A stretch of 64,000 bases of DNA, from positions 25,875 to 89,874 of the forward strand of contig DATATI010000034.1 in assembly GCA_036268875.1 (NCBI GenBank), read 5' to 3'. The notes beneath the pieces are model-generated. The model was not told the origin of the DNA. It saw only the letters and a program-made list of their open reading frames with translations, and did not search any database. Positions 1 to 64,000 of the stretch are shown one piece after another. The position numbers and the translations under genes were made by a program. This stretch comes from Polyangia bacterium (GTDB taxonomy: Bacteria > Myxococcota_A > Polyangia > Fen-1088). The number at the start of each line of letters is the position of its first letter. Within the stretch, counting starts at the first letter, position 1.

Positions 1-106
1 AGAACAGCGAGGTGAGCACCACCAGCGGGAGAAAGTATTTGTTACCCGTACCTGCCACGGGCGTGGACGTCTGAACAGAGACGGGAAGGGAGGATCCGCC
101 TGCCAT
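1..106 (-). CDS. partial N-terminus of a hypothetical (hydrophobic, probably membrane) protein; gene continues beyond window start
   Basis: Reverse strand start codon near 104-106 preceded by AGGAG 7 nt upstream; translation MAGGSSLPVSVQTSTPVAGTGNKYFLPLVVLTSLF; not on ORF track because truncated. Confidence 0.3.
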   Translation of the reverse strand, partial: MAGGSSLPVSVQTSTPVAGTGNKYFLPLVVLTSLF

Positions 107-212
107 GGGCACGCTCCTAGGTTGTCGGCCAGAAGCCGGACCATAGCTGCGCGGCCGGGACCGGTCAAACCTTAACGGTCCGACCAGCGCGCGTCAGACG
201 ACAGCCATCGCG

Positions 213-740
213 TCAGGCGACAAGCTGGTGTTCCGCATCGGCGGCGCGGTCGGCGGCGCGGTCGGCGGACGGTCGACCAGCGGCGGGATGGGCGATGCCT
301 TCAAAGCCGATGGCCGTCCCGCCGTGCGTGACCAGACGCAGGTGCCCGACCAGATTCACCACCCGGCCGTCCTTGGCCACGATGGTGGTTTTGAAGCGCA
401 TGTCGCCGCGCCCGGCGTTGGCCGCCGCGCGGGCCAGGCGCTGCCGTGCGGCCTCGTGCTGCTCGGGCGGGATCAGATCGAACACCGAGCCGCGCAGAAC
501 GTCGGCGCGAGCAAGACCCGTCACCGCCTGCGAGGCGGCGTTGACCGCGGTGCAGCGGCCTTGGAGATCCATCGCGAACACCACGTCGGTCACGCTGCCG
601 ACCAGATCGGCGTAACGCTCGTCCAGCGTGGCGTGCCGTTCCAGCTGCTGGCGGACCGCTTCGTTGAGGTGGTCCACCTGGCGGCGCAGGACGATCACCC
701 AAACCGCGAACAACCCCACCAACGCGCACAGCCAGCCCAT
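213..740 (-). CDS. PAS domain sensor protein with N-terminal TM helix
   Basis: N-terminal hydrophobic helix (LCALVGLFAVWVIVL) followed by PAS-like fold (VFAMDLQGRCTAVNAASQAVTG...FDLIPPE); divergent from ECF sigma gene. Confidence 0.55.
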   Translation of the reverse strand: MGWLCALVGLFAVWVIVLRRQVDHLNEAVRQQLERHATLDERYADLVGSVTDVVFAMDLQGRCTAVNAASQAVTGLARADVLRGSVFDLIPPEQHEAARQRLARAAANAGRGDMRFKTTIVAKDGRVVNLVGHLRLVTHGGTAIGFEGIAHPAAGRPSADRAADRAADAEHQLVA

Positions 741-872
741 GAGCGTCGGTATTCATCGACCGGGCGGGCGACGACTTGAGTGCTTGGGCGGTTTTTGCGC
801 GGCGCCTGTAATAACCGTCCACCTCGGCACCTCCTTAACGGACAGGCATCTATTTTCGTGGAGTCAAAGCCC

Positions 873-1487
873 ATGCCCGCCTCGACCAACGCCCACCTCG
901 CCCCTGCCACCCCGCGCGCCGGCGATTGCCCGTGTACGGCAACCGAACGCGGCAGTTTCGTGGCCTGGGTGGGCCGCCTGGTGCACGACCACCGCGCCCA
1001 CCTGGCGCGCGTCGCTCGTCGCGAAGGCGTCAGCGCGGAAGACGCCTTCGACCTGGTCCAGGAAGCCTTTCAGACTTTTCTCACGCTGCCGCAGGCGCGC
1101 AGGCTGGTCGACGCGCGCGACGAGTCCGCCAAGCTTCTGACCGTGCTGGTGCGCAACGCCGCCCGCAATCGCCGCCGGCTGGCCGCCGTGGTCCGCCCGC
1201 ACGACAGCGACGCCGCCGCGCTGGACGCGCTGCCCGCGCAGACGCCGTCGGTGGACCAGCTCATCGCCGCGGCCGAGGACGAGATCAAGCTGCGCGGCTG
1301 CGTGCAGAGCCTCAGCGACGTCCAGCGCATGGTGGTCACGCTGCGCATGCTGGACGAGGTCGACGGCGACGATGCCGCCCGCACCCTGGGCATCACGCCC
1401 GGCCACGTCGCGGTGCTCTTGCACCGGGCGAAGGCGAACCTGCAAGCGTGCATGACGGCGGAGAGCCCGCTGCCCGCAAGCCCGTGA
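873..1487 (+). CDS. ECF-type RNA polymerase sigma-70 factor
   Basis: Sigma-70 region 2 (DLVQEAFQTF) and region 4 HTH (RMVVTLRMLDEVDGDDAARTLGITPGHVAVLLHRAKANL); ATG at 873 preceded by GGAG; ORF track 780 is an upstream extension. Confidence 0.8.
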   Translation: MPASTNAHLAPATPRAGDCPCTATERGSFVAWVGRLVHDHRAHLARVARREGVSAEDAFDLVQEAFQTFLTLPQARRLVDARDESAKLLTVLVRNAARNRRRLAAVVRPHDSDAAALDALPAQTPSVDQLIAAAEDEIKLRGCVQSLSDVQRMVVTLRMLDEVDGDDAARTLGITPGHVAVLLHRAKANLQACMTAESPLPASP

Positions 1488-1512
1488 AAACGACCGAAGG
1501 AGAAGCAACGAC

Positions 1513-1845
1513 ATGGCCAACGAAAACGTCATCGAGATCAACGACACCAACTTTGAAGAGCAGGCGCTGAAGTCGCCGGTGCCGGTGCTGATCGATTTCA
1601 CCGCCGCCTGGTGCGCGCCTTGCCGGATGATCGCCCCGCACATCGACGCCATCGCCGACGCCTATGCCGGCCGCCTGCGGGTCGGCAAGTGTGACGTCGA
1701 CGCCAACCCCGAGCTGACCGCCAAGCTGGACGTGCGCAGCATGCCCACGCTGATGGTCTTCAAGAACGGTCAGGTGGTCGGCCACATGATCGGCGCAGCG
1801 CCGCGGGCGAAACTGGAAGCGCTGGTGACGCGGGCCCTCGGCTGA
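1513..1845 (+). CDS. trxA: thioredoxin
   Basis: 110 aa, thioredoxin fold with WCAPC active site (variant of WCGPC), RBS GAAGGAG upstream. Confidence 0.9.
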   Translation: MANENVIEINDTNFEEQALKSPVPVLIDFTAAWCAPCRMIAPHIDAIADAYAGRLRVGKCDVDANPELTAKLDVRSMPTLMVFKNGQVVGHMIGAAPRAKLEALVTRALG

Positions 1846-3588
1846 TCAGCCGCGGCCGGCCGCCTTGGGCGCTTCGGCCCAGGCGCGCAGTTGGTCCGGC
1901 GACCAGCTGTTGGCGACGCGGGCCGGATCGATCCAGGCGCGCTCGGCGTTCAGCTTGGCGAAGTCAACGCGGGCAAGCTCGTCGGTGTCGTGGGCGTCGC
2001 TGCTGAGCACGAACGTCACCGCCTGTTCCCGTCCGCGCCGCAGCCACTCGACCGACAGATCCAGCCGCGGCAAGGCGCCGTTCACTTCCAATGCGGTGCC
2101 GGTGGCGACGGCGGCGCCGAAGATGGCGTCGGGATCGAGATCGATTGGCGGCCGACCGCCGATCATGCGCGCCGACAGGTGGCCGATCATGCGCACGCTG
2201 GGATCCTGCATGGCCGTCACCACTCGACGGGTCTGCGCGGCGCGATCGAGATCGAAGTGATCGTGGACCGACGCCAGGCACCAGTCGAATTGCTGGCGAA
2301 ACGCCAGGTCGTAGTCCAGCTCGCCGGCGGGGCCGATGTTCAGCTCGATCCCGTGCAGGAGGCGCAAAGAATCGCCGAGAGCGAGCTGCCGCTCCTGGAT
2401 GCGCGCGCGCTGAGCCAGCAACGCCTCGCGGCCGACGCCGGCGCGCGTGCCCTCGGCGTGCTCGGTGATGGCCAGGACGCGCAAGCGCCGCGCCTTCGCT
2501 GCGGCGATCACCTCGTCCAGCGACGATTGCGCATCGCCTGAAGTCGACGTGTGCACATGAAAGTCGCCGACCACGTCACCGATCGGACGCGGCAAGGCGC
2601 CGGCCAGGGCGGCTTCGATCTCGCCGGCATCCTCGCGCAGGACCGGCGGGACGAACGGCAGGCCCAGGGCCGCATAGATCTGCTCCTCGGTCTCGCTGGC
2701 GACCACGCGACCACCGTCGATGGCGCAGAGCGCGTATTCGTTCAACGTCAGCCCGCGAACCAGCGCGCGCTGGCGCAACCTTATGTTGTGACCCTTCGAA
2801 CCCGTGAAGTACAAAAGCGCCGCGCCCAGCTGGTGCGCCGCCACCACCCGCACGTCGACCTGCGTCCCGCGGTGGGTGACCACGCTGGTCTTGGCGTCGC
2901 CTTGCACGAGGACCCGTTCCACCAGCGGCATCGCCACCAGCGCCGCCATCACCGGCCCCGGCGCCTGCGCCGCCACCACGATGTCCACGTCACCGACGGT
3001 CTCGGAGAACCGCCGCAGCGATCCGCAGATCGCGACCTGGCTGACGCCGTCCACCTCCGACAGCTTGGCCACGATCCGCGCGGCCAGCGGGTGGGCGACG
3101 GAGATGGGCGTGCGTCCGGCAGCGCCTTGCGCATCCAAGCGAGCCACCGCCCGCACCAGGTTGTCCTCTGATTTGGGGCCGAACCCTTTCAGCCCGCGCA
3201 GCAGATGCCCGGTCAGCACCGCCCGCAGATCATCCAGCGAGTTGACGCCCAGCTCGGAGCGCAACCGCTGCAAGGCCTTCGGTCCAAGACCCTGAATGCG
3301 CAGCAGCGCCACCACCGAAGGCGGGTGCTTTTGCCGCAGCAGCTCCAGCTTCGCCACCTTGCCGGTCTGGACCAGCTCGCGAATCTTTTCCGCGGTGCTC
3401 TTGCCGATGCCTTCGATCTGCTGCAGCTCCTTCGCGCTCAGCAGCCCCGGATCCTTGGCCAGCGTCTCGATGGCGTTGGACGCGCTCTCGTAGGCCCGCA
3501 CCCGAAACGACTGCGGATCCCCCTCTTCCAACATGGTCAGCTCCGCCAGCTCGCGCAGCATGTCCAAAACATCGCCCTTCCGATCCAC
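1846..3588 (-). CDS. DNA polymerase X family protein with C-terminal PHP phosphoesterase domain
   Basis: N-terminal HhH/Pol-beta-like region (GIGKSTAEKIRELVQTGK), nucleotidyltransferase core, C-terminal PHP (HVHTSTSGD...HAEG...) ; 580 aa typical of bacterial PolX. Confidence 0.85.
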   Translation of the reverse strand: MDRKGDVLDMLRELAELTMLEEGDPQSFRVRAYESASNAIETLAKDPGLLSAKELQQIEGIGKSTAEKIRELVQTGKVAKLELLRQKHPPSVVALLRIQGLGPKALQRLRSELGVNSLDDLRAVLTGHLLRGLKGFGPKSEDNLVRAVARLDAQGAAGRTPISVAHPLAARIVAKLSEVDGVSQVAICGSLRRFSETVGDVDIVVAAQAPGPVMAALVAMPLVERVLVQGDAKTSVVTHRGTQVDVRVVAAHQLGAALLYFTGSKGHNIRLRQRALVRGLTLNEYALCAIDGGRVVASETEEQIYAALGLPFVPPVLREDAGEIEAALAGALPRPIGDVVGDFHVHTSTSGDAQSSLDEVIAAAKARRLRVLAITEHAEGTRAGVGREALLAQRARIQERQLALGDSLRLLHGIELNIGPAGELDYDLAFRQQFDWCLASVHDHFDLDRAAQTRRVVTAMQDPSVRMIGHLSARMIGGRPPIDLDPDAIFGAAVATGTALEVNGALPRLDLSVEWLRRGREQAVTFVLSSDAHDTDELARVDFAKLNAERAWIDPARVANSWSPDQLRAWAEAPKAAGRG

Positions 3589-3819
3589 CTGCCAGGTTTA
3601 CGCCATTCCCGATCCAGCGCGCGACAATTTCAACCGTCTGCCGGGGGACCGGCTCGCTGCCGCTCGCGGTGCCCCGGGCCCCCTCACTGCGCGCGGCAAA
3701 GCCGCTCTACGTTCGCCTTCATATCGAACGCCAGCTATCGAGCGTCGGCGTTTCCATCCAGGAGGCGCGGCTCTGCTGCGCCGGCTCACTTTGCGCGGGC
3801 AATCCGTTGGGGGGCCGCT

Positions 3820-3838
3820 GGGGGGATTTAATCCCCCC
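3820..3838 (-). terminator. GC hairpin (GGGGGGAT-tta-ATCCCCCC) immediately 3' of lipoprotein gene; no U-tract
   Basis: 8-bp perfect stem, 3-nt loop, 9 nt downstream of minus-strand stop at 3847-3849. Confidence 0.3.
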
Positions 3839-3846
3839 ACGCGCCT

Positions 3847-4656
3847 TTAATTCGCCTGACGCCACACCGTCATCACGTGGTTCCAGCCGGCGCAGGCTTT
3901 GAAACCGCTGGACTGGTTCGGGTAGTCGGCGGCGGTGCAGTAATCCTTGCAATAACCGTCGCCGCCGGAGAACGGATCGACGTACGGCGCGTTCTTCTGC
4001 TTAGCACCGATGCGGCCGGGGACGACATCAACGTTGTATGCGATGCCGTTGCAATAGTACGCGGCGACCTTGCTCGGGTCGGTGCCGTGCGCGCCGGTGA
4101 CGAAGATGTTGCCGAAGAACGAACCTTCCTGGTTCGGATAGCTGGCATTGAGTCCCCAGCCCACCGACCGATCGGCCGACACAACCCAAAGCGGAATGTG
4201 CACGCCGGCGGTGTTGACGTGGGCCAGCATGCAGGACGACATCGTCTCCTGGCAGGCGCTGTCGCAGGCACCATCTTTCCATTGCGGCGCCAGGCCCATC
4301 TCGCCGGGGAAGGTGTACGAGTTGCCGTACTGGTCTTTCTTGACCACGCTGGTCCCGGCCGCGAGTGCGCAGCGAACCAGATACGCCACCGTGTTGCGCC
4401 CCGAATCGCTGGTCATCAAACCGTTCGTCGACGACAGTCCATTGCCCGTCGCCAGACCGTTGCCGGTGGCCAGTCCATTGCCCGTCGCCAGGCCGTTGGT
4501 CGAGCTGAGCCCGTTGATGGATGAGAGACCATTGGTGGTCTTCAGCAGGGAGTGGACGCCTTCGCCGCCCTCTTCGCCACTGAGATCCGCGCACCCGATC
4601 GATAGCAATGCCAAACCGACCGATACCATCCGTGCAACGCGAGGGAGCTTCTTCAT
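3847..4656 (-). CDS. secreted lipoprotein with NGL(S/A)(S/T)x hexapeptide tandem repeats
   Basis: Signal peptide plus lipobox (LLSIGC); seven tandem NGLSSI/NGLSST/NGLATG units; Cys-rich C-terminal domain; start set at MKKLPRV (track 4674 minus 18). Confidence 0.6.
   Translation of the reverse strand: MKKLPRVARMVSVGLALLSIGCADLSGEEGGEGVHSLLKTTNGLSSINGLSSTNGLATGNGLATGNGLATGNGLSSTNGLMTSDSGRNTVAYLVRCALAAGTSVVKKDQYGNSYTFPGEMGLAPQWKDGACDSACQETMSSCMLAHVNTAGVHIPLWVVSADRSVGWGLNASYPNQEGSFFGNIFVTGAHGTDPSKVAAYYCNGIAYNVDVVPGRIGAKQKNAPYVDPFSGGDGYCKDYCTAADYPNQSSGFKACAGWNHVMTVWRQAN
4410..4535 (-). repeat. about 7 tandem 18-nt coding repeats (hexapeptide NGLxxx)
   Basis: Visible periodicity ccattgcccgtcgccag(a/g)ccgttgcc... 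on plus strand; encodes NGLSSINGLSSTNGLATGNGLATGNGLATGNGLSSTNGLMTS. Confidence 0.6.
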
Positions 4657-4886
4657 GGTTAACGAACATTGCAATATGAATGCTAGATTACTAAAATATT
4701 TTACCTAGATCAGATCCTCGGAATGACACGCGTTTCTCTGACGACATTCGCTGGTTTGTCTCCGACCGGCGTTGTTTCTGTTGCCGCCCAGTCCACGGAA
4801 GATCCGCGGCACGCCTGATTGAACGGCAACTTCGCCCAACGTCGATCCGAACTCTGGGTGTCGTTTATGATAAAAGGAGGCCGCCC

Positions 4887-5369
4887 ATGGGAAGCGTCAA
4901 TAAAGTCATCTTGATCGGCAATCTGGGAGCAGACCCCGAACTGAAGTACACCCCCAGCAGTCGCCCGCTCTGCAACCTGCGCATCGCCACCACCGACGTC
5001 TTCAAAGACAAAGGCGGCCAGCGGCAAGAACGCACAGAATGGCACCGCGTCACGGTCTGGGGAGACCAGGCGGAGAATTGCTCGAAGTACCTTTCCAAGG
5101 GTCGGTCGGTCTACATCGAGGGGCGTCTACAAACGCGCTCGTATGACAAGGATGGACAGAAGCACTACGCCACCGACGTGGTGGCCGATCGCGTGGTCTT
5201 CTTGGGCAGCGGCGGTGGCGCCGGCGCAGGCGCGGGAGAAGGCGGCGGGCGGCGACCGACTGCCGGCAATCCGCCTGCGGGTGGCGGCGGCGGACGAAGC
5301 GGCGGTTATGAAGGCCCGGCCGACGACGGCGCCGGTCCGCCTCCATCCGACGACGACATCCCGTTCTAG
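4887..5369 (+). CDS. ssb: single-stranded DNA-binding protein
   Basis: OB-fold N-terminus ([17 protein letters not shown]...WHRVTVWG), Gly-rich linker, acidic C-terminal DDDIPF tip; strong RBS AAAGGAGG. Confidence 0.92.
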
Positions 5370-5461
5370 CCGCTCAACCAAGCGCGGCCGCCCTCGGCAG
5401 CTTTCCCTTGCTGGAAGGCGTCGGTTGATGTCCAATCACGTCCTTTTTCGGGAGAAACATT

Positions 5462-7315
5462 TTGCATCGAGAGCGTCGACCGAAGAAGTACGGGTATGGT
5501 TTTGTCGCCGGGCTGTGCGCGCTGACCGCGATGGCCGCCCTGGTCGGCTGCGGTGATAGCCACCTTGGTGCCTACTATGACGGCGGTCGACACGATGGCG
5601 GATTGGATAGCGTCGAGGTCCGACGGGACACCAACACCACCGTTGACGCCGGCCCGCCGCCCGCGGTTGGCCCAGGCTCGGTGCTGCTGGTGCCGGGCAA
5701 CGCCAGGCTGGTGGGTCACGGCAAAGACAGCTGTTCGAACCAATCACCAGCGACGTCCGATCGCTGGTGCGCTTTTTCACGGCCGTCCTCGTTTCTGGGC
5801 CTCTCTGATCTCTGGGTCATCAACGTCACACAGGCGCTGGCCGGCAAGACCATCGCATGCGACGGCAACGACGCCAACTGCCTGCGGCTGAGCAGCAACG
5901 TGTTCGACGGCGATCTGACCATGCACGGCTTCGGCGGCGACACGCTGATCTATTACGCCGACAACCTCGGCGACAGCATGAACTTCATCGGAACCGTCTT
6001 CGCCTGGCGGCCCGAGTGGGTGGTCCCGCGCGCGCTGACCAGCCAGACCGGGCTTACCTGCCAGGCGCATCCGACCGCGCAGTCAGTGATCTGCATCGAG
6101 AACCCGGTCACCGACGCGACCACCCAGAATTTCATGCTGGATCTGACCGGCGGAACGCTGGGCCCCACCAACAACGGCCCGGTGCCCAAGCTGGACACCG
6201 TCCTTTATTCCGCTCCCAACGATCCGACCAACATCACCAAGTTTCAGGCTGGCTTCACGCCGGCAGGGGACGTGGCATTGTGGTCGGCGCGTACCACGCC
6301 CACCGGCCCGGAGATCTTGAACAGCCAGACATTGAACGACGCCAGCACGCGCCAGGTGGTCGCGCAGGACGTGGCCCACTGGCAGGTCTCCAATGACAGC
6401 TCGTCGTGGTACTGGCTGAAGTCGTTCAATTACTCGACCACCGGCGCCGACTCGGGGACGTTACAGGTGGCGCCGTATCCCGCCGGAACGCCTGCCACCG
6501 TCGTGCTGACCGGCGTCGGCGAGTACACCGCCGTCGGCAGCAAAAGCGTGGTAGTCCGCGCCGGCCTCACCCAAGGCGCCGGCACTTTGAAGTTGATCGG
6601 CGACATCACCGACGTCGCCGGCACCAGCAAGACGTTCGATACGGGCGTGCTCGCGACCTGGGACATGTCGGCCGACGGCACCACCGTTCTTTATTCGAAG
6701 ACCAACACCGGCTCGCTTTACGACATGTACCTGGGCAGCGTCACCAAGGCCATGCCCTGCCCGCTGGCCACCACGGCCGTCGCCCTTGGCTTCGGACACC
6801 TGGCGCCGAACACCCTGACTGCGGCCTGGGTGAAGGCCATCAACCAGAATGATACCGGCGCCTACTACACCACGTTCGACAAGTGCGTCTCGAACCAGTT
6901 CGGCATCAACATCGTCACCTTCGATGCCGTCGGCGACCAGGGGTACGTCTACGAGGACGATGGGGACGCCACGCTGCCGATAGGAACGTTGCGGTATAAC
7001 CAGATCGTAAATGGCGTGCTCAGCGCCACCGGCGCGCAGGTGCAGACGAACGCCAGCGCCACCGTTTCATTGCTGTGGCCGGCGCACTCGGCGGTGGTTT
7101 ACTCGATCAACGCCAACAACGCGACGGACGGCGTGTACGTCAACGCCATGCTGCCCTTCACAGAAACCGTCCCCCCGCCCGGAGCCGACGGCGGCACCGA
7201 GACCGGCACGGACAGCCCCGCGGCCGACACCGCGTCGCCCAGCGACGCGGGCGCTGCCGACGCCGCGGAAACCGCCACCGACACCGCGGCCAGCGACACC
7301 GGCAGCGGCGGTTGA
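5462..7315 (+). CDS. large secreted lipoprotein, function unknown, acidic Thr/Ala/Asp-rich C-terminal tail
   Basis: Positively charged n-region, hydrophobic core and lipobox LVGCGDS; 617 aa; no recognisable catalytic motif. Confidence 0.55.
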   Translation: MHRERRPKKYGYGFVAGLCALTAMAALVGCGDSHLGAYYDGGRHDGGLDSVEVRRDTNTTVDAGPPPAVGPGSVLLVPGNARLVGHGKDSCSNQSPATSDRWCAFSRPSSFLGLSDLWVINVTQALAGKTIACDGNDANCLRLSSNVFDGDLTMHGFGGDTLIYYADNLGDSMNFIGTVFAWRPEWVVPRALTSQTGLTCQAHPTAQSVICIENPVTDATTQNFMLDLTGGTLGPTNNGPVPKLDTVLYSAPNDPTNITKFQAGFTPAGDVALWSARTTPTGPEILNSQTLNDASTRQVVAQDVAHWQVSNDSSSWYWLKSFNYSTTGADSGTLQVAPYPAGTPATVVLTGVGEYTAVGSKSVVVRAGLTQGAGTLKLIGDITDVAGTSKTFDTGVLATWDMSADGTTVLYSKTNTGSLYDMYLGSVTKAMPCPLATTAVALGFGHLAPNTLTAAWVKAINQNDTGAYYTTFDKCVSNQFGINIVTFDAVGDQGYVYEDDGDATLPIGTLRYNQIVNGVLSATGAQVQTNASATVSLLWPAHSAVVYSINANNATDGVYVNAMLPFTETVPPPGADGGTETGTDSPAADTASPSDAGAADAAETATDTAASDTGSGG

Positions 7316-7423
7316 ACGGAAAAGACCGCGGCCGCCGGGCTTTCGAGCACCCGGGTGCGATCGCAGCGGCCAGCCACTTGAGGGGTAACGAACTTTCGCC
7401 GATGAATCCTCTCGGATAGCATC

Positions 7424-8389
7424 ATGTCGGTGCCTGGTCGCTCCCTTCCGCTGGTGGTCGTCGTCGCTGCCCTTCTGGTTTCGACTGAAGGTGGCAGCGA
7501 CGGCACACGCGCGGCCACCCTGCCGACGGCGAAAGAGGCGCGCGACCGCCTGGTGGCCGGCGAAGGGAACGACTTCGACGTGGCGACGGCGGTCGCGCCC
7601 GGCCTCGCCGATCTGTCGGGGTTCTCGCCCGGCCACGGGCCACGCACGCGCTTCGGCGCCGCCCAGCACGGGCGTCAACTTCTGCTCTCGTTCGACGACG
7701 GCCCCGATCTGAAAGGGACGCCGCTGATTCTGGAAGAGCTGGACCGCCGCGGCTTGAAGGCCATCTTCTTCGTCACCGGCTGGCGCTTCGCCGGCCAGCG
7801 TCCGGAGGACCTGGCCCGCCGCGATCTGCTGCGCAAGATCGCCAGCCACGGCCATCTGGTGGCCAACCACACCTTCAGCCACCACAACCTCTGCGACAAC
7901 CCCGACGAGACCGCCAGCCAGATCGACGACAACTCGGAGCTCATCGCCGAGGTCACCGGCGTGCGGCCGCAGCTTTTTCGAGCGCCCTACGGCGCCTTCT
8001 GCCACAGCCTGGACGTCGCGCTGGCGGCCCGCCAGCTGGTCGACATCGGCTGGAATCTGGATCCCCAAGACTGGAAGAACAACACGCCGGAACGGATCGT
8101 CGCCTACCTGACCAATAAGCTGACCAAGCTGGAAGGCCGGGGGATTTTGCTGATGCACGACACGCACGCCGCCTCGGTGCGCGCGCTGCCCGAGGTGCTG
8201 GACTGGCTGGCCCGCGAGAACCGCCGCGCCGTCGAGCAAGGCCGCGCCCCCATCGAGATCATCGACTACCGCGCGGTGTTGCCGCCCCGATCGCTGGCCC
8301 AAAGCGGTGTCGAGACCATCGTCGGCCGCCTGGTCGACGATGTCGCACCGGCCGTGGCGCGGCTTTGGCCCGCGCCACACAGTCTATGA
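7424..8389 (+). CDS. polysaccharide deacetylase (NodB homology domain) family protein, secreted
   Basis: Signal peptide; NodB motifs LLLSFDDGP, HGHLVANHTFSHHNL, ILLMHD. Confidence 0.8.
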   Translation: MSVPGRSLPLVVVVAALLVSTEGGSDGTRAATLPTAKEARDRLVAGEGNDFDVATAVAPGLADLSGFSPGHGPRTRFGAAQHGRQLLLSFDDGPDLKGTPLILEELDRRGLKAIFFVTGWRFAGQRPEDLARRDLLRKIASHGHLVANHTFSHHNLCDNPDETASQIDDNSELIAEVTGVRPQLFRAPYGAFCHSLDVALAARQLVDIGWNLDPQDWKNNTPERIVAYLTNKLTKLEGRGILLMHDTHAASVRALPEVLDWLARENRRAVEQGRAPIEIIDYRAVLPPRSLAQSGVETIVGRLVDDVAPAVARLWPAPHSL

Positions 8390-8392
8390 ATC

Positions 8393-9421
8393 ATGTTCGT
8401 CCTGCGCGACGTCGCCCCCGCCGACCTGGACGCGCTGCTGTCGGTGGCCGCGTTCCTGGACACTGTCAATCTGCCTGAAGACCGCGCCTATCTGGCAGCG
8501 CTGATCGCCATGTCGGAAAAATCTTTCGCCGCCGAGATCCCGGTGGCGGATCGACGCTTTGTCTTCGTCCTGTGCGACCCGGACAGCGAACGCGTGGTGG
8601 GTGTGTCAATGATCTTCGCTCAGCATGGCAGCCGCCGCGCGCCGCACATCTTCTTTGACGTCATCCACGAAGAACGTTACAGCGAAAGCCTGGATCGGCA
8701 CTTTGCCCATCAGGTGCTGCGCATCGGGTACAACTATAAAGGACTGACCGAGATCGGCGGCCTGGTCTTGCTGCCGGAGTACCGCCGCCACCGCGATCAG
8801 CTTGGCCGCTTGCTGTCGTACGTGCGCTTTCTCTACATCGCCATGAACCGACGCGTGTTCTGCGACGAGGTGGTGTCTGAATTGATGCCGCCGCTCGAGC
8901 CGAACGGCACCAGCCTGCTGTGGGAATCGCTGGGCCGGCAGTTCACCGGCCTTTCGTATCAAGAGGCGGATCGCCTGTCGCAGACCAACAAGGAATTCAT
9001 CCGCGCGCTGTTCCCCCAGGATCCGCTGTACGCCACCTTGCTGCCGCCTCACGTGCAAGAGCTGATCGGCAAGGTGGGCCCCGAAACCCAAAGCGTGGAA
9101 CGCATGCTGCGCGAGATCGGATTCGCCTACGCCCACCGCATCGATCCGTTCGACGGCGGCCCGCACTTTCACGCCCTCACTGACGACATCACGCTGGTCG
9201 CGGCGACGCAGCGGGCGCGCCTGGCGGACGGCGAACCGGCGCCCGACGCGCCCCTGCGCCGCTGTCTGGTGGCCCGCGAATCAAGCGCCGAGCCGCATTT
9301 TATCGCCGTGAAGACGGCGGCCCCGGCCCAGGCGAACGATGGTACCCTGGCGCTGCCTGCCGACGCCCGGCGGACCCTGCGACTGGTGCCGGGCGACGAG
9401 CTGGCCGTTTTGCCCTTCTGA
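8393..9421 (+). CDS. arginine N-succinyltransferase (AstA) family protein
   Basis: 342 aa; matches AstA family landmarks as I remember them (RFVFVLCDPDSERVVGVSMI, LLPEYRRH, IDPFDGGPHFHA...DITLV). Confidence 0.7.
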   Translation: MFVLRDVAPADLDALLSVAAFLDTVNLPEDRAYLAALIAMSEKSFAAEIPVADRRFVFVLCDPDSERVVGVSMIFAQHGSRRAPHIFFDVIHEERYSESLDRHFAHQVLRIGYNYKGLTEIGGLVLLPEYRRHRDQLGRLLSYVRFLYIAMNRRVFCDEVVSELMPPLEPNGTSLLWESLGRQFTGLSYQEADRLSQTNKEFIRALFPQDPLYATLLPPHVQELIGKVGPETQSVERMLREIGFAYAHRIDPFDGGPHFHALTDDITLVAATQRARLADGEPAPDAPLRRCLVARESSAEPHFIAVKTAAPAQANDGTLALPADARRTLRLVPGDELAVLPF

Positions 9422-9448
9422 TTCGTCGCCGGCCGCGTTCTCCCTCGC

Positions 9449-10879
<1,431 letters not shown>

Positions 10880-10890
10880 AGTCGCCGCTG

Positions 10891-11244
10891 ATGATTCGCC
10901 TGGCAGGATTCTTCGGCCTCACCGGGGTGGCGCTGGGCGCGTTCGGCGCCCACGGCCTGCGCGATCACCTGGCCCCCGGCATGCTGGAGGTCTATCGAAC
11001 CGGCGTGCTGTACCAGCTCATCCACGCGGTGGCTTTGCTGGCGGTGGCGCTGGGCGCCGCGCGTCTGCGGCGCGCGCGGGCGGTGGCGACGTTGTTCAGC
11101 GTCGGGATCGTCATCTTCTCCGGGACCCTGTACGCGCTGGCGCTGACTCAAATTCGCGTTCTCGGGGCGATCACTCCGATCGGCGGCTTGTCCTTCATGG
11201 CGGGGTGGGTGCTGCTGATCTCCGAACCGGCGCCAGCGGCGTAG
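10891..11244 (+). CDS. DUF423 family small membrane protein
   Basis: GAFGAHGL motif, 3-4 TM helices, 117 aa. Confidence 0.7.
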   Translation: MIRLAGFFGLTGVALGAFGAHGLRDHLAPGMLEVYRTGVLYQLIHAVALLAVALGAARLRRARAVATLFSVGIVIFSGTLYALALTQIRVLGAITPIGGLSFMAGWVLLISEPAPAA

Positions 11245-11251
11245 CCTCGCG

Positions 11252-12508
11252 CTATTTCAACACCACCCACAGCACGCCCACCGCCACCACCACGAATCCC
11301 GCCAGCAACCCCATCCCTGTCAGCAACTTTCGCTGATCGTAGTGCGCCAGCGACTGATCCAACGCCGCGATGGCCTTGCTCCGCTCCTCGATGGTTTCTT
11401 TCAAACGATCGATGCGCTGGTAAAGCGGCCGCAACGGCTGCCCCAAAGGGCGCGACTGCGCGGCGGCGCGCCCTAGCTGTTCGGTCAGCTCGGCCGTCTC
11501 GTGCTCTGCTTCCGACCGATCGCGGTTGTGCCCGACGATGGCCGCGCCCATCGCTCCGGCGGCGCCACGACGAGCGGTGACAGCGGCGTCCAGCTTTGAT
11601 CGCGCGGCGGCCGCGGCAGCGCGCAGCGACGCCGAGCGATCCCGCAACTCGACCAGCTCTTTTTCCAGACGCGTCGCCTGCCCTTGCAGCGCCGCCAGCT
11701 CACTGGCCAGCGCCGACGCTTCGTGACGAAGATGCGCCGCCCGCGCGGCGCCGTCGGGCGTGGCCGCCGCCATCTCGGCGTCGCGCTCGTGCGCCGCCCG
11801 TCGCTCGCGCACGCGGCCGAGGCGCGCCGCCACCTCCTGGCTCTCGACGGTCACCGGCCGCAGCATCTCGTCCGCCTCGACGCGGGCGGCGTCGCAGGCG
11901 CGCCACTGGGACTCGAGGCCCGTCTCCTGGGCGCCGAGACGGGCGTCCTCGGCGGCCTGCAGACGCTCGGCGGCGGCGATGTCCGCCAGGGCGGCTTCCC
12001 GGCGCGCCTCCGCCCGACCGATGGCCTCCAGCAGGCCAGTCAGATCCGGCGCATGAATGCCCTCGTGCAGGATGGCGGTGCCGAGTTCCTTGATGGCGCC
12101 GGCCAACAAGCGATGTGAACCGTCGCGCTCGTTCACCAGCCGCCGCCGCCGCTCGCCAGCGTCGGCCTGACCGCGCAGGTAGATATAGATGTACCCGATC
12201 GAATCGCCGATCCACGACAGGACCGACCAGATGGTCCGTCCGGTTTTCACCGCCGCGGAATCCTCGCGCACCACCCGCGCCGTGCTGATCTTCGCCTGCG
12301 CGGCCGGCGACAGCGACATCATCGTCGGCGACGTCGCCGCGGTCATCGCCGCGGCGGTGGACCCGTTTTCGGCGGCGGGGTGGGGCCTTGGGGTCGGCGC
12401 CCGCGGCAGCAACGGCACCGCCGTCATCGGCCCCAGACGCTTGCCACATTGGGAACAGTACCCAAGATGATCGGCATTCTGGTGGCCGCAGTGCCGACAG
12501 GAGCGCAT
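11252..12508 (-). CDS. zinc-ribbon / coiled-coil protein with C-terminal TM anchor, function unknown
   Basis: N-terminal CxxC...CxxC (CRHCGH...CSQCGK), long Ala/Arg/Glu-rich coiled coil, C-terminal hydrophobic helix. Confidence 0.55.
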   Translation of the reverse strand: MRSCRHCGHQNADHLGYCSQCGKRLGPMTAVPLLPRAPTPRPHPAAENGSTAAAMTAATSPTMMSLSPAAQAKISTARVVREDSAAVKTGRTIWSVLSWIGDSIGYIYIYLRGQADAGERRRRLVNERDGSHRLLAGAIKELGTAILHEGIHAPDLTGLLEAIGRAEARREAALADIAAAERLQAAEDARLGAQETGLESQWRACDAARVEADEMLRPVTVESQEVAARLGRVRERRAAHERDAEMAAATPDGAARAAHLRHEASALASELAALQGQATRLEKELVELRDRSASLRAAAAAARSKLDAAVTARRGAAGAMGAAIVGHNRDRSEAEHETAELTEQLGRAAAQSRPLGQPLRPLYQRIDRLKETIEERSKAIAALDQSLAHYDQRKLLTGMGLLAGFVVVAVGVLWVVLK

Positions 12509-12582
12509 GAGGCGTGTAGTTTAACCTGCCACCGAGTTCATCAGCGGTTTTCAGCGACGGCTATCCATGGTACCGATTTGAT

Positions 12583-13068
12583 ATGAACGCCGCCGCCAAG
12601 ATGAGCTGCCAGGTGGTCGAGAAGGCGCTTGGCAAAAGCTCTGCGTACAAGAAAATCGACGACGGTCTGTACGTCGTCAAGCAAGGTACCTGCGTGGTGA
12701 TGATCAACGTCATCCCCTGGCCGCCGGATCGCGCGGTGGTTCGCCTGGTCGCGCAGCTGGTGAAGGGCGTCTCGATGGAGGTGCCGCTGGCCCTGCAGCT
12801 GCTGGAGATGAACGCCATGTTGCGCTTCGGCGCCTTCGCCTTCGTTCCGGTCGGCGACATGATCATTTTTTCGCACACCCTGCTGGGCGGCAAGACGCTG
12901 GACCCGGTCGAGCTGACCACCACCATCCACGACGTGGCCATCATCGCCGACGAATACGACGATCGCATCGCCGCCCGCTATGGCGGACAGACCATGCAGG
13001 ATCTGCTGGAAGAAAGCGTGGTCGAGCACTTCCGGACCGCCCACTCGCGCGATCATTTCAAGCAGTAG
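12583..13068 (+). CDS. YbjN-like (putative sensory transduction regulator) domain protein
   Basis: 161 aa; fold-level resemblance to YbjN family (VMINVIPWPPDRAVVRLVAQL...FAFVPVGDMIIFSHTLLGG); assignment tentative. Confidence 0.45.
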   Translation: MNAAAKMSCQVVEKALGKSSAYKKIDDGLYVVKQGTCVVMINVIPWPPDRAVVRLVAQLVKGVSMEVPLALQLLEMNAMLRFGAFAFVPVGDMIIFSHTLLGGKTLDPVELTTTIHDVAIIADEYDDRIAARYGGQTMQDLLEESVVEHFRTAHSRDHFKQ

Positions 13069-13081
13069 CGAAAGCGCCGCC

Positions 13082-14473
13082 ATGATGACCGGCGCCAAGA
13101 GCAACATTCTGGAGGCGGTCGGAAGCACGCCGATCGTCAAGCTGCAGAAGGTGGCCGCGCACGTGGCCGCCGACATCTACGTCAAGTGCGAGTACCTGAA
13201 CCCGGGCGGTTCGATGAAGGATCGGGTGGCCCGCAACATCGTCACCGACGCCGAACGGCGTGGCCTGCTGGGCCCGGGCGGCACCATCGTCGAAGCCACC
13301 AGCGGCAACACCGGCATGGGGCTGGCGCTGGTGGCGGCGCTGCGCGGATACCAGTGCGTGTTCGTCATGCCCGACAAGATGTCGCAGGAAAAAGTGGCCG
13401 GCCTGCGGGCGTTCGGAGCCCGCGTGGTGATCTGCCCGACCGCCGTCGAGCCAGACGATCCGCGCAGCTATTACCAGACCGCCAAGCGCATCGTCCAGGA
13501 GACGCCCGGCGCCTTCTACGCCAACCAGTACCACAACCCGGCCAACCCCGAAGCGCACTATACCTCGACGGCGCCGGAGATCTGGCAGCAGACCGCCGGC
13601 GAGGTCGACGTCTTCGTGGCCGGCATGGGCACCGGCGGCACCATCTCGGGCTGCGGGCGTTTCTTCAAGGAGAAAAAGCCGGGCTTTCGCCTGGTCGGCG
13701 TCGATCCGATCGGCTCGCTTTACTACGAGTACATCAAGACCGGCCGCATGACCCGTCCGTTTTCATATTACGTCGAAGGCATCGGCGAGGATTTCTTGCC
13801 GACCACCATGAACCTGAAAATCCTCGACGAGGTGGTGCGCGTCGACGACAAGGAATGCTTCCTGATGACGCGCGAGCTGGTGCGCCAGGAGGGTCTTTAC
13901 GTCGGTGGCAGCTCGGGCGCGGCGGTGGCGGGCGCCATTCGCTATGCCGAGATGTCCAAGCGCAAGGAGAACATCCTGGTGCTGCTGCCGGACAGCGCGC
14001 AGAAGTACCTGTCGAAGATCTTCGACGACAAGTGGATGCGCGAAAACGGTTTCCTCGACGAACCCGATCCGCTGGGCACGGTCGCCCAACTTTTGCGCTC
14101 GAAGAAACCGCGCCCGCTGGTGGCGGCCAAGAAGGGCGATCGGGTGCGCCACGTGATCGGCCTGATGCGCGACAACGGCATCTCCCAAATGCCGGTCCTT
14201 GAGACCGCCGGCGGACGGATGGCCGGCATCGTCGCCGAGGTCGATCTGCTGAACTTTCTGGTCAAGGGTGAGAAGAACCTGGACAGCCCGATCGACGATC
14301 TTCTGGAATCGGATTACGCCACCGTCACGCCGGCCACCCGCATCCATCTGGTGCGCAACATCTTCAACGACGCCAAGATCGTCGTCGTGGAAGACGGCGA
14401 CCAGGTCTACGACGTGATCACCAAGATTGATCTGATCGAATATCTGGCCGAGCGGCGCGGCGCCGCCGGCTAG
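13082..14473 (+). CDS. cbs: cystathionine beta-synthase (PLP domain + tandem CBS domains)
   Basis: PLP-lysine motif SMKDR, GNTG loop, C-terminal CBS pair; start at MMTGAK (track ORF 12980 overlaps upstream gene). Confidence 0.85.
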   Translation: MMTGAKSNILEAVGSTPIVKLQKVAAHVAADIYVKCEYLNPGGSMKDRVARNIVTDAERRGLLGPGGTIVEATSGNTGMGLALVAALRGYQCVFVMPDKMSQEKVAGLRAFGARVVICPTAVEPDDPRSYYQTAKRIVQETPGAFYANQYHNPANPEAHYTSTAPEIWQQTAGEVDVFVAGMGTGGTISGCGRFFKEKKPGFRLVGVDPIGSLYYEYIKTGRMTRPFSYYVEGIGEDFLPTTMNLKILDEVVRVDDKECFLMTRELVRQEGLYVGGSSGAAVAGAIRYAEMSKRKENILVLLPDSAQKYLSKIFDDKWMRENGFLDEPDPLGTVAQLLRSKKPRPLVAAKKGDRVRHVIGLMRDNGISQMPVLETAGGRMAGIVAEVDLLNFLVKGEKNLDSPIDDLLESDYATVTPATRIHLVRNIFNDAKIVVVEDGDQVYDVITKIDLIEYLAERRGAAG

Positions 14474-14481
14474 GGCGCGCC

Positions 14482-15669
14482 GTGGCTGCCCGCAAGAAGA
14501 AAACCGCCGCCGCGACGGCGCCGCGCTTCGAAACCAAGGCCATCCACGCCGGCCAGCATCCAGAGCCGGTGACGGGCGCGGTGATGACGCCGATCTTTTT
14601 GACTTCGACGTACGCCCAGAAGGGACCAGGCGCGCACAGCGGCTTTGAATACTCGCGCACCCAGAACCCGACGCGGTTTGCCCTGGAGGGAAACATCGCC
14701 GCCCTGGAGAGCGGCGATTGGGGACTTTGCTTCAACGCTGGTCTCGCCGCGTCGGCGGCGGTGATGGCGTTGCTGTCCGCCGGCGACGAGGTGGTGGCGG
14801 GCGACGATCTCTACGGAGGCTCGTTTCGCCTGTTCGACAAGGTCTTCCGCCGCCTCGGTCTGACGTTCATCTACGCCGACGCGCGCGATCCGGCGCGCTT
14901 CGCCGCCGCCATCAGCGGCAAGACCAAGCTTGGCTGGATTGAAACGCCGACCAACCCGATGCTGCGCCTGGCAGACATCACCGCCATCGCCGCCGCCTGC
15001 CACGCCCGCGGCGTTCCTCTGGCCGTCGACAATACCTTCATGAGCCCGTATTTCCAGCGCCCGCTGGAGCTGGGCGCCGATCTGGTGGTCCACTCGACGA
15101 CGAAATATTTGAACGGCCACTCGGACGTCGTCGGCGGCGCCATCGTTGGCCGTGATCCGGCCCTGCGCGAGCGCCTGGCGTTTCTGCAAAACGCCATGGG
15201 CGGCAGCCAGACCGCGCTGGACAGCTTTCTGGTTCTGCGTGGAACCAAGACGCTGGCCGTGCGCATGCAGCGCCATCAAGAAAACGCCCTGGCCATCGCC
15301 CGCTGGCTGGAATCGCGCCCGGAGATCGCCCGCGTGATCTACCCCGGATTACCGTCCCATCCGCAACATCAACTGGCGCGCCGGCAGATGACCGGCTTTG
15401 GCGGCATGGTCAGTTTCATCCTTCGCGAAAACAAAAACACGCTCGACCGCGCCCGATCGTTCCTGCAACGCCTGCGCGTCTTCACCTGCGCCGAGTCGCT
15501 GGGCGGCGTCGAATCGTTGGCCGAGCACCCCGCCATCATGACCCACGCCTCGATTCCCCCTGAGCGCCGGGCCGCCCTGGGAATCAGCGACGGCCTCATC
15601 CGCTTGTCCGTCGGCATCGAACACGCTGACGATCTGATCGCCGACCTCGATCAGGCTCTGCGCAAATAA
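14482..15669 (+). CDS. cystathionine gamma-lyase / Cys-Met metabolism PLP-dependent enzyme
   Basis: KAIHAG...TPIFLTSTY signature of the CGL/CGS family; immediately downstream of cbs (reverse transsulfuration pair). Confidence 0.85.
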   Translation: MAARKKKTAAATAPRFETKAIHAGQHPEPVTGAVMTPIFLTSTYAQKGPGAHSGFEYSRTQNPTRFALEGNIAALESGDWGLCFNAGLAASAAVMALLSAGDEVVAGDDLYGGSFRLFDKVFRRLGLTFIYADARDPARFAAAISGKTKLGWIETPTNPMLRLADITAIAAACHARGVPLAVDNTFMSPYFQRPLELGADLVVHSTTKYLNGHSDVVGGAIVGRDPALRERLAFLQNAMGGSQTALDSFLVLRGTKTLAVRMQRHQENALAIARWLESRPEIARVIYPGLPSHPQHQLARRQMTGFGGMVSFILRENKNTLDRARSFLQRLRVFTCAESLGGVESLAEHPAIMTHASIPPERRAALGISDGLIRLSVGIEHADDLIADLDQALRK

Positions 15670-15699
15670 AAAGGCGCCCCCGAAGGAGCGCCTTTTTTC
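15667..15699. terminator. bidirectional intrinsic terminator between convergent genes
   Basis: AAAAA-GGCGCCCC-gaa-GGAGCGCC-TTTTTT; A-tract/hairpin/T-tract between + CGL stop (15669) and - lipoprotein stop (15733). Confidence 0.65.
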
Positions 15700-15732
15700 C
15701 GATCGACTTCTTTCCGACGTCGTGGCGTCGGC

Positions 15733-16329
15733 CTAGTCGGCACCGCCGTCAGCCGCGCGACGGCACTGAGCGGCGCACACCACCACGCCGCGAACGCAGT
15801 CACAGGTGCGCTCGCCGGCGGCCATGCCCACCATGCAAGGTTCCATGCAGGTCTCGGCCGGGGCGCCACGAGCGGCCGCCGTGCAGCGTGCACCGGCGCG
15901 GCACATCGGGATGGAACCCGCGTCGGCAGTCATGCCGGCGTCAGGACGCACACCGGCGTCGGGACGCATACGGGCATCGGGACGTATAACAGCGTCGGGA
16001 CGCATGCCGCCGCTGTCGGGACGCGTGAAGCCGCCATCGCCGCGCATGCCGCCGCCGTCGGGACGCATGAAGCCGCCATCGGGACGTCCGCCCGGCGCGC
16101 CGCCGCTGCCGCCAACAATGGAACCGCCGGAGCCTTGCTCGCCTCCGGTGCCTCCGAAGATGCTGCCGCCCGATCCAGAACCGATGCCGGATCCCCCGGA
16201 GCCGATCTGGGTGCTGCCGCCGCTGCCCTCGCCGGGCACGGTGTCACTGGACCCGCCGCAGCCATACCCCGCAATGGCCAGCAGCATAGCCGCGCACGAC
16301 AGCGTCGTTATTCGTGAACTCCGGGTCAT
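15733..16329 (-). CDS. Gly/Ser-rich lipoprotein with (M/I)RPD(A/G)G tandem repeats and Cys-rich C-terminal domain
   Basis: Signal + lipobox (AGYGCGG), GSGG linker, about 9 RPDxG hexapeptide repeats, C-terminal 8-Cys module; start at MTRSS. Confidence 0.55.
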   Translation of the reverse strand: MTRSSRITTLSCAAMLLAIAGYGCGGSSDTVPGEGSGGSTQIGSGGSGIGSGSGGSIFGGTGGEQGSGGSIVGGSGGAPGGRPDGGFMRPDGGGMRGDGGFTRPDSGGMRPDAVIRPDARMRPDAGVRPDAGMTADAGSIPMCRAGARCTAAARGAPAETCMEPCMVGMAAGERTCDCVRGVVVCAAQCRRAADGGAD

Positions 16330-16496
16330 GTTGAACGCCTCCGATTGAATTGCCCGCATTTGGCACGGGCTTCCGCTTTGCTGGGCCCGGGGGGAACCGT
16401 ACAAATCGGAAACTCAAACCCCGGCAGCCATCGCGATGCCGATGCGATTGGCAGTTGTGACGAAAGGGGCGTCCGGGAATGTTCCCCGAGGATCGG

Positions 16497-17969
16497 CTAG
16501 GGAGACGCTTTTTCCGTCTCGTCCATCAGCCGCGCGGCATCGTCCAGGAACAGGCCGGCAGGAAAATCGCTGAGATACTGTCGCAAAGCGTCCGCCGCCC
16601 CAGCGTCGCCGAGGGTCTTGAGGCAGGCCGCCCGCCCAAAAGATGCCCGGTCAATCAGCTCGGCACGCCGTGAGGTTCGTTGCGTCAGCTCATACGAGCG
16701 GATCGCCGACTGGCAATCGCCGGCTGCGCGCTGCAGGTCGCCGGCAATCCGGGCGATCTCGTCCCGCCGTTCGCTGTCGGGATGATCGCGGAGAAACCGA
16801 TTGGCCTCGGCAAGTGCGCCCGGACTGTCACCCAGGCGCACCAAGGTTTCAACAATGGATACGTCGGCCTCGACGCGCAAAATGCCGTTCGCATTCGCGT
16901 CGCGGTAACGCCGCCAGGCGGCCACCGCGGCTTCCGGCTGGCGCAAGCGATCACGCAGGATCTTGCCGATCTCATAAGCGGCGTTTTCCGCCGCCGGTCC
17001 GCCGCGGGCCAGGATCTCGCCGTAAAGCTCCAGGCCTCGGCGGACGTCGCCGGCGGCCAGCGCTTCCTCGGCGTCTGCTCCCGGCAAAACCAGCGGCGAC
17101 ACCCGCACGCCGTCGACGGCGGCCGAGGTTGCCGCTGACGACGACGTTTGGGCCATGGCCAGGGCCCGCCGGTGCGCGCGCGACCGCACCCGCACCGCGG
17201 TCAGCGCGCGCATTCGGACCGCCACCGGCGCTGTCGGAGCGGTCGCCACCGGCGCCGGCAGCCCGGCCCACGATTCACCGACCGTCAGGCGCGCCAGGCG
17301 CACGGTGTCTCGCCACACCTCGACGACACCCTCGTCGACGTCCACGCTGACCCGATCGCCGCTGTGCACGCGAAACTTCGTACCCACCACCACCACCCGA
17401 TAGGCCCCCACCACCACCACGAAGTTTTTTCCGGGCGCCTGGTGCGGCACCGAGAAAGCGACGTCGCCTTCGTTCACCGACGGATGCTGCTCGTCGTCCA
17501 GGGACAATGTCGAGCGCGGGCCGACGGACGCGGCCACGCCGCCAGGCAATGCCAGCGCCAACGTCTCGCCGGCGGAGGTCCGCACGGTGGCCGGCCCCAC
17601 CAGCGCGCGCCGCTCCGGCGCGACCGGCGAAGCGACCGCCGGCAACGCGGTGACGACCGCCACCGCCAAGCGCGCCGGATGCGCCACGCCCACCGGCGCC
17701 AGCGCGGCCGGCGTGGGCGCGAGCCCCGGCCAAAACACCGCTGCCAAGACCGCCGCCAGCACCGCGCTGCTGGCCACGCCGCCCACGAACCACCGCCAGC
17801 GCGACGAGCTGCGCGGTCGCAAGACCGGCGACGTCGCTTGCGACAGCTTGCTCCACAGCCGCCGCAAGGCCACATCGTCGCCGGTGCGGGCCTGGGCGTC
17901 GTCCAGCGCGCGGCGCAGTTCGCTCTCCACGGGATCCAGGGATCGGTCCAGCCAGCGCTGGTCGCTCAC
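16497..17969 (-). CDS. anti-sigma factor: N-terminal anti-sigma region, TM, FecR-like domain and C-terminal TPR repeats
   Basis: TM segment (VGGVASSAVLAAVLAAVF), FecR-like beta region (VAFSVPHQAPGKNFVVVVGAYRVVVVGTKFRVH), TPR-like C-terminus; overlaps upstream ECF sigma by 4 nt. Confidence 0.65.
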   Translation of the reverse strand: MSDQRWLDRSLDPVESELRRALDDAQARTGDDVALRRLWSKLSQATSPVLRPRSSSRWRWFVGGVASSAVLAAVLAAVFWPGLAPTPAALAPVGVAHPARLAVAVVTALPAVASPVAPERRALVGPATVRTSAGETLALALPGGVAASVGPRSTLSLDDEQHPSVNEGDVAFSVPHQAPGKNFVVVVGAYRVVVVGTKFRVHSGDRVSVDVDEGVVEVWRDTVRLARLTVGESWAGLPAPVATAPTAPVAVRMRALTAVRVRSRAHRRALAMAQTSSSAATSAAVDGVRVSPLVLPGADAEEALAAGDVRRGLELYGEILARGGPAAENAAYEIGKILRDRLRQPEAAVAAWRRYRDANANGILRVEADVSIVETLVRLGDSPGALAEANRFLRDHPDSERRDEIARIAGDLQRAAGDCQSAIRSYELTQRTSRRAELIDRASFGRAACLKTLGDAGAADALRQYLSDFPAGLFLDDAARLMDETEKASP

Positions 17970-18586
17970 AGTCGCCTCCGCTTCGCTGCCTTCAGCAGCT
18001 GGGCACGCGCGTGATGCAGGCGCGACCAGGCGGTGTTCTCCGGGCAGCCCACCACCCGAGCCACCTCTTCAATGGGTAGGCCTTCCAGCTCGAACAGGAT
18101 CAGCACCAGGCGTTTCTTGGGATCGACCCGTTCAAGCAAGGTGTCCAAGATCTCAAGACGCTCCGTGCGTTCGGACTGGTCGGAGGCGGGCGGCGGCAAC
18201 GGCTCGCGCAGCATCAGCGTCGACAGCAACCGCTGCAGCCGATGGCGCTGGATCAAGCGCGCCGTTCCGCGCGCGGCGATCTTGTAGATCCACGTCGACA
18301 GTTGAGCATCGCCGCGAAAACGCGGCAGGCTGCGATAGACGGCCAAGAACACGTCCTGGCAAGCGTCCTCGCGCTCGCTCGGAACCACGCCCAGCGCGCT
18401 GATGAACCGGTGCACCATGGGGGCGTATCGTTCGTAAAGCTGGCGCCAAGCCCCGTGATCGCCTTGCTGGCAGCGCGCGATCAAAACCCGATCGGACGGT
18501 TCCGGAGAACCGCGCAAAGCGCTGCTGGCGACGCCTGGTGTCCGCAAAAGCTCCCCCGACCTTGAGGTTAGTGTCCGGCGGCCCAA
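17966..18586 (-). CDS. ECF-type sigma-70 factor
   Basis: Region 2 (YRSLPRFRGDAQLSTWIYKIA) and region 4 (LILFELEGLPIEEVARVVGCPENTAWSRLHHAR). Confidence 0.8.
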   Translation of the reverse strand: MGRRTLTSRSGELLRTPGVASSALRGSPEPSDRVLIARCQQGDHGAWRQLYERYAPMVHRFISALGVVPSEREDACQDVFLAVYRSLPRFRGDAQLSTWIYKIAARGTARLIQRHRLQRLLSTLMLREPLPPPASDQSERTERLEILDTLLERVDPKKRLVLILFELEGLPIEEVARVVGCPENTAWSRLHHARAQLLKAAKRRRL

Positions 18587-18592
18587 ATTTCG

Positions 18593-19531
18593 TCAGCGAA
18601 AATAGAATCCTGTTTCAACTCCCACCCTTGCATACGTGCGCGGGGTGCTGACCGCACCGTCGCTGCCGTCGCCCAGGCCGGTCAGCCGATAGGGAACGGC
18701 CAGGCCAATGGCCAGCCCTCCGCGGGCAAAGTAGTCGCCCCCGCGCAACCGATAAGCCAGAGCCGCCTCGACGTTCGGGCTGACGTTGCGGTCGGTGTGC
18801 GCGCTGCCGTCGATGCGGCGGGCGTTCACCAGCAACGCGTCGATGCCCAGGTTCAAGCCAGGCTCAAGTCGGCCCGGACCGGCAGCCAGCGATAGATAGG
18901 TCCCGAGGCGCAGCGGAATCCGGCGCAGCGTGGCCCGCCCGTTCGGCCAACGTCCTTCGGCCAGCGGCGCGATGCCCACCGTCAGCGACGCACCGGCGCC
19001 ACGGTCGCGGGCGGCGCGCTGTAGATCGATCCCAACCAGGGCCTCGAAGCCTTCCAGCGCGTCGCCGGCGGATCGCCAGGCGGCGCCGCCCACCAGCGCG
19101 GCGTCGGTCGTCGGTTCAGGCGGCGCCGGCGGGGGAGGCGGCGCGGCCGGAACCGCCGGCGGGGGGGGCGCGGGCGGACGCGCCGCCACCGATTCGTCCA
19201 GCTCGGCCACGTACCGGTCGACGATAAAGGCCACCGTGTCGGCCAGGGCCACGCAGTCGGCCCGGTGGCCCTCGGCAGCAGGCAGAACCCGACGCAGTAG
19301 CACCTGGCCGCCGGCATCGCGCAACTCGACCTGCAACACCGGCGGACCGGGCGGCGAGGAACGCGCTTGCAGCAGCAGCCGCAGCGCGCCCGGATCGGCC
19401 GACGGCGCCGCCGACGCCGAAACGCCGGTCAAACGCGCGGCGATCGCTTGTACCACCTCGACCACCGACGGACAGTCACCGCGTCCGTCGCCAGACACGG
19501 TGATGGCCGCCGCATGAATGATCAGCAACAC
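18593..19531 (-). CDS. hypothetical protein (possibly outer-membrane beta-rich C-terminus)
   Basis: ORF tightly packed between aminotransferase and ECF sigma genes on same strand; no recognisable motif. Confidence 0.4.
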   Translation of the reverse strand: MLLIIHAAAITVSGDGRGDCPSVVEVVQAIAARLTGVSASAAPSADPGALRLLLQARSSPPGPPVLQVELRDAGGQVLLRRVLPAAEGHRADCVALADTVAFIVDRYVAELDESVAARPPAPPPPAVPAAPPPPPAPPEPTTDAALVGGAAWRSAGDALEGFEALVGIDLQRAARDRGAGASLTVGIAPLAEGRWPNGRATLRRIPLRLGTYLSLAAGPGRLEPGLNLGIDALLVNARRIDGSAHTDRNVSPNVEAALAYRLRGGDYFARGGLAIGLAVPYRLTGLGDGSDGAVSTPRTYARVGVETGFYFR

Positions 19532-19547
19532 CGGCGACAGCAGGCGA

Positions 19548-20810
19548 CTAGCTTCCTTCCATCAAGCCGCTGCAGCGATCCACCACCCGCGCCATCGCCT
19601 CGGCGAAGATCGACGGCGGGGGCAGAAGGCTCACCACCAAGAACGCGCCCGGTCCCGGCAGGTCGAAGAAATAACCGGGCTGCACCAGCACGCCGTCGCG
19701 CTGTAGCAGCGTGACCGCCCACTCTGCATCAGTCATCACGGCGGGGACGCGAAGAATGGCCGACCAGCCGGCCTCGGCCGGCAGCAACGTGCAAGGAGAT
19801 GACGACGGCAGCAGCGCCTGCAACCGGGCGCGGTTGGCCGCCACGCGAGCCGTGATGGCCGCGCGAATGGTGCCACCCAGAGCCAACAAATCCGGTGCCG
19901 CCAGCTGGACCGGCGTTGCCACGGAAAGATAGGTGTCGGCGATCAGCTCCAGCCGCCCCAGCGCCATCGCGACATCGGATGGTGATCCGCCGGCCACGAT
20001 CCAGCCGAGCTTGATCTGCGGCAAGCCGCACGACTTGGAGAGGCCGCCCAGGCTGAACGTCAACACCGGCGCAGCGCCGGCAGCCGCGGCCGCGGCGGCG
20101 CAGGCCACGGCGTCGCCGGGCCGGGCCCCGAAGGGAAAATCGGCGAACACCTCGTCGGCGATCAAGGCCATGCCGCCGCGCGCACAGAGCGTGGCCAGCC
20201 GGCGGCGCTCGTCGGCCTTGAGGAATGATCCGGTCGGGTTGTTCGGGCTGACCACGATCAGCGCGGGCGTCCTTTGGCCGGCGGCGCGGGCGGCTGCCAG
20301 CGCCGCGTCGATCGACGCAAAGTCGATATGCCAGACACCGTCGTAAGCCAGGCGATAGGCGATGGGTTGCACGCCTTCCAGGCGCGCCAGATAGTCGAAC
20401 AGCGGATAGCCGGGCTCGGGAATGAGAACGGCGTCGCCGGGATCGCACAGCAGCTTGAACAGCAGTGCATACGATTCGCTGCTGCTGGCGGTGAGCAGCA
20501 GGCGATCGGGATCGACGGTACATCCGCGCCGGGCATAGTCGGCGGCGACCGCGGCGCGCGCCGACGGCAACCCGCGCGGCGCCGGCGCATAGGTGGCCAC
20601 CTCGGGCGGCGCCAGCGCCTCGCGCAGCGCCGCCACCGGATACGGCAGGTCGACGGTGGTGGGATTGGACACCGTCAGATCAAGGACCGCGCCGCCGGCC
20701 TGATGGCGGGCCGTCTCGGCCGCGGCGAGGGCGTTTTCTGGGCGATCCCAGGGCAGACGACGCGAAAACACCGGGCGCAGGTTACCACCGGTGGCGCTTG
20801 TCCCGGCCAT
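19548..20810 (-). CDS. PLP-dependent aminotransferase, class I/II fold
   Basis: 420 aa; aminotransferase class-I pattern (NPTGSFL, LIADEVF..., SKSCGLPQ with PLP-Lys). Confidence 0.8.
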   Translation of the reverse strand: MAGTSATGGNLRPVFSRRLPWDRPENALAAAETARHQAGGAVLDLTVSNPTTVDLPYPVAALREALAPPEVATYAPAPRGLPSARAAVAADYARRGCTVDPDRLLLTASSSESYALLFKLLCDPGDAVLIPEPGYPLFDYLARLEGVQPIAYRLAYDGVWHIDFASIDAALAAARAAGQRTPALIVVSPNNPTGSFLKADERRRLATLCARGGMALIADEVFADFPFGARPGDAVACAAAAAAAGAAPVLTFSLGGLSKSCGLPQIKLGWIVAGGSPSDVAMALGRLELIADTYLSVATPVQLAAPDLLALGGTIRAAITARVAANRARLQALLPSSSPCTLLPAEAGWSAILRVPAVMTDAEWAVTLLQRDGVLVQPGYFFDLPGPGAFLVVSLLPPPSIFAEAMARVVDRCSGLMEGS

Positions 20811-20869
20811 CGGTTCAGGCGGCAGGCGTACTCGCGGCGACGGTCGGGTTGCCGTACAATGGAGCGTTC

Positions 20870-21565
20870 ATGGGTCTGGATCTGCGCGATCTGCTGAGAG
20901 GAGACATCCGCCTGCACCCCCGGGTGGTACAGCAATCGCTGTTCGGAAAGCCCGAGGATCGCCAGCGCCTGGCCTCGGCGTTGCCCCCGCTGGTGCCGTT
21001 CGGCAACGCCCAGTACGCGGGGGCCGATTGGATCTTGGACTGGGACCATCGACTGCCCTCTCGGCAGGCGGTCCTCCGGCTGTTCGCTTTTTACTCGGCC
21101 GAGCGGCGCAAAGAATTTCTCGACGGACACGAGGCCCGCCAGCGCGAGATCGCCAGCCAGGATCTGTTTCCCGAGTTCGACGTCCCCGACTTCGTCAAGT
21201 TGCCGGCGGACGAGGTCTACGAGACCGAGATGGATTTGAAGGGCAGCCCGGCGCGCCTGCGCCTGGTCAGCGAGTGGCGGCGCGAGATTGATCCTGGGCA
21301 AGGCAACCGCGCGGTGGAGATCGTCCGCAACTCGGAGCCGTTCAAGACGCTGAAGGCGCAGGCGAAGATCCGCGCGCCCGGATTGGGCGAGCTGGAGCCG
21401 GCCGAATGGTCGCCGCCGTGCGAGAGTGGCCACGTGCGCTGGGGCATCGACGTCTGGTATCTGCTGACGTTCAACGGCATGGTCGGCGAAGGGCGGGCGT
21501 TCCTGGTCGATCTCGAGGATCGTTCGGTGGTGCGCGAACGCGATTTTCAATTTCGCGCCGGCTAG
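20870..21565 (+). CDS. hypothetical protein
   Basis: ORF divergent from aminotransferase; start set at MGLDLRD; no recognisable domain. Confidence 0.4.
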   Translation: MGLDLRDLLRGDIRLHPRVVQQSLFGKPEDRQRLASALPPLVPFGNAQYAGADWILDWDHRLPSRQAVLRLFAFYSAERRKEFLDGHEARQREIASQDLFPEFDVPDFVKLPADEVYETEMDLKGSPARLRLVSEWRREIDPGQGNRAVEIVRNSEPFKTLKAQAKIRAPGLGELEPAEWSPPCESGHVRWGIDVWYLLTFNGMVGEGRAFLVDLEDRSVVRERDFQFRAG

Positions 21566-21572
21566 CGGCCGT

Positions 21573-22409
21573 TCAGGCAGCCAGAAGACCGTCGGCCAGC
21601 CATTGCCCGAGCCAGGTCGAGCCAAGGCGGGCGGCGTCCTCGGCGTCGCGCGTCTGGCTCAGGCGTTCGCAGAGAACACCGAAGGAAAGACCAGGCTGGA
21701 TCAAACGGATCGCCTCCTCCTCGGCGGCGTCGACCAGGCGGTGATAGACGGTGGTCTCGCGGCGCCAGACCAAGAAGGTGGCCGGTTGTTGGCGGACCAG
21801 CGCCTGCGGCGGCAGCGGCGCGGCGGCCAGCACCGCGGACCAGACGTCATCGATGGCGTGCACGGAGGGAACCAGCTCGTGCGCGGCGATCGGTTGCAGG
21901 ATCAGGGTGGCGAAGGCCTCGGGCGGCAACGTTTGAAGCTGCTGCCGCGTCAGCGGTGATTGATCGACGCGGTCAAAGACGTCGAGACGCGCCCATTCCA
22001 GCGCCGCCAGCTCGCCCAGCCAAGGACGATCGCCGGCCAGGGAATGCCCAGCGGCGAAAAGCGGCAAGTACCGGCCCACCTCGCGCAGCGATGGATGACG
22101 AGACCGGTGCGCCAACAGATAGTCGGTGATGAGATTGTGAAAGCCGGTCTCGTCCAGCGCCGCCGACGTGGCCGGAAAGTACTGCGCCAGCGTGTCGCGG
22201 ATTCGGTAGAAGTACATGTTGGCGTAGATATCCAGGCGCTCGACGGCGGAGGCGCGGTGGTCACCTTGAATGATCGCCGCCAATTGCTCGGCGCTGGCGC
22301 CGTCAGCGGCGAGGCCAGCGGCCACCCCTTCCGGCGCAGTGATCAGCGAGAAGAACTGCCGTTCGATCGCGGCCAGCATCGGCCGATCGGGCGCGTCACC
22401 CCGCCGCAT
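21573..22409 (-). CDS. DUF2063 (putative DNA-binding domain) protein, MNIO partner (BufC/MbnC-like)
   Basis: YFYRIRDTLAQYFP...FHNLITDYLLAHRS...REVGRYLPLF typical of DUF2063; 14-nt overlap with upstream DUF692 gene (alternative ATG at 22379). Confidence 0.75.
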   Translation of the reverse strand: MRRGDAPDRPMLAAIERQFFSLITAPEGVAAGLAADGASAEQLAAIIQGDHRASAVERLDIYANMYFYRIRDTLAQYFPATSAALDETGFHNLITDYLLAHRSRHPSLREVGRYLPLFAAGHSLAGDRPWLGELAALEWARLDVFDRVDQSPLTRQQLQTLPPEAFATLILQPIAAHELVPSVHAIDDVWSAVLAAAPLPPQALVRQQPATFLVWRRETTVYHRLVDAAEEEAIRLIQPGLSFGVLCERLSQTRDAEDAARLGSTWLGQWLADGLLAA

Positions 22410-23274
22410 GACTGACCGCTGGCGCGACCAGCAACGCCGCTCCGTTCGGCGCGGCTAGCAGCGCCGTTTCGATGCCAGCGGCGCGCCGCGATTCCTCCAC
22501 CACACGTTCGAGTGGCGGGATGTGATCGTCCCATTCGATCAGCGTCGACACCCGCCCGAACCGCCGCAGCGCCTGCCGGTAGAGGTCCCAGACGCCGTCG
22601 CAAACCGGGTGATCGTGGGTGTCCAGCAGCAGCTCGCCCGCCGTGCTGTGCCCAGCCAGATGAATCTGTCCCACCCGAGCAAGAGGAATTCCGGCGATGA
22701 ACGCCGCCGGATCGAAACCGTGGTTGTGGGCACTGACAAAGATGTTGTTCACGTCCAAAAGAACGCCGCAGTCGGCGCGCTGACAAAGCGCCGCCAAAAA
22801 CTCCCATTCGGTCATGGCCGACTGACAAAAGCTGACGTAGCTGGAGACGTTTTCCACCAGGATCCGTCTTTTGAGTCGATCCTGCACCCGCTGTACGCGC
22901 TCGGCGACGTGGTGCAAAGCCTCTTCAGTGTAAGGCAGAGGCAAAAGGTCGTGGGCGTAGTGCCCGCCCAGACTGCCCCAGCACAAATGATCGGAGATCA
23001 GCTCCGGTTGCACCTCAGCTGCCAGGTCTGCCAGCCCGTTCAAATAATCGCCGTTGATTGGGTCAACCGACCCCAGTGACAGCGAAACCCCGTGCATCAC
23101 CACCGGCGACCGCCCGCGAATTTCTCGCAACACCCGCCGCGGATTTCCCCCCGCCACCAGGAAATTGTCAGAAATAACTTCAAACCAATCCACCACCGGC
23201 GGCTGTTCCAGCACCGCCTGGTAATGCTCTGTGCGCAACCCAATCCCGTGTCCCAAATAAGGAAACAAATTCAT
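22396..23274 (-). CDS. DUF692 family multinuclear non-heme iron oxidase (MNIO; MbnB/BufB-like)
   Basis: MNLFPYLGHGIGLR..., VVMHGVSLSLGS, TIM-barrel (xylose-isomerase-like) pattern of DUF692; ATG 23274 with AGAGGGA RBS preferred over track GTG at 23313. Confidence 0.85.
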   Translation of the reverse strand: MNLFPYLGHGIGLRTEHYQAVLEQPPVVDWFEVISDNFLVAGGNPRRVLREIRGRSPVVMHGVSLSLGSVDPINGDYLNGLADLAAEVQPELISDHLCWGSLGGHYAHDLLPLPYTEEALHHVAERVQRVQDRLKRRILVENVSSYVSFCQSAMTEWEFLAALCQRADCGVLLDVNNIFVSAHNHGFDPAAFIAGIPLARVGQIHLAGHSTAGELLLDTHDHPVCDGVWDLYRQALRRFGRVSTLIEWDDHIPPLERVVEESRRAAGIETALLAAPNGAALLVAPAVSHAAG

Positions 23275-23290
23275 TCCCTCTTTAGGCCGA

Positions 23291-23333
23291 CTATTTTCAC
23301 CAATGACATCCACTTATTCATCCAATGACATCC
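23291..23333 (-). promoter_or_regulatory. 22-bp tandem direct repeat (2 units, core GGATGTCATTGG) upstream of MNIO start; candidate regulator binding site / internal promoter
   Basis: ccaatgacatcc occurs twice 22 nt apart on plus strand in an AT-richer patch 17-60 nt upstream of ATG 23274. Confidence 0.4.
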
Positions 23334-23412
23334 GATTGCCGCGCCTCAATTCCCATCCAGGAGGCCGAGCTCCGCTCGGCCGGCCCACCTTGCGCGAGGC
23401 GTTGGGTGGGCC

Positions 23413-23436
23413 CGCGGGAGGGCGAGCCCTCCCGCG
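23413..23436 (-). terminator. stable GC hairpin (11-bp stem) between precursor and MNIO genes; candidate attenuator / partial terminator
   Basis: cgcgggagggc-ga-gccctcccgcg perfect inverted repeat 12 nt 3' of precursor stop. Confidence 0.4.
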
Positions 23437-23447
23437 TAGCGAGCCCG

Positions 23448-23702
23448 TTATTTCGCCGCCGCGACTTTCCCGCCCTTGTCCTTGCACTCTTTGTCGCTCA
23501 TCTCCACCCAACCCTTGCCTTTGCAGCCGTTCTTGCCGGCGCAAGAATTGGCGGACGAATGGCAGCCACCTTTGCCCTTGCAAGCGTTGACACCCTCACA
23601 ATGCACCTTGCCGCCCTCGGCGGCGCTGGCGATGACAGGCGCCGCGGTGGCGAACAATCCGGCGGCAAGAGCGACAACCAAGGTACCTTTCGTGCTGATC
23701 AT
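23448..23702 (-). CDS. RiPP precursor: Sec-signal, six-Cys bufferin-like peptide (BUF_6/12Cys-like)
   Basis: 84 aa; signal peptide MISTKGTLVVALAAGLFATAAPVIASA|AE; core HCEGVNACKGKGGCHSSANSCAGKNGCKGKGWVEMSDKECKDKGG with repeated CxGxN(A/G)CKGKG; GGAGA RBS; first gene of MNIO cassette. Confidence 0.8.
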   Translation of the reverse strand: MISTKGTLVVALAAGLFATAAPVIASAAEGGKVHCEGVNACKGKGGCHSSANSCAGKNGCKGKGWVEMSDKECKDKGGKVAAAK

Positions 23703-23746
23703 TGATTCTCTCCTTTGGGGATTTTCTCAGGTGTTCGGCTATTGCT

Positions 23747-23772
23747 ACGCCGAAACCGGGAGCCCGTTACGA
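23747..23772 (-). promoter_or_regulatory. candidate ECF-sigma-type promoter (GTAAC-N16-CGTA) upstream of precursor gene
   Basis: Minus-strand reading cGTAACgggctcccggtttcggCGTAgc about 45-70 nt upstream of start; by analogy with my recollection of the Caulobacter SigF -35 GTAACC motif; weak. Confidence 0.2.
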
Positions 23773-23905
23773 TAAACCTCCGTCATAAACAGCGCCAACC
23801 CCAATGACGACCTGCAATATTTCGCTTTCCGCTACCAAATCTGAAACATGGCGTAAGATTACGGCAGGAATCGTTGCCCGCGGGTCACTAACCGCAGGAG
23901 TCAAC

Positions 23906-25132
23906 ATGCGAAGCTTTCGCGCAGTTCCTGGCTTCCTAGGCCTGATAGTTTTGGCCGTTGGGTGCAACTCCCCGGAGGGGTTTCACGGCATCGGTGCGGA
24001 CGGTGGCGCACCCACCGGCAGCGGCGGCATCGGCGTTGGCGCCGGCACCGGCGGCGATGACGGCACCGGTGGACTGGGCGGCAGCGGCGGATTGTTCGGC
24101 AGCGGCGGCACGGGCGGCGGCGGCACGGGCGGCAGCGGCACCGGCGGCGCTGGCGGCGACGGATCGGGCGGCGGCGGCGTCGACGCTCCGATGGACGTCT
24201 CCATCGACCAGAGGGCGGACGCCGGCGCGGATGCGCCCGCGATCAGCGACGCGCGCGACACCGCCGCCGACAGCGGATCGCAGGTGCTGACCTTCCAGAA
24301 CTATTGCTTGCGCGCGCACTGGACCGCCACCGCGTCGCTGCAGCCGGACCTGGCCATCAACGCCATCGACGGCGATGCCGTCACCATGTGGGCGACGGCG
24401 GCGCCGCAGACACCGAACGAGTATTTGCAGGTCGATCTCGGCGGGCCGACCCGCCTGACCCAGATCGTCCTCGACAACAGCGCCGGCAATCAGACCGACT
24501 ACCCGCGGGCGTACACCGTCGTGGGCTCCGCCGACGGCAATTCGTTTCCCACCACGATGGCCAGCGTCGGTCAAACACCGGCCGGCGCGCTCACCACCAT
24601 CAGCTTCAACGCGGTCACGGTGCGCGCCTTCCGCATCATCCAAGCCAACTCTGACCCGACGTTCTGGTGGACGGTGCACGAGCTGCGCCTCGGCTGCCAG
24701 CCTGCCACCGCGCCACCGGCCGGTGCCTTCGATCCGTTCGATCCCAGCCAGTGGATCGTGACCGCGTCGTCCAACGTGGGCGGAGAAGGGCCGAGCAATG
24801 CCATCGACGGAGACTTCACCACGCGCTGGACGTCTGGTGCGCACCAGCAGGGCAGCGAGTATTTCATGGTGGACATGGGCGCACCGACCACCATCAGCCA
24901 GGTGTGGATGACCACCCGTCAAAGCCCGAATGATTTTGCCACTCAGTACGCGCTGGACGTGTCGACCAACGGCACCACGTTCTCCACCGTGGCCACGGGC
25001 GCCGGCGCCATCGTCACCAAGATCGTCGTTTCGCCAGTCAAGGCGCGCTATGTGAAGATCCGCCAGACCGGCCAGACGGACCCCAACATCGGCAGCTGGT
25101 GGTCGTTCGACGAGCTGACCATTCGCCCGTGA
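23906..25132 (+). CDS. lipoprotein with Gly-rich linker and two F5/8 type C (discoidin) domains
   Basis: Signal + lipobox (LAVGCNSP), GTGG linker, duplicated discoidin-like modules (HWTATAS...NAIDGD..TMW and NAIDGDFTTRWTSG); start at MRSF. Confidence 0.7.
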   Translation: MRSFRAVPGFLGLIVLAVGCNSPEGFHGIGADGGAPTGSGGIGVGAGTGGDDGTGGLGGSGGLFGSGGTGGGGTGGSGTGGAGGDGSGGGGVDAPMDVSIDQRADAGADAPAISDARDTAADSGSQVLTFQNYCLRAHWTATASLQPDLAINAIDGDAVTMWATAAPQTPNEYLQVDLGGPTRLTQIVLDNSAGNQTDYPRAYTVVGSADGNSFPTTMASVGQTPAGALTTISFNAVTVRAFRIIQANSDPTFWWTVHELRLGCQPATAPPAGAFDPFDPSQWIVTASSNVGGEGPSNAIDGDFTTRWTSGAHQQGSEYFMVDMGAPTTISQVWMTTRQSPNDFATQYALDVSTNGTTFSTVATGAGAIVTKIVVSPVKARYVKIRQTGQTDPNIGSWWSFDELTIRP

Positions 25133-25156
25133 CGGCGGCCGCCCGCCGCGATCCCC

Positions 25157-25588
25157 TCAGCGGCTCCAGCCGCGTTCGTTCTTGAACAGGTGCGCCAGCG
25201 CCTGGCTGAGGCCGTCCAGGCCCGGCTTGAAGAACACCGGCGCGTCGATGCTGACGCCGATCATCGTGTCGTTCGACGACGTCACGCCAAAGCGAGCGAT
25301 GTCGCGATCGACCTCGCTTCGGCGGAGCGCGCGCAAGACGCGTTCGCCGGAACGGTTGGCCATGTCCAGATCGCCGATGATCAAGCCTGGTCGCTCCTCG
25401 TGAAGGGCCGTGGTCACTTCCGTTTCGGTCTTGGCGCAACGAACGCCATAGCCTTCCTCGATGGCCAATTCCATCAGGAAGTCACGCAATTCAGGATCGT
25501 CGCTGACGACCAGGACGGAGGCAGGAACCCTCCCGGTCGGCGGCGCCGGTGTTCCTCCGGTCGGCAAGAGCGTCACCAGCATCTCCAA
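25157..25588 (-). CDS. single-domain response regulator (receiver)
   Basis: SVLVVSDDPELRDFL...GLIIGDLDMANRSG...FFKPGLD receiver pattern; true start probably internal. Confidence 0.65.
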   Translation of the reverse strand: MEMLVTLLPTGGTPAPPTGRVPASVLVVSDDPELRDFLMELAIEEGYGVRCAKTETEVTTALHEERPGLIIGDLDMANRSGERVLRALRRSEVDRDIARFGVTSSNDTMIGVSIDAPVFFKPGLDGLSQALAHLFKNERGWSR

Positions 25589-25711
25589 TCAGGATAGCGG
25601 CCTTATGTTTCAGGCTTTTTTCCGCGGCGCCACTATTGGGTAAAATCTTTGGGATTGCCCGGGGCCTCCTCCACCCTTGCGGACCCGCGGGGCTGCGGCA
25701 ACAATCCCTCC

Positions 25712-26878
25712 ATGAAAAGAACCTTACTGACCCTGGCGGCAGTTTTTCTGGTCGGCTGCGGCGATAAATCGCCGGGCATCCAGGACAGCGGCACGCCCGG
25801 CACGGGCGACGACGCCAGCGCGACCGGCGATGGCAGCCCCACCGACGATGGCGGCGATGTCAGCCTGGCCGGCGATTCGGCGTTTCCTTTCGACACCGCG
25901 CCGGGCATGCCCCTCGATGTACCGGCCGGCCAGTGGACCTGGGTCGACTTCCCCGATTCGACCTGCGACGAGGGCTCGCCGACCGGGATCGCCGTCAGCC
26001 CCGGCGACGCCGGCAAGCTGCTGATCTTCTTCGAAGGCGGCGGCGCCTGCTGGGACGCGCTGACCTGTTTCGGGCTGAACACGGCGGTGCACGGACCGTT
26101 CGGCCAGGCGCAGTGGGCCGCTCAAGCTGCGACCATCACAACGTCCAGCATTCTGGATCGCACCCTGGCCGGCAATCCCTTCGCCGGATACGGGCTGGTG
26201 TTCGTACCCTACTGCACGGGCGATTTACACGCCGGCAACAACGTCGCCACCTACGACGTGGCTGGCCAGGCCACGCCGTATCACCATCAAGGCGCAGCCA
26301 ACGTGGCGGCGTACCTGGCCCGCATCGCGCCCACCTGGGCCAACGCCACCGACGTGGTGATCAGCGGCAGCAGCGCCGGTGGTTTCGGCGCGCTGATGAA
26401 CTACGAACCGATCCGCGCCCACTTTCCTAGCGCCAAGATGATCATGATCGACGATTCCGGTCCGCCGTTGGCGGGCACGTCGATCCCGGCCAGCGAACGG
26501 ATGGCCTGGTACGCGCAGTGGCATGTCGGCGATCTCATCGATCCGCAGTGCGCGGACTGCAAGGACGACGTGTCCCACTTACCGGCCGCCGTGGCGGCGA
26601 AATATCCGAATGATCGAATGGCCCTGCTGTCGTCGCTGCAGGATCAGACCATCCGAACCTATTTCATGCTGACGGCGGACGGGATGCAGGCGGCGTTGCA
26701 GTCGCTGAAGACGGACCAGCTGGATCCGCTGCCCAACTTTCACACCTTCTTCGTCTCCGGCCAGACGCACACGATGCTGGGCAACCCTGGCAGCTTCATG
26801 GTCGGCGGCACATCGCTTTTGTCCTGGCTCGGGCAGATGGCCAGCGGTGATGCCGCCTGGATGTCCGTCGGTCCGTAA
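25712..26878 (+). CDS. secreted lipoprotein, pectin acetylesterase / Notum-like alpha/beta hydrolase family
   Basis: Lipobox LVGCGD; PAE-family landmarks FFEGGGACWDALTC, YCTGDLHAG, SGSSAGGFGA (nucleophile Ser); start at MKRTLL. Confidence 0.55.
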   Translation: MKRTLLTLAAVFLVGCGDKSPGIQDSGTPGTGDDASATGDGSPTDDGGDVSLAGDSAFPFDTAPGMPLDVPAGQWTWVDFPDSTCDEGSPTGIAVSPGDAGKLLIFFEGGGACWDALTCFGLNTAVHGPFGQAQWAAQAATITTSSILDRTLAGNPFAGYGLVFVPYCTGDLHAGNNVATYDVAGQATPYHHQGAANVAAYLARIAPTWANATDVVISGSSAGGFGALMNYEPIRAHFPSAKMIMIDDSGPPLAGTSIPASERMAWYAQWHVGDLIDPQCADCKDDVSHLPAAVAAKYPNDRMALLSSLQDQTIRTYFMLTADGMQAALQSLKTDQLDPLPNFHTFFVSGQTHTMLGNPGSFMVGGTSLLSWLGQMASGDAAWMSVGP

Positions 26879-26902
26879 GCGCACTCGCGCCGCTGATCGT
26901 GC

Positions 26903-27310
26903 TCAGCCGGCGATCTTGAGCTCGGTCGCGATGGAGATCCCGGCCTTCAACGTTCGGGTCACCGGCGTCTTGTCGCAGATCTCCGCCAGGCGGGTGCGCT
27001 GCTCGTCGGACAGGGGCGCGCTGCAGGTGACGATGCGTTCGATCTGATCGCCTTCGCCTTCCTTGCCCTTGAACATGCGCAGCGCGACCTCGACCTGACC
27101 GAGCGTCCAGCCCTTGCGCGTGGCGTACATCTGCAGCGTGATCGACGTGCACGCGCCCAGCGACGCCAGCAGCAGCGCGTACGGCGCCGGACCAGCGTCG
27201 GTGCCGCCGTTGCTGGTCGGCTCGTCGGCGGTCAGCGTGTGGGCGCCGGCCTGGATCCGTTGCCTGTAACCGGCGCCGCTCACCACCTGAACGCTGGCGA
27301 TCGCTGTCAT
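26903..27310 (-). CDS. OsmC/Ohr family peroxiredoxin-like protein
   Basis: 135 aa from MTAIASV; two conserved Cys (LGACTSITL...VTCSAPL) in OsmC spacing. Confidence 0.75.
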   Translation of the reverse strand: MTAIASVQVVSGAGYRQRIQAGAHTLTADEPTSNGGTDAGPAPYALLLASLGACTSITLQMYATRKGWTLGQVEVALRMFKGKEGEGDQIERIVTCSAPLSDEQRTRLAEICDKTPVTRTLKAGISIATELKIAG

Positions 27311-27389
27311 GCGCGACACCCTACCGCGTCCGCCTGGCCGACGCAGCGACGAAGGCCAAGGTAGCGGCGGGCTGCTAGTATCCGCCGCC

Positions 27390-28415
27390 GTGGATTTCGC
27401 CATCGAGACGCGCGCCCTGCGCAAGGTCTACCGCGTGCCCAAGCCCAGCAGACGGCGCGGCGGCGCGGGCGGACCCATCCGGCCGCCGATGATGCCGCCA
27501 GCCTCGGTGTCCGTGACCGGCGGCGAGGTGGTCGCCCTCGAATCCCTGGATCTCAGCGTCCGGCAGGGCGAGTTCTTCGGCCTGCTTGGTCCGAACGGCG
27601 CGGGCAAGACCACCACCATCGGCATTCTCACCACGCGCGTGCTGCCGTCGGCTGGCCGGGCCTTCATCGCCGGTCAGGACGTGGTGGCGGCCGCGGTGTC
27701 GGTGCGCCAGCGCATCGGCGTGGTGCCGCAGCGGCCGAACCCAGATCGCGGTTTGTCCGTGCTGGAGAACCTGGTCTTTCACGCGTCGTACTTTGGTTTT
27801 TCGCGCGGCGAATCGCGGACCCGGGCCAGCGAGATTCTGGAGCGCCTGGGTCTGGGCGAGCGCGGCGAATCGCGCGTCGATCAACTGTCGGGCGGCCAGC
27901 AACAGCGCCTGATGATCGCCCGCGCCTTGATTCACCAGCCGCAGGTGATCTTTCTCGACGAGCCGACGGTGGGCCTGGACCCGCAGGCGCGCCTGGCGCT
28001 GTGGGAGATCTTGCGCGGTCTGCACGCCGAAGGTCGCACCATCGTGATGACGACGCACTACATGGAAGAAGCCGAGCAGCTGTGCCAGCGGGTGGCGATC
28101 ATCGATCGCGGACGCTTGCTGGCCTGCGATCCGCCTGATCTCTTGAAGAAGAAAGCGCCGGGCGGCACGCTGATCGATCTGACGCTGGACGGACCCGCCG
28201 CGCCGGTGCTGGCGGCGGCGCGCGCGCTGGCTGGCGTGCTGTCCGCCGAAGCGGCCGGCGTTGCCCTGCGCGTCTATCATCCCCGCGAAGGCGAGGCGCT
28301 GGTGCCGCTTTTGGGCGCGGTGCAGGCGGCGGGTCGAGCGGTCATCAACATCCGGTTGGCCCCGCCCAGCTTGGAAACGCTGTTCGTCTCTCTCACCGGA
28401 AGGAAACTGGATTGA
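27390..28415 (+). CDS. ABC transporter ATP-binding protein (ABC-2 type exporter)
   Basis: Walker A GPNGAGKTT, signature LSGGQQQRL, Walker B IFLDEPTVGLD, H-loop; GTG start at VDFAIE preferred over track start 27309 which overlaps osmC; unusual about 25-aa Pro/Gly-rich insert before Walker A. Confidence 0.8.
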   Translation: MDFAIETRALRKVYRVPKPSRRRGGAGGPIRPPMMPPASVSVTGGEVVALESLDLSVRQGEFFGLLGPNGAGKTTTIGILTTRVLPSAGRAFIAGQDVVAAAVSVRQRIGVVPQRPNPDRGLSVLENLVFHASYFGFSRGESRTRASEILERLGLGERGESRVDQLSGGQQQRLMIARALIHQPQVIFLDEPTVGLDPQARLALWEILRGLHAEGRTIVMTTHYMEEAEQLCQRVAIIDRGRLLACDPPDLLKKKAPGGTLIDLTLDGPAAPVLAAARALAGVLSAEAAGVALRVYHPREGEALVPLLGAVQAAGRAVINIRLAPPSLETLFVSLTGRKLD

Positions 28416-29221
28416 ACCCGCCCGCGCCTTTGCCCGCTCCGCGCCCGGTCGGCGCCGGCCATGTCTTCCTGGCCTTGCTGATGCGCGACGCGGTGGTGGT
28501 GCGCCGCGAGCTGATCTATTTCCTCATGCGCACGGCGATGCAGCCGCTGCTGTTCACCATCGTCTTTGGGTATCTCTTGCCGCGCATGGGCTTCGTCAAT
28601 CGCGGGTATACCTCGGCGCTTTTGCCGGGCGTCCTGGCGGTCAGCCTGGCCCTGGCGGCGGTGCAGTCGGTGGCGCTGCAGATGGTGGCCGATTTTGGTT
28701 TCACCAAAGAGATCGAAGATCGCTTGCTGGCCCCGGTGGCAAGCTGGCTGGTGGCGCTGGAGAAGGTGGTCTCCGGCACCGGGCAAGCGTTGATCGCGGC
28801 GCTGTTCGTGCTGCCGCTGGCGCGCCTCATCATGGGACCCATCGCCGGGCTATCGCTCGGCAACGTGGGCCTCATCATCGTCGTGACGCTGTTCGGAGCG
28901 ACGTCGTTCAGCATGCTGGGGCTTTTCCTGGGCAGCGTGATCGAAGGAACGCAGATCGGTCTGCTTTTCGGGATCGTGGTGGCGCCGATGATCATGTTCG
29001 GCTGCGCGTATTACCCGTGGAAGGGCCTCGACGCTGTGCCGGTGATGAAGTACGCGGTGCTGCTGAACCCGCTGACCTATGTATCGGAAGGCCTGCGCGG
29101 CGTCCTCATCCCCAACCAGCCGCACATGCCAATCCCGATGGTGCTGCTGGCGCTGGCGGCGATCACCGCGCTGTTCTGGCGTCTGGGTCTGCGGACGTTC
29201 ATGAAGCGGGCGGTGGGCTGA
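28412..29221 (+). CDS. ABC-2 family transporter permease
   Basis: 6 predicted TM helices, ABC-2 pattern; 4-nt overlap with ATPase gene. Confidence 0.75.
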   Translation: MNPPAPLPAPRPVGAGHVFLALLMRDAVVVRRELIYFLMRTAMQPLLFTIVFGYLLPRMGFVNRGYTSALLPGVLAVSLALAAVQSVALQMVADFGFTKEIEDRLLAPVASWLVALEKVVSGTGQALIAALFVLPLARLIMGPIAGLSLGNVGLIIVVTLFGATSFSMLGLFLGSVIEGTQIGLLFGIVVAPMIMFGCAYYPWKGLDAVPVMKYAVLLNPLTYVSEGLRGVLIPNQPHMPIPMVLLALAAITALFWRLGLRTFMKRAVG

Positions 29222-30431
29222 CCGACGCCGGGGGCAGCGACCGTCGAACCACCGCGATCACCGCGATCAACAGCGCGATGCCCACGCCGCCGGCCGCGGC
29301 GTCAAACAGCAGCATCCTCAGCGCACCGAATCTGTCCGCCGCCCATCCGTCCACGCGGGTCATGTACCAGATGGGAATGTTCGAGAGCGAAGCGAAGACG
29401 TTGTACTTGGTCGAGGCGGCGCCTCCGCCGATCACCTCCAGAACAAAGCCGGTGAACGTGCCATAGCAAAGGCCGCTGGCGAACGAGTAGGCGATACACA
29501 GCACGGAATAAGTGGTCGGCGTCTGGGGGACAAACGCGATGCCCAGGGCCACCAGGGCCAGGATCGCGCTCGACGCCCCGTAGGCCATCTTGCGATCCAT
29601 GGCGTCGGACAGCCGCCCAGCCGCCAGACAGCCAGCGATCATGATGACGCCGGACAACCATCCATTCATCAGCTCGACCAGATTGGACGAGGCGTGCCAC
29701 TCGCGCGCCACCGCCGACAGCAAGTTGCTGGCCGCGCAGGCGCCCAGCGGCAAAAAGCACAACGTCACCGCCACCGCGCCCTGCCGCGACCACAACATTC
29801 GCCACAGCTCGCCGAACAGCGACTTCAGGCGGGCCCGCGCCGGCACGCCGGCCTCGGCCGCTTTTGGTTCCGGCAGCGGAATGAGTGCCAGGCAACAGAC
29901 CATCAAAGCCACCGCCATCACGGCCGGCGCCATCCAAAGCTGCGGCAGCTCGCGCGCCAAACGAAAACCGAGGCCACCGCCCAGCGCGACCCCGCCCAGG
30001 TTGCCGGCCTGCGACCAGGCGGCTGCGCGGCCGCGCTGGGATTCGCCGGTGGCGTTGGCCATGATTCCTTCGGTGGACATGGCCACGAACGCCGACGCCA
30101 CGCTGTTGGTGAACGTAAGCACCTCTAGCAAACCAAGGTTTGCGGGTGCCAACGGTACCAACCCCAGCGACGCCAGCGTCAGCGAGCTGACCGCGTTCCC
30201 CGCCACGTACCACCGCTTGCGCGTGCCCAGCACGTCGACCAGCGGTGCCCACAAGAACTTGTAGGTCTGCGGCAACACCGTCATCGCCGCCAGCGCGCCG
30301 AACGACGCCACGGAGATGCCGTGCTCGGCGGCGAGAAATCCCAGCGCCACGGACACGTAACCGGAGGGCGCGCCGAAGGGCAGAAACAAGATGAAATACA
30401 GCAGCGGGTGCGCCCGGCGACCGATGCTCAC
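29199..30431 (-). CDS. MFS transporter
   Basis: 12 TM-helix pattern, 410 aa, MFS loop motifs (GRLSDAMDRK). Confidence 0.75.
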   Translation of the reverse strand: MSIGRRAHPLLYFILFLPFGAPSGYVSVALGFLAAEHGISVASFGALAAMTVLPQTYKFLWAPLVDVLGTRKRWYVAGNAVSSLTLASLGLVPLAPANLGLLEVLTFTNSVASAFVAMSTEGIMANATGESQRGRAAAWSQAGNLGGVALGGGLGFRLARELPQLWMAPAVMAVALMVCCLALIPLPEPKAAEAGVPARARLKSLFGELWRMLWSRQGAVAVTLCFLPLGACAASNLLSAVAREWHASSNLVELMNGWLSGVIMIAGCLAAGRLSDAMDRKMAYGASSAILALVALGIAFVPQTPTTYSVLCIAYSFASGLCYGTFTGFVLEVIGGGAASTKYNVFASLSNIPIWYMTRVDGWAADRFGALRMLLFDAAAGGVGIALLIAVIAVVRRSLPPASVSPPPAS

Positions 30432-30478
30432 CCGGCCACGCTAACACGTTCGCCGCGCGGCGCGGGCGCGGCGCGGGA

Positions 30479-31684
30479 TTAGCGCTGTGCCCGCAAGGTG
30501 CCCAGCATGGCGGTCGAGACGTCACCGAGGAGGTCAATCTTGCGCGAGACGGTGCGGAACCAGGTGCTGGCGTCGATTCCCAAGCCAGCGTCGCCGTCCA
30601 TGAACACCACGCTCTCCATGCGCTGCACCTCGACCGCCGCCGGTGACGTCAGGGCCTGGTGCAGCGCCTGCTCGCCCGCCTGGGGCGCGGTGGCCGAAAA
30701 GATGTGCAGGTACGTCGCCTGCGCGGCGATCAACGACGCCACCGACAGCCGCTGGCCTTGTTCGAAACGATCGCGCAAGAACGCCACCGTCAGCTGCGCG
30801 CGTTCGATTCCTACTTTCTCTTTGGCGTGCAGCAGAACGACGCACGCCAGGGCGTCGTTGCGTGAAACCCCGGCCACCGTCGCGGTCATGTACGCTTCGA
30901 TCGCGCCCAGCAGCGCGGCGTTCAGCGCCGAATACACCTCGATCACCCGCGCCGCCTCCACGCGCGCGCCCACCACCGCGTTGCGGGTGCCGTCGATGGC
31001 GCCCAGCAAGCTGCTGGCGTGCTGGAAACGCCGCTGCACCGCCGCCGGCAGCGCGCCCAGGTCGCGCCCGACGATCTCGAACAGCGCCGCTCGCTGTCGA
31101 TCGGTGCGCTTCCACTGAGCGGTCAATTCGTCGCCCACCAAGTGGCCGCCCGAGCCGACGAACAACGTCGACACGCCACGTTCGCGCTGGGTCTCGTGCA
31201 CCAAACCACCGACCGCGTCGGCCAGCGACAGGAAGGCGGACGCTGCCGCGCCGGCAGCAACCGCATCACCGCCGCCACCGCGCCCGGGCGAGCGAGCCGC
31301 CGCCGCGTCACCGAGAGGATCCTGGCGCATGGTGAAGGCGATCTGCTTCTCGACACACGCCGCGCGTAACACGCCACCGGCGGCCGCCGCCCGCAGCGCG
31401 GATTCAAACGACGCCTCTTCGAACGAATGAACCTGGTACGTCGGCCGCGCGGTCACGATGGTGACCACGCACGCCCCGTCGTCGCGCTCTTCGACAGTGC
31501 CCGCGTCATCGGCGACCAGGCAGAACCGCAAAACGCGAGAAGCATCGGAGCTGGAGAGCGACATGACAGCCAAAACGCCAATTGGCGTACGCCGCTTGAT
31601 CTTGATCGCGGTATGGTTTCCGCGACATTTCCAACTACCTGAATCCGCGTAACTTTCGTTGGGGTGCGATTTCGAAGATCGCAC
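30479..31684 (-). CDS. NIT (nitrate/nitrite-sensing)-like sensor domain protein with about 100-aa N-terminal domain of unknown type
   Basis: Helical C-terminal 250 aa resembling NIT domain (…STWFRTVSRKIDLLGDV…); tentative; start may be internal (MSLSSS at 31562). Confidence 0.4.
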   Translation of the reverse strand: MRSSKSHPNESYADSGSWKCRGNHTAIKIKRRTPIGVLAVMSLSSSDASRVLRFCLVADDAGTVEERDDGACVVTIVTARPTYQVHSFEEASFESALRAAAAGGVLRAACVEKQIAFTMRQDPLGDAAAARSPGRGGGGDAVAAGAAASAFLSLADAVGGLVHETQRERGVSTLFVGSGGHLVGDELTAQWKRTDRQRAALFEIVGRDLGALPAAVQRRFQHASSLLGAIDGTRNAVVGARVEAARVIEVYSALNAALLGAIEAYMTATVAGVSRNDALACVVLLHAKEKVGIERAQLTVAFLRDRFEQGQRLSVASLIAAQATYLHIFSATAPQAGEQALHQALTSPAAVEVQRMESVVFMDGDAGLGIDASTWFRTVSRKIDLLGDVSTAMLGTLRAQR

Positions 31685-31857
31685 TGTCGCGATCGTTTCG
31701 GTCGCAGTCGCGCGACCCGGGTAAAACCGGAAAAGTCATATTCTTCGCGGAGTTCGATTGATCTTTGGGACCACTTGGCCGTTACTAATACGGCTGGTAC
31801 TGAGGGAGTCCCGGGGTGGCATGAGGCGCGCGAGCCTTCCCCAAACGAGAGGATCGT

Positions 31858-32973
<1,116 letters not shown>

Positions 32974-33040
32974 AACGCCCCCCGCTCAACGGAACAGCAG
33001 CGGCGCGGACCGATCTGCAAATCGTGCGCGCGAACTTGAA

Positions 33041-34921
33041 TCACGCTTCGGGCGCCGGCGATGGCGGCCGGGGCGCGCCGCCCTCGGCCAGCGCAGGCGC
33101 TCGCTCGCCGCGCGTCTCGCCCTCGGCCGCCCAGGCGCCCTGCGTGCGCTCCAGCGCCGCCTTGTCCTCGGCGAACTGCCTCTCCAGTTGTTCGCGGCCG
33201 GCGCGCGCCGTCGACAGCCGACGCACTTCATCGCCAAAGTGCGGAAGCAATTCTTCCAGCACGCTGACGTTCTGACGGCGAAAGCGATCGGCGCGCTCGC
33301 GCGCTTCGTACGGCGCCACGCCCAGGTGCTCCAGCGCGTGGCGGCCGCTGCGCAGGGCCGACTCGAACGTCTCTCGCTCGACGGCGCGCACGCCGCGCTT
33401 GCGCAGCTCGACCCAGTGACTGATGTTGCGGGCGCGGGCCACGATGTGCAGGCGGGGGAAGTTTTCCCGCACCAGATCGACCAGCTTGGCGCTGGACGCT
33501 GGATCGTCGATGGCTAGCACCAGCAGCTTGGCCTGCGCCGCGCCGGCGGCGTGCAGGAGATCCAAGCGGGTGGCATCGCCGTAGAAGATGCGAAACCCAA
33601 ACTTGCGCATCGTCTCGATCTGGTCGGCGTCGTGATCAAGCACGGTGGCCCGCAACCCCGAGGCGAACAGCAAGCGTCCGATGATCTGACCAAAGCGTCC
33701 GAAGCCGGCGATGATCACCGGCGCGCCATCGTGCTCGACCGCGTCGGCCGGCCGCTCTTTCGCCGTGACGCGCACGATCTGATCGTGCAAGAGCAGCAGC
33801 AACGGCGTCAGCGCCATCGACAGCGCCACCACCAGCGTGAGAATGGCGTCCCAGGCGCCCGGCAGCAGGTGCGCCTGCCCGGCCACGCCGAACACGACGA
33901 AGGCGAACTCGCCGCCTTGGGCCAGCAGCGCGGCGAACAGCCAGCGATCGGGCGCGGTCACGCCCAGCGGGCCGGCCACCAGCCGCAGGGCCAGCCCTTT
34001 CAAAAACAGCAGCGCCAAAACCAGCGCGATGATCAGGCGCGGCTCGCTGGCCACCAGGGCAAAGTCGATGGACATGCCGACGGCGATGAAGAACAGACCC
34101 ATCAAGAGGCCCTTGAAGGGCTCGATGTCCGTCTCCAGGGCGTGGCGATATTCCGATCCGGCCAGCAGCACGCCGGCCAGGAACGCGCCCAGGGCCATGG
34201 AGATCCCGGCGGCGTTCATGATCTGCGCGATGCCCACCACCAGCAGCAGCGAGAACCCGGTGAAGACCTCGCGCAGACCGGTGCGGGCCACCATGCGCAA
34301 GAGCGGCCGCGTGAGGTACCGCCCCAAGACCACCACCGCCGCCACCGCGCCCAGCACGCGCAATCCGCCCCACCACCCGTGCGAGCCCGTGGCGCCCGGC
34401 GCCGCCGGCGCCAGCAAAGGCACGAGCGCGATCAGCGGGATGGCCGCGATGTCTTGAAACAGCAGCACGGAGAACGACGTCGCGCCGGTGGGCGAAGTCA
34501 GCATCCCGCGTTCACGCATGGTCTGCACGGCGATCGCCGTCGACGACAGCGACAGCGCCAGCCCGGCGACCAGCGCGCCTTGCCACGGCAACCCGACCAG
34601 CAAACCACCGCCGGCCAGCAGCACCCCGCAGGCCGCCATCTGCGCCGAGCCGCCCCCGAACACCGGCCGGCGCATGGCGAACAGCCGCTTGGGATCCAGT
34701 TCCAGGCCGATGAGAAAAAGCATCAGCACCACGCCGAACTCGGCGAAGTGCAGGATCGATTTCACGTCGCTGACCAACCCCAGCCCGAACGGCCCGATGG
34801 CGCAGCCGGCGATGAGATACCCCAGCACCGAGCCCAGACGCAGGCGGCTGGCCAGCGGCACGAAGACCACCGCCGCGCCCAGGTACACCATCACTTCGAA
34901 CATCAGGCTGTGCTCATGCAT
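33041..34921 (-). CDS. kefC: glutathione-regulated K+ efflux antiporter KefB/KefC (CPA2 + RCK/TrkA-N)
   Basis: MHEHSLMFEVMVYLGAAVVFVPLASRLRLGSVLGYLIAGCAIGPFGLGLV N-terminus; RCK domain GFGRFGQIIG; start at MHEHSL (track ORF 35209 is an upstream extension). Confidence 0.85.
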   Translation of the reverse strand: MHEHSLMFEVMVYLGAAVVFVPLASRLRLGSVLGYLIAGCAIGPFGLGLVSDVKSILHFAEFGVVLMLFLIGLELDPKRLFAMRRPVFGGGSAQMAACGVLLAGGGLLVGLPWQGALVAGLALSLSSTAIAVQTMRERGMLTSPTGATSFSVLLFQDIAAIPLIALVPLLAPAAPGATGSHGWWGGLRVLGAVAAVVVLGRYLTRPLLRMVARTGLREVFTGFSLLLVVGIAQIMNAAGISMALGAFLAGVLLAGSEYRHALETDIEPFKGLLMGLFFIAVGMSIDFALVASEPRLIIALVLALLFLKGLALRLVAGPLGVTAPDRWLFAALLAQGGEFAFVVFGVAGQAHLLPGAWDAILTLVVALSMALTPLLLLLHDQIVRVTAKERPADAVEHDGAPVIIAGFGRFGQIIGRLLFASGLRATVLDHDADQIETMRKFGFRIFYGDATRLDLLHAAGAAQAKLLVLAIDDPASSAKLVDLVRENFPRLHIVARARNISHWVELRKRGVRAVERETFESALRSGRHALEHLGVAPYEARERADRFRRQNVSVLEELLPHFGDEVRRLSTARAGREQLERQFAEDKAALERTQGAWAAEGETRGERAPALAEGGAPRPPSPAPEA

Positions 34922-35480
34922 CGGCGCCTCCCGCGGACGAACCGAGCGCGACCAGACGCTGCAGGCGCTGGCGATAGTCGGTAGCGGCGGCCTGCAGCTC
35001 GGCGTCGCCGATGCGGTGGGCGCCGTGCACCACCACTGGTGGATCAACCCAGCGCATGCCGCAAAACCGCGCGGTCTGCGAAACCGCGGGAACGAACGCT
35101 TCGAACGGATGGCCGTGTATCTGCCCGGGCGCGTACGCTCCCTCGGGCGCGCCGGTGGTGGTCGCCCACAGCACCGTCTTGCCGCGCACCGCGGTGCCGC
35201 CCGCACCATAGGCCCAGCCGTGCGCCAGCACCTTTTCGATCCACAGGTGCAGCAGCGACGGCAGACCGTACCAGTAAAACGGGCTTTGCCAGACGATCAG
35301 ATCGGACGCCCGCAATGCCTCGCGCTCGGCCTCGACGTCGACGGAAAAATCGGGATAAAGGTGGTAAAGGCTGCGCACCCTAACGCCCGGCAGATCGCGC
35401 ACCGCCGCCAGCAGCACGCGGCCGGCGCGCGAACGATCCGGATACGGGTGCGCGTAGATGAGGTTGACCGGCCGGGACAC
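34914..35480 (-). CDS. kefG: KefG/KefF-type NAD(P)H-dependent oxidoreductase, K+ efflux ancillary subunit
   Basis: Flavodoxin-like-fold NAD(P)H oxidoreductase pattern (NLIYAHPYPDRS...DLIVWQSPFYWY...); GTG start at VSRPVNLIY; stop overlaps kefC start; track 426-aa ORF is read-through. Confidence 0.6.
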   Translation of the reverse strand: MSRPVNLIYAHPYPDRSRAGRVLLAAVRDLPGVRVRSLYHLYPDFSVDVEAEREALRASDLIVWQSPFYWYGLPSLLHLWIEKVLAHGWAYGAGGTAVRGKTVLWATTTGAPEGAYAPGQIHGHPFEAFVPAVSQTARFCGMRWVDPPVVVHGAHRIGDAELQAAATDYRQRLQRLVALGSSAGGADA

Positions 35481-35556
35481 CGGCGGAGCATACGGCAGTT
35501 CGGCGGGCGCACCAGCGCAGCGATCAGCGACCGGGACGCGCCGACGATCCGGAGAA

Positions 35557-36891
35557 TCAGCGACGAGGACGGCGCGACCGCGTCCACGCGCCCACGACAA
35601 AAGCCAGGACCAACCAGGCGCGGCCGCTGTTCGCGACCCGACCGGCGGACCCGACCGCGCAGCCGACCGCGCCGGAGATCCCGTTGCGGTTCGGCGGCGT
35701 GGGCACCGGCGCCACGCCACCGTCGGCGTTCCCGCTGTTGCCGCTGCCGGGATCGGGCACACCACCGCGGCCGTCCGGATCAAAGGCGCCGCCGCTGCCG
35801 CTGCCGGGATCCATCGCACCGCCGCTGCCGCCCGGATCACCCGCGCCGCCCGCGCCGCCCGCACCGCCGCTGCCACTGGCGCCGCCGCTGCTGCTGCCAC
35901 CCGATCCCGAGCCGCCGCGGCCACCGCTGCCGGCGACGGGAGCGTCCGGCGGTGCGCCTCCGTCGACGGTGGCCGCGCAACTGTTCGCCGCGCGCGTGGT
36001 CGCCGCCAGCGGACAAGATGTGACGTCCACGCCGATTCCCGCTTGCAGCGCGCCGCTGTCTGGATAGGTGGCGTCGGCGCCGGCGGTGGTGGACAAGAAA
36101 AAGTACGGATGGCAGCCAACGGCCAGGGACATTTTGGTCTCGTAGGCGCCGCGCGCCGCGGTCCCGTGTGCCAAGCCCAGCAGGTTGCAAACACCGTCGA
36201 CGACCACCGCGATGCGGGTCGGCGCGGCGCCGCCCGCGTCGTAGTACGTGGTGCCGAAGGTGGTGGCGCCGCCAGCGGCGATCATCCCGGGGAAATGAAT
36301 GCCGTCGCAGAGACGCGGGTGGGTGACCGGCGTGCCGATGAAGTCCTGCGTCCAGTAGTTCTGAAAGGCCGTCCCGCCCGGGACGAACCCGTTGCCCAGC
36401 AGCGTGAACTTCGCCGAGAAGATGTTGTCGCGATGACCGGTCTCGCCAGCGGCGGCCCCGATCTCGTAGATCCAGTTGTGAATGGCGATGAACCCGTCGC
36501 TGACCGACTTGCCGGCCGAGATGTTCTCGCCGATCTCCATCCACGGACCGGTGTAATACATCTCCACGCGGGCGAAGGCGTCCGTGCCGTCGCACGAATT
36601 GTGCTGAAAACAAGGGGTATCGTGCATGTCCTGCGAATGGGTGCGGGCCGAATGATTCAGATCGACCTGCCACAGCAACGGTGGTTGCGCTGGGTACGTC
36701 GGCCAGCCCTCGGCGGTGGGATCGGTGCGCGCGCGGTTGGTGGCGTAAAGGGCCACGCGTTCGTCGTAGTTCGGGTAGTCACCCGACGGCAGGCCCAGCG
36801 AGGCACGCACGACGTCGATGGCGGGCGTCCCGCGATCGCAGCCGGCAATCAACAACCAAGCGGCGGGCGCGGCCAAGAACAAACGGCGCAC
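35557..36891 (-). CDS. CAP (SCP/PR-1-like) domain lipoprotein with Gly-rich region and MYXO-CTERM-like C-terminal tail
   Basis: Lipobox LLIAGCD; CAP motifs (NRARTDPTAEGW, HSQDM, GHRDNIF, HNWIYE); C-terminus GCAVGSAG...WLVLAFVVGAW-TRSRRPRR resembles MYXO-CTERM. Confidence 0.65.
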   Translation of the reverse strand: MRRLFLAAPAAWLLIAGCDRGTPAIDVVRASLGLPSGDYPNYDERVALYATNRARTDPTAEGWPTYPAQPPLLWQVDLNHSARTHSQDMHDTPCFQHNSCDGTDAFARVEMYYTGPWMEIGENISAGKSVSDGFIAIHNWIYEIGAAAGETGHRDNIFSAKFTLLGNGFVPGGTAFQNYWTQDFIGTPVTHPRLCDGIHFPGMIAAGGATTFGTTYYDAGGAAPTRIAVVVDGVCNLLGLAHGTAARGAYETKMSLAVGCHPYFFLSTTAGADATYPDSGALQAGIGVDVTSCPLAATTRAANSCAATVDGGAPPDAPVAGSGGRGGSGSGGSSSGGASGSGGAGGAGGAGDPGGSGGAMDPGSGSGGAFDPDGRGGVPDPGSGNSGNADGGVAPVPTPPNRNGISGAVGCAVGSAGRVANSGRAWLVLAFVVGAWTRSRRPRR

Positions 36892-36922
36892 GCTTTGATC
36901 AGACTCCTCGGGCGGGCCGGCG

Positions 36923-37486
36923 TCAAGGCGCGGACGCGGCGGCGCGCGCCGGAAACCGCACCGCCATGATCGACGCCGCCGGGGCGCGCCCGACGGTCAG
37001 CAGCACGCCGTCGCGCGGCTGTTCCTGCACCAGCTCGACCAGCGACGCCGACAAGAACGCCGCCGCCACCCGGGCCATGGCGGTGTCGCTGGCGGTGGCA
37101 TCGGCGGCGATCAGGCGGCCGCCCGGGCGCAGCAACGGGGCCAGCGCGTGCAACCAGGCGCTGGCGGCGGCGGCTTCCAGGCCGGCGACGTTCTCGACGA
37201 TCAACACCGTCACCGAACGCGGGCGCAGCGGCAGCTCGGCGCCGGCCAGGGCTATTTCGAAGGGGCGGCCGGCGCGACCGGTGCGGCGGCGAGTGCGCTT
37301 GACGCCGGGGCGATCGAGATCTTCCACCAGCATCAGCGCCGGGAACGCCGCTGACAAAGTCTCGCCCAACCACAGCGGGCCGGACACCACAGCGGGCGCT
37401 TGAACAGTCGGCGCGCCGGCCCAGCGTACGATGGCCGACAGACACGCCGCGCTGCCGAGAGGTCCCGACAGAAGAGGTCCGCGCAT
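36923..37486 (-). CDS. hypothetical protein
   Basis: Chosen over R-rich antisense ORF; no recognisable domain. Confidence 0.3.
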   Translation of the reverse strand: MRGPLLSGPLGSAACLSAIVRWAGAPTVQAPAVVSGPLWLGETLSAAFPALMLVEDLDRPGVKRTRRRTGRAGRPFEIALAGAELPLRPRSVTVLIVENVAGLEAAAASAWLHALAPLLRPGGRLIAADATASDTAMARVAAAFLSASLVELVQEQPRDGVLLTVGRAPAASIMAVRFPARAAASAP

Positions 37487-37519
37487 GCGAAGAAACCTAC
37501 CACGGTGTAAATCTTATCC

Positions 37520-39634
37520 ATGAGGTTCTGCGTGCCGCTGACGCTGGCGGAGCCGGCGGCGCCACCGTCGGACGACGACGGCACCGACTGGGGCGGCAAG
37601 GCGCGCTCGCTGGTGCGGCTGGCGGCGGCGGGCCTGCCCGTGCCACCCGCTTTCGTGGTCGGCGCGTCGCTGTTCCGGGCCATGCGGGCATCCGGGCCAA
37701 CGCTGCCGGCGCGAATTGATAGCGACGGTGGGCTGATCGCGCTGGATCGCGCGCGGGCAGCGCTGCAAGCGGCGGCTTTTCCCGACGGGTTCAGTGACGA
37801 GCTGCGCGCGCAGTTGCGGCGCATCGATGCCACACCGGGCGCGCGCTGGTCGGTGCGTTCGTCCTTCACCAGCGAAGACCAGCCGGGCGCGCTGGCGGCG
37901 GGTTTGTTTCAGTCAGTGCTCGACGTGGCGACGGACGACGTGGCGGCGGCGATCCGGACCGTGCTGGGGTCAGCGCTGCAACCGGCGGCGCTGCTGTACG
38001 CGCGAAGGCGACGGATCACCGGCGATGCCGCGGCGATGGCGGTGCTGGTGCATCCGTACGTGGCGCCCCAGGTGTCCGGCAGCGCGGCGTATGATCCAGC
38101 CGCCGGCGCGGCGCCGATCATCGACGGGCCAGAAATAAAATTGGCCACGGCGGCGCGCGCGGCGATCGACGCGGCGGTGCGCGCGCTGGCCGCTGCGCAC
38201 GGCGCGGTCGAGATCGAATGGGTGGTCCAGGCCTGCGAAATCGTGTTTCTGCAAATGCGGCCGTTCGCGGCCGGCGCAGAGGCTCCCCGGTGGCCTGGAT
38301 CGTCGGCGCTGGGCGACGGCGATTGGCGCTGGGACGCCAGCCACAACCCCGCGCCGCTGTCGCCCGCCCAGGCGGGATTGATCCGCCTCGTCGACGAACG
38401 TTGTCGCATTGGTCTTCGCCAACGGGTGGTCGGCGGATATCTTTTTTACAACACATTGACGACGGCGACCACGGACGCGGCGGCGACTTTAGCCGATCGG
38501 TTGGCGGCAACCCGCGACGCGGTCGATCGGACGCTGGCGGCGTTGCCCAAGACGCCCAGCCTGGAGTCAGCGCTGGAGGCATTCGTTTCGCTGTATCAGA
38601 TCATCTTCGGTGACTTGCAACCGGCGGCGCGCGCGGCCCGGCAGGCGTTGCGGGCATTCATGGACGCCCACGGAACCACCGACGACGCCACGCTGGCGAC
38701 GCTGCTGGACGACGTTCCCTCGGTCGCCAGCGAGCGGCGCGCCCTGGCCGAGCGCGTTCGCGGCGCGCCGACCGACGACGCGCGCGCCCACGCCCTGGCC
38801 GCCTACCTTGAACGCTTCGGTGACGAGGCGGCCGTCTGGGACGTGGCCGCGCCAACGTTCGCCGAGGACACGGCGTTGCTGGACCTTCGCCGCGCCCGTG
38901 AAGTCGCTGGCGTGCCCGGCGATCGTTCGAAGACCACCGCCGCCACCCTGGGCGCGGCCTTGCCGGCGGCAGACCGCCCCCGTTTCGATCACTTGCTCGG
39001 GCAAGCCCGCGAGGCCGTCGCCGCCGGCGAGGAAGACGATCACCTGTACGCACGCGTGCAAGCGACCGTGCGGCGCGCGCTTTTGCGCGAGGGGCGACGG
39101 TTGCGCGACGCGGGCGTCCTGGCCGCCGCCGCCGACGTCTTCTGGTTGCCGCTGCAAACCGTCCGCGACCAAGCGGCCGGGGCGGCGACGCTTGGTTTTC
39201 GTGAAGCCGCCGCGCGTGTCGCCCAGACTCGCGCCGCTGACGAAGCCGCGCGGGCCCACCCACCGCCGGTGGTGCCCACGGGTCGGCGCCCGACGATCGC
39301 TGGCGATCTGCTGCTGCGCGGCCTGCGCGGCGCCGGCGGCCGCGTGGTCGGACGCGCGTTCATCTATCCCGATCCGAGCGGCGCCAAACCCGACGACGGC
39401 TGCATCCTGGTCGCCCGCACCTTGCTGCCCACCGAGCTGCCGCTGCTGTCAGCCGTCGGCTTGATCACCGAAACCGGCGGCGTCCTGGGCCACGTCGCCG
39501 CCCAGGCCCGCGAACGCCGCATCCCGGCCGTGGTCAGCGCGGCCGGCGCCTGTGCCCGTCTGCACACCGGCGATCGGGTGCTGGTCGACGGCGACAGCGG
39601 AACGGTGCTGGTTCTCGCCGGCGATATATATTGA
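37520..39634 (+). CDS. PEP-utilizing enzyme family protein: PPDK_N ATP-grasp + C-terminal phosphohistidine swivel domain (rifampicin-phosphotransferase-like architecture, no TIM-barrel PEP domain)
   Basis: N-terminal GGKARSLVRLAAAGLPVPPAFVV (PEP/pyruvate-binding ATP-grasp), C-terminal TETGGVLGHVAAQARERRIPAVV (mobile His domain). Confidence 0.75.
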   Translation: MRFCVPLTLAEPAAPPSDDDGTDWGGKARSLVRLAAAGLPVPPAFVVGASLFRAMRASGPTLPARIDSDGGLIALDRARAALQAAAFPDGFSDELRAQLRRIDATPGARWSVRSSFTSEDQPGALAAGLFQSVLDVATDDVAAAIRTVLGSALQPAALLYARRRRITGDAAAMAVLVHPYVAPQVSGSAAYDPAAGAAPIIDGPEIKLATAARAAIDAAVRALAAAHGAVEIEWVVQACEIVFLQMRPFAAGAEAPRWPGSSALGDGDWRWDASHNPAPLSPAQAGLIRLVDERCRIGLRQRVVGGYLFYNTLTTATTDAAATLADRLAATRDAVDRTLAALPKTPSLESALEAFVSLYQIIFGDLQPAARAARQALRAFMDAHGTTDDATLATLLDDVPSVASERRALAERVRGAPTDDARAHALAAYLERFGDEAAVWDVAAPTFAEDTALLDLRRAREVAGVPGDRSKTTAATLGAALPAADRPRFDHLLGQAREAVAAGEEDDHLYARVQATVRRALLREGRRLRDAGVLAAAADVFWLPLQTVRDQAAGAATLGFREAAARVAQTRAADEAARAHPPPVVPTGRRPTIAGDLLLRGLRGAGGRVVGRAFIYPDPSGAKPDDGCILVARTLLPTELPLLSAVGLITETGGVLGHVAAQARERRIPAVVSAAGACARLHTGDRVLVDGDSGTVLVLAGDIY

Positions 39635-39668
39635 CGGCCATACAATTGTCGCGCCGCGCGCGCGCCGA

Positions 39669-40733
39669 TCAGCTCTCGTCGGTGTCGCTGTCGTCGGAGA
39701 GATATTCCAGAATCACTTCGTCCAGGCTTTTGTCGGAGACCAGCTCGTTTCCGAACGAGCGCTCGGCGGCAGGCGCGGTGTGGCCGCGGCGATCGATGGG
39801 GGCCACGGGCTGGGCGGCCACGGGCTGGGCGGCCGCGGGTTGCACTGCCACCGGCTGCGGGTCCCAGGTGATTCCAGCGTGGCCGCCCTTGCCGGCGACC
39901 GGGGCCGGCGACGGCGTCATCGCCTGCGGCGAAGCCATGGTGCGGGAGGGCGGACCGTCGCCGCCGTTCGACGACGAGGCCGGCACGTAGCTGCCTTCGC
40001 GAACCACGTACGGAACAGGGGGGCGAATGCGCGCAGGCCGTGTTGGCCCAGGCGTGCCGCCGGGACCGCCGACGCCGATCACCACGTTGCGCTGCACCAC
40101 CACCCCGTCGGCCGAGCTGGACAGCACCACCGGCGGGCGCTTGAGCTCGGCGGGTTTCACCACCGGCTGCGTGACCCGCGGGATCCCTTGCGGACGCGTG
40201 CCGCCCGGTCGGGTGGGCGATCGGCTTTCGCCGCCCCCGCCACCGCCCGGACCGACCATGCCTGAACCCTGCACGACCACCGCGCCGGGCGCGCCATTGC
40301 TGACCGTGACGTGCGAAGAAGCGATGGGCACCGACGGCGGTCGCTGCGTCGACGACGACGGTGATGAGGACGGCGATTGCGTCAGGGCGGGTGCGACGAC
40401 GGGAGCGACCTCTGCCGCCGACGCGTCGGGCAGGATGGCGGGAAGGCCGCGCGACGCGAAGAACGCGGCGATCTTGGCGTCGTGCTCGCCGCGGGTCAGC
40501 TCTTTCATCACCGCCTTGTGCAGGTTCTGCATCTGCGCGCGGACCAGATCTTCGTCGGCCGAGACCTCGTACTCGTGCTTGCGCGTGACCAGGATGGTGC
40601 CTTCGTAAAACAGGTGCGTGAAGACACGCGGGATCACAGGACCCGAGTCCTCGGACTGCACGTGAAAGATCCGGCCGTGATAGCGGACGTTGTGGTTGTA
40701 GCCAACGACCGGGCTACGAAGCGGTTTGGCCAT
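39669..40733 (-). CDS. hypothetical protein: conserved N-terminal 100 aa, Pro/Ala/Val-rich low-complexity middle, acidic C-terminus
   Basis: 354 aa; no domain recognised. Confidence 0.45.
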   Translation of the reverse strand: MAKPLRSPVVGYNHNVRYHGRIFHVQSEDSGPVIPRVFTHLFYEGTILVTRKHEYEVSADEDLVRAQMQNLHKAVMKELTRGEHDAKIAAFFASRGLPAILPDASAAEVAPVVAPALTQSPSSSPSSSTQRPPSVPIASSHVTVSNGAPGAVVVQGSGMVGPGGGGGGESRSPTRPGGTRPQGIPRVTQPVVKPAELKRPPVVLSSSADGVVVQRNVVIGVGGPGGTPGPTRPARIRPPVPYVVREGSYVPASSSNGGDGPPSRTMASPQAMTPSPAPVAGKGGHAGITWDPQPVAVQPAAAQPVAAQPVAPIDRRGHTAPAAERSFGNELVSDKSLDEVILEYLSDDSDTDES

Positions 40734-40822
40734 GAATCCTGCTCATTATATCGTCAAATCGTGGAGAACCTTGTGGAATGGGGCCCGCCAGCTAGAATCC
40801 GGCGCTCCCCTCGGAAGGCATA

Positions 40823-41416
40823 ATGCGACGGGCCAAGATCGAACGAAACACCAACGAGACGCAGATTCAGCTGGCTTTGGGGTTGGACGGCAGTGGCACG
40901 CGCAAGATCGCCACGCCGGTCCCTTTCTTCAACCATATGCTGGAAGCGGTGGCCCGCCACGGGTTTTACGACCTTGAGGTGACGGCCAAAGGCGACGTCG
41001 AGGTCGACGCCCACCACACCGTGGAAGACGTCGGCATCTGCCTCGGCCAGGCCTTTCGCGAGGCGCTCGGTGATCGCAGCGGCATCACTCGCTACGGCGA
41101 CGCGCTTTTGCCGATGGATGAAACGCTGGTGTCGGCGGCGGTCGACTTTGGCGGGCGCGCGGCCTTCGTGTACAAGGCCGACGCCATCCGGGGCAAATGG
41201 ATCGGCACCTTCGACGCCGAGCTGGCCCGCGAATTCTTCGGCGGCTTCGTCGGGGCGGCGCTGTGCAACCTGCACCTGGAAGTGCGCTACGGCGAAAACG
41301 CCCACCACATCGTCGAGGCGCTGTTCAAAGCGTTCGCCCGCGCCACCTCTACCGCTGTCCGCCTGGACCCGCGGGTGGTCGGCGTCCCGTCGACCAAAGG
41401 GACGTTGACCGCCTGA
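40823..41416 (+). CDS. hisB: imidazoleglycerol-phosphate dehydratase
   Basis: ERNTNETQI..., DAHHTVEDVGI, HH motifs of IGPD. Confidence 0.9.
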   Translation: MRRAKIERNTNETQIQLALGLDGSGTRKIATPVPFFNHMLEAVARHGFYDLEVTAKGDVEVDAHHTVEDVGICLGQAFREALGDRSGITRYGDALLPMDETLVSAAVDFGGRAAFVYKADAIRGKWIGTFDAELAREFFGGFVGAALCNLHLEVRYGENAHHIVEALFKAFARATSTAVRLDPRVVGVPSTKGTLTA

Positions 41417-41444
41417 GCGCGGCACGCCGAGGCGAGCACCGATC

Positions 41445-42077
41445 ATGAACGCCCGACCCCGCGTGGCCGTCGCCGACACCGGCAGCGGCAACCTGCGCAG
41501 CGTAGAAAAAGCGCTGGCCGCCGCTGGCGCTGACGTCATCGTCACCACCGACGCCGACCAGGTGGCCGCCGCCGACAAGGTGGTGGTGCCGGGGCAAGGC
41601 GCGTTCGGCGGCTGCGTCGCCGGCCTGTCTCGCCACGGGGGGGCGCTGGGGCAAGCGGTGCGGCAGGCCATCGCCAGCGGCCGACCGTACCTGGGCATCT
41701 GTCTCGGGCTGCAAGTTTTGTTCGAAGGCAGCGAAGAAGATCCCACCTGCCAGGGCCTGGCCGTGCTGCCGGGGCGGGTGCGCCGCTTCGCCGAGACGCC
41801 GGGCCTGAAGATCCCGCACATGGGCTGGAACGCCACGCTGCCGACGCCCACCCAGAACGCGCCGGTGCTGGCGCAGACGCCGCCAGGCACGTTCTTTTAT
41901 TTTGTACACAGCTATTACGCCGACCCGGCGCGGGCCGGCGACGTCGCGCTGCAGACCGAGCACGGCGTGCGTTTCTGCGCGGCCGTGGCCCGCGACAACA
42001 TTTTTGCCTGTCAATTTCACCCGGAGAAAAGCCAGCAGGCCGGCCTCGGCTTGCTGCGCAGCTTCGTCGCTTTGTAA
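41445..42077 (+). CDS. hisH: imidazole glycerol phosphate synthase glutamine amidotransferase subunit
   Basis: Class I GATase: GICLGLQ (Cys nucleophile), HMGWN, FHPEKS. Confidence 0.9.
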   Translation: MNARPRVAVADTGSGNLRSVEKALAAAGADVIVTTDADQVAAADKVVVPGQGAFGGCVAGLSRHGGALGQAVRQAIASGRPYLGICLGLQVLFEGSEEDPTCQGLAVLPGRVRRFAETPGLKIPHMGWNATLPTPTQNAPVLAQTPPGTFFYFVHSYYADPARAGDVALQTEHGVRFCAAVARDNIFACQFHPEKSQQAGLGLLRSFVAL

Positions 42078-42090
42078 GGTTGTCTCGCTG

Positions 42091-42840
42091 ATGCTGATTT
42101 TCCCCGCCATCGATCTGCTGAACGGAAACGCCGTGCGCCTGCAACAAGGACGGCGCGACAGCGCCACCATCTACTCGGCCGAGCCGTGGGAGGTGGCGCG
42201 TAGCTGGTCGGGGCTGGGCGTGCCGCGCGTACACGTCGTCGACCTGGACGCCGCCTTCGCCCGCCGCGACGGCAGCGACGCCAACAACCGCGCCACCATC
42301 AAGAAGATCGTCGCCGCCGCCGGCGTCGACGTCGAGGTGGGCGGCGGCGTGCGCTCGCTCGAGGACTGCGGCAAGCTTTTCGACGTGGGCGTCAAGTACG
42401 TGGTGCTGGGAACAGCGGCCATCAAGGACCCGGCCTTCGTCGCCGCCGCCTGCGCGCACTATCCGCAGCGCATGGTGATCGCCGTGGACGCGCGCGCCGG
42501 CAAGGTCTCCGTCGAAGGATGGACCGAGGACACCGCCCGCGACGCCCTGGAGATCGGCGCCGAGGTGGCGCGGGCCGGCGCCGGCGCCGTGCTGTACACC
42601 GACATCGGTCGCGACGGCATGCGCACCGGGCCCAATCTGGAGGCGACGGCGCGCCTCGGCCGCCACATCGCCCCCTGCCCGGTGATCGCCTCGGGCGGCG
42701 TGTCGCGGCTGGACGACATTGACATGCTGATCAGCACCGGCGCCTCCGCCGTGGTGATCGGCAAGGCCCTGTATGAAGGCGTCTTCACCGTCGCAGAGGC
42801 GCTGGCCCGGGCGAAACGCCCGGCGGGAGCCCCGTTGTAA
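42091..42840 (+). CDS. hisA: 1-(5-phosphoribosyl)-5-[(5-phosphoribosylamino)methylideneamino]imidazole-4-carboxamide isomerase
   Basis: MLIFPAIDLLNGNAVRL..., (beta/alpha)8 HisA pattern; start at MLIFP (track 41902 is extension). Confidence 0.9.
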   Translation: MLIFPAIDLLNGNAVRLQQGRRDSATIYSAEPWEVARSWSGLGVPRVHVVDLDAAFARRDGSDANNRATIKKIVAAAGVDVEVGGGVRSLEDCGKLFDVGVKYVVLGTAAIKDPAFVAAACAHYPQRMVIAVDARAGKVSVEGWTEDTARDALEIGAEVARAGAGAVLYTDIGRDGMRTGPNLEATARLGRHIAPCPVIASGGVSRLDDIDMLISTGASAVVIGKALYEGVFTVAEALARAKRPAGAPL

Positions 42841-43618
<778 letters not shown>

Positions 43619-43632
<14 letters not shown>

Positions 43633-44322
43633 CGACGACCGCACCATCGCCACGTTCATGGACGCCGTCCGCTTCGACGCCGACGGCCTGGTGCCGGTGA
43701 TCGCCCAGGAACGGGCCACCGGCACCGTGCGCATGATGGCCTGGGCCAACCGCGAGGCCTTGCAGCGAACGATGGCCACCGGCCTGGCGCATTTTTATAG
43801 CCGCACCCGAAAGATGCTGTGGCAGAAGGGCGAAAGTTCGGGCCACAGCTTGGCAGTGCGGGCACTGCGCCTCGACTGCGACGGCGACGTGGTGCTGGCC
43901 ACCGTCGATCCGATCGGGCCGTCCTGTCACACCGGCGCCACCTCATGTTTCTTTCGCCTGCGCGCCAGCGACGGCGGCATCATCGTCAGCGATCGGCCCG
44001 ACGATCCGCCGCCAGTGATCGTCGAGCGGGTGGCGGCGGTGATCGGCAAGCGGCGCCAGGAACGCCCGGAGAAAAGTTACGTGGTGTCGTTGCTGGACGC
44101 CGGCTTTCCCAAGATCGCCGCCAAGATCACCGAAGAAGCGCGCGAATTGTGCGAGGCGCTGCCGGCGGGCGACGCTGGCCACACCGCGCACGAAGCTGCC
44201 GACCTGATCTTTCACACGCTGGTAGGACTGGAGGCGGCGGGCGTCACCGTCGATGCCGTGTTCGCCGAGCTGGGCCGGCGCTTCGGGATCTCCGGCATCG
44301 ACGAGAAGGCGAGCCGGAAAAA

Positions 44323-44326
<4 letters not shown>
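43619..44326 (+). CDS. hisIE: bifunctional phosphoribosyl-AMP cyclohydrolase / phosphoribosyl-ATP pyrophosphatase
   Basis: HisI (VPVIAQE...MMAWAN...[10 protein letters not shown]) fused to HisE ([12 protein letters not shown]...EEARELCEA); start at MPAADDD. Confidence 0.85.
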
Positions 44327-46934
<2,608 letters not shown>

Positions 46935-47153
46935 TCAGCGGTCGGCCGGCTCAGCGGCCAGCGCCAGCGCCAGCGCCGATATCTCGGCGCAATCCAGCAG
47001 CCGCGCGGTCACCGCGGACGCCGACAGGTCGACCAAAGATTGATCGCCATCGGCGGGCGCCTCCGCCGACAACCGCGCCAGGGTCCGCAATCGATCGTCG
47101 ATCTGCGCGGCGCTGGCGACGGTCCCCTCCGCGCCGGGTTCAGGGCTTGTCAC
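46935..47153 (-). CDS. small hypothetical protein (possible partner of upstream nucleotidyltransferase-like gene)
   Basis: 72-aa ORF, 14-nt overlap with upstream gene; weak. Confidence 0.2.
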   Translation of the reverse strand: MTSPEPGAEGTVASAAQIDDRLRTLARLSAEAPADGDQSLVDLSASAVTARLLDCAEISALALALAAEPADR

Positions 47154-47607
47154 GGCGCCCCTCCAGCTTGGCCAGCGATTGAATGTCGACCAGATCCTGC
47201 GGACGACCGGCGGTGAGCTTCAACGTGATCAGATCCTCGCGCGACACCACCCAGATGTCGCCTTCGCGCCAGGACAGTTTCTGGCGCCGCGCCCAGAGGG
47301 GCTCCAGCGCGCCTTCGGCCCACAGGAAGTCCAGCATTAGCGGTCGCCCATCCACCAGCTTGCTGAAGCGCTGCACCTCGACGCCGCTGGAAAACTCCAT
47401 CGGCAGCGCTTCAAAGAGGTATCCAATCCGTCGCACCGCCACCCGCACCTTCGGCGCGTCGGCCTTGCGGGCCAGCAGATCCAGATCCTTGGTGGCGCGA
47501 GGGACGCCGTGAACCGCCAGCGCCAGCGCGCCGCACAAGGCGTAGTCGACGCCGGTGCCGCTCAGCCCGTCGACGACCGCCGCCAGCTCTGCGTAGAGAT
47601 CAATCAC
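47140..47607 (-). CDS. nucleotidyltransferase-like domain protein, function unknown
   Basis: GVDYALCGALALAVHGVPRATKDLDLL resembles minimal nucleotidyltransferase fold; tentative. Confidence 0.4.
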   Translation of the reverse strand: MIDLYAELAAVVDGLSGTGVDYALCGALALAVHGVPRATKDLDLLARKADAPKVRVAVRRIGYLFEALPMEFSSGVEVQRFSKLVDGRPLMLDFLWAEGALEPLWARRQKLSWREGDIWVVSREDLITLKLTAGRPQDLVDIQSLAKLEGRRDKP

Positions 47608-47643
47608 GGCTTGCCGATGCTACCACTGGCGGTCGCCCGGCCG

Positions 47644-48444
47644 TCAGTGCAGCAAAGCCTGCAGCAGCATGGTCAGCAGAAACCCCAGCGCCACGCCCGA
47701 CGAGGCCGTGCCCTCGTGGCCGTGGCTGTGCGATTCGGGGATGATCTCGTTCGAGGTGATGAAGATCAGCGTGCCGGCCGCCAGAGCCAACACGAACGGC
47801 ATGGCCAGCGTGGCGGTGCTGGCCAGCAGCTGACCGACCAGCGCGCCCAGCGGAATCGCCAATCCGGTCAACGTCACCGTCAGCAACGCGCGCCCCGGCG
47901 ACAGGCCGCCCTGGCGCAGCGGCGCCGCCATCACCACGCCCTCGCAGGCGTTTTGAATGCCGACGGCGATGGCCAGCAACCAGCCGAGGTGGGTGCCGCC
48001 GTCCAGGGCGAAGCCGGCGCCGATGGCCAGCCCCTCGGGCACGCGGTGCAGGCTCAAGGCGCCGACGACGGCATAGCCACGGCGCACTTCGTGCTGGGGA
48101 TCGTGATGATCGTGGCCGGGTTCATGGCCGAGGTGCTGGTGGTGGCCGCCGGCGTGGCGGTGCGGGATGAAACGATCCATCGTCGCCGCCACGCCCACCC
48201 CGGCCACAAAACCGAGGATGATCAACACCAGGCGGCCAAGCTCGATGCCCTCGGGCGTGTGCAGATGCGACAGCGCCTCGCCCAGCAGGCCCAGGGTCGC
48301 CGCCGCCAGCATCAAACCGGCGCCCAGTCCCAGGATGCCGTCATAGGCGCGGCGGGGCAGCGCCTGCACGAACAGAAACGGGATGGCGCCCAGACCGGTG
48401 GCCAAACCCGTCAGCGAAGCGGCCAGCAGGGCGGTGCCCATCAA
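47644..48444 (-). CDS. ZIP family metal (Zn/Fe) transporter, ZupT-like
   Basis: 8 TM pattern, His-rich loop HRHAGGHHQHLGHEPGHDHHDPQHE, HRVPEGLAIG motif. Confidence 0.8.
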   Translation of the reverse strand: MMGTALLAASLTGLATGLGAIPFLFVQALPRRAYDGILGLGAGLMLAAATLGLLGEALSHLHTPEGIELGRLVLIILGFVAGVGVAATMDRFIPHRHAGGHHQHLGHEPGHDHHDPQHEVRRGYAVVGALSLHRVPEGLAIGAGFALDGGTHLGWLLAIAVGIQNACEGVVMAAPLRQGGLSPGRALLTVTLTGLAIPLGALVGQLLASTATLAMPFVLALAAGTLIFITSNEIIPESHSHGHEGTASSGVALGFLLTMLLQALLH

Positions 48445-48594
48445 CGGACGTTTCTACACCATTTGTTTCGTCATTCACGGGAGAACTGCTGCGGCCGGTG
48501 GGAGCGACGCCCGGCGGCGGCGAAAGAAATCGACCACGCGGCTTGGCCATAATCGCCGCTGCACGAACCCGCCATCGGTGAAGAATAGGCCGCT

Positions 48595-49092
48595 GTGAGC
48601 CTGACCACCGTGTACCTGGCCTTGGGTTCGAACCAGGGCGACCGACGCGCCTATCTGGAGGCGGGTGTTGAGGCGTTGCTGGCCAGCGGCCTCATCATCA
48701 CTGCGCGTTCGTCCATCTACGAAACCGACGCCGTCGCCGATCATCCGCAGCCGGCGTACTTGAATCAGGTGATCTGCGCCCGCACCACGCTGTCACCGAA
48801 AGCATTGCTGGCGGCGTGCCTGAGCATCGAAGCCGCCCAGGGCCGCACGCGCGATCCGGCGCAGCCCAAGGCCGCGCGCACCCTGGACATCGACATCCTG
48901 CTTTACGGCGATCGGGTGATTCGCGGCCCGACGCTGACCATCCCCCACCCCGCCATGCCCGAACGCGGTTTCGTGCGCATCCCGCTGGCCGAAATCGCCG
49001 CCCCGGGGTTGCGACACCCGGTCACGCGGCAAAGGCTGGATCGCGCGCCGTCGGATCCGACTGTGCGGCTAGCGGCCCACGACGGACATTGA
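48595..49092 (+). CDS. folK: 2-amino-4-hydroxy-6-hydroxymethyldihydropteridine diphosphokinase
   Basis: VYLALGSNQGDR..., LDIDIL, PHP motifs of HPPK; GTG start. Confidence 0.85.
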   Translation: MSLTTVYLALGSNQGDRRAYLEAGVEALLASGLIITARSSIYETDAVADHPQPAYLNQVICARTTLSPKALLAACLSIEAAQGRTRDPAQPKAARTLDIDILLYGDRVIRGPTLTIPHPAMPERGFVRIPLAEIAAPGLRHPVTRQRLDRAPSDPTVRLAAHDGH

Positions 49093-49173
49093 AGCAAGCA
49101 TTCGTCACATCTTCGCCAGGTAACCCGGTTACGCGTGGGCGATGGGAGCGGCTTGATTGAACGGCCGGCTGAC

Positions 49174-50121
<948 letters not shown>

Positions 50122-50265
50122 GTCGGCCCAATGGATACACGGTGGCGCCCGGTTTTGCAAAACCGCGGGCGAATATCCAGCCTGCCCCGCAGCGGTTCTC
50201 CGTCGGAGGCCCCGGCAGGGGCGCGGCGCGAAACCTGTGTTACGATTTCGCCTCAGGAGGCACGA

Positions 50266-50628
50266 ATGCCGTCAGAAGCGGACTCCCGAGGGGTTTTTCC
50301 CATCGACGGCGATCGTCGAACGGGCCCCCGCATCCCCCTCGAGATGTGGGTCGAGGAGACCACCGACCACGAACGGTATTACCGGCGCGCCGGCGATCTG
50401 TCGCGCGGCGGCCTCCGCCTGGACCACACCATCCCGTTGCCGGTGGGAACGGTCGTCAACCTGACGTTCACGTTGCCGGGTGATTCTTCGCCGGTGACGG
50501 TGATGGGCGAAATTGTCTCCAACGCCGGGCCGGAGATCCTGCGCATGGGCGTCAAGTTCGTCAACGCCAGCGACGAGGCGCGGACCAAAATCGACTCTTA
50601 TTTGGCGCGCGTGGGCGTCTCGGTTTAA
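50266..50628 (+). CDS. PilZ domain protein
   Basis: RxxxR...(D/N)xSxxG-like pattern ([12 protein letters not shown]...[10 protein letters not shown]); ATG at 50266 within longer track ORF. Confidence 0.6.
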
Positions 50629-50640
50629 GACAGACGTCTG

Positions 50641-51885
50641 ATGGTGAACGCCCCCAGCGCGGCGCGGACGGCTTTGCTGGCGCTGGCCGGTCTGCCGCTG
50701 GTGATCGGCTTGGGGGCGCCGGTCGCGGCGGCGCCGCCGCCCAAGATTCAGGGTCCGCCCCTGCAGTCGCCCGCGCACACCCTGAAGCCGGCCGACGGTT
50801 ACTACGACGATTCGTTCACGCTGGATCCGAACGGCCAGCGCCTGGCGGTGATTCGCACCGACGGCGCCACGTTCTCGACCATCGAGATCATCGACCTCGG
50901 CACCGGCAAGGTGCAAAGCAGCGTCGACCTGGGCAAGAGCGATCAACAGCCAGAGAGCGTCGAGCTTTTGCCCGACGGAAAAAGTGTCCTTCTGGTGGTG
51001 CGCGACGGCCTGACCGATCGGGTGTGGGCGTCGGTGTTCGACGAGGGCGGGCACCCGGTGGCCAAGACCACCATGCACTCGGCGTTCGGGCGGGCGGCGT
51101 TGCCGGATGGCAAGGACGGCACCGAAGCGGCCCTGGTCGGTCTGGACCAGCACGGCGGCGGCATCGACAGTCTGGCCACCGGCGCGGACACCAATTACAC
51201 CGTCGCCGCCTACCGCCTGACCAACCTGGCGCCTATCGGCAAACCGCGCAGCTTTCGCATCGGCGTCGACAAAGAATTGAAAGGCACGGACATCAAGGTG
51301 GCCGGCTTCGCCGACGGGTACACCCACCTCATCGGCCAGCGCGCCGGCGCCTACGACAAAAAGCAGGATTTTCGCCGCCCCAGCCGCATCGTCGTCTTCG
51401 ACACGCTGGCGGGCAAAGTGGCGTCCGAACGCGAGATCGAAGACGTGTACGCCTGGACCCGGGCCGCCGCGCTGCTTGACCGTCAACCGAACCGCACCGC
51501 CCTGGCCCAGCTGACCGCCGACCACGACGGCGTGCAGGTCATCGATCCCAGCGGCAAGATCACGCCGCTGACTTTGGCGGTGCCGTTCCGGCTTTATGAC
51601 AACACGTCGCTGAAAGATCAGGAGGGCCCCGAGCCGGCCACATTGTACGTCAGCCTGGCGATCGATCCGGTCAACCCCGACGCCATCGCCCGCCAGAAGA
51701 CGGACACGCCGGCCTTGGATCTTTACGCCGTCGATCTCAACAACCACAAGACGCGACACCGGGCGCGCATCCTGCTGACGCGGCCGGTGCTGTGGAAGGC
51801 CGGCAACGGGAAGCTGGTGGTGTTAAAGCGGTTCAAGAGCTTCCCCCGGGGTGGCGATGAACTGGATATTTACGACCTCCGGTGA
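50641..51885 (+). CDS. secreted hypothetical protein (beta-rich)
   Basis: Signal peptide; no recognisable catalytic motifs. Confidence 0.5.
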   Translation: MVNAPSAARTALLALAGLPLVIGLGAPVAAAPPPKIQGPPLQSPAHTLKPADGYYDDSFTLDPNGQRLAVIRTDGATFSTIEIIDLGTGKVQSSVDLGKSDQQPESVELLPDGKSVLLVVRDGLTDRVWASVFDEGGHPVAKTTMHSAFGRAALPDGKDGTEAALVGLDQHGGGIDSLATGADTNYTVAAYRLTNLAPIGKPRSFRIGVDKELKGTDIKVAGFADGYTHLIGQRAGAYDKKQDFRRPSRIVVFDTLAGKVASEREIEDVYAWTRAAALLDRQPNRTALAQLTADHDGVQVIDPSGKITPLTLAVPFRLYDNTSLKDQEGPEPATLYVSLAIDPVNPDAIARQKTDTPALDLYAVDLNNHKTRHRARILLTRPVLWKAGNGKLVVLKRFKSFPRGGDELDIYDLR

Positions 51886-52831
51886 TCGTTCGCTCTCGTC
51901 GCGCCCGCTGCTGGCGGCGACGGCGCTGCTGATGGTGGCGGCGTCGGCGTCCGGCTGTCGGGCGGTGCGCGGGCGCAAGATGATCCAGGACGCCAACGAT
52001 CTTTATAAACATGGCAAATACCAGGAGGCCGTGGCGCTGTTCAGCGAAGCGGAAAAGCTGGTGCCCGACCTGCCGGTGCTGTGGCTGAACAAAGGGTACA
52101 CCTGCCGCCAGCTGGTCATCCCCGGCGCGCGCGGCGACGACAACCGCCAGGCGGCCGACTGCGCGCTTGCCGCCTTCGCGAAATTGAAAAAGCTGCGGCC
52201 GGAAGATCCGCGCGGCGATCAGCTGTACGTGCAGACCCTGTTCGACGCCGACGATCTGCCGGCGCTGGAGCGGCTGTTTCTGGAACGCAGCAGAAATCAG
52301 CCCGACGACCTGGACGCCGTGCGCGGCCTGCAGGAGGTTTATTACAAAAGCGGCAAGTGGCCGGCGGCGCTGCAGTGGTCGCGCAAGGCGGCGGCGCTGC
52401 GCCCGACCGACGCCGAAGCCCAGTACGGCGTGGGCACCTTCATCTGGCAGGTGCTGTCGTCGCGCGGGGGTGGCGCCGAGATGGTGTCTTTTGATCCCCG
52501 TCCGAAAATCGACCAGGACGTTGCGCCGGTGCCCCGCAAACGTGGCGCCACTGCGGAACCGGTGATGCGCACGCCGCCGCCACCGCCGACCGCTGCCAAC
52601 GACATCACCGGCGGCCTGCGCGTCGAACTGGCCGACGAAGGCATCGCCTACCTGCAAAAAGCTCTGGTGCTGCGCCCGCGCTATTCGGAGGCGATGACCT
52701 ATCTGGGTCTATTGGAACGGCAGAAGTCCTTCGCTTTCTTCGCCGACCCGGCGCAGTGGCAGGCGGCGGTCGATCGCTCGCGCGACTGGCAGGAAAAAGC
52801 CAGCGCCGCGCGCAGTGGAGGAAAACCCTAG
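51851..52831 (+). CDS. TPR-repeat lipoprotein, first gene of TonB/Exb cluster
   Basis: Lipobox ASASGC; TPR-like helices (YKHGKYQEAVALFSEA...); true start probably internal. Confidence 0.55.
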   Translation: MAMNWIFTTSGDRSLSSRPLLAATALLMVAASASGCRAVRGRKMIQDANDLYKHGKYQEAVALFSEAEKLVPDLPVLWLNKGYTCRQLVIPGARGDDNRQAADCALAAFAKLKKLRPEDPRGDQLYVQTLFDADDLPALERLFLERSRNQPDDLDAVRGLQEVYYKSGKWPAALQWSRKAAALRPTDAEAQYGVGTFIWQVLSSRGGGAEMVSFDPRPKIDQDVAPVPRKRGATAEPVMRTPPPPPTAANDITGGLRVELADEGIAYLQKALVLRPRYSEAMTYLGLLERQKSFAFFADPAQWQAAVDRSRDWQEKASAARSGGKP

Positions 52832-52834
52832 GCC

Positions 52835-53611
52835 ATGGCCTTCGAAGCGTTCCTGACCCAGGACCGGTCCAAGCCCACCGGCCGGCGGCGGCTGACTTAC
52901 ACGCTGTCGTTGCTGGCCCACGGCGCGGTGGTGCTGGTGGGCGTGGTCTATTCATTCTGGCACGTCGAGGAGCTGTCGCCGCCGACGGTACGGGTGACCT
53001 TCCTGGCGGCCATGCCGCCACCGCCGCCGCCACCGCCCCCCGCTGGCAATGGCGGGGCGAAGAAGAAGGTCACCAGCAAACCGAAGCCCGCGGTGACGCC
53101 CACGCTGGTGCAGCCGAAGGCGCCCCTGGTGCAGCCGAAAGAGAAACCCGAACCCGAAACCAAAAAAGATCCGCCCAAGACCGAGCCAAAGAAGACCGAC
53201 GACGACGACGACGCCTTGCCGGGCGGCGTGGTGGGCGGCGCCAGGGGTGGCGTGGTCGGCGGAACCATCGGCGGCACCGTCGGTGGCGTGGTGGGCGGGG
53301 CCATCGACGCCGCCCCGACGGCGGCCAAGGTGCTGCCGCCGATGATGGGCAAGAAGCAAAAGATATCGGGCGACGAGCCGGTGTTCCCGGTGGCGCTGCG
53401 CAAGGCCGGAGTGGTGCACGTGGTGATGGCGAAGATCTGCGTTTCGAAGACCGGCTCCCTGGATGGCGTCACCATCATGAAGAAGGCCGATCCCGAGCTG
53501 GACGCCAACGTGGTGAGCGCGGTCAAGACCTGGCGGCACAACCCACTACTGGCGAACAACACGCCGGTGCCGTTCTGTTACTTCGAGCGTTTCGAGTTCA
53601 AGGCGGATTAA
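52835..53611 (+). CDS. TonB family energy transducer
   Basis: N-terminal TM anchor, Pro-rich spacer (PPPPPPPPP, KP/EP repeats), C-terminal TonB domain. Confidence 0.75.
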   Translation: MAFEAFLTQDRSKPTGRRRLTYTLSLLAHGAVVLVGVVYSFWHVEELSPPTVRVTFLAAMPPPPPPPPPAGNGGAKKKVTSKPKPAVTPTLVQPKAPLVQPKEKPEPETKKDPPKTEPKKTDDDDDALPGGVVGGARGGVVGGTIGGTVGGVVGGAIDAAPTAAKVLPPMMGKKQKISGDEPVFPVALRKAGVVHVVMAKICVSKTGSLDGVTIMKKADPELDANVVSAVKTWRHNPLLANNTPVPFCYFERFEFKAD

Positions 53612-53626
53612 CGGAGGGAGCGAGCG

Positions 53627-54358
53627 ATGGACTTCACACTGGTTGGTCTGTGGCAAGAGATGGGCCCCACTGCGAAAACGGTGGTGATCATCTTGTTGAT
53701 CATGTCGATGTACGCGCTGGGAATCACCGTCGAGCGGCTGATGACGTTCCGGCGCGGCAAGGCCCAGTCCCAGCGCTACATCGCCACGCTGGCCCCGCTG
53801 GTGGGCGCCACCGGCCGTCTGCGCGAGGCCCTGGGCCTGGAGCAAAAATTCCCCGGCAGCCCGGTGGCGCGGGTGATCGGCTCCGGCGTGAAGGAATACG
53901 TCCGCGCCACCGAGGCCGTGCAGCGCCAGCGCCGCGCCCCTGGTCAACCCACCGGCGGCTTCGACATCCCGGAGGCCGTCAACCGCACCATGGAGCGCGT
54001 GAAGGAACGCGAGCTGGCCGGCCTGCGCCGCGGGTTGCCGGTGCTGGCCACGGTGGCCTCGTCGGCGCCGTTCGTCGGCCTGTTCGGCACCGTCGGCGGC
54101 ATCATCACGGCATTTCAAAAACTCGCCGATCCCACCCGCGGCGGCGGCGGCATCGGGTCGGTGTCGGCCGGCATCGCCGAAGCCTTGATCACCACCGCGG
54201 TGGGCCTGGCGGTGGCCATCATCGCGGTCTGGTTCTACAATTTTTTTACAAACAAGGTCGACGACCTGACGTTGGACATTGACGAGACCGCCTCCGAGCT
54301 CTGCGACAGCATCATCCGCGAGACCGATGGCATCATCGCGGAGGCCGCGGCGGGATGA
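53627..54358 (+). CDS. MotA/TolQ/ExbB proton-channel protein
   Basis: 3 TM, conserved C-terminal TolQ/ExbB motif (PFVGLFGTVGGIITAF...SAGIAEALITTAVGL). Confidence 0.85.
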   Translation: MDFTLVGLWQEMGPTAKTVVIILLIMSMYALGITVERLMTFRRGKAQSQRYIATLAPLVGATGRLREALGLEQKFPGSPVARVIGSGVKEYVRATEAVQRQRRAPGQPTGGFDIPEAVNRTMERVKERELAGLRRGLPVLATVASSAPFVGLFGTVGGIITAFQKLADPTRGGGGIGSVSAGIAEALITTAVGLAVAIIAVWFYNFFTNKVDDLTLDIDETASELCDSIIRETDGIIAEAAAG

Positions 54359-54846
54359 ACGCCGGCCCCGCCAACGGCCGCCCGTCGCGCCGGCGCCGCC
54401 TGACCACCAAACGTCACCCCAAAGGCCAGGTGCGCGCCGACATCAACGTCACGCCGCTGGTCGACGTGGTGCTGGTCCTTCTGATCATCTTCATGGTGGT
54501 GACGCCGATGATCGGCCGCGGGATCAGCGTGCAGCTGCCCATCACCACCAATCACGACAAGAAGAACGACGACAACAAGGACATCATCGTGTCCATCAGC
54601 CAGGCCGGCGAGGTGTTCGTCAACGCCGACAAGGTCCCCGCCGATCACCTCACCGCCGCCATCGAAGCCGAGCGCCGCCGCGCCCCCGACAAGGGTATTT
54701 TTCTCAAAGCCGACCACCGTATCGACTACGGCCAGGCCCGCGAGGCGATGGAAGCCATCCACCGCGCCGGCGTGGAGGACGTGCAGCTTGGCACCGACGA
54801 AAAACATGAGGCCGCCGCCGGCGCGGCCGCCGCGGGAGGCGGCTAG
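54355..54846 (+). CDS. ExbD/TolR biopolymer transport protein
   Basis: INVTPLVDVVLVLLIIFMV signature; 4-nt overlap with exbB. Confidence 0.85.
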   Translation: MNAGPANGRPSRRRRLTTKRHPKGQVRADINVTPLVDVVLVLLIIFMVVTPMIGRGISVQLPITTNHDKKNDDNKDIIVSISQAGEVFVNADKVPADHLTAAIEAERRRAPDKGIFLKADHRIDYGQAREAMEAIHRAGVEDVQLGTDEKHEAAAGAAAAGGG

Positions 54847-54851
54847 TCGCC

Positions 54852-55271
54852 ATGGCTTTCGCCGTCGGAGGCGGGCGCAAGGGCGCGCCGCGGGGGGAAA
54901 TCAACGTCACCCCGCTCATCGACATCGTGCTGGTGTTGCTGATCATCTTCATGGTGATGACGCCCGTGATGTTGAAAGAGATCGTGGCCAAGGTGCCCGA
55001 AAAGCAGACCGAACTGACCCCGCAGCCACCCGGCGAAAACCCCATCGTGGTCGAGCTGTCGTCCAGCGACGCTCTGACCTTGAACAGCGAGCCGGTCTCG
55101 CCCGATGATCTGCCGGTGAAGATCGCCGAGCGCCTGCAGCACGATCGCCAGAAGGTGGTCTTTTTCCGCATCGACGACCACGCCAACTATGGCCGCGCCG
55201 TGCGCATCATGGACATCTGCAAAGGCGTCGGCGCCAAGACTCTGGGCATCGTCACCAAAAGCGACAAATAA
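54852..55271 (+). CDS. ExbD/TolR biopolymer transport protein (second paralog)
   Basis: INVTPLIDIVLVLLIIFMV signature. Confidence 0.85.
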   Translation: MAFAVGGGRKGAPRGEINVTPLIDIVLVLLIIFMVMTPVMLKEIVAKVPEKQTELTPQPPGENPIVVELSSSDALTLNSEPVSPDDLPVKIAERLQHDRQKVVFFRIDDHANYGRAVRIMDICKGVGAKTLGIVTKSDK

Positions 55272-55655
55272 AGCTGCCGTGGCGTCGCCGGCCGTCGCTG
55301 CTGCGCGCGCTGGACGCCCTGCTCGCCCAGCGCGGCTGCAACCGGTCCGAGCTGCTGGGGCGACCTGGCCCGCGCCGGGGTGGGCCGCGCCCGCGCTGCC
55401 AAGGGCGCCGAGGCGGTGGCGGCGTTCACCTTGGTCTAGGACCACCACGCCCGCAATCTCAGCGAAAACCTGACCGAGCTGCAACACCAGCTGGGCGACG
55501 GCGTGCGCGCCACCCCGCAGGTCCACCTGACTCACGACCAGTGCCTGGAGGTCATCGTCCTCAAAGGCCGCGCCGATCACCTGCGCGAACGCGCGGCTGA
55601 AAATTTCGTCGCAAAAAATGTGACCGGGCGAATTTACGGATCGCCGGTTCACTGA
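55272..55655 (+). pseudogene. nikR-like (nickel-responsive ribbon-helix-helix regulator) gene remnant: no start codon, +1 frameshift in a G-run and in-frame TAG
   Basis: Frame A: SLLRALDALLAQRGCNRSELL; frame B after shift: GDLARAGV...AAFTLV*DHHARNLSENLTELQHQLGDGVRATPQVHLTHDQCLEVIVLKGRADHLRERAAENFVA; alignable to E. coli NikR ([25 protein letters not shown]...HVHINHDDCLEIAVLKG); no intact ORF on track. Confidence 0.5.
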
Positions 55656-55725
55656 TACGATGCCGCGCGACGAGACCTGCGTCTGCTGACAACTAGTCGA
55701 CGTCACTTATGCAAAGGAGCGACGA

Positions 55726-56796
55726 ATGAAGCGGCTGTTACCGTGGCTGATGGGCGTCGGTTTGTTCGGCGCCGGCTGCTCGCCGAAGAACGATGTGCAA
55801 CCCGGCGCGCCGGTTTTGACCCTGATGACCATCGTCGAAAGCGGCGGCATCACCGACATCACGGGCAAGGAACCGGACTGCGGCGGCGGTGCCCAGGACA
55901 GCGCCATGTGCGATCCGATGGCGGACAGCTTGTGTCGGTCCGCCGGCAGCTGGTGCCGCTGCTTGCCCACCGATCCGATGGACATGACCAAGCCGTCGAA
56001 CTGGAGCTGTCTGTTCGAACCGACGTCCATGGTGATCGCCACCTTCGATCGCCTGCTCGACACCGGCCCGCTGGATTACGACACGACCGATCCGACAAAG
56101 CCGCAGGGGGTGCTGGATGTGGCGTCGTTCACGGCCACCGTCGGTACGGCGCCGAGCGCGCTGGCGGAATACGTGTCGAGCGGATCGGAGACGGGTCTCA
56201 TCTTCAAGCTGCTCTCAAACGTCATTCATGGCCCGCGGCTGATCATCGCCGGCACGCCGGCCCTGCCGTCCGGTTCAGGGCTGACCTTGAGCCTGGACAA
56301 GACCAAGATCCGCGCCAAGGACCACACCAGTTTCTTCGTCAGCAGCGGCGCCATCCAGGACGGCGTCCTGACCTTCGCCACCGCGCCCCTGTCCGTCGGC
56401 ATCGACGTGCCGCTGGCGCCGCCGACGGATGCCGCCACCACTGGTGACGTTGACGCCGGCGCCAGCGACGCGGAGATGGACGCGGCCGGCGATGCGCCGC
56501 CGGTGATCTTGCCGACCCCGGTGATGGCAGCCATGCAACCGGTGACCATCACCTTCAACAACGTGACTGATCCCACTCAGATCATGAGCGCGGTGTCCGT
56601 GACGGTGTCCGGCGTGGCCTTCACCAAGTTCGACCTCACGGCGTCGGACATGAACCCGCTGGCCTACGTGCTGACGCCCACCGACGCCTGGCCGGCCGGC
56701 TCGGTCATTGTCGTCACCGTCTCTGCCGACGCTGCCGACGTGCAGGGCGTGCCTCTGGGCGCGGCGGCCACGGCCGTCTTCGCGACGGAGCCATAA
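55726..56796 (+). CDS. lipoprotein, function unknown
   Basis: Signal + lipobox LFGAGCSP; strong RBS AAAGGAG. Confidence 0.55.
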   Translation: MKRLLPWLMGVGLFGAGCSPKNDVQPGAPVLTLMTIVESGGITDITGKEPDCGGGAQDSAMCDPMADSLCRSAGSWCRCLPTDPMDMTKPSNWSCLFEPTSMVIATFDRLLDTGPLDYDTTDPTKPQGVLDVASFTATVGTAPSALAEYVSSGSETGLIFKLLSNVIHGPRLIIAGTPALPSGSGLTLSLDKTKIRAKDHTSFFVSSGAIQDGVLTFATAPLSVGIDVPLAPPTDAATTGDVDAGASDAEMDAAGDAPPVILPTPVMAAMQPVTITFNNVTDPTQIMSAVSVTVSGVAFTKFDLTASDMNPLAYVLTPTDAWPAGSVIVVTVSADAADVQGVPLGAAATAVFATEP

Positions 56797-56850
56797 GCGA
56801 TGGCCACCCAATTGTCTCCCCAAATGGCGCAGCAGCGAAAGGAAGGCCTG

Positions 56851-59800
56851 ATGAACCGGATTCGCGTTGGTGCAACCGCCGCCGGGTGCGCGCTGGCCAT
56901 CTTGCTGGGCGCCTCTGTCGTCGAAGCCCAGGAAGTCACCGGCAAGGTGGTCGGCCATGTCGCCGACAAAGACACGGGGGCCGCCTTGGGCGGCGTCACC
57001 GTCATCGTGCAAGGCCCACAAGGCGAAGACGCCGCCATCACCGACGAGCAAGGCGACTATGCCTTCTCGGGCCTGAAGATCGGTCGCTACGTGGTGCGCT
57101 TCTACCTGGCCAACACCGCGACCCAGGTCGAGCAGCCCGACGTGGAGGTGCAGGCTGCAAAGACGGTCCGGGTGAACGCGCACATCGCCGGTTCGGCCCA
57201 GGCCGCCAACGCCGAGACCACCGTCATCAAGGCCCGCGCCCCCATCGTCGACGTCGGCAGCGCGCGCGTGGGCGCGACGTTCGACGACGAATTCAACCAC
57301 AACGTCCCGGTACCGCTGACCTTCGGCGAACTGATCGAGAAAGCGCCGGGGGCGTTCATCGATCCGTCGGGCAGCGTCTCCATCGGCGGCGCCACCGGCC
57401 TCGAGAACATCTATCTGGTCAACGGCCTCAACGTCACCGGCACGGAGTTCGGCAACCTGGACATGGGTGGCGGCACGCTGAGCGGCGGCACCAACCTGCC
57501 GCTCGAGTTTCTCACCCAGGTGGACGTCAACAGCGGCGGCTACCAGGCCGAGTTCGGCGGCGCCATGGGTGGCGTCATCAACACCGTCCTCAAGTCGGGC
57601 ACCAATGAATGGCACGCCTCGGTATTCGGCTACGATGCACCGTACTGGCTTTCGGGGAAGCCCGCCGTCATCAAGCCGGTGAACGGCGCGCCTGGCGCGC
57701 CCGTGGCCAACGTCCTCGGCTCCAGCGGCCACCTGCTGGACTTCGACAGTCAGGTCGGCTTCGAGGTGGGGGGGCCCCTGGTCAAGAACAAGCTGTTCTT
57801 GTGGGCCGGCTTCGCGCCGCGCATCACCGACACTCACGTTTTCCGTGAGCTTTACCCGTTGACCGATCCCAACACCGTCGGGCCCGAAGCCACCAACGAC
57901 CGCCGGCGCCTCAACGAGACCCATCGTTCATACAACTACGCCGCCACGCTGGACTGGAACGCGGCGCCCGAGCACCACCTGAACCTGGCGCTGTGGGGCA
58001 CACCCAGCTTCAACACGCAGCTCCGTTCGTTCAACAGCGATCAAATCAATTCGGACCCGTCGTGGGCGCTCGAGCAGCAGAACAAGGTCAACACCGACGT
58101 GATGGCGCACTGGACATCGCGCTTCTTTGATCGCCACTGGCTGCTCGAGGTCAATGCCGGCCTGCACAGCGAGTCGTACAGCGACAAGTCGCCGAACGAC
58201 GCCCTGAACAAAAACCTCAACCAGCTCGAGTATTGGGGCGCGAACCTTTATGACCTCGAAGGGGTCGCGGCGTGCGCCCCGGTCACCACCACCGCCGCCG
58301 ACGGAACGCAGTCGACCTTCCAGCCGTGTCCCGCCAACAACTACCACCGCGGTGGCTTCGGTCAGGTCAAGGACTTCACCGCCGAACGCTCGCAGGTCGA
58401 GATCAAGTCGACGAACATCTTCTACGCCGCCGGCCACGCCGAGCTGAAATACGGCTGGCGTCTCGAGTACACGCACTTCGATCAGGATCGCTATTACTCC
58501 GGGCCGCTCGGCTCGCGCGGCCTGGTGCAACTGGCGCCGACTGGCGGCCAGCCTTTCGGCGCGCCTGATCCGTATTTCACGCACCAGATCTTCTTCAGCA
58601 TTCCCGTTGGGCAAGACCCTTCTCAGTTCGGCCCGACGGGCAGGCCGTTCAGCGACCTCTTGCAAGATCCGTATTACCAGGACCACCTGCGCGCGGTGGT
58701 CAGCAGTCTTTCGAACGCGCTGTTCGCGCAGGGGACCTGGACGCCGGAGGCGCTCAAGAACCTGACCGTCAACGCTGGCCTTCGCTACGAGATGCAGCGA
58801 ATGTACGACTATCACGGGGCGTCGTTCCTCGACGCCGGCAACCTCGGCCCGCGCGTGAGCGTGATCTTCGATCCCTTCAACGATGGGCGGTCGAAGCTCT
58901 CGGCGTCTTACGGCAAGTACTACGAGAGCATTCCGATGAACATGGCCGCCCGCTATTTCGGCGGCGAAGGCATCTTGGTCCGCAACAACGTCCCCTACAG
59001 CAACTGCCCCGGCAACACCACGAGCCCGTACAACTGGACCGGCGCCGGTGAATGGCGCGCCTGCGGCACGCCGCCGACGGGAGTCCTGGACAACCCGCAG
59101 ATCGTCAGCAACACGTTCAACAACGGCAGCACCTATCCCGTGCAGTCACACCTGCAAGGGCAGTCGCACGAGGAGATCGTCGCCACCTTCGAGCGCCAGT
59201 TGATGGATGATCTGTCGGTGCGCCTCGACTATCAGCACCGCTGGCTGGACAACATCATCGAGGATGGCACCGCCGATCCGAGCGGCAGCTTCGTCTTCGT
59301 GCTCGCCAACCCGGGCAACGTGCCGGCGGCCGCGCTGACCGACGCCCAGAACGACGTCAACAAGCTGACCACCGCCGCGACGGCCAACCCGAACGACGCC
59401 ATTGTCGCCGCGAACTTGGGCGCCGCCCAATCGAAGCTGGCCAACTTGCAGGGCCTGGCCAAGGCGCCCAAACCCCAGCGCACGTACGACGCCCTGACGC
59501 TGACCGTGAACAAGCGCTTCGGCCAGAACTGGCGCGCGCGCGCTTCGTACACCTACTCGCGCCTGGTCGGCAACTACGACGGCCTCTACGAAGCGGAAGG
59601 CGATTACTTCGCCCCCAACGGCAACAATGCCTATGACACGCCCGATCTTTACCTGAACCAGCACGGCCGCCTGCCCAACGATCACCCGCACCAGGGGCGC
59701 GTCGACGGCTATTACACGGTCCCGTTCGCCTCCAGCAGCCTCACGTTCGGCCTGGGATTCGTCGCCCGCTCGGGCATGCCACGCAACTATCTGTCGCAGT

Positions 59801-60153
59801 GGTACTTCGGCCAGCTGCCGAACAACATGTTGCTGCCGCGCGGTTCGGGCGGCCGCACGCCGACGGAGACGCAGTTCGATCTGCACGTCGCCTACGCGCT
59901 GCGGGCCTCGCGCACCACGAAGCTGGAGGCGTTCCTCGACGTGTTCAACCTCTTCGATCAGAAGACGGTGCTGCAGACTGACGACGTGTACACGAACGAT
60001 GTTGCCCCATCGATCGTCAACGGCAGCACGAACGATCTCAAGTTCGCCAAGAACCTCTTCGGCCAGCCGCTGACCAGGAACCCCAACTATGGCAACGCGG
60101 TCGCCTATCAGGCGCCGATCAGCACGCGCCTCGGCCTGCGCCTTTCCTTCTAG
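56851..60153 (+). CDS. giant TonB-dependent outer-membrane receptor with N-terminal carboxypeptidase-regulatory-like domain (myxobacterial Oar-like)
   Basis: Signal peptide MNRIRVGATAAGCALAILLGASVVEAQE; CarbopepD_reg-like (TGKVVGHVADKDTGAALGGVTVIV...QGDYAFSGL), plug and beta-barrel, C-terminal TRLGLRLSF terminal-Phe motif; 1100 aa. Confidence 0.8.
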   Translation: MNRIRVGATAAGCALAILLGASVVEAQEVTGKVVGHVADKDTGAALGGVTVIVQGPQGEDAAITDEQGDYAFSGLKIGRYVVRFYLANTATQVEQPDVEVQAAKTVRVNAHIAGSAQAANAETTVIKARAPIVDVGSARVGATFDDEFNHNVPVPLTFGELIEKAPGAFIDPSGSVSIGGATGLENIYLVNGLNVTGTEFGNLDMGGGTLSGGTNLPLEFLTQVDVNSGGYQAEFGGAMGGVINTVLKSGTNEWHASVFGYDAPYWLSGKPAVIKPVNGAPGAPVANVLGSSGHLLDFDSQVGFEVGGPLVKNKLFLWAGFAPRITDTHVFRELYPLTDPNTVGPEATNDRRRLNETHRSYNYAATLDWNAAPEHHLNLALWGTPSFNTQLRSFNSDQINSDPSWALEQQNKVNTDVMAHWTSRFFDRHWLLEVNAGLHSESYSDKSPNDALNKNLNQLEYWGANLYDLEGVAACAPVTTTAADGTQSTFQPCPANNYHRGGFGQVKDFTAERSQVEIKSTNIFYAAGHAELKYGWRLEYTHFDQDRYYSGPLGSRGLVQLAPTGGQPFGAPDPYFTHQIFFSIPVGQDPSQFGPTGRPFSDLLQDPYYQDHLRAVVSSLSNALFAQGTWTPEALKNLTVNAGLRYEMQRMYDYHGASFLDAGNLGPRVSVIFDPFNDGRSKLSASYGKYYESIPMNMAARYFGGEGILVRNNVPYSNCPGNTTSPYNWTGAGEWRACGTPPTGVLDNPQIVSNTFNNGSTYPVQSHLQGQSHEEIVATFERQLMDDLSVRLDYQHRWLDNIIEDGTADPSGSFVFVLANPGNVPAAALTDAQNDVNKLTTAATANPNDAIVAANLGAAQSKLANLQGLAKAPKPQRTYDALTLTVNKRFGQNWRARASYTYSRLVGNYDGLYEAEGDYFAPNGNNAYDTPDLYLNQHGRLPNDHPHQGRVDGYYTVPFASSSLTFGLGFVARSGMPRNYLSQWYFGQLPNNMLLPRGSGGRTPTETQFDLHVAYALRASRTTKLEAFLDVFNLFDQKTVLQTDDVYTNDVAPSIVNGSTNDLKFAKNLFGQPLTRNPNYGNAVAYQAPISTRLGLRLSF

Positions 60154-60353
60154 CCCAGCGATGGCCACGAGCGCGCCGATGGTCTAAAGTGCAGCCGGTC
60201 GTATCGATGGAACCTACCTTCGGCCAAGCCACCCCTTCCCAGGCGCGGTTCCGTACGCGCCTCGGCTTCCGTCTCAGCTTCTAATCGTCGTACCGCTCAC
60301 GCCCCGCCGCCAGAACGACCGAAAACCAAATCAGCGACGGCCGAAGTCAGGAC

Positions 60354-60388
60354 GCGGCGACCGAAATTTGGTCGCCGCGTTTTTTTTG
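60354..60388 (+). terminator. intrinsic terminator
   Basis: GCGGCGACC-gaaattt-GGTCGCCGC followed by T8. Confidence 0.7.
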
Positions 60389-60440
60389 TCCGCGGCGATC
60401 CGTGCAGGATTCGTGATCGACGACTGGCATCGCGCTCGCA

Positions 60441-61970
60441 GTGTTGGGCGGCATGCTCGCTCGCGTGTCGTCCGCCGCCGTCCTGGGAATTCAGGCGGCG
60501 CCCATCGATGTCGAAGTTGATGTCGCCGTCGGGTTGCCCGGCTGCCAGATCGTCGGCATGCCCGACGCCGGCGTCAAAGAAGGCCGCCTGCGCATCCGCG
60601 GCGCGCTGGAAAACAGCGGGTACAAGCTGCCGCCGCGCCGGATCACGGTCAACCTGGCGCCCGCCGATCTGAAGAAGGACGGCGCCGCCTTCGACGTGCC
60701 GATCGCCGTCGGCATGCTGTGCGCGGCGGGCGTGGTGGAACCGACGGCGCTGGCGGACACCACCTTCGTCGGCGAGCTGGCCCTGGACGGCAGCATCCGA
60801 CCGGTGCGCGGCGCCCTGCCGATCGCCGCCTGGGCGCGCTCGGCCGGCATGCGACACCTCTTCGTCCCGCGCGGTAACGCCGAAGAGGCGGCCGTCGTCA
60901 CCGGCGACTGCCGCCTGCACGCGGTGGCGCACCTCACCGAAGTGGTGGCGGCGCTGCGAGGCGAAGCCCCTCCCGACGGCGCCAACGCCGGCGCCTCGTC
61001 GCCATCGCAGATGCCGCTGCCGGCGCGCACGCTGGATCTGGCCGACGTGCGCGGCCAAGAAGTCGCCCGCCGAGCGATGGAGCTGGCGGCGGCGGGCGGA
61101 CACAACCTGCTGTTCGTCGGCCCGCCCGGATCGGGAAAGACGATGCTGGCGCAATGCCTGCCCGGGATCTTGCCGGCGCCGTCATTCGACGAAGCGTTGG
61201 AGACCACCATGGCCTATTCCGTGGCCGGGTTACTCGATGGGCGAGCGCTGCTCACCAACCGACCATTTCGCGCTCCGCACCACACCGTCACCACCGCCGG
61301 GCTGGTGGGCGGCGGGCCGGCGGTTCGTCCCGGCGAGATCACCCTGGCCCACAACGGCGTCCTGTTTCTCGACGAGCTGCTCGAATTCGGTCGGCCCGTG
61401 CTGGAAGCGCTTCGGCAACCGCTGGAGGATCGCTGTGTGGCGCTGGTCCGCGCCCGCCGCACCATCAGTTACCCGGCCGATTTCATGCTGGTGGCGGCGC
61501 TGAATCCCTGCCCGTGTGGCCACCACGGCAGCACGCAACGCACGTGCACCTGTTCGCTGGCCGGGATCGCCGCCTATCGCTCGCGGCTGTCCGGGCCGTT
61601 GCTGGATCGCATCGACATGCACGTCGACGTGCCGGCGCAATCGTACCGGCAACTGGCGGGTGGCGATCCAGGCGAGACCAGCGCCGCCGTCCGCCAGCGC
61701 GTCGAGGAGGCGCGCCAGCGCCAACACGCCCGCGGCCCGCGCTGCAACGCTCGCCTGACCAGCGTCGAACTGGAGACGATGGTCCCGCTGGACAGCGACG
61801 GCCACGCGCTGCTGGAACGCGCCGTCGATCGCCTGACCCTCTCGGCGCGCGCCATCAGCCGCATCCGCCGCGTGGCCCGCACCATCGCCGATCTGGCCCG
61901 CGCCCCGCACGTGCGCGCCGGCCACCTCGCCGAAGCCTTGCAGTACCGAACCTTGGACCTCAGCACCTAA
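60441..61970 (+). CDS. YifB/ComM family Mg-chelatase-like AAA+ ATPase
   Basis: N-terminal Lon-like domain, Walker [12 protein letters not shown]-like core, C-terminal domain; 509 aa. Confidence 0.85.
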
Positions 61971-62013
61971 ACCCAAAACCGATCACCACCCAACGCCCGA
62001 AGGAGCCGTCACC

Positions 62014-63060
<1,047 letters not shown>

Positions 63061-63075
63061 AAAGCGCGGCGGCGC

Positions 63076-63109
63076 GACGCGAACCCGTCAGATCGATCGG
63101 GTTCGCGTC
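63076..63109. terminator. GC-rich stem-loop (12-bp stem) between convergent recA and lipoprotein genes; no U-tract
   Basis: GACGCGAACCCG-tcagatcgat-CGGGTTCGCGTC. Confidence 0.35.
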
Positions 63110-63135
63110 CGCGCGCCGCTCAGGCCGGACGCGCG

Positions 63136-63984
63136 TTACGGGGCGGGCGCGACTGACGTGGTGGTGAGGTAGAAGAACTGGCCGGCGTAGGGCTGGGTTA
63201 TGCCAGGAACCCCGGGGCACGTGAAGTTGTGGCCCTTCAGGAGCGGCGTGTACATGTCCGTGCCTTCGCTGGCGGTTGAAAACGTGATGCTGGCGCCGCC
63301 CTGGATCTTCACGTCAGCGTCGTAGTCGATCATGAAGATGTCGTCCTTCAAGTCGCGGTTGTTGACGAAGTACGAGTGCGCCGGCGCCGAGACCTTCATC
63401 TGATAAATGGGGTACGTCGGATTGAAGCCGCTGGTGGCGGCGGCACCGTCGGTGCAGAAGTACGTGGCCTGGTTGGCGGTGCAGCCGGTGTACGGACGGC
63501 CTTCCACGGCCCCGCACACGTGCATCTTGACGTCATAAATGACGGCCGGATCGCCGCCGAACTGAATGGTGACGGTTTTTGCCTGGGCCTCGGGTGTGCC
63601 CTGACAGTCACCAGCTTGCGGCGGGGTGTTGCACGGAACATTGAACAGGAAACCGCTGAGCGCGGCGCCCGCGCCACCGGCGTCGCCGGAACCAGCCGTG
63701 TCTTTGGTGTCGGCAGCGGCATCGACGGAGCCGGCGTCGTCGACAACGGCCGCGCCGCCCGAGCCGGCGACCGGGGCGCCGCCGCTGCCGCTGCTTGCAC
63801 CGCCGGAGCCATTCGTCCCGCCCGTCGGCCCCGTCGTTCCGCCGCTGCCGCCCGAACCACCACTCTGACCGCCACTGCCCGAGCCGCCACTACCGCCAGA
63901 GCCACCGCCACCCGAAGATCCTGAACAGGCAGCGACCGCCGCCATCGCCAACACCCCAGTGGCCATCAAACCAAGAGCTCGCAC
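63136..63984 (-). CDS. Gly/Ser-rich secreted lipoprotein, function unknown
   Basis: Signal + lipobox (AAVAACSGS), (GGSG)n linker, Cys-containing C-terminal domain. Confidence 0.5.
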   Translation of the reverse strand: MRALGLMATGVLAMAAVAACSGSSGGGGSGGSGGSGSGGQSGGSGGSGGTTGPTGGTNGSGGASSGSGGAPVAGSGGAAVVDDAGSVDAAADTKDTAGSGDAGGAGAALSGFLFNVPCNTPPQAGDCQGTPEAQAKTVTIQFGGDPAVIYDVKMHVCGAVEGRPYTGCTANQATYFCTDGAAATSGFNPTYPIYQMKVSAPAHSYFVNNRDLKDDIFMIDYDADVKIQGGASITFSTASEGTDMYTPLLKGHNFTCPGVPGITQPYAGQFFYLTTTSVAPAP

Positions 63985-64000
63985 GTGTCGTTAACGGAGA

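Follow-up and report, generated by a model that had tools for sequence, protein, structure and literature searches.

A probable Buf2-type bufferin biosynthetic operon, bufA2-bufB-bufC, in a Polyangia bacterium

Three co-directional genes occupy the minus strand at positions 21573-23702 of the window, the whole 64-kb stretch of DNA from a soil Polyangia myxobacterium that was analyzed and to which all coordinates refer. They encode a small precursor peptide (bufA2, 23448-23702), an MNIO enzyme of the family formerly called DUF692 (bufB, 22396-23274), and a DUF2063 partner protein (bufC, 21573-22409). A check of the open reading frames located all three genes where a preliminary description of the sequence had placed them, and gene calls made independently by JGI for an identical contig show the same A-B-C order on one strand. 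The genes had been described as tightly packed. This is true of bufB and bufC and not of bufA and bufB, which are separated by a structured intercistronic spacer of 173 nt (23275-23447). The overlap of bufC with the bufB stop had also been described, and it depends on the start codon: the first ATG gives a protein of 278 aa and an overlap of 14 nt, while the second ATG, at 22379, which is the JGI start, gives 268 aa and a gap of 16 nt. For bufB, the start is an ATG preceded by AGAGGGA, with the mechanical reading frame reaching to a GTG at 23313, and the JGI call likewise yields 292 aa. An AAAGGAG Shine-Dalgarno sequence lies 5' of the bufA ATG. The next gene past bufC is a convergent conserved hypothetical, and scans for sigma-70 promoters and intrinsic terminators around the operon returned nothing useful. 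The source currently labels the three genes 'hypothetical' or 'DNA-binding domain-containing'; the annotation gain is that they can be named bufA2, bufB and bufC.

The bufA2 product is an 84-aa bufferin-2 precursor by profile match. Its N-terminus (MISTKGTLVVALAAGLFATAAPVIASA, followed by AEGG after the predicted cleavage point) has the features of a Sec signal, with Lys5 in the n-region, hydrophobic residues from 6 to 24, and an A-S-A/A-E cleavage motif, as judged heuristically by reading the sequence and its hydropathy; the sequence reads without a lipobox Cys. The predicted signal peptide spans residues 1-27 (23622-23702) and leaves a core of 57 aa (23451-23621). Six Cys residues, C35, C41, C47, C54, C60 and C73 (core positions 8, 14, 20, 27, 33 and 46), follow the spacing C-x5-C-x5-C-x6-C-x5-C-x12-C, and two C-x-G-x-N-x-C-K-G-K-G modules (CEGVNACKGKG and CAGKNGCKGKG) are repeated within the core. 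The length, the signal, the six-Cys core and the repeated modules can all be read in the sequence as the preliminary description had reported them. The NCBIfam model NF050166 (Cu_RiPP_BufA2) matched the precursor with 78.6 bits (cutoff 60, E=3e-22) over profile positions 4-78 of 79, and a Pfam profile search of the precursor gave no match, including none to DUF2282. Because the DUF2282 match is missing, the precursor is by its sequence a member of Buf2 and not of Buf1, a membership that comes from the NCBIfam equivalog model rather than from pairwise comparison with BufA2 of Caulobacter vibrioides. At least 1415 homologues of BufA2 exist, and all six Cys were invariant in alignments of 25 and of 44 sequences. 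The predicted structure of the precursor was of low confidence (pLDDT 62); its strand-helix layout near CysI and CysVI recalls the published bufferin fold, a likeness that is weakly suggestive.

BufB matched the NCBIfam model NF050167 (MNIO_BufB) with 381.8 bits (cutoff 310, E=1.4e-114), and the Pfam family PF05114 (MbnB_TglH_ChrH) with E=3.3e-110, the alignment covering positions 2-261 of the 263 in the profile, in agreement with its earlier description as a DUF692/MNIO enzyme. Models of other MNIO subfamilies scored below their cutoffs (HvfB, 259.6 bits with a cutoff of 360; MbnB, 60.2 bits with a cutoff of 325). The nearest solved structure is 3BWW (E=1.8e-47). A candidate metal-ligand series, H61, H96, E141, D174, N177, H205, D218, H220 and E247, was invariant in 80 homologues, and this H/H/E/D/N/H/D/H/E series provides the putative iron ligands, in line with the structures of MbnB and TglH. 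Asp250 of BufB falls in the segment E247-W-D-D250, where the aligned segment of 3BWW reads E-R-D-F, and 75 of the 80 homologues carry Asp at this position. MNIOs of the 'Cys-Lys' (BufA2-type) kind have Asp at this substrate-specificity site, whereas enzymes of the Lys-Cys types have Phe (PMC13097082). The precursor motifs NACKG and NGCKG match the Asp250-type (Cys-Lys) specificity site of BufB.

The third protein, BufC, matched Pfam PF09836 (DUF2063) with 58.5 bits, above the cutoff of 27.2 (E=8e-16), and is thus the DUF2063 or PME1-type partner that had been proposed. One homologue, 45% identical to BufC, bears the NCBI name 'HvfC/BufC family peptide modification chaperone'. The NCBIfam HvfC model gave BufC only 55.8 bits, far under its cutoff of 142, and BufC therefore represents a divergent subfamily among these partners. 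No PDB entry matched BufC by sequence, but matches were obtained by fold. The AlphaFold2 model (mean pLDDT 95.2) has an N-terminal domain of helices and a C-terminal domain of beta-sheet and helices, and its best Foldseek matches were TglI (8hi7_A, E=2e-5) and NgoC/NGO1945 (3dee, E=2.4e-5). For the C-terminal part, Foldseek matches to the RRE protein TbiB1 were weak and non-significant (E about 5), and the RRE-like character of this domain is tentative. With the BufA2 and BufB equivalog models and DUF2063 all scoring above cutoff, the profile searches bear out the original reading of the trio as a bufferin-type RiPP cassette, and the outcome named beforehand as its refutation, a lack of significant matches to DUF692 or to a bufferin precursor model, did not occur.

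Nearly all of 80 related loci keep the three genes on one strand in the order A-B-C, and the same cluster occurs in dozens of assemblies from Polyangia and Myxococcales, as well as in the cultured Minicystis rosea DSM 24000. A rival view is that the cluster is silent or decayed and that the small protein is merely a disulfide-rich secreted miniprotein on which the enzymes do not act. The base composition of bufA and bufB (G+C of 0.61 and GC3 of 0.72-0.74, lower than the 0.78-0.83 of their neighbors) would fit such a history, and whether all clusters of this kind function is an open matter in the literature (PMC12452194). However, all three reading frames are intact and have good ribosome-binding sites, the catalytic-type residues and the six Cys are conserved, and the cluster is kept both in the sister genomes L001-L004, with protein identities of 85-93% for BufB and 71-87% for BufC, and in other Polyangia relatives (L005-L012), with identities of about 45-75% for the cluster proteins. 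The upstream promoter motif discussed below is also retained in L001 and L002. We consider a silent or decayed cluster extremely improbable.

Among characterized systems, buf2ABC of C. vibrioides (CCNA_03001-02999; BUF_6/12Cys family) is like the present locus in its order of precursor, MNIO and DUF2063 partner, in its six-Cys precursor with a Sec signal, and in having no doxX. The two differ in host (Myxococcota here, Alphaproteobacteria there) and in length of the core (57 aa here, 61 aa there). The preliminary description had listed the missing DoxX (BufD) gene, the doubled Cys module and the myxobacterial context as differences from the canonical operon, and none of these distinctions survives comparison. 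No DoxX homologue came up across the 64-kb window when DoxX proteins of related loci served as tblastn queries, but the characterized C. vibrioides buf2 operon (CCNA_02999-03001) likewise 'lacks a bufD1-like gene' (PMC11626156). DoxX follows bufC in only 6 of the 40 downstream candidates scanned. In some relatives, an extra 1-3 kb between bufC and the convergent gene was considered as a possible place for DoxX and was dismissed, as it encodes unrelated proteins. The core of C. vibrioides BufA2 also has six Cys (PMC11626156), and six are conserved in 90% of Buf2 precursors (PMC12452194), as they are throughout our alignments. The myxobacterial setting is shared with the many Polyangia and Myxococcales clusters described above. 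The buf1ABCD operons, with their DUF2282 precursors, share with the locus the MNIO subfamily, the DUF2063 partner and the Sec-exported precursor, but have four Cys where the present precursor has six, and they commonly carry a DoxX (BufD) gene; neither DoxX nor adjacent sigma/NrsF genes are found here. Among families of MNIO-modified peptides, that of the Buf2 bufferins ranks second in size; it has thousands of catalogued members, a characterized founder and curated models, which the present locus passes.

We conclude that the locus is, with a probability of roughly 0.85, a Buf2-type bufferin (captophorin) biosynthetic operon, bufA2-bufB-bufC, that would act in the following manner. In the cytoplasm, BufC would dock the precursor by means of its RRE-like C-terminal domain and present it to the iron-dependent oxidase BufB, which would convert C41, C47, C54 and C60 into 5-thiooxazoles with a loss of 4.03 Da each, both steps being modeled on Buf2 of C. 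vibrioides. The modified peptide would be exported by Sec, and its sequence predicts that signal peptidase I cuts after A-S-A27. By homology, a disulfide between C35 and C73 would close a small folded domain, and the resulting lysine-rich peptide of approximately 5.6 kDa would sequester periplasmic copper and so buffer copper stress. The unmodified, reduced core cut after Ala27 has a calculated monoisotopic mass of 5650.62 Da, which four thiooxazoles would lower by about 16.1 Da, or by about 18.1 Da (to roughly 5632.5 Da) together with the C35-C73 disulfide. Buf2 of C. vibrioides shows a loss of 4.03 Da at its central Cys residues, while CysI and CysVI are unmodified and likely form a disulfide (PMC11626156). 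Later work has confirmed that the modified residues of bufferins and related peptides are 5-thiooxazoles (PMC13097082). In buf1ABCD, the outer Cys are likewise joined in a disulfide and the central Cys become copper-binding 5-thiooxazoles, and by analogy the same would be expected of the present precursor.

The same chemistry may be shared with the captophorins that carry EGKCG repeats (oxazolin, HvfABC; fontiphorin, FonABC; gonophorin, NgoABC). These systems also pair an MNIO with a PME1 (DUF2063-RRE) protein, and the structural neighbors of BufC (NgoC, 3dee) and BufB (3BWW) point to them. They differ from the locus in that EGKCG repeats are absent here, that neither the HvfB nor the HvfC model reaches its cutoff, and that the specificity position has Asp (E-W-D-D) in place of the Phe (E-R-D-F) of the Lys-Cys-type enzymes. 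Methanobactin, produced by MbnABC, provides a more distant comparison. Here too an MNIO-family enzyme modifies Cys residues of a ribosomal peptide, with a copper-binding product that would by analogy be paralleled at our locus, but BufB is only remotely related to MbnB, as its low score on the MbnB model indicates. Furthermore, methanobactin systems have an MbnC partner, a leader peptide and an oxazolone-thioamide product where the locus has a DUF2063 protein and a Sec signal, and methanobactin serves copper acquisition, whereas the bufferin locus would serve detoxification. An MNIO that makes methanobactin-like oxazolone-thioamide pairs instead of 5-thiooxazoles must nevertheless be weighed, given that the two groups are isomeric and have been confused in the literature; oxazolin itself was originally reported with oxazolone-thioamides (PMC11252979). 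It was, however, later reassigned to 5-thiooxazole, and selective labelling confirmed 5-thiooxazoles in bufferins (PMC13097082). Together with the distance of BufB from the MbnB model and its pairing with a DUF2063/PME1 protein in place of MbnC, this makes oxazolone-thioamide formation very unlikely.

Copper buffering as the role of the product is likewise argued from homologues. Both bufferins of C. vibrioides are induced by copper and are protective (PMC11626156). An operon with identical 5-thiooxazole chemistry could instead respond to other thiophilic metals (Au, Cd, Cr, Hg) or to oxidants such as hypochlorite. The Caulobacter SigF regulon, to which buf1 and buf2 belong, was first described as a response to chromate and cadmium (PMC3511200), the landscape paper describes fusions of bufferins with MerC and raises possible functions with further metals and stresses (PMC12452194), and the annotated flanks of the operon (about 16.5-29.2 kb of the window) contain no copper-handling genes. 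In contrast, Cu, but none of Fe, Zn and Mn, induced bufA1 and bufA2 in the reporter assays of the founding study, in which the bufferins also protected growth in the presence of copper (PMC11626156), and all characterized members of the class bind Cu (PMC13097082). A role other than copper buffering is thus unlikely, though it deserves more credit than an altered chemistry or a decayed cluster.

For the bufferin operon proposed here, an ECF-type promoter some 40 nt 5' of bufA would initiate transcription. The candidate is a GTAAC-N16-CGTA motif on the minus strand (23746-23770), which has its 3' end 43 nt ahead of the bufA ATG and is the sole exact match in the 64-kb window. A transcript from it would be expected to begin about 6-8 nt past the CGTA, near 23738. 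The motif resembles GTAACC-N16-CGAA, the sigmaF site from which buf1 and buf2 are transcribed in Caulobacter (PMC3511200), but differs from it in having CGTA instead of CGAA and a spacer shorter by 1 nt. The C. vibrioides buf2 operon is itself a member of the SigF regulon. The motif is kept in both close relatives whose locus includes the region upstream of bufA, L001 and L002; in L002 the hexamers are conserved and the spacer sequence is different. Of 57 related loci, 12 have GTAAC-N15-17-CG(T/A)A in the 300 nt that precede bufA, against an expectation of about 0.35, and the motif was also found 5' of doxX in six loci (L007, L010, L011, L012, L013 and L015). At the level of the family, a SigF-type motif accompanies bufA2 and doxX across distant lineages, including Myxococcota, and the copy at our locus is a candidate SigF-type ECF promoter of bufA.

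The locus differs from C. vibrioides buf2 in that a SigF/NrsF pair was not identified in the window: none was seen in its annotated part (about 16.5-29.2 kb), and the remainder was searched by tblastn for sigma-factor paralogues. The only sigma factor found is an ECF factor paired with a FecR-type anti-sigma (16497-18586). This pair was considered as a regulator of the operon and set aside: its synteny is confined to the same narrow lineage, the promoter motif is missing from it, also when one mismatch is allowed, and it is not of NrsF type. A tentative and rather doubtful extension of these patterns would place the buf2 operons of Myxococcota, and doxX where it is present, each under its own SigF-type ECF promoter served by a sigma factor encoded elsewhere. 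A bufferin/DoxX stress regulon and its promoter code might then be conserved across phyla, though surveys find no sigma genes in Buf2 clusters, and the clade of the window might have lost doxX altogether. Under the same speculative proposal, the doubled module and its four thiooxazoles might differ from Buf1 in accommodating two copper ions or in binding another metal.

The spacer between bufA and bufB contains three consecutive G+C-rich hairpins, at about 23413-23436, 23382-23412 and 23363-23381. Its folding energy is -84.2 kcal/mol (z=-3.0 against dinucleotide shuffles), and an Rfam scan of positions 20500-24500 assigned no known RNA family to the hairpins. The spacer is probably a transcript stabilizer or a partial attenuator that sets the ratio of precursor to enzyme, and the hairpin stack 3' of bufA would probably hold the level of precursor mRNA above that of the enzyme mRNA. 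Structured spacers of 45-180 nt occur at the same position in most related loci, typically with z between -2 and -7, and a structured spacer between precursor gene and enzyme gene is a recurrent property of the family.

The three genes at 21573-23702 constitute a typical Buf2 bufferin gene cluster, a further member of a well-described family. All three frames are co-directional on the minus strand: the precursor gene bufA (23448-23702; 84 aa ORF), the MNIO gene bufB (frame 22396-23313, with AGAGGGA ahead of the likely ATG start at 23274; 292 aa) and the DUF2063-partner gene bufC (21573-22409; 278 aa ORF). An identical contig of 57.6 kb in JGI metagenome sample 3300036818 carries the same genes, called at 84, 292 and 268 aa, with bufC beginning at its second ATG (22379). 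Third-position G+C backs these frames, and also that of a convergent conserved hypothetical gene on the plus strand (20798-21565; 255 aa as ORF, called at 231 aa by JGI), the end of which lies 7 nt away from the bufC stop. Consequently, the operon consists of exactly three genes, and the gene arrangement proposed in the preliminary description is indeed present.

The 84-aa precursor reads MISTKGTLVVALAAGLFATAAPVIASA up to the predicted cleavage point and AEGGKVHCEGVNACKGKGGCHSSANSCAGKNGCKGKGWVEMSDKECKDKGGKVAAAK after it. Hydropathy and reading of the sequence revealed a basic residue, hydrophobic residues 6-24 and then A-S-A, an N-terminus that looks like a putative signal peptidase I signal. 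The 57-aa core holds the six Cys and the two C-x-G-x-N-x-C-K-G-K-G modules noted earlier. The Pfam profile search gave no match for BufA, which is therefore not a DUF2282 protein; it passed the NCBIfam equivalog 'BufA2 family periplasmic bufferin-type metallophore' (78.6 bits, cutoff 60), as expected of the bufferin-type precursor that had been postulated. A database search recovered at least 1415 homologues, and the six Cys were invariant in alignments of 25 and 44 of them, with the spacing C-x5-C-x5-C-x6-C-x5-C-x12-C.

The second gene had been described as a DUF692/MNIO, and profile searches agree: BufB is a full-length MNIO (Pfam MbnB_TglH_ChrH, E=3e-110) that passed the 'MNIO family bufferin maturase' BufB equivalog (381.8 bits, cutoff 310) and fell below threshold on each of the HvfB, ApyH, MbnB and ChrH models of NCBIfam. 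Residues H61, H96, E141, D174, N177, H205, D218, H220 and E247 were invariant in 80 homologues, a series that we take to be the MNIO iron-ligand pattern known from the MbnB and TglH structures. The nearest solved structure is 3BWW, in which E-R-D-F is aligned to E-W-D-D250 of BufB; Asp occupies position 250 in 75 of the 80 homologues. According to a 2026 study, in which contact of this specificity site with the substrate Lys was modelled, Asp is found where the MNIO modifies a precursor of the 'Cys-Lys' kind, BufA2 among them, and Phe in EGKCG-type enzymes (PMC13097082). Since BufB carries Asp250 and the BufA motifs (NACKG and NGCKG) are of the Cys-Lys kind, enzyme and substrate match each other.

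The identification of the third gene as a DUF2063 partner also held, with a Pfam match above cutoff, although the HvfC model of NCBIfam gave BufC a score of only 55.8 bits (cutoff 142). A sequence search of the PDB gave no match. The AlphaFold2 model built from 49 homologues was very confident (mean pLDDT 95.2), and its sole significant fold matches were TglI (8hi7_A), partner of the MNIO TglH, and NGO1945/NgoC (3dee), a crystallised DUF2063 partner. The C-terminal sheet-and-helix part showed weak, non-significant fold matches to the RRE protein TbiB1.

Caulobacter vibrioides has two bufferin operons, both copper-induced and protective (PMC11626156). In buf1ABCD the precursor is a four-Cys DUF2282 protein and a doxX gene is present, whereas buf2 'lacks a bufD1-like gene' and encodes a precursor with a Sec signal and a six-Cys core (PMC11626156). 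The central Cys of Buf2 each lose 4.03 Da, and CysI and CysVI are unmodified and probably joined as a disulfide (PMC11626156). Later work confirmed that the bufferin modification is 5-thiooxazole, and captophorins was put forward as a name for the class. A 2025 survey counted Buf2 members in thousands, 90% of them with six conserved Cys (PMC12452194). The nearest genomes by BufB are Polyangia and Myxococcales metagenome-assembled genomes (identity up to 93%), and the A-B-C order is preserved in nearly all of 80 retrieved loci spanning Myxococcota, Binatia, Acidobacteriota, Alpha- and Gammaproteobacteria and the cultured myxobacterium Minicystis rosea. A homology search found no DoxX homologue throughout the 64-kb window; among relatives doxX is variable, being absent from the closest (the sister genomes L001-L004) and most others, upstream of bufA in loci L007 and L009-L012, and downstream of bufC in L013 and L015. 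The missing DoxX, doubled Cys module and myxobacterial context, listed earlier as departures from the canonical operon, are thus normal Buf2 features. The interpretation as a bufferin cassette is supported; the claim of novelty is unsupported, the family being already well described.

By homology, BufC would recruit the precursor and BufB would oxidise C41, C47, C54 and C60 to 5-thiooxazoles. The peptide would then be exported by Sec and cleaved after Ala27, a disulfide would form between C35 and C73, and the product would sequester copper in the periplasm.

A GTAAC-N16-CGTA motif (23746-23770, minus), 43 nt upstream of the bufA start and the sole exact match in the window, is read as a candidate SigF-type ECF promoter. 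It resembles the experimentally defined Caulobacter sigmaF site GTAACC-N16-CGAA, sigmaF driving both buf1 and buf2 (PMC3511200). Of 57 related loci, 12 have the relaxed form GTAAC-N15-17-CG(T/A)A no more than 300 nt upstream of bufA (L001:9493, L002:3849, L013:4259, L014:9558, L015:2661, L017:9641, L021:1616, L040:9537, L050:9368, L053:266, L064:9448 and L069:9453), where the background rate predicts about 0.35; L002 retains both boxes with 6 of 16 spacer bases changed. In six loci of Polyangia relatives the motif directly precedes doxX, whether the gene lies before bufA (L007:9057, L010:2842, L011:22, L012:1473) or after bufC (L013:6479, L015:4882). Two Myxococcaceae loci, L029 and L030, have a second bufA-like precursor gene downstream of bufC, and near-identical copies of the motif stand before the cluster and before that gene (L029:181 and 2064; L030:2892 and 4875). 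The window's only sigma factor, of ECF type (17966-18586, minus), is paired with a 490-aa FecR/TPR anti-sigma (16497-17969, minus), and no copy of the GTAAC-CGTA motif was found at this pair. Since Buf2 clusters contain no sigma or anti-sigma genes (PMC12452194), any regulation would be in trans.

The 173-nt bufA-bufB spacer (23275-23447, minus) folds into three stacked G+C-rich hairpins (-84 kcal/mol, z=-3.0) with no family in an Rfam scan, and most relatives have structured spacers at this position. The hairpins may be a stabiliser of precursor mRNA or an attenuator; a role in raising precursor mRNA relative to enzyme mRNA is plausible.

Both G+C (0.61) and GC3 (0.72-0.74) of bufA and bufB are below those of bufC and all neighbours (GC3 0.78-0.83), perhaps through horizontal acquisition or through a constraint on composition. 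Of the bins in the window, 22-24 kb is lowest in G+C, and 4-6 kb is nearly as low. The product of 20798-21565 had no Pfam or NCBIfam match and is 66-93% identical in Polyangia relatives, its gene remaining beside an aminotransferase gene even where 1-3 kb of other genes separate it from bufC. This class I/II aminotransferase (19548-20810, minus), a 312-aa protein without family match (18593-19531, minus) and the sigma/anti-sigma pair form a run of four co-directional, closely spaced genes (16497-20810); no functional link with the bufferin genes was found, and synteny of these four with bufABC extends to L001-L004 and L007. The gene divergent from bufA (23804-25132, plus) has a product that looks secreted and combines two F5/8 type C (discoidin) domains with a long Gly-rich linker. 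Farther out are a response-regulator receiver gene (25157-25588, minus) and a gene whose product is pectinacetylesterase-like (25649-26878, plus).

Follow-up and report, generated by a model that had tools for sequence, protein, structure and literature searches.

A bufferin operon with a long intercistronic spacer

The bufferins, copper-binding RiPPs that form a large family described only recently, have not yet been studied with regard to the balance between precursor and enzyme, and the two main bufferin papers mention neither terminators nor hairpins. This balance is the question raised by a bufferin operon carried on the minus strand of a Polyangia MAG, in which a 173-nt intercistronic spacer lies between the precursor gene bufA2 and the enzyme gene bufB. 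A preliminary description of the locus had read a GC-rich hairpin in this spacer as a device for precursor:enzyme imbalance and a 22-nt direct repeat, located further downstream, as an operator or a regulated internal promoter. The whole stretch of DNA that was analysed, referred to as the window, is 64 kb long (64,000 nt) and contains the operon genes in the order bufA2, bufB (MNIO enzyme) and bufC:

23448..23702, minus strand: bufA2 precursor gene, 84 aa, with a signal peptide and a 6-Cys core (NCBIfam NF050166)
22396..23274, minus strand: bufB, MNIO bufferin maturase, with start ATG 23274 (NF050167, PF05114)
21573..22409, minus strand: bufC, HvfC-like partner (DUF2063), overlapping the end of bufB (PF09836)

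The three features of a bufferin operon that were tested are present, BufA2 and BufB being above curated cut-offs and a DUF2063/HvfC-type partner being encoded directly downstream. The 84-aa ORF scores 78.6 bits with the BufA2 model NF050166 (cut-off 60), and the enzyme scores 382 bits with the BufB model NF050167 (cut-off 310) and matches PF05114 at 3e-110. The bufC product matches PF09836 (58.5 bits versus 27.2, 8e-16) and is below the cut-off of the NCBIfam HvfC equivalog NF050145 (55.8 versus 142). A role of BufC as a DNA-binding factor, which goes back to an old Pfam description of DUF2063, is thought unlikely, the current assignment being that of an RRE-like partner.

The nearest relatives are Polyangia (Myxococcota) MAGs, with 93% BufB identity for the sister locus L001 and 85-87% for L002-L004. 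L001 was the only relative above 90% identity in the genome and metagenome contig collections and among 5.8 billion clustered proteins, and comparisons within the lineage of the window are therefore made with this single sister sequence. For broader comparisons, precursor-MNIO spacers were taken from 160 related loci of the genome and metagenome collections.

Three consecutive stem-loops follow the precursor gene

The bufA2 stop codon (TAA) is located at 23450-23448 and is followed by three stem-loops:

23413..23436, minus strand: SL1, an inverted repeat with perfect 11-nt arms that folds as RNA into a 10-bp stem and a 4-nt loop; no U-tract
23382..23412, minus strand: SL2, an 8-bp GC stem with an internal mini-hairpin; -25.2 kcal/mol, z -2.8
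23363..23381, minus strand: SL3, an 8-bp stem with a 3-nt loop; -18.3 kcal/mol, z -2.0

The perfect 11-bp inverted repeat reported earlier at 12 nt 3' of the precursor stop was found again at the same positions: SL1 begins at the 12th nt past the TAA and its arms extend over 23413-23423 and 23426-23436, with 2 nt between them. Its energy amounts to -25.7 kcal/mol when three additional outer pairs (G-C, C-G and U·G) are included, with a z of -3.4. SL2 and SL3 had been absent from the preliminary description; they come directly after SL1 without any gap, giving three GC stem-loops in a row. In L001, SL2 is kept in the centroid structure and SL3 is weaker. As a whole, the bufA2-bufB spacer folds better than 200 of 200 shuffles.

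Chance expectations for inverted and direct repeats were derived from a first-order Markov simulation. Inverted repeats with arms of at least 11 nt and a loop of at most 6 nt occur once in the window versus 0.65 per 64 kb simulated, and 41% of the simulations hold at least one. Because 0.65 such repeats are expected by chance, SL1 alone is not statistically significant; it is notable through its position and its conservation, not through chance statistics. The 9 nt following the SL1 stem contain no T, so the U-rich tract of an intrinsic terminator is missing, and a consensus terminator scan did not call SL1 because there is no T-run. When the spacer was compared by blastn-short with the window and all loci, the only match was to L001; a dispersed REP or MITE element was thus discarded as the origin of the spacer, no further copy being present in the window or the loci beyond L001.

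The pairing of SL1 and its counterparts in related operons

Homologues of SL1 are present in L001, in L084/L004/L164 and in L163, with a 5' arm CGCGGG[A/G]G and a 3' arm C[U/C]CCCGCG, and their predicted energies range from -23 to -31 kcal/mol. The stems of the window and L001 differ by four substitutions, which amount to two compensatory pairs (A-U to G-C, G-C to A-U) and leave the pairing intact, while the loop and flanks are 66-74% identical (26-34% divergence); the neutral benchmark, given by synonymous third positions, is a difference of 18%. L163 carries a G·U pair at the first of the two compensatory positions. These pairs were read from the individual folds, and a MAFFT alignment of the four homologues was left unused as it is not structure-aware and loop lengths differ. 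Compensatory changes in the stem amid a diverged loop and flanks indicate that base pairing of SL1 is maintained by selection, and we take the compensatory pairs as direct evidence for it.

Stem-loops in this position are found far beyond the closest relatives. Among 95 distinct related spacers, 78 have a length of 35-260 nt; the other 17 are outside this range, 16 of them being too short for a hairpin. As measured with mononucleotide shuffles, 95% of the 78 spacers fold better than their shuffled versions (median MFE z -3.0) and z is below -2 in 69%. Hairpins at or below -20 kcal/mol are present in 86% of the 78, and 97% of these strong hairpins start at most 30 nt from the precursor stop. 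A T-run of 4 or more is located on the 3' side in 15 of the 78 spacers (for example L006, L024, L091 and L094), which gives canonical intrinsic terminators. Judged from sequence and predicted fold, SL1 is a member of a class of stem-loops that is conserved next to the precursor gene in bufferin operons.

These data bear on the view that the operon is expressed uniformly, its hairpins being incidental GC-rich palindromes that leave expression unaffected. The chance expectation of 0.65 per 64 kb and the lack of a U-tract in SL1 agree with this view, and the hairpin is not obligatory in the family since 17 of the 95 spacers fall outside the 35-260 nt range. It is nevertheless made very unlikely by the compensatory substitutions that keep the SL1 stem, by the proportion of spacers that fold better than shuffled sequences or reach z < -2, and by the constant position of the hairpin directly after the stop codon.

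Attenuation or stabilisation downstream of bufA2

In RiPP operons, imperfect terminators following a precursor encoded by the first gene are the commonest way to obtain more precursor than enzyme (PMC7113386). In high-GC species, stems are longer and U-tracts short or absent, and Rho-dependent 3' ends fold into stem-loops devoid of U-tracts that can mark stable 3' ends (PMC13613805). The bufferin spacer shares with the attenuators of lantibiotic and microcin clusters a GC-rich stem-loop located right after a first-gene precursor and before the modification genes, with the same expected outcome, a precursor transcript in excess over the enzyme transcript (PMC7113386). It differs from them in that the window locus has no U-tract, carries three stem-loops in a row and belongs to another class of operon (BufA2/MNIO bufferin). 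The earlier reading of the hairpin as a RiPP imbalance device is thus supported by its placement, the compensatory changes, the stems of L084 and L163 and the folding of the 78 spacers; as the U-tract is missing, SL1 is called here a putative terminator only.

Alternatively, SL1 may stabilise the 3' end of a transcript. Intercistronic stabilising hairpins confer segmental stability on mRNA in the Rhodobacter puf operon and, as a REP sequence, between malE and malF in E. coli. As in these two cases and in ABC transporter operons, whose stoichiometry is set by internal terminators (PMC9045158), a strong stem-loop follows a gene that is needed in excess. Unlike the malE-malF REP, the spacer of the window, a putative stabiliser, is not a dispersed repeat. 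Sequence cannot separate termination from stabilisation of a processed 3' end, and both give the same imbalance. SL1, reinforced in the window lineage by SL2 and SL3, would partly stop transcription or protect the 3' end of a short bufA2 transcript; by either route, the message for the substrate peptide would exceed that for the bufB and bufC enzymes.

A lineage-restricted AT-rich patch contains the 22-nt repeat

The remainder of the spacer, down to the bufB start, consists of the following elements:

23334..23362, minus strand: poorly conserved linker leading from the stem-loops to the repeats (19/29 identical to L001)
23312..23333, minus strand: 22-nt unit 1, GGATGTCATTGG at 23322-23333 followed by ATGAATAAGT
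23290..23311, minus strand: 22-nt unit 2, the 12-mer at 23300-23311 followed by TGAAAATAGT, inside a conserved 39-nt block
23275..23284, minus strand: Shine-Dalgarno-like TAAAGAGGGA immediately before the bufB ATG; left unpaired by the predicted fold and 100% identical in L001

Two observations of the preliminary description were confirmed here. Firstly, the region is AT-rich, with a GC content of 0.38-0.43 over 23260-23349 versus 0.68 for the window. Secondly, the 12-mer GGATGTCATTGG (minus sense) occurs twice at a distance of 22 nt, at 23322-23333 and 23300-23311, and these are its only exact copies in the window.

The AT-rich patch, like SL2 and SL3, is present in the window and L001 only. 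In sister clades at 82-88% identity the spacers are 13-95 nt long and bufB comes directly after the hairpin, typical spacers of other orthologues measure 58-112 nt and have no such patch, and the patch was absent from the four loci looked up at 86-88% identity. It is unstructured in the predicted fold (z -0.4), leaving the Shine-Dalgarno-like sequence and the ATG unpaired. The patch would represent a lineage-specific insertion in which the 22-nt unit was duplicated in tandem by slippage, and its AT-rich 70 nt would provide an unstructured bufB translation-initiation region made of an AU-rich stretch, the Shine-Dalgarno-like TAAAGAGG and ATG 23274.

The two units differ in their divergence from L001. 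Unit 1 shows 4 changes in 22 nt relative to L001, which is the neutral rate, whereas the 39 nt preceding the ATG, including the second copy of the repeat, show 1 change versus about 7 expected (binomial P = 0.005 for an interval chosen post hoc). L001 keeps the 22-nt spacing, with GGGTGCCATTGG and GGACGTCATTGG as its two copies; these no longer match each other at 3 of 12 positions, and TGTCAT is lost from copy 1. The dyad is therefore not conserved as a unit, and it is the bufB-proximal block that is conserved. The conservation of these 39 nt exceeds what a Shine-Dalgarno sequence alone would need.

Exact direct repeats of at least 12 nt within 40 nt are frequent in the window, with 53 12-mer hits at 17 loci versus 0.8 per 64 kb simulated, and local duplication is therefore common in this genome. 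In this setting the repeat, like SL1, does not stand out on numbers alone and is to be judged by its context. Fourteen of the 17 duplications have a period that is a multiple of 3, which points to coding repeats; the GGATGTCATTGG repeat is among the only three with another period and is the sole AT-rich one. TRF detected no tandem array at the repeat. With only 10 nt between the copies, a transposon target-site duplication or an excision footprint was dismissed. Combined, these results suggest that the 22-nt repeat is probably a recent local duplication and not a regulator site, the repeated 12-mer as such having presumably no sequence-specific regulatory role.

The start codon of bufB

Two start codons had been considered for bufB, ATG 23274 and GTG 23313, and the preference given to the ATG was upheld. 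In 101 of the 120 closest BufB homologues, the GxGxGLR motif is preceded by exactly 7 residues, which matches ATG 23274, and most homologues with longer start calls have an internal Met at the equivalent position. Other orthologues start at the aligned ATG, the public annotation of BufB is 292 aa for the window and for L001 alike, and the BufB profile match starts at residue 10 of the protein initiated at the ATG. An exact-match lookup of the GTG-start protein retrieved nothing on record. These comparisons support ATG 23274 as the start of bufB. As for the AGAGGGA ribosome-binding site proposed earlier, the sequence is present at 23275-23281; it abuts the ATG, leaving only 2 nt between the GAGG core and the start codon, which is atypically close for a Shine-Dalgarno sequence.

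If bufB instead started at GTG 23313 in the window lineage, the proximal repeat copy would be coding (as part of an MDVIGENSRPKEG extension) and the 39-nt block would be selected at the codon level. In that frame, the single change of 23275-23313 relative to L001, GAT to GAC, is synonymous. The conserved stretch starts precisely with the GTG, which is preceded by a stop codon in the window and in L001, and GGATG located 5 nt upstream of the GTG provides a workable Shine-Dalgarno spacing. Against this stand the N-termini of the homologues, the aligned orthologues, the 292-aa annotations and the profile boundary, together with a GC3 of 31% for the 13 extra codons versus 72% for the gene, and we regard initiation at the GTG as improbable. 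A 16-aa uORF (23321-23271, with an ATGA overlap with the bufB start) was also discarded, its ATG and an internal ATG being lost in L001.

A σF-type promoter motif upstream of bufA2

Upstream of the precursor gene, two elements were identified:

23746..23770, minus strand: σF-type ECF promoter-like motif GTAACG-N15-CGTA, upstream of bufA2
23793..23808, minus strand: third copy of GTCATTGG (23801-23808) abutting a conserved TTGGCG (23793-23798), the latter 18 nt upstream of TATCGT

GTAACG-N15-CGTA has no other match in the 64-kb window. In the 165 loci, GTAAC[CG]-N14-16-CGTA gave 41 matches, 40 of which are on the operon strand and mostly just upstream of the precursor gene. The experimentally defined σF site of Caulobacter, GTAACC-N16-CGAA, drives homologous operons (PMC3511200; PMC11626156) and resembles the motif of the window. 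The σF-dependent buf operons of Caulobacter (CC3254-3257 and CC2907-2905; PMC3511200, PMC11626156) also have the same order of precursor, MNIO and DUF2063 genes; unlike them, the window locus has neither an adjacent sigF-nrsF pair nor an adjacent DoxX gene, and its closest ECF σ gene (17966-18586) has a FecR-type anti-σ gene as partner. Given the σF-like motif, the default expectation is a single ECF-type TSS upstream of the precursor, and bufA2-bufB-bufC would be transcribed from a σF-type ECF promoter at this place.

The octamer GTCATTGG occurs in 4 copies in the window, 3 of which are in non-coding parts of the buf locus, all on the minus strand. The TTGGCG-N18-TATCGT element, upstream of the σF-type -35, is conserved in the clade. 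At the position of the third copy, L001 has GTCATTGG, L002 GTCATTTGG, L081 GGTCATTGG and L084 GCGCATTGG, giving a consensus (G)TCATT(T)GG or CATTGG, and L163 reads CCGTTGG.

The repeat as a candidate operator

In the preliminary description, the repeat had been attributed to an OmpR/PhoB-type regulator serving a regulated internal promoter. In its fuller form, this alternative states that the 12-mers, perhaps as four GGATG-like half-sites, constitute an operator, OmpR/PhoB-like, CusR/CopR-like or recognised by another factor that binds the GTCATTGG of the main promoter as well, so that bufB and bufC would be controlled apart from bufA2 by an internal promoter or a roadblock. In favour of it, the 22-nt distance between the exact 12-mers puts both on one face of the helix. 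GGATG/GGTGA starts are found at 23333, 23323, 23311 and 23301, spaced by 10, 12 and 10 nt, of which only GGRYR is left in L001. At 13%, the patch diverges from L001 about as much as the genuine promoter region does (10%) and less than synonymous positions (18%). The third GTCATTGG copy is located upstream of the σF-type promoter and its position is conserved in L001, L002, L081 and L084, and the spacer of L083 has a CATTGG with a CATTG 23 nt downstream (start to start).

The phylogenetic distribution speaks against an operator. The preliminary description had made its reading dependent on conservation of the repeat in orthologous loci, and among the 165 loci the dyad was found in the window and L001 only, being missing from every other orthologous spacer; a search of 0.85 Mb of related loci for CATTGG-N15-17-CATTGG gave no further occurrence. 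The distal copy changes at the neutral rate, and L001 has degenerate copies, with the 3 mutual differences and the lost TGTCAT described above. The GTCATTGG count (4 copies versus 1.55 expected) is reached by 6% of shuffles, and the promoter copy of L163 has diverged to CCGTTGG.

No internal promoter came to light either. A consensus promoter scan gave no minus-strand promoter in the spacer, and scans of the spacer for σ70, σF/ECF and σ54 sites and for the local TTGGCG-N18-TATCGT pattern returned nothing convincing, the best σ70-like match being 8/12, built from both repeat copies and devoid of the -11 A. Regarding a cognate regulator, no winged-helix (Trans_reg_C) domain was found in the about 54 ORFs of the window that were tested, and the response regulator encoded near the operon (25157-25588) has a receiver domain only. 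Taken together, the attribution to an OmpR/PhoB-type site and to an internal promoter is not sustained; we consider control of bufB and bufC through an operator made of the 12-mers as unlikely, while giving it some weight.

Bufferins are copper-stress peptides and are copper-responsive (PMC11626156), and the TGTCATT within the 12-mer agrees with the CusR half-site TTGTCATTTT (PMC11195947), in a context of copper response that fits. The E. coli CusR box is AAAATGACAAnnTTGTCATTTT and the CopR box CTGACAn5GTAAT (PMC11195947). Unlike these boxes, which are inverted repeats with a 2-nt centre, the copies in the window are direct repeats 22 nt apart, they have no adjacent promoter, and the ORFs tested in the window include no regulator of this type. 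Neither the palindrome ATGACAAnnTTGTCAT nor CTGACAn5GTAAT was present at the repeat, where only the half-site TGTCATT occurs, in direct arrangement; this 7-mer match is weak evidence for a CusR-type site. It is rather doubtful that GTCATTGG is the recognition element of a putative, possibly copper-responsive regulator of this Polyangia lineage, with one binding site about 60 nt upstream (-60) in the σF-type bufA2 promoter and two more within the spacer. If it were, enzyme expression would be tuned apart from the precursor inside an operon that otherwise depends on one ECF promoter.

A regulatory function could also be exerted by the patch as RNA, either as a platform for a putative CsrA-like regulator binding GGA motifs or as the target of an sRNA gating bufB translation. 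The patch has four GGA motifs in 59 nt (GGAUGU, GGAUGA, GGAUGU and GGGAAUG), the last of which overlaps the Shine-Dalgarno-like sequence and the ATG, and the region is single-stranded in the predicted fold. GGAUGU corresponds to the 3' half of the CsrA SELEX consensus, RUACARGGAUGU. Against such a role, the GGA motifs do not clearly outnumber those expected for a G/A-rich patch, the first of them is lost in L001, none is in a hairpin loop, and Rfam covariance models gave no match at E <= 1 over 22800-24000; an RNA-level site is very unlikely.

Implications for bufferin operons

The best explanation of the whole, which we give moderate confidence, combines a putative attenuator or stabiliser, SL1, with an AU-rich insertion that would serve bufB initiation and a presumably neutral 22-nt duplication, in an operon transcribed from a σF-type promoter. 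As a control region between cistrons, the spacer is of the ordinary RiPP type. For the window locus, the result is mostly clarifying, the hairpin being ordinary and the repeat probably a young duplication. The new points are modest and concern how general the hairpin and the σF-type promoter are among BufA2 operons: a strong stem-loop directly follows the precursor stop in nearly all bufA2-bufB spacers of sufficient length, and a σF-type promoter motif is present in most of these operons as well. Together, the hairpin and the σF-type promoter motif of the family lead to a simple, testable model of bufferin expression, and in heterologous expression the hairpin could be kept or removed to set the precursor:enzyme ratio.

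A putative σF-type promoter upstream of bufA2

The region upstream of bufA2, the precursor gene that opens the bufferin operon (followed by bufB, encoding the MNIO enzyme, and bufC, encoding an HvfC-like protein), carries the following elements:

23746-23770, minus strand: putative σF-type ECF promoter motif, GTAAC[CG]-N14-16-CGTA
23769-23808, minus strand: conserved, clade-specific element TTGGCG-N18-TATCGT, including the adjoining GTCATTGG

The form of the motif in the window, GTAACG-N15-CGTA, matches in sequence the Caulobacter σF consensus GTAACC-N16-CGAA (PMC3511200). Among 165 related loci the motif was matched 41 times, and 40 of these matches lie on the operon strand. The second element overlaps the σF-like motif at its -35 region, and was found in the window, in the sister locus L001 and in L002, L081/L161, L084 and L163. 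Immediately 5' of it lies a third copy of GTCATTGG, the short sequence also present in both 12-mer repeats of the bufA2-bufB spacer.

Genes for σ-related and anti-σ proteins were found at the following positions:

17966-18586, minus strand: ECF σ factor
16497-17969, minus strand: FecR-type anti-σ, partner of this ECF σ factor
780-1487, plus strand: another protein, likewise carrying σ70 region 4

The ECF σ/FecR-type anti-σ pair (16497-18586) is situated 3 kb downstream of bufC, and the window ORFs tested yielded no NrsF-type anti-σ.

Genes flanking the operon and base composition

The operon is accompanied by the following genes:

23804-25132, plus strand: divergently oriented gene whose product has two F5/8 type C domains
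25157-25588, minus strand: 143-aa response-regulator protein with a stand-alone receiver domain
20798-21565, plus strand: ORF of 255 aa, convergent with bufC, GC3 0.82

The divergent gene probably starts at 23906 rather than at 23804. At 23906, GGAGTCAACATG is followed by the lipoprotein signal MRSFRAVPGFLGLIVLAVGC. The gene's divergent layout with the buf operon is kept in L002 and L084. The receiver protein, encoded close to the buf locus, is without an output domain, and the 255-aa ORF had no match in Pfam or NCBIfam.

GC is 0.61 and GC3 0.72-0.74 for bufA2 and bufB (22396-23702, minus strand), compared to a GC3 of 0.81-0.85 for bufC and neighbouring genes; these lower values may reflect a horizontal origin or the composition of the 5' part of the operon. 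Exact direct repeats of at least 12 nt at short range occur at 17 sites in the window (for example 238-268, 4435-4491, 24102-24133 and 39801-39834); in most cases the period is a multiple of 3 and the repeat lies within a GC-rich coding region.

Initiation of bufB translation

A 16-codon uORF (MNKWMSLVKIVGLKRE; 23271-23321, minus strand) ends by overlapping the bufB start as ATGA; its start ATG and one internal ATG are both missing from L001.

The precursor-MNIO spacers of L120, L126 and L130 contain unusually long AT-rich hairpins made from GTTGTTAGG-type repeat units (-26 to -44 kcal/mol, z -5 to -7), which, in sequence, are a different solution at the same spacer position.

In many orthologues (L007, L011, L089-L094 and others) the bufB ATG lies 3-10 nt past the terminator T-run and without a Shine-Dalgarno sequence, which suggests that bufB initiation in these loci is intrinsically weak or unusual.
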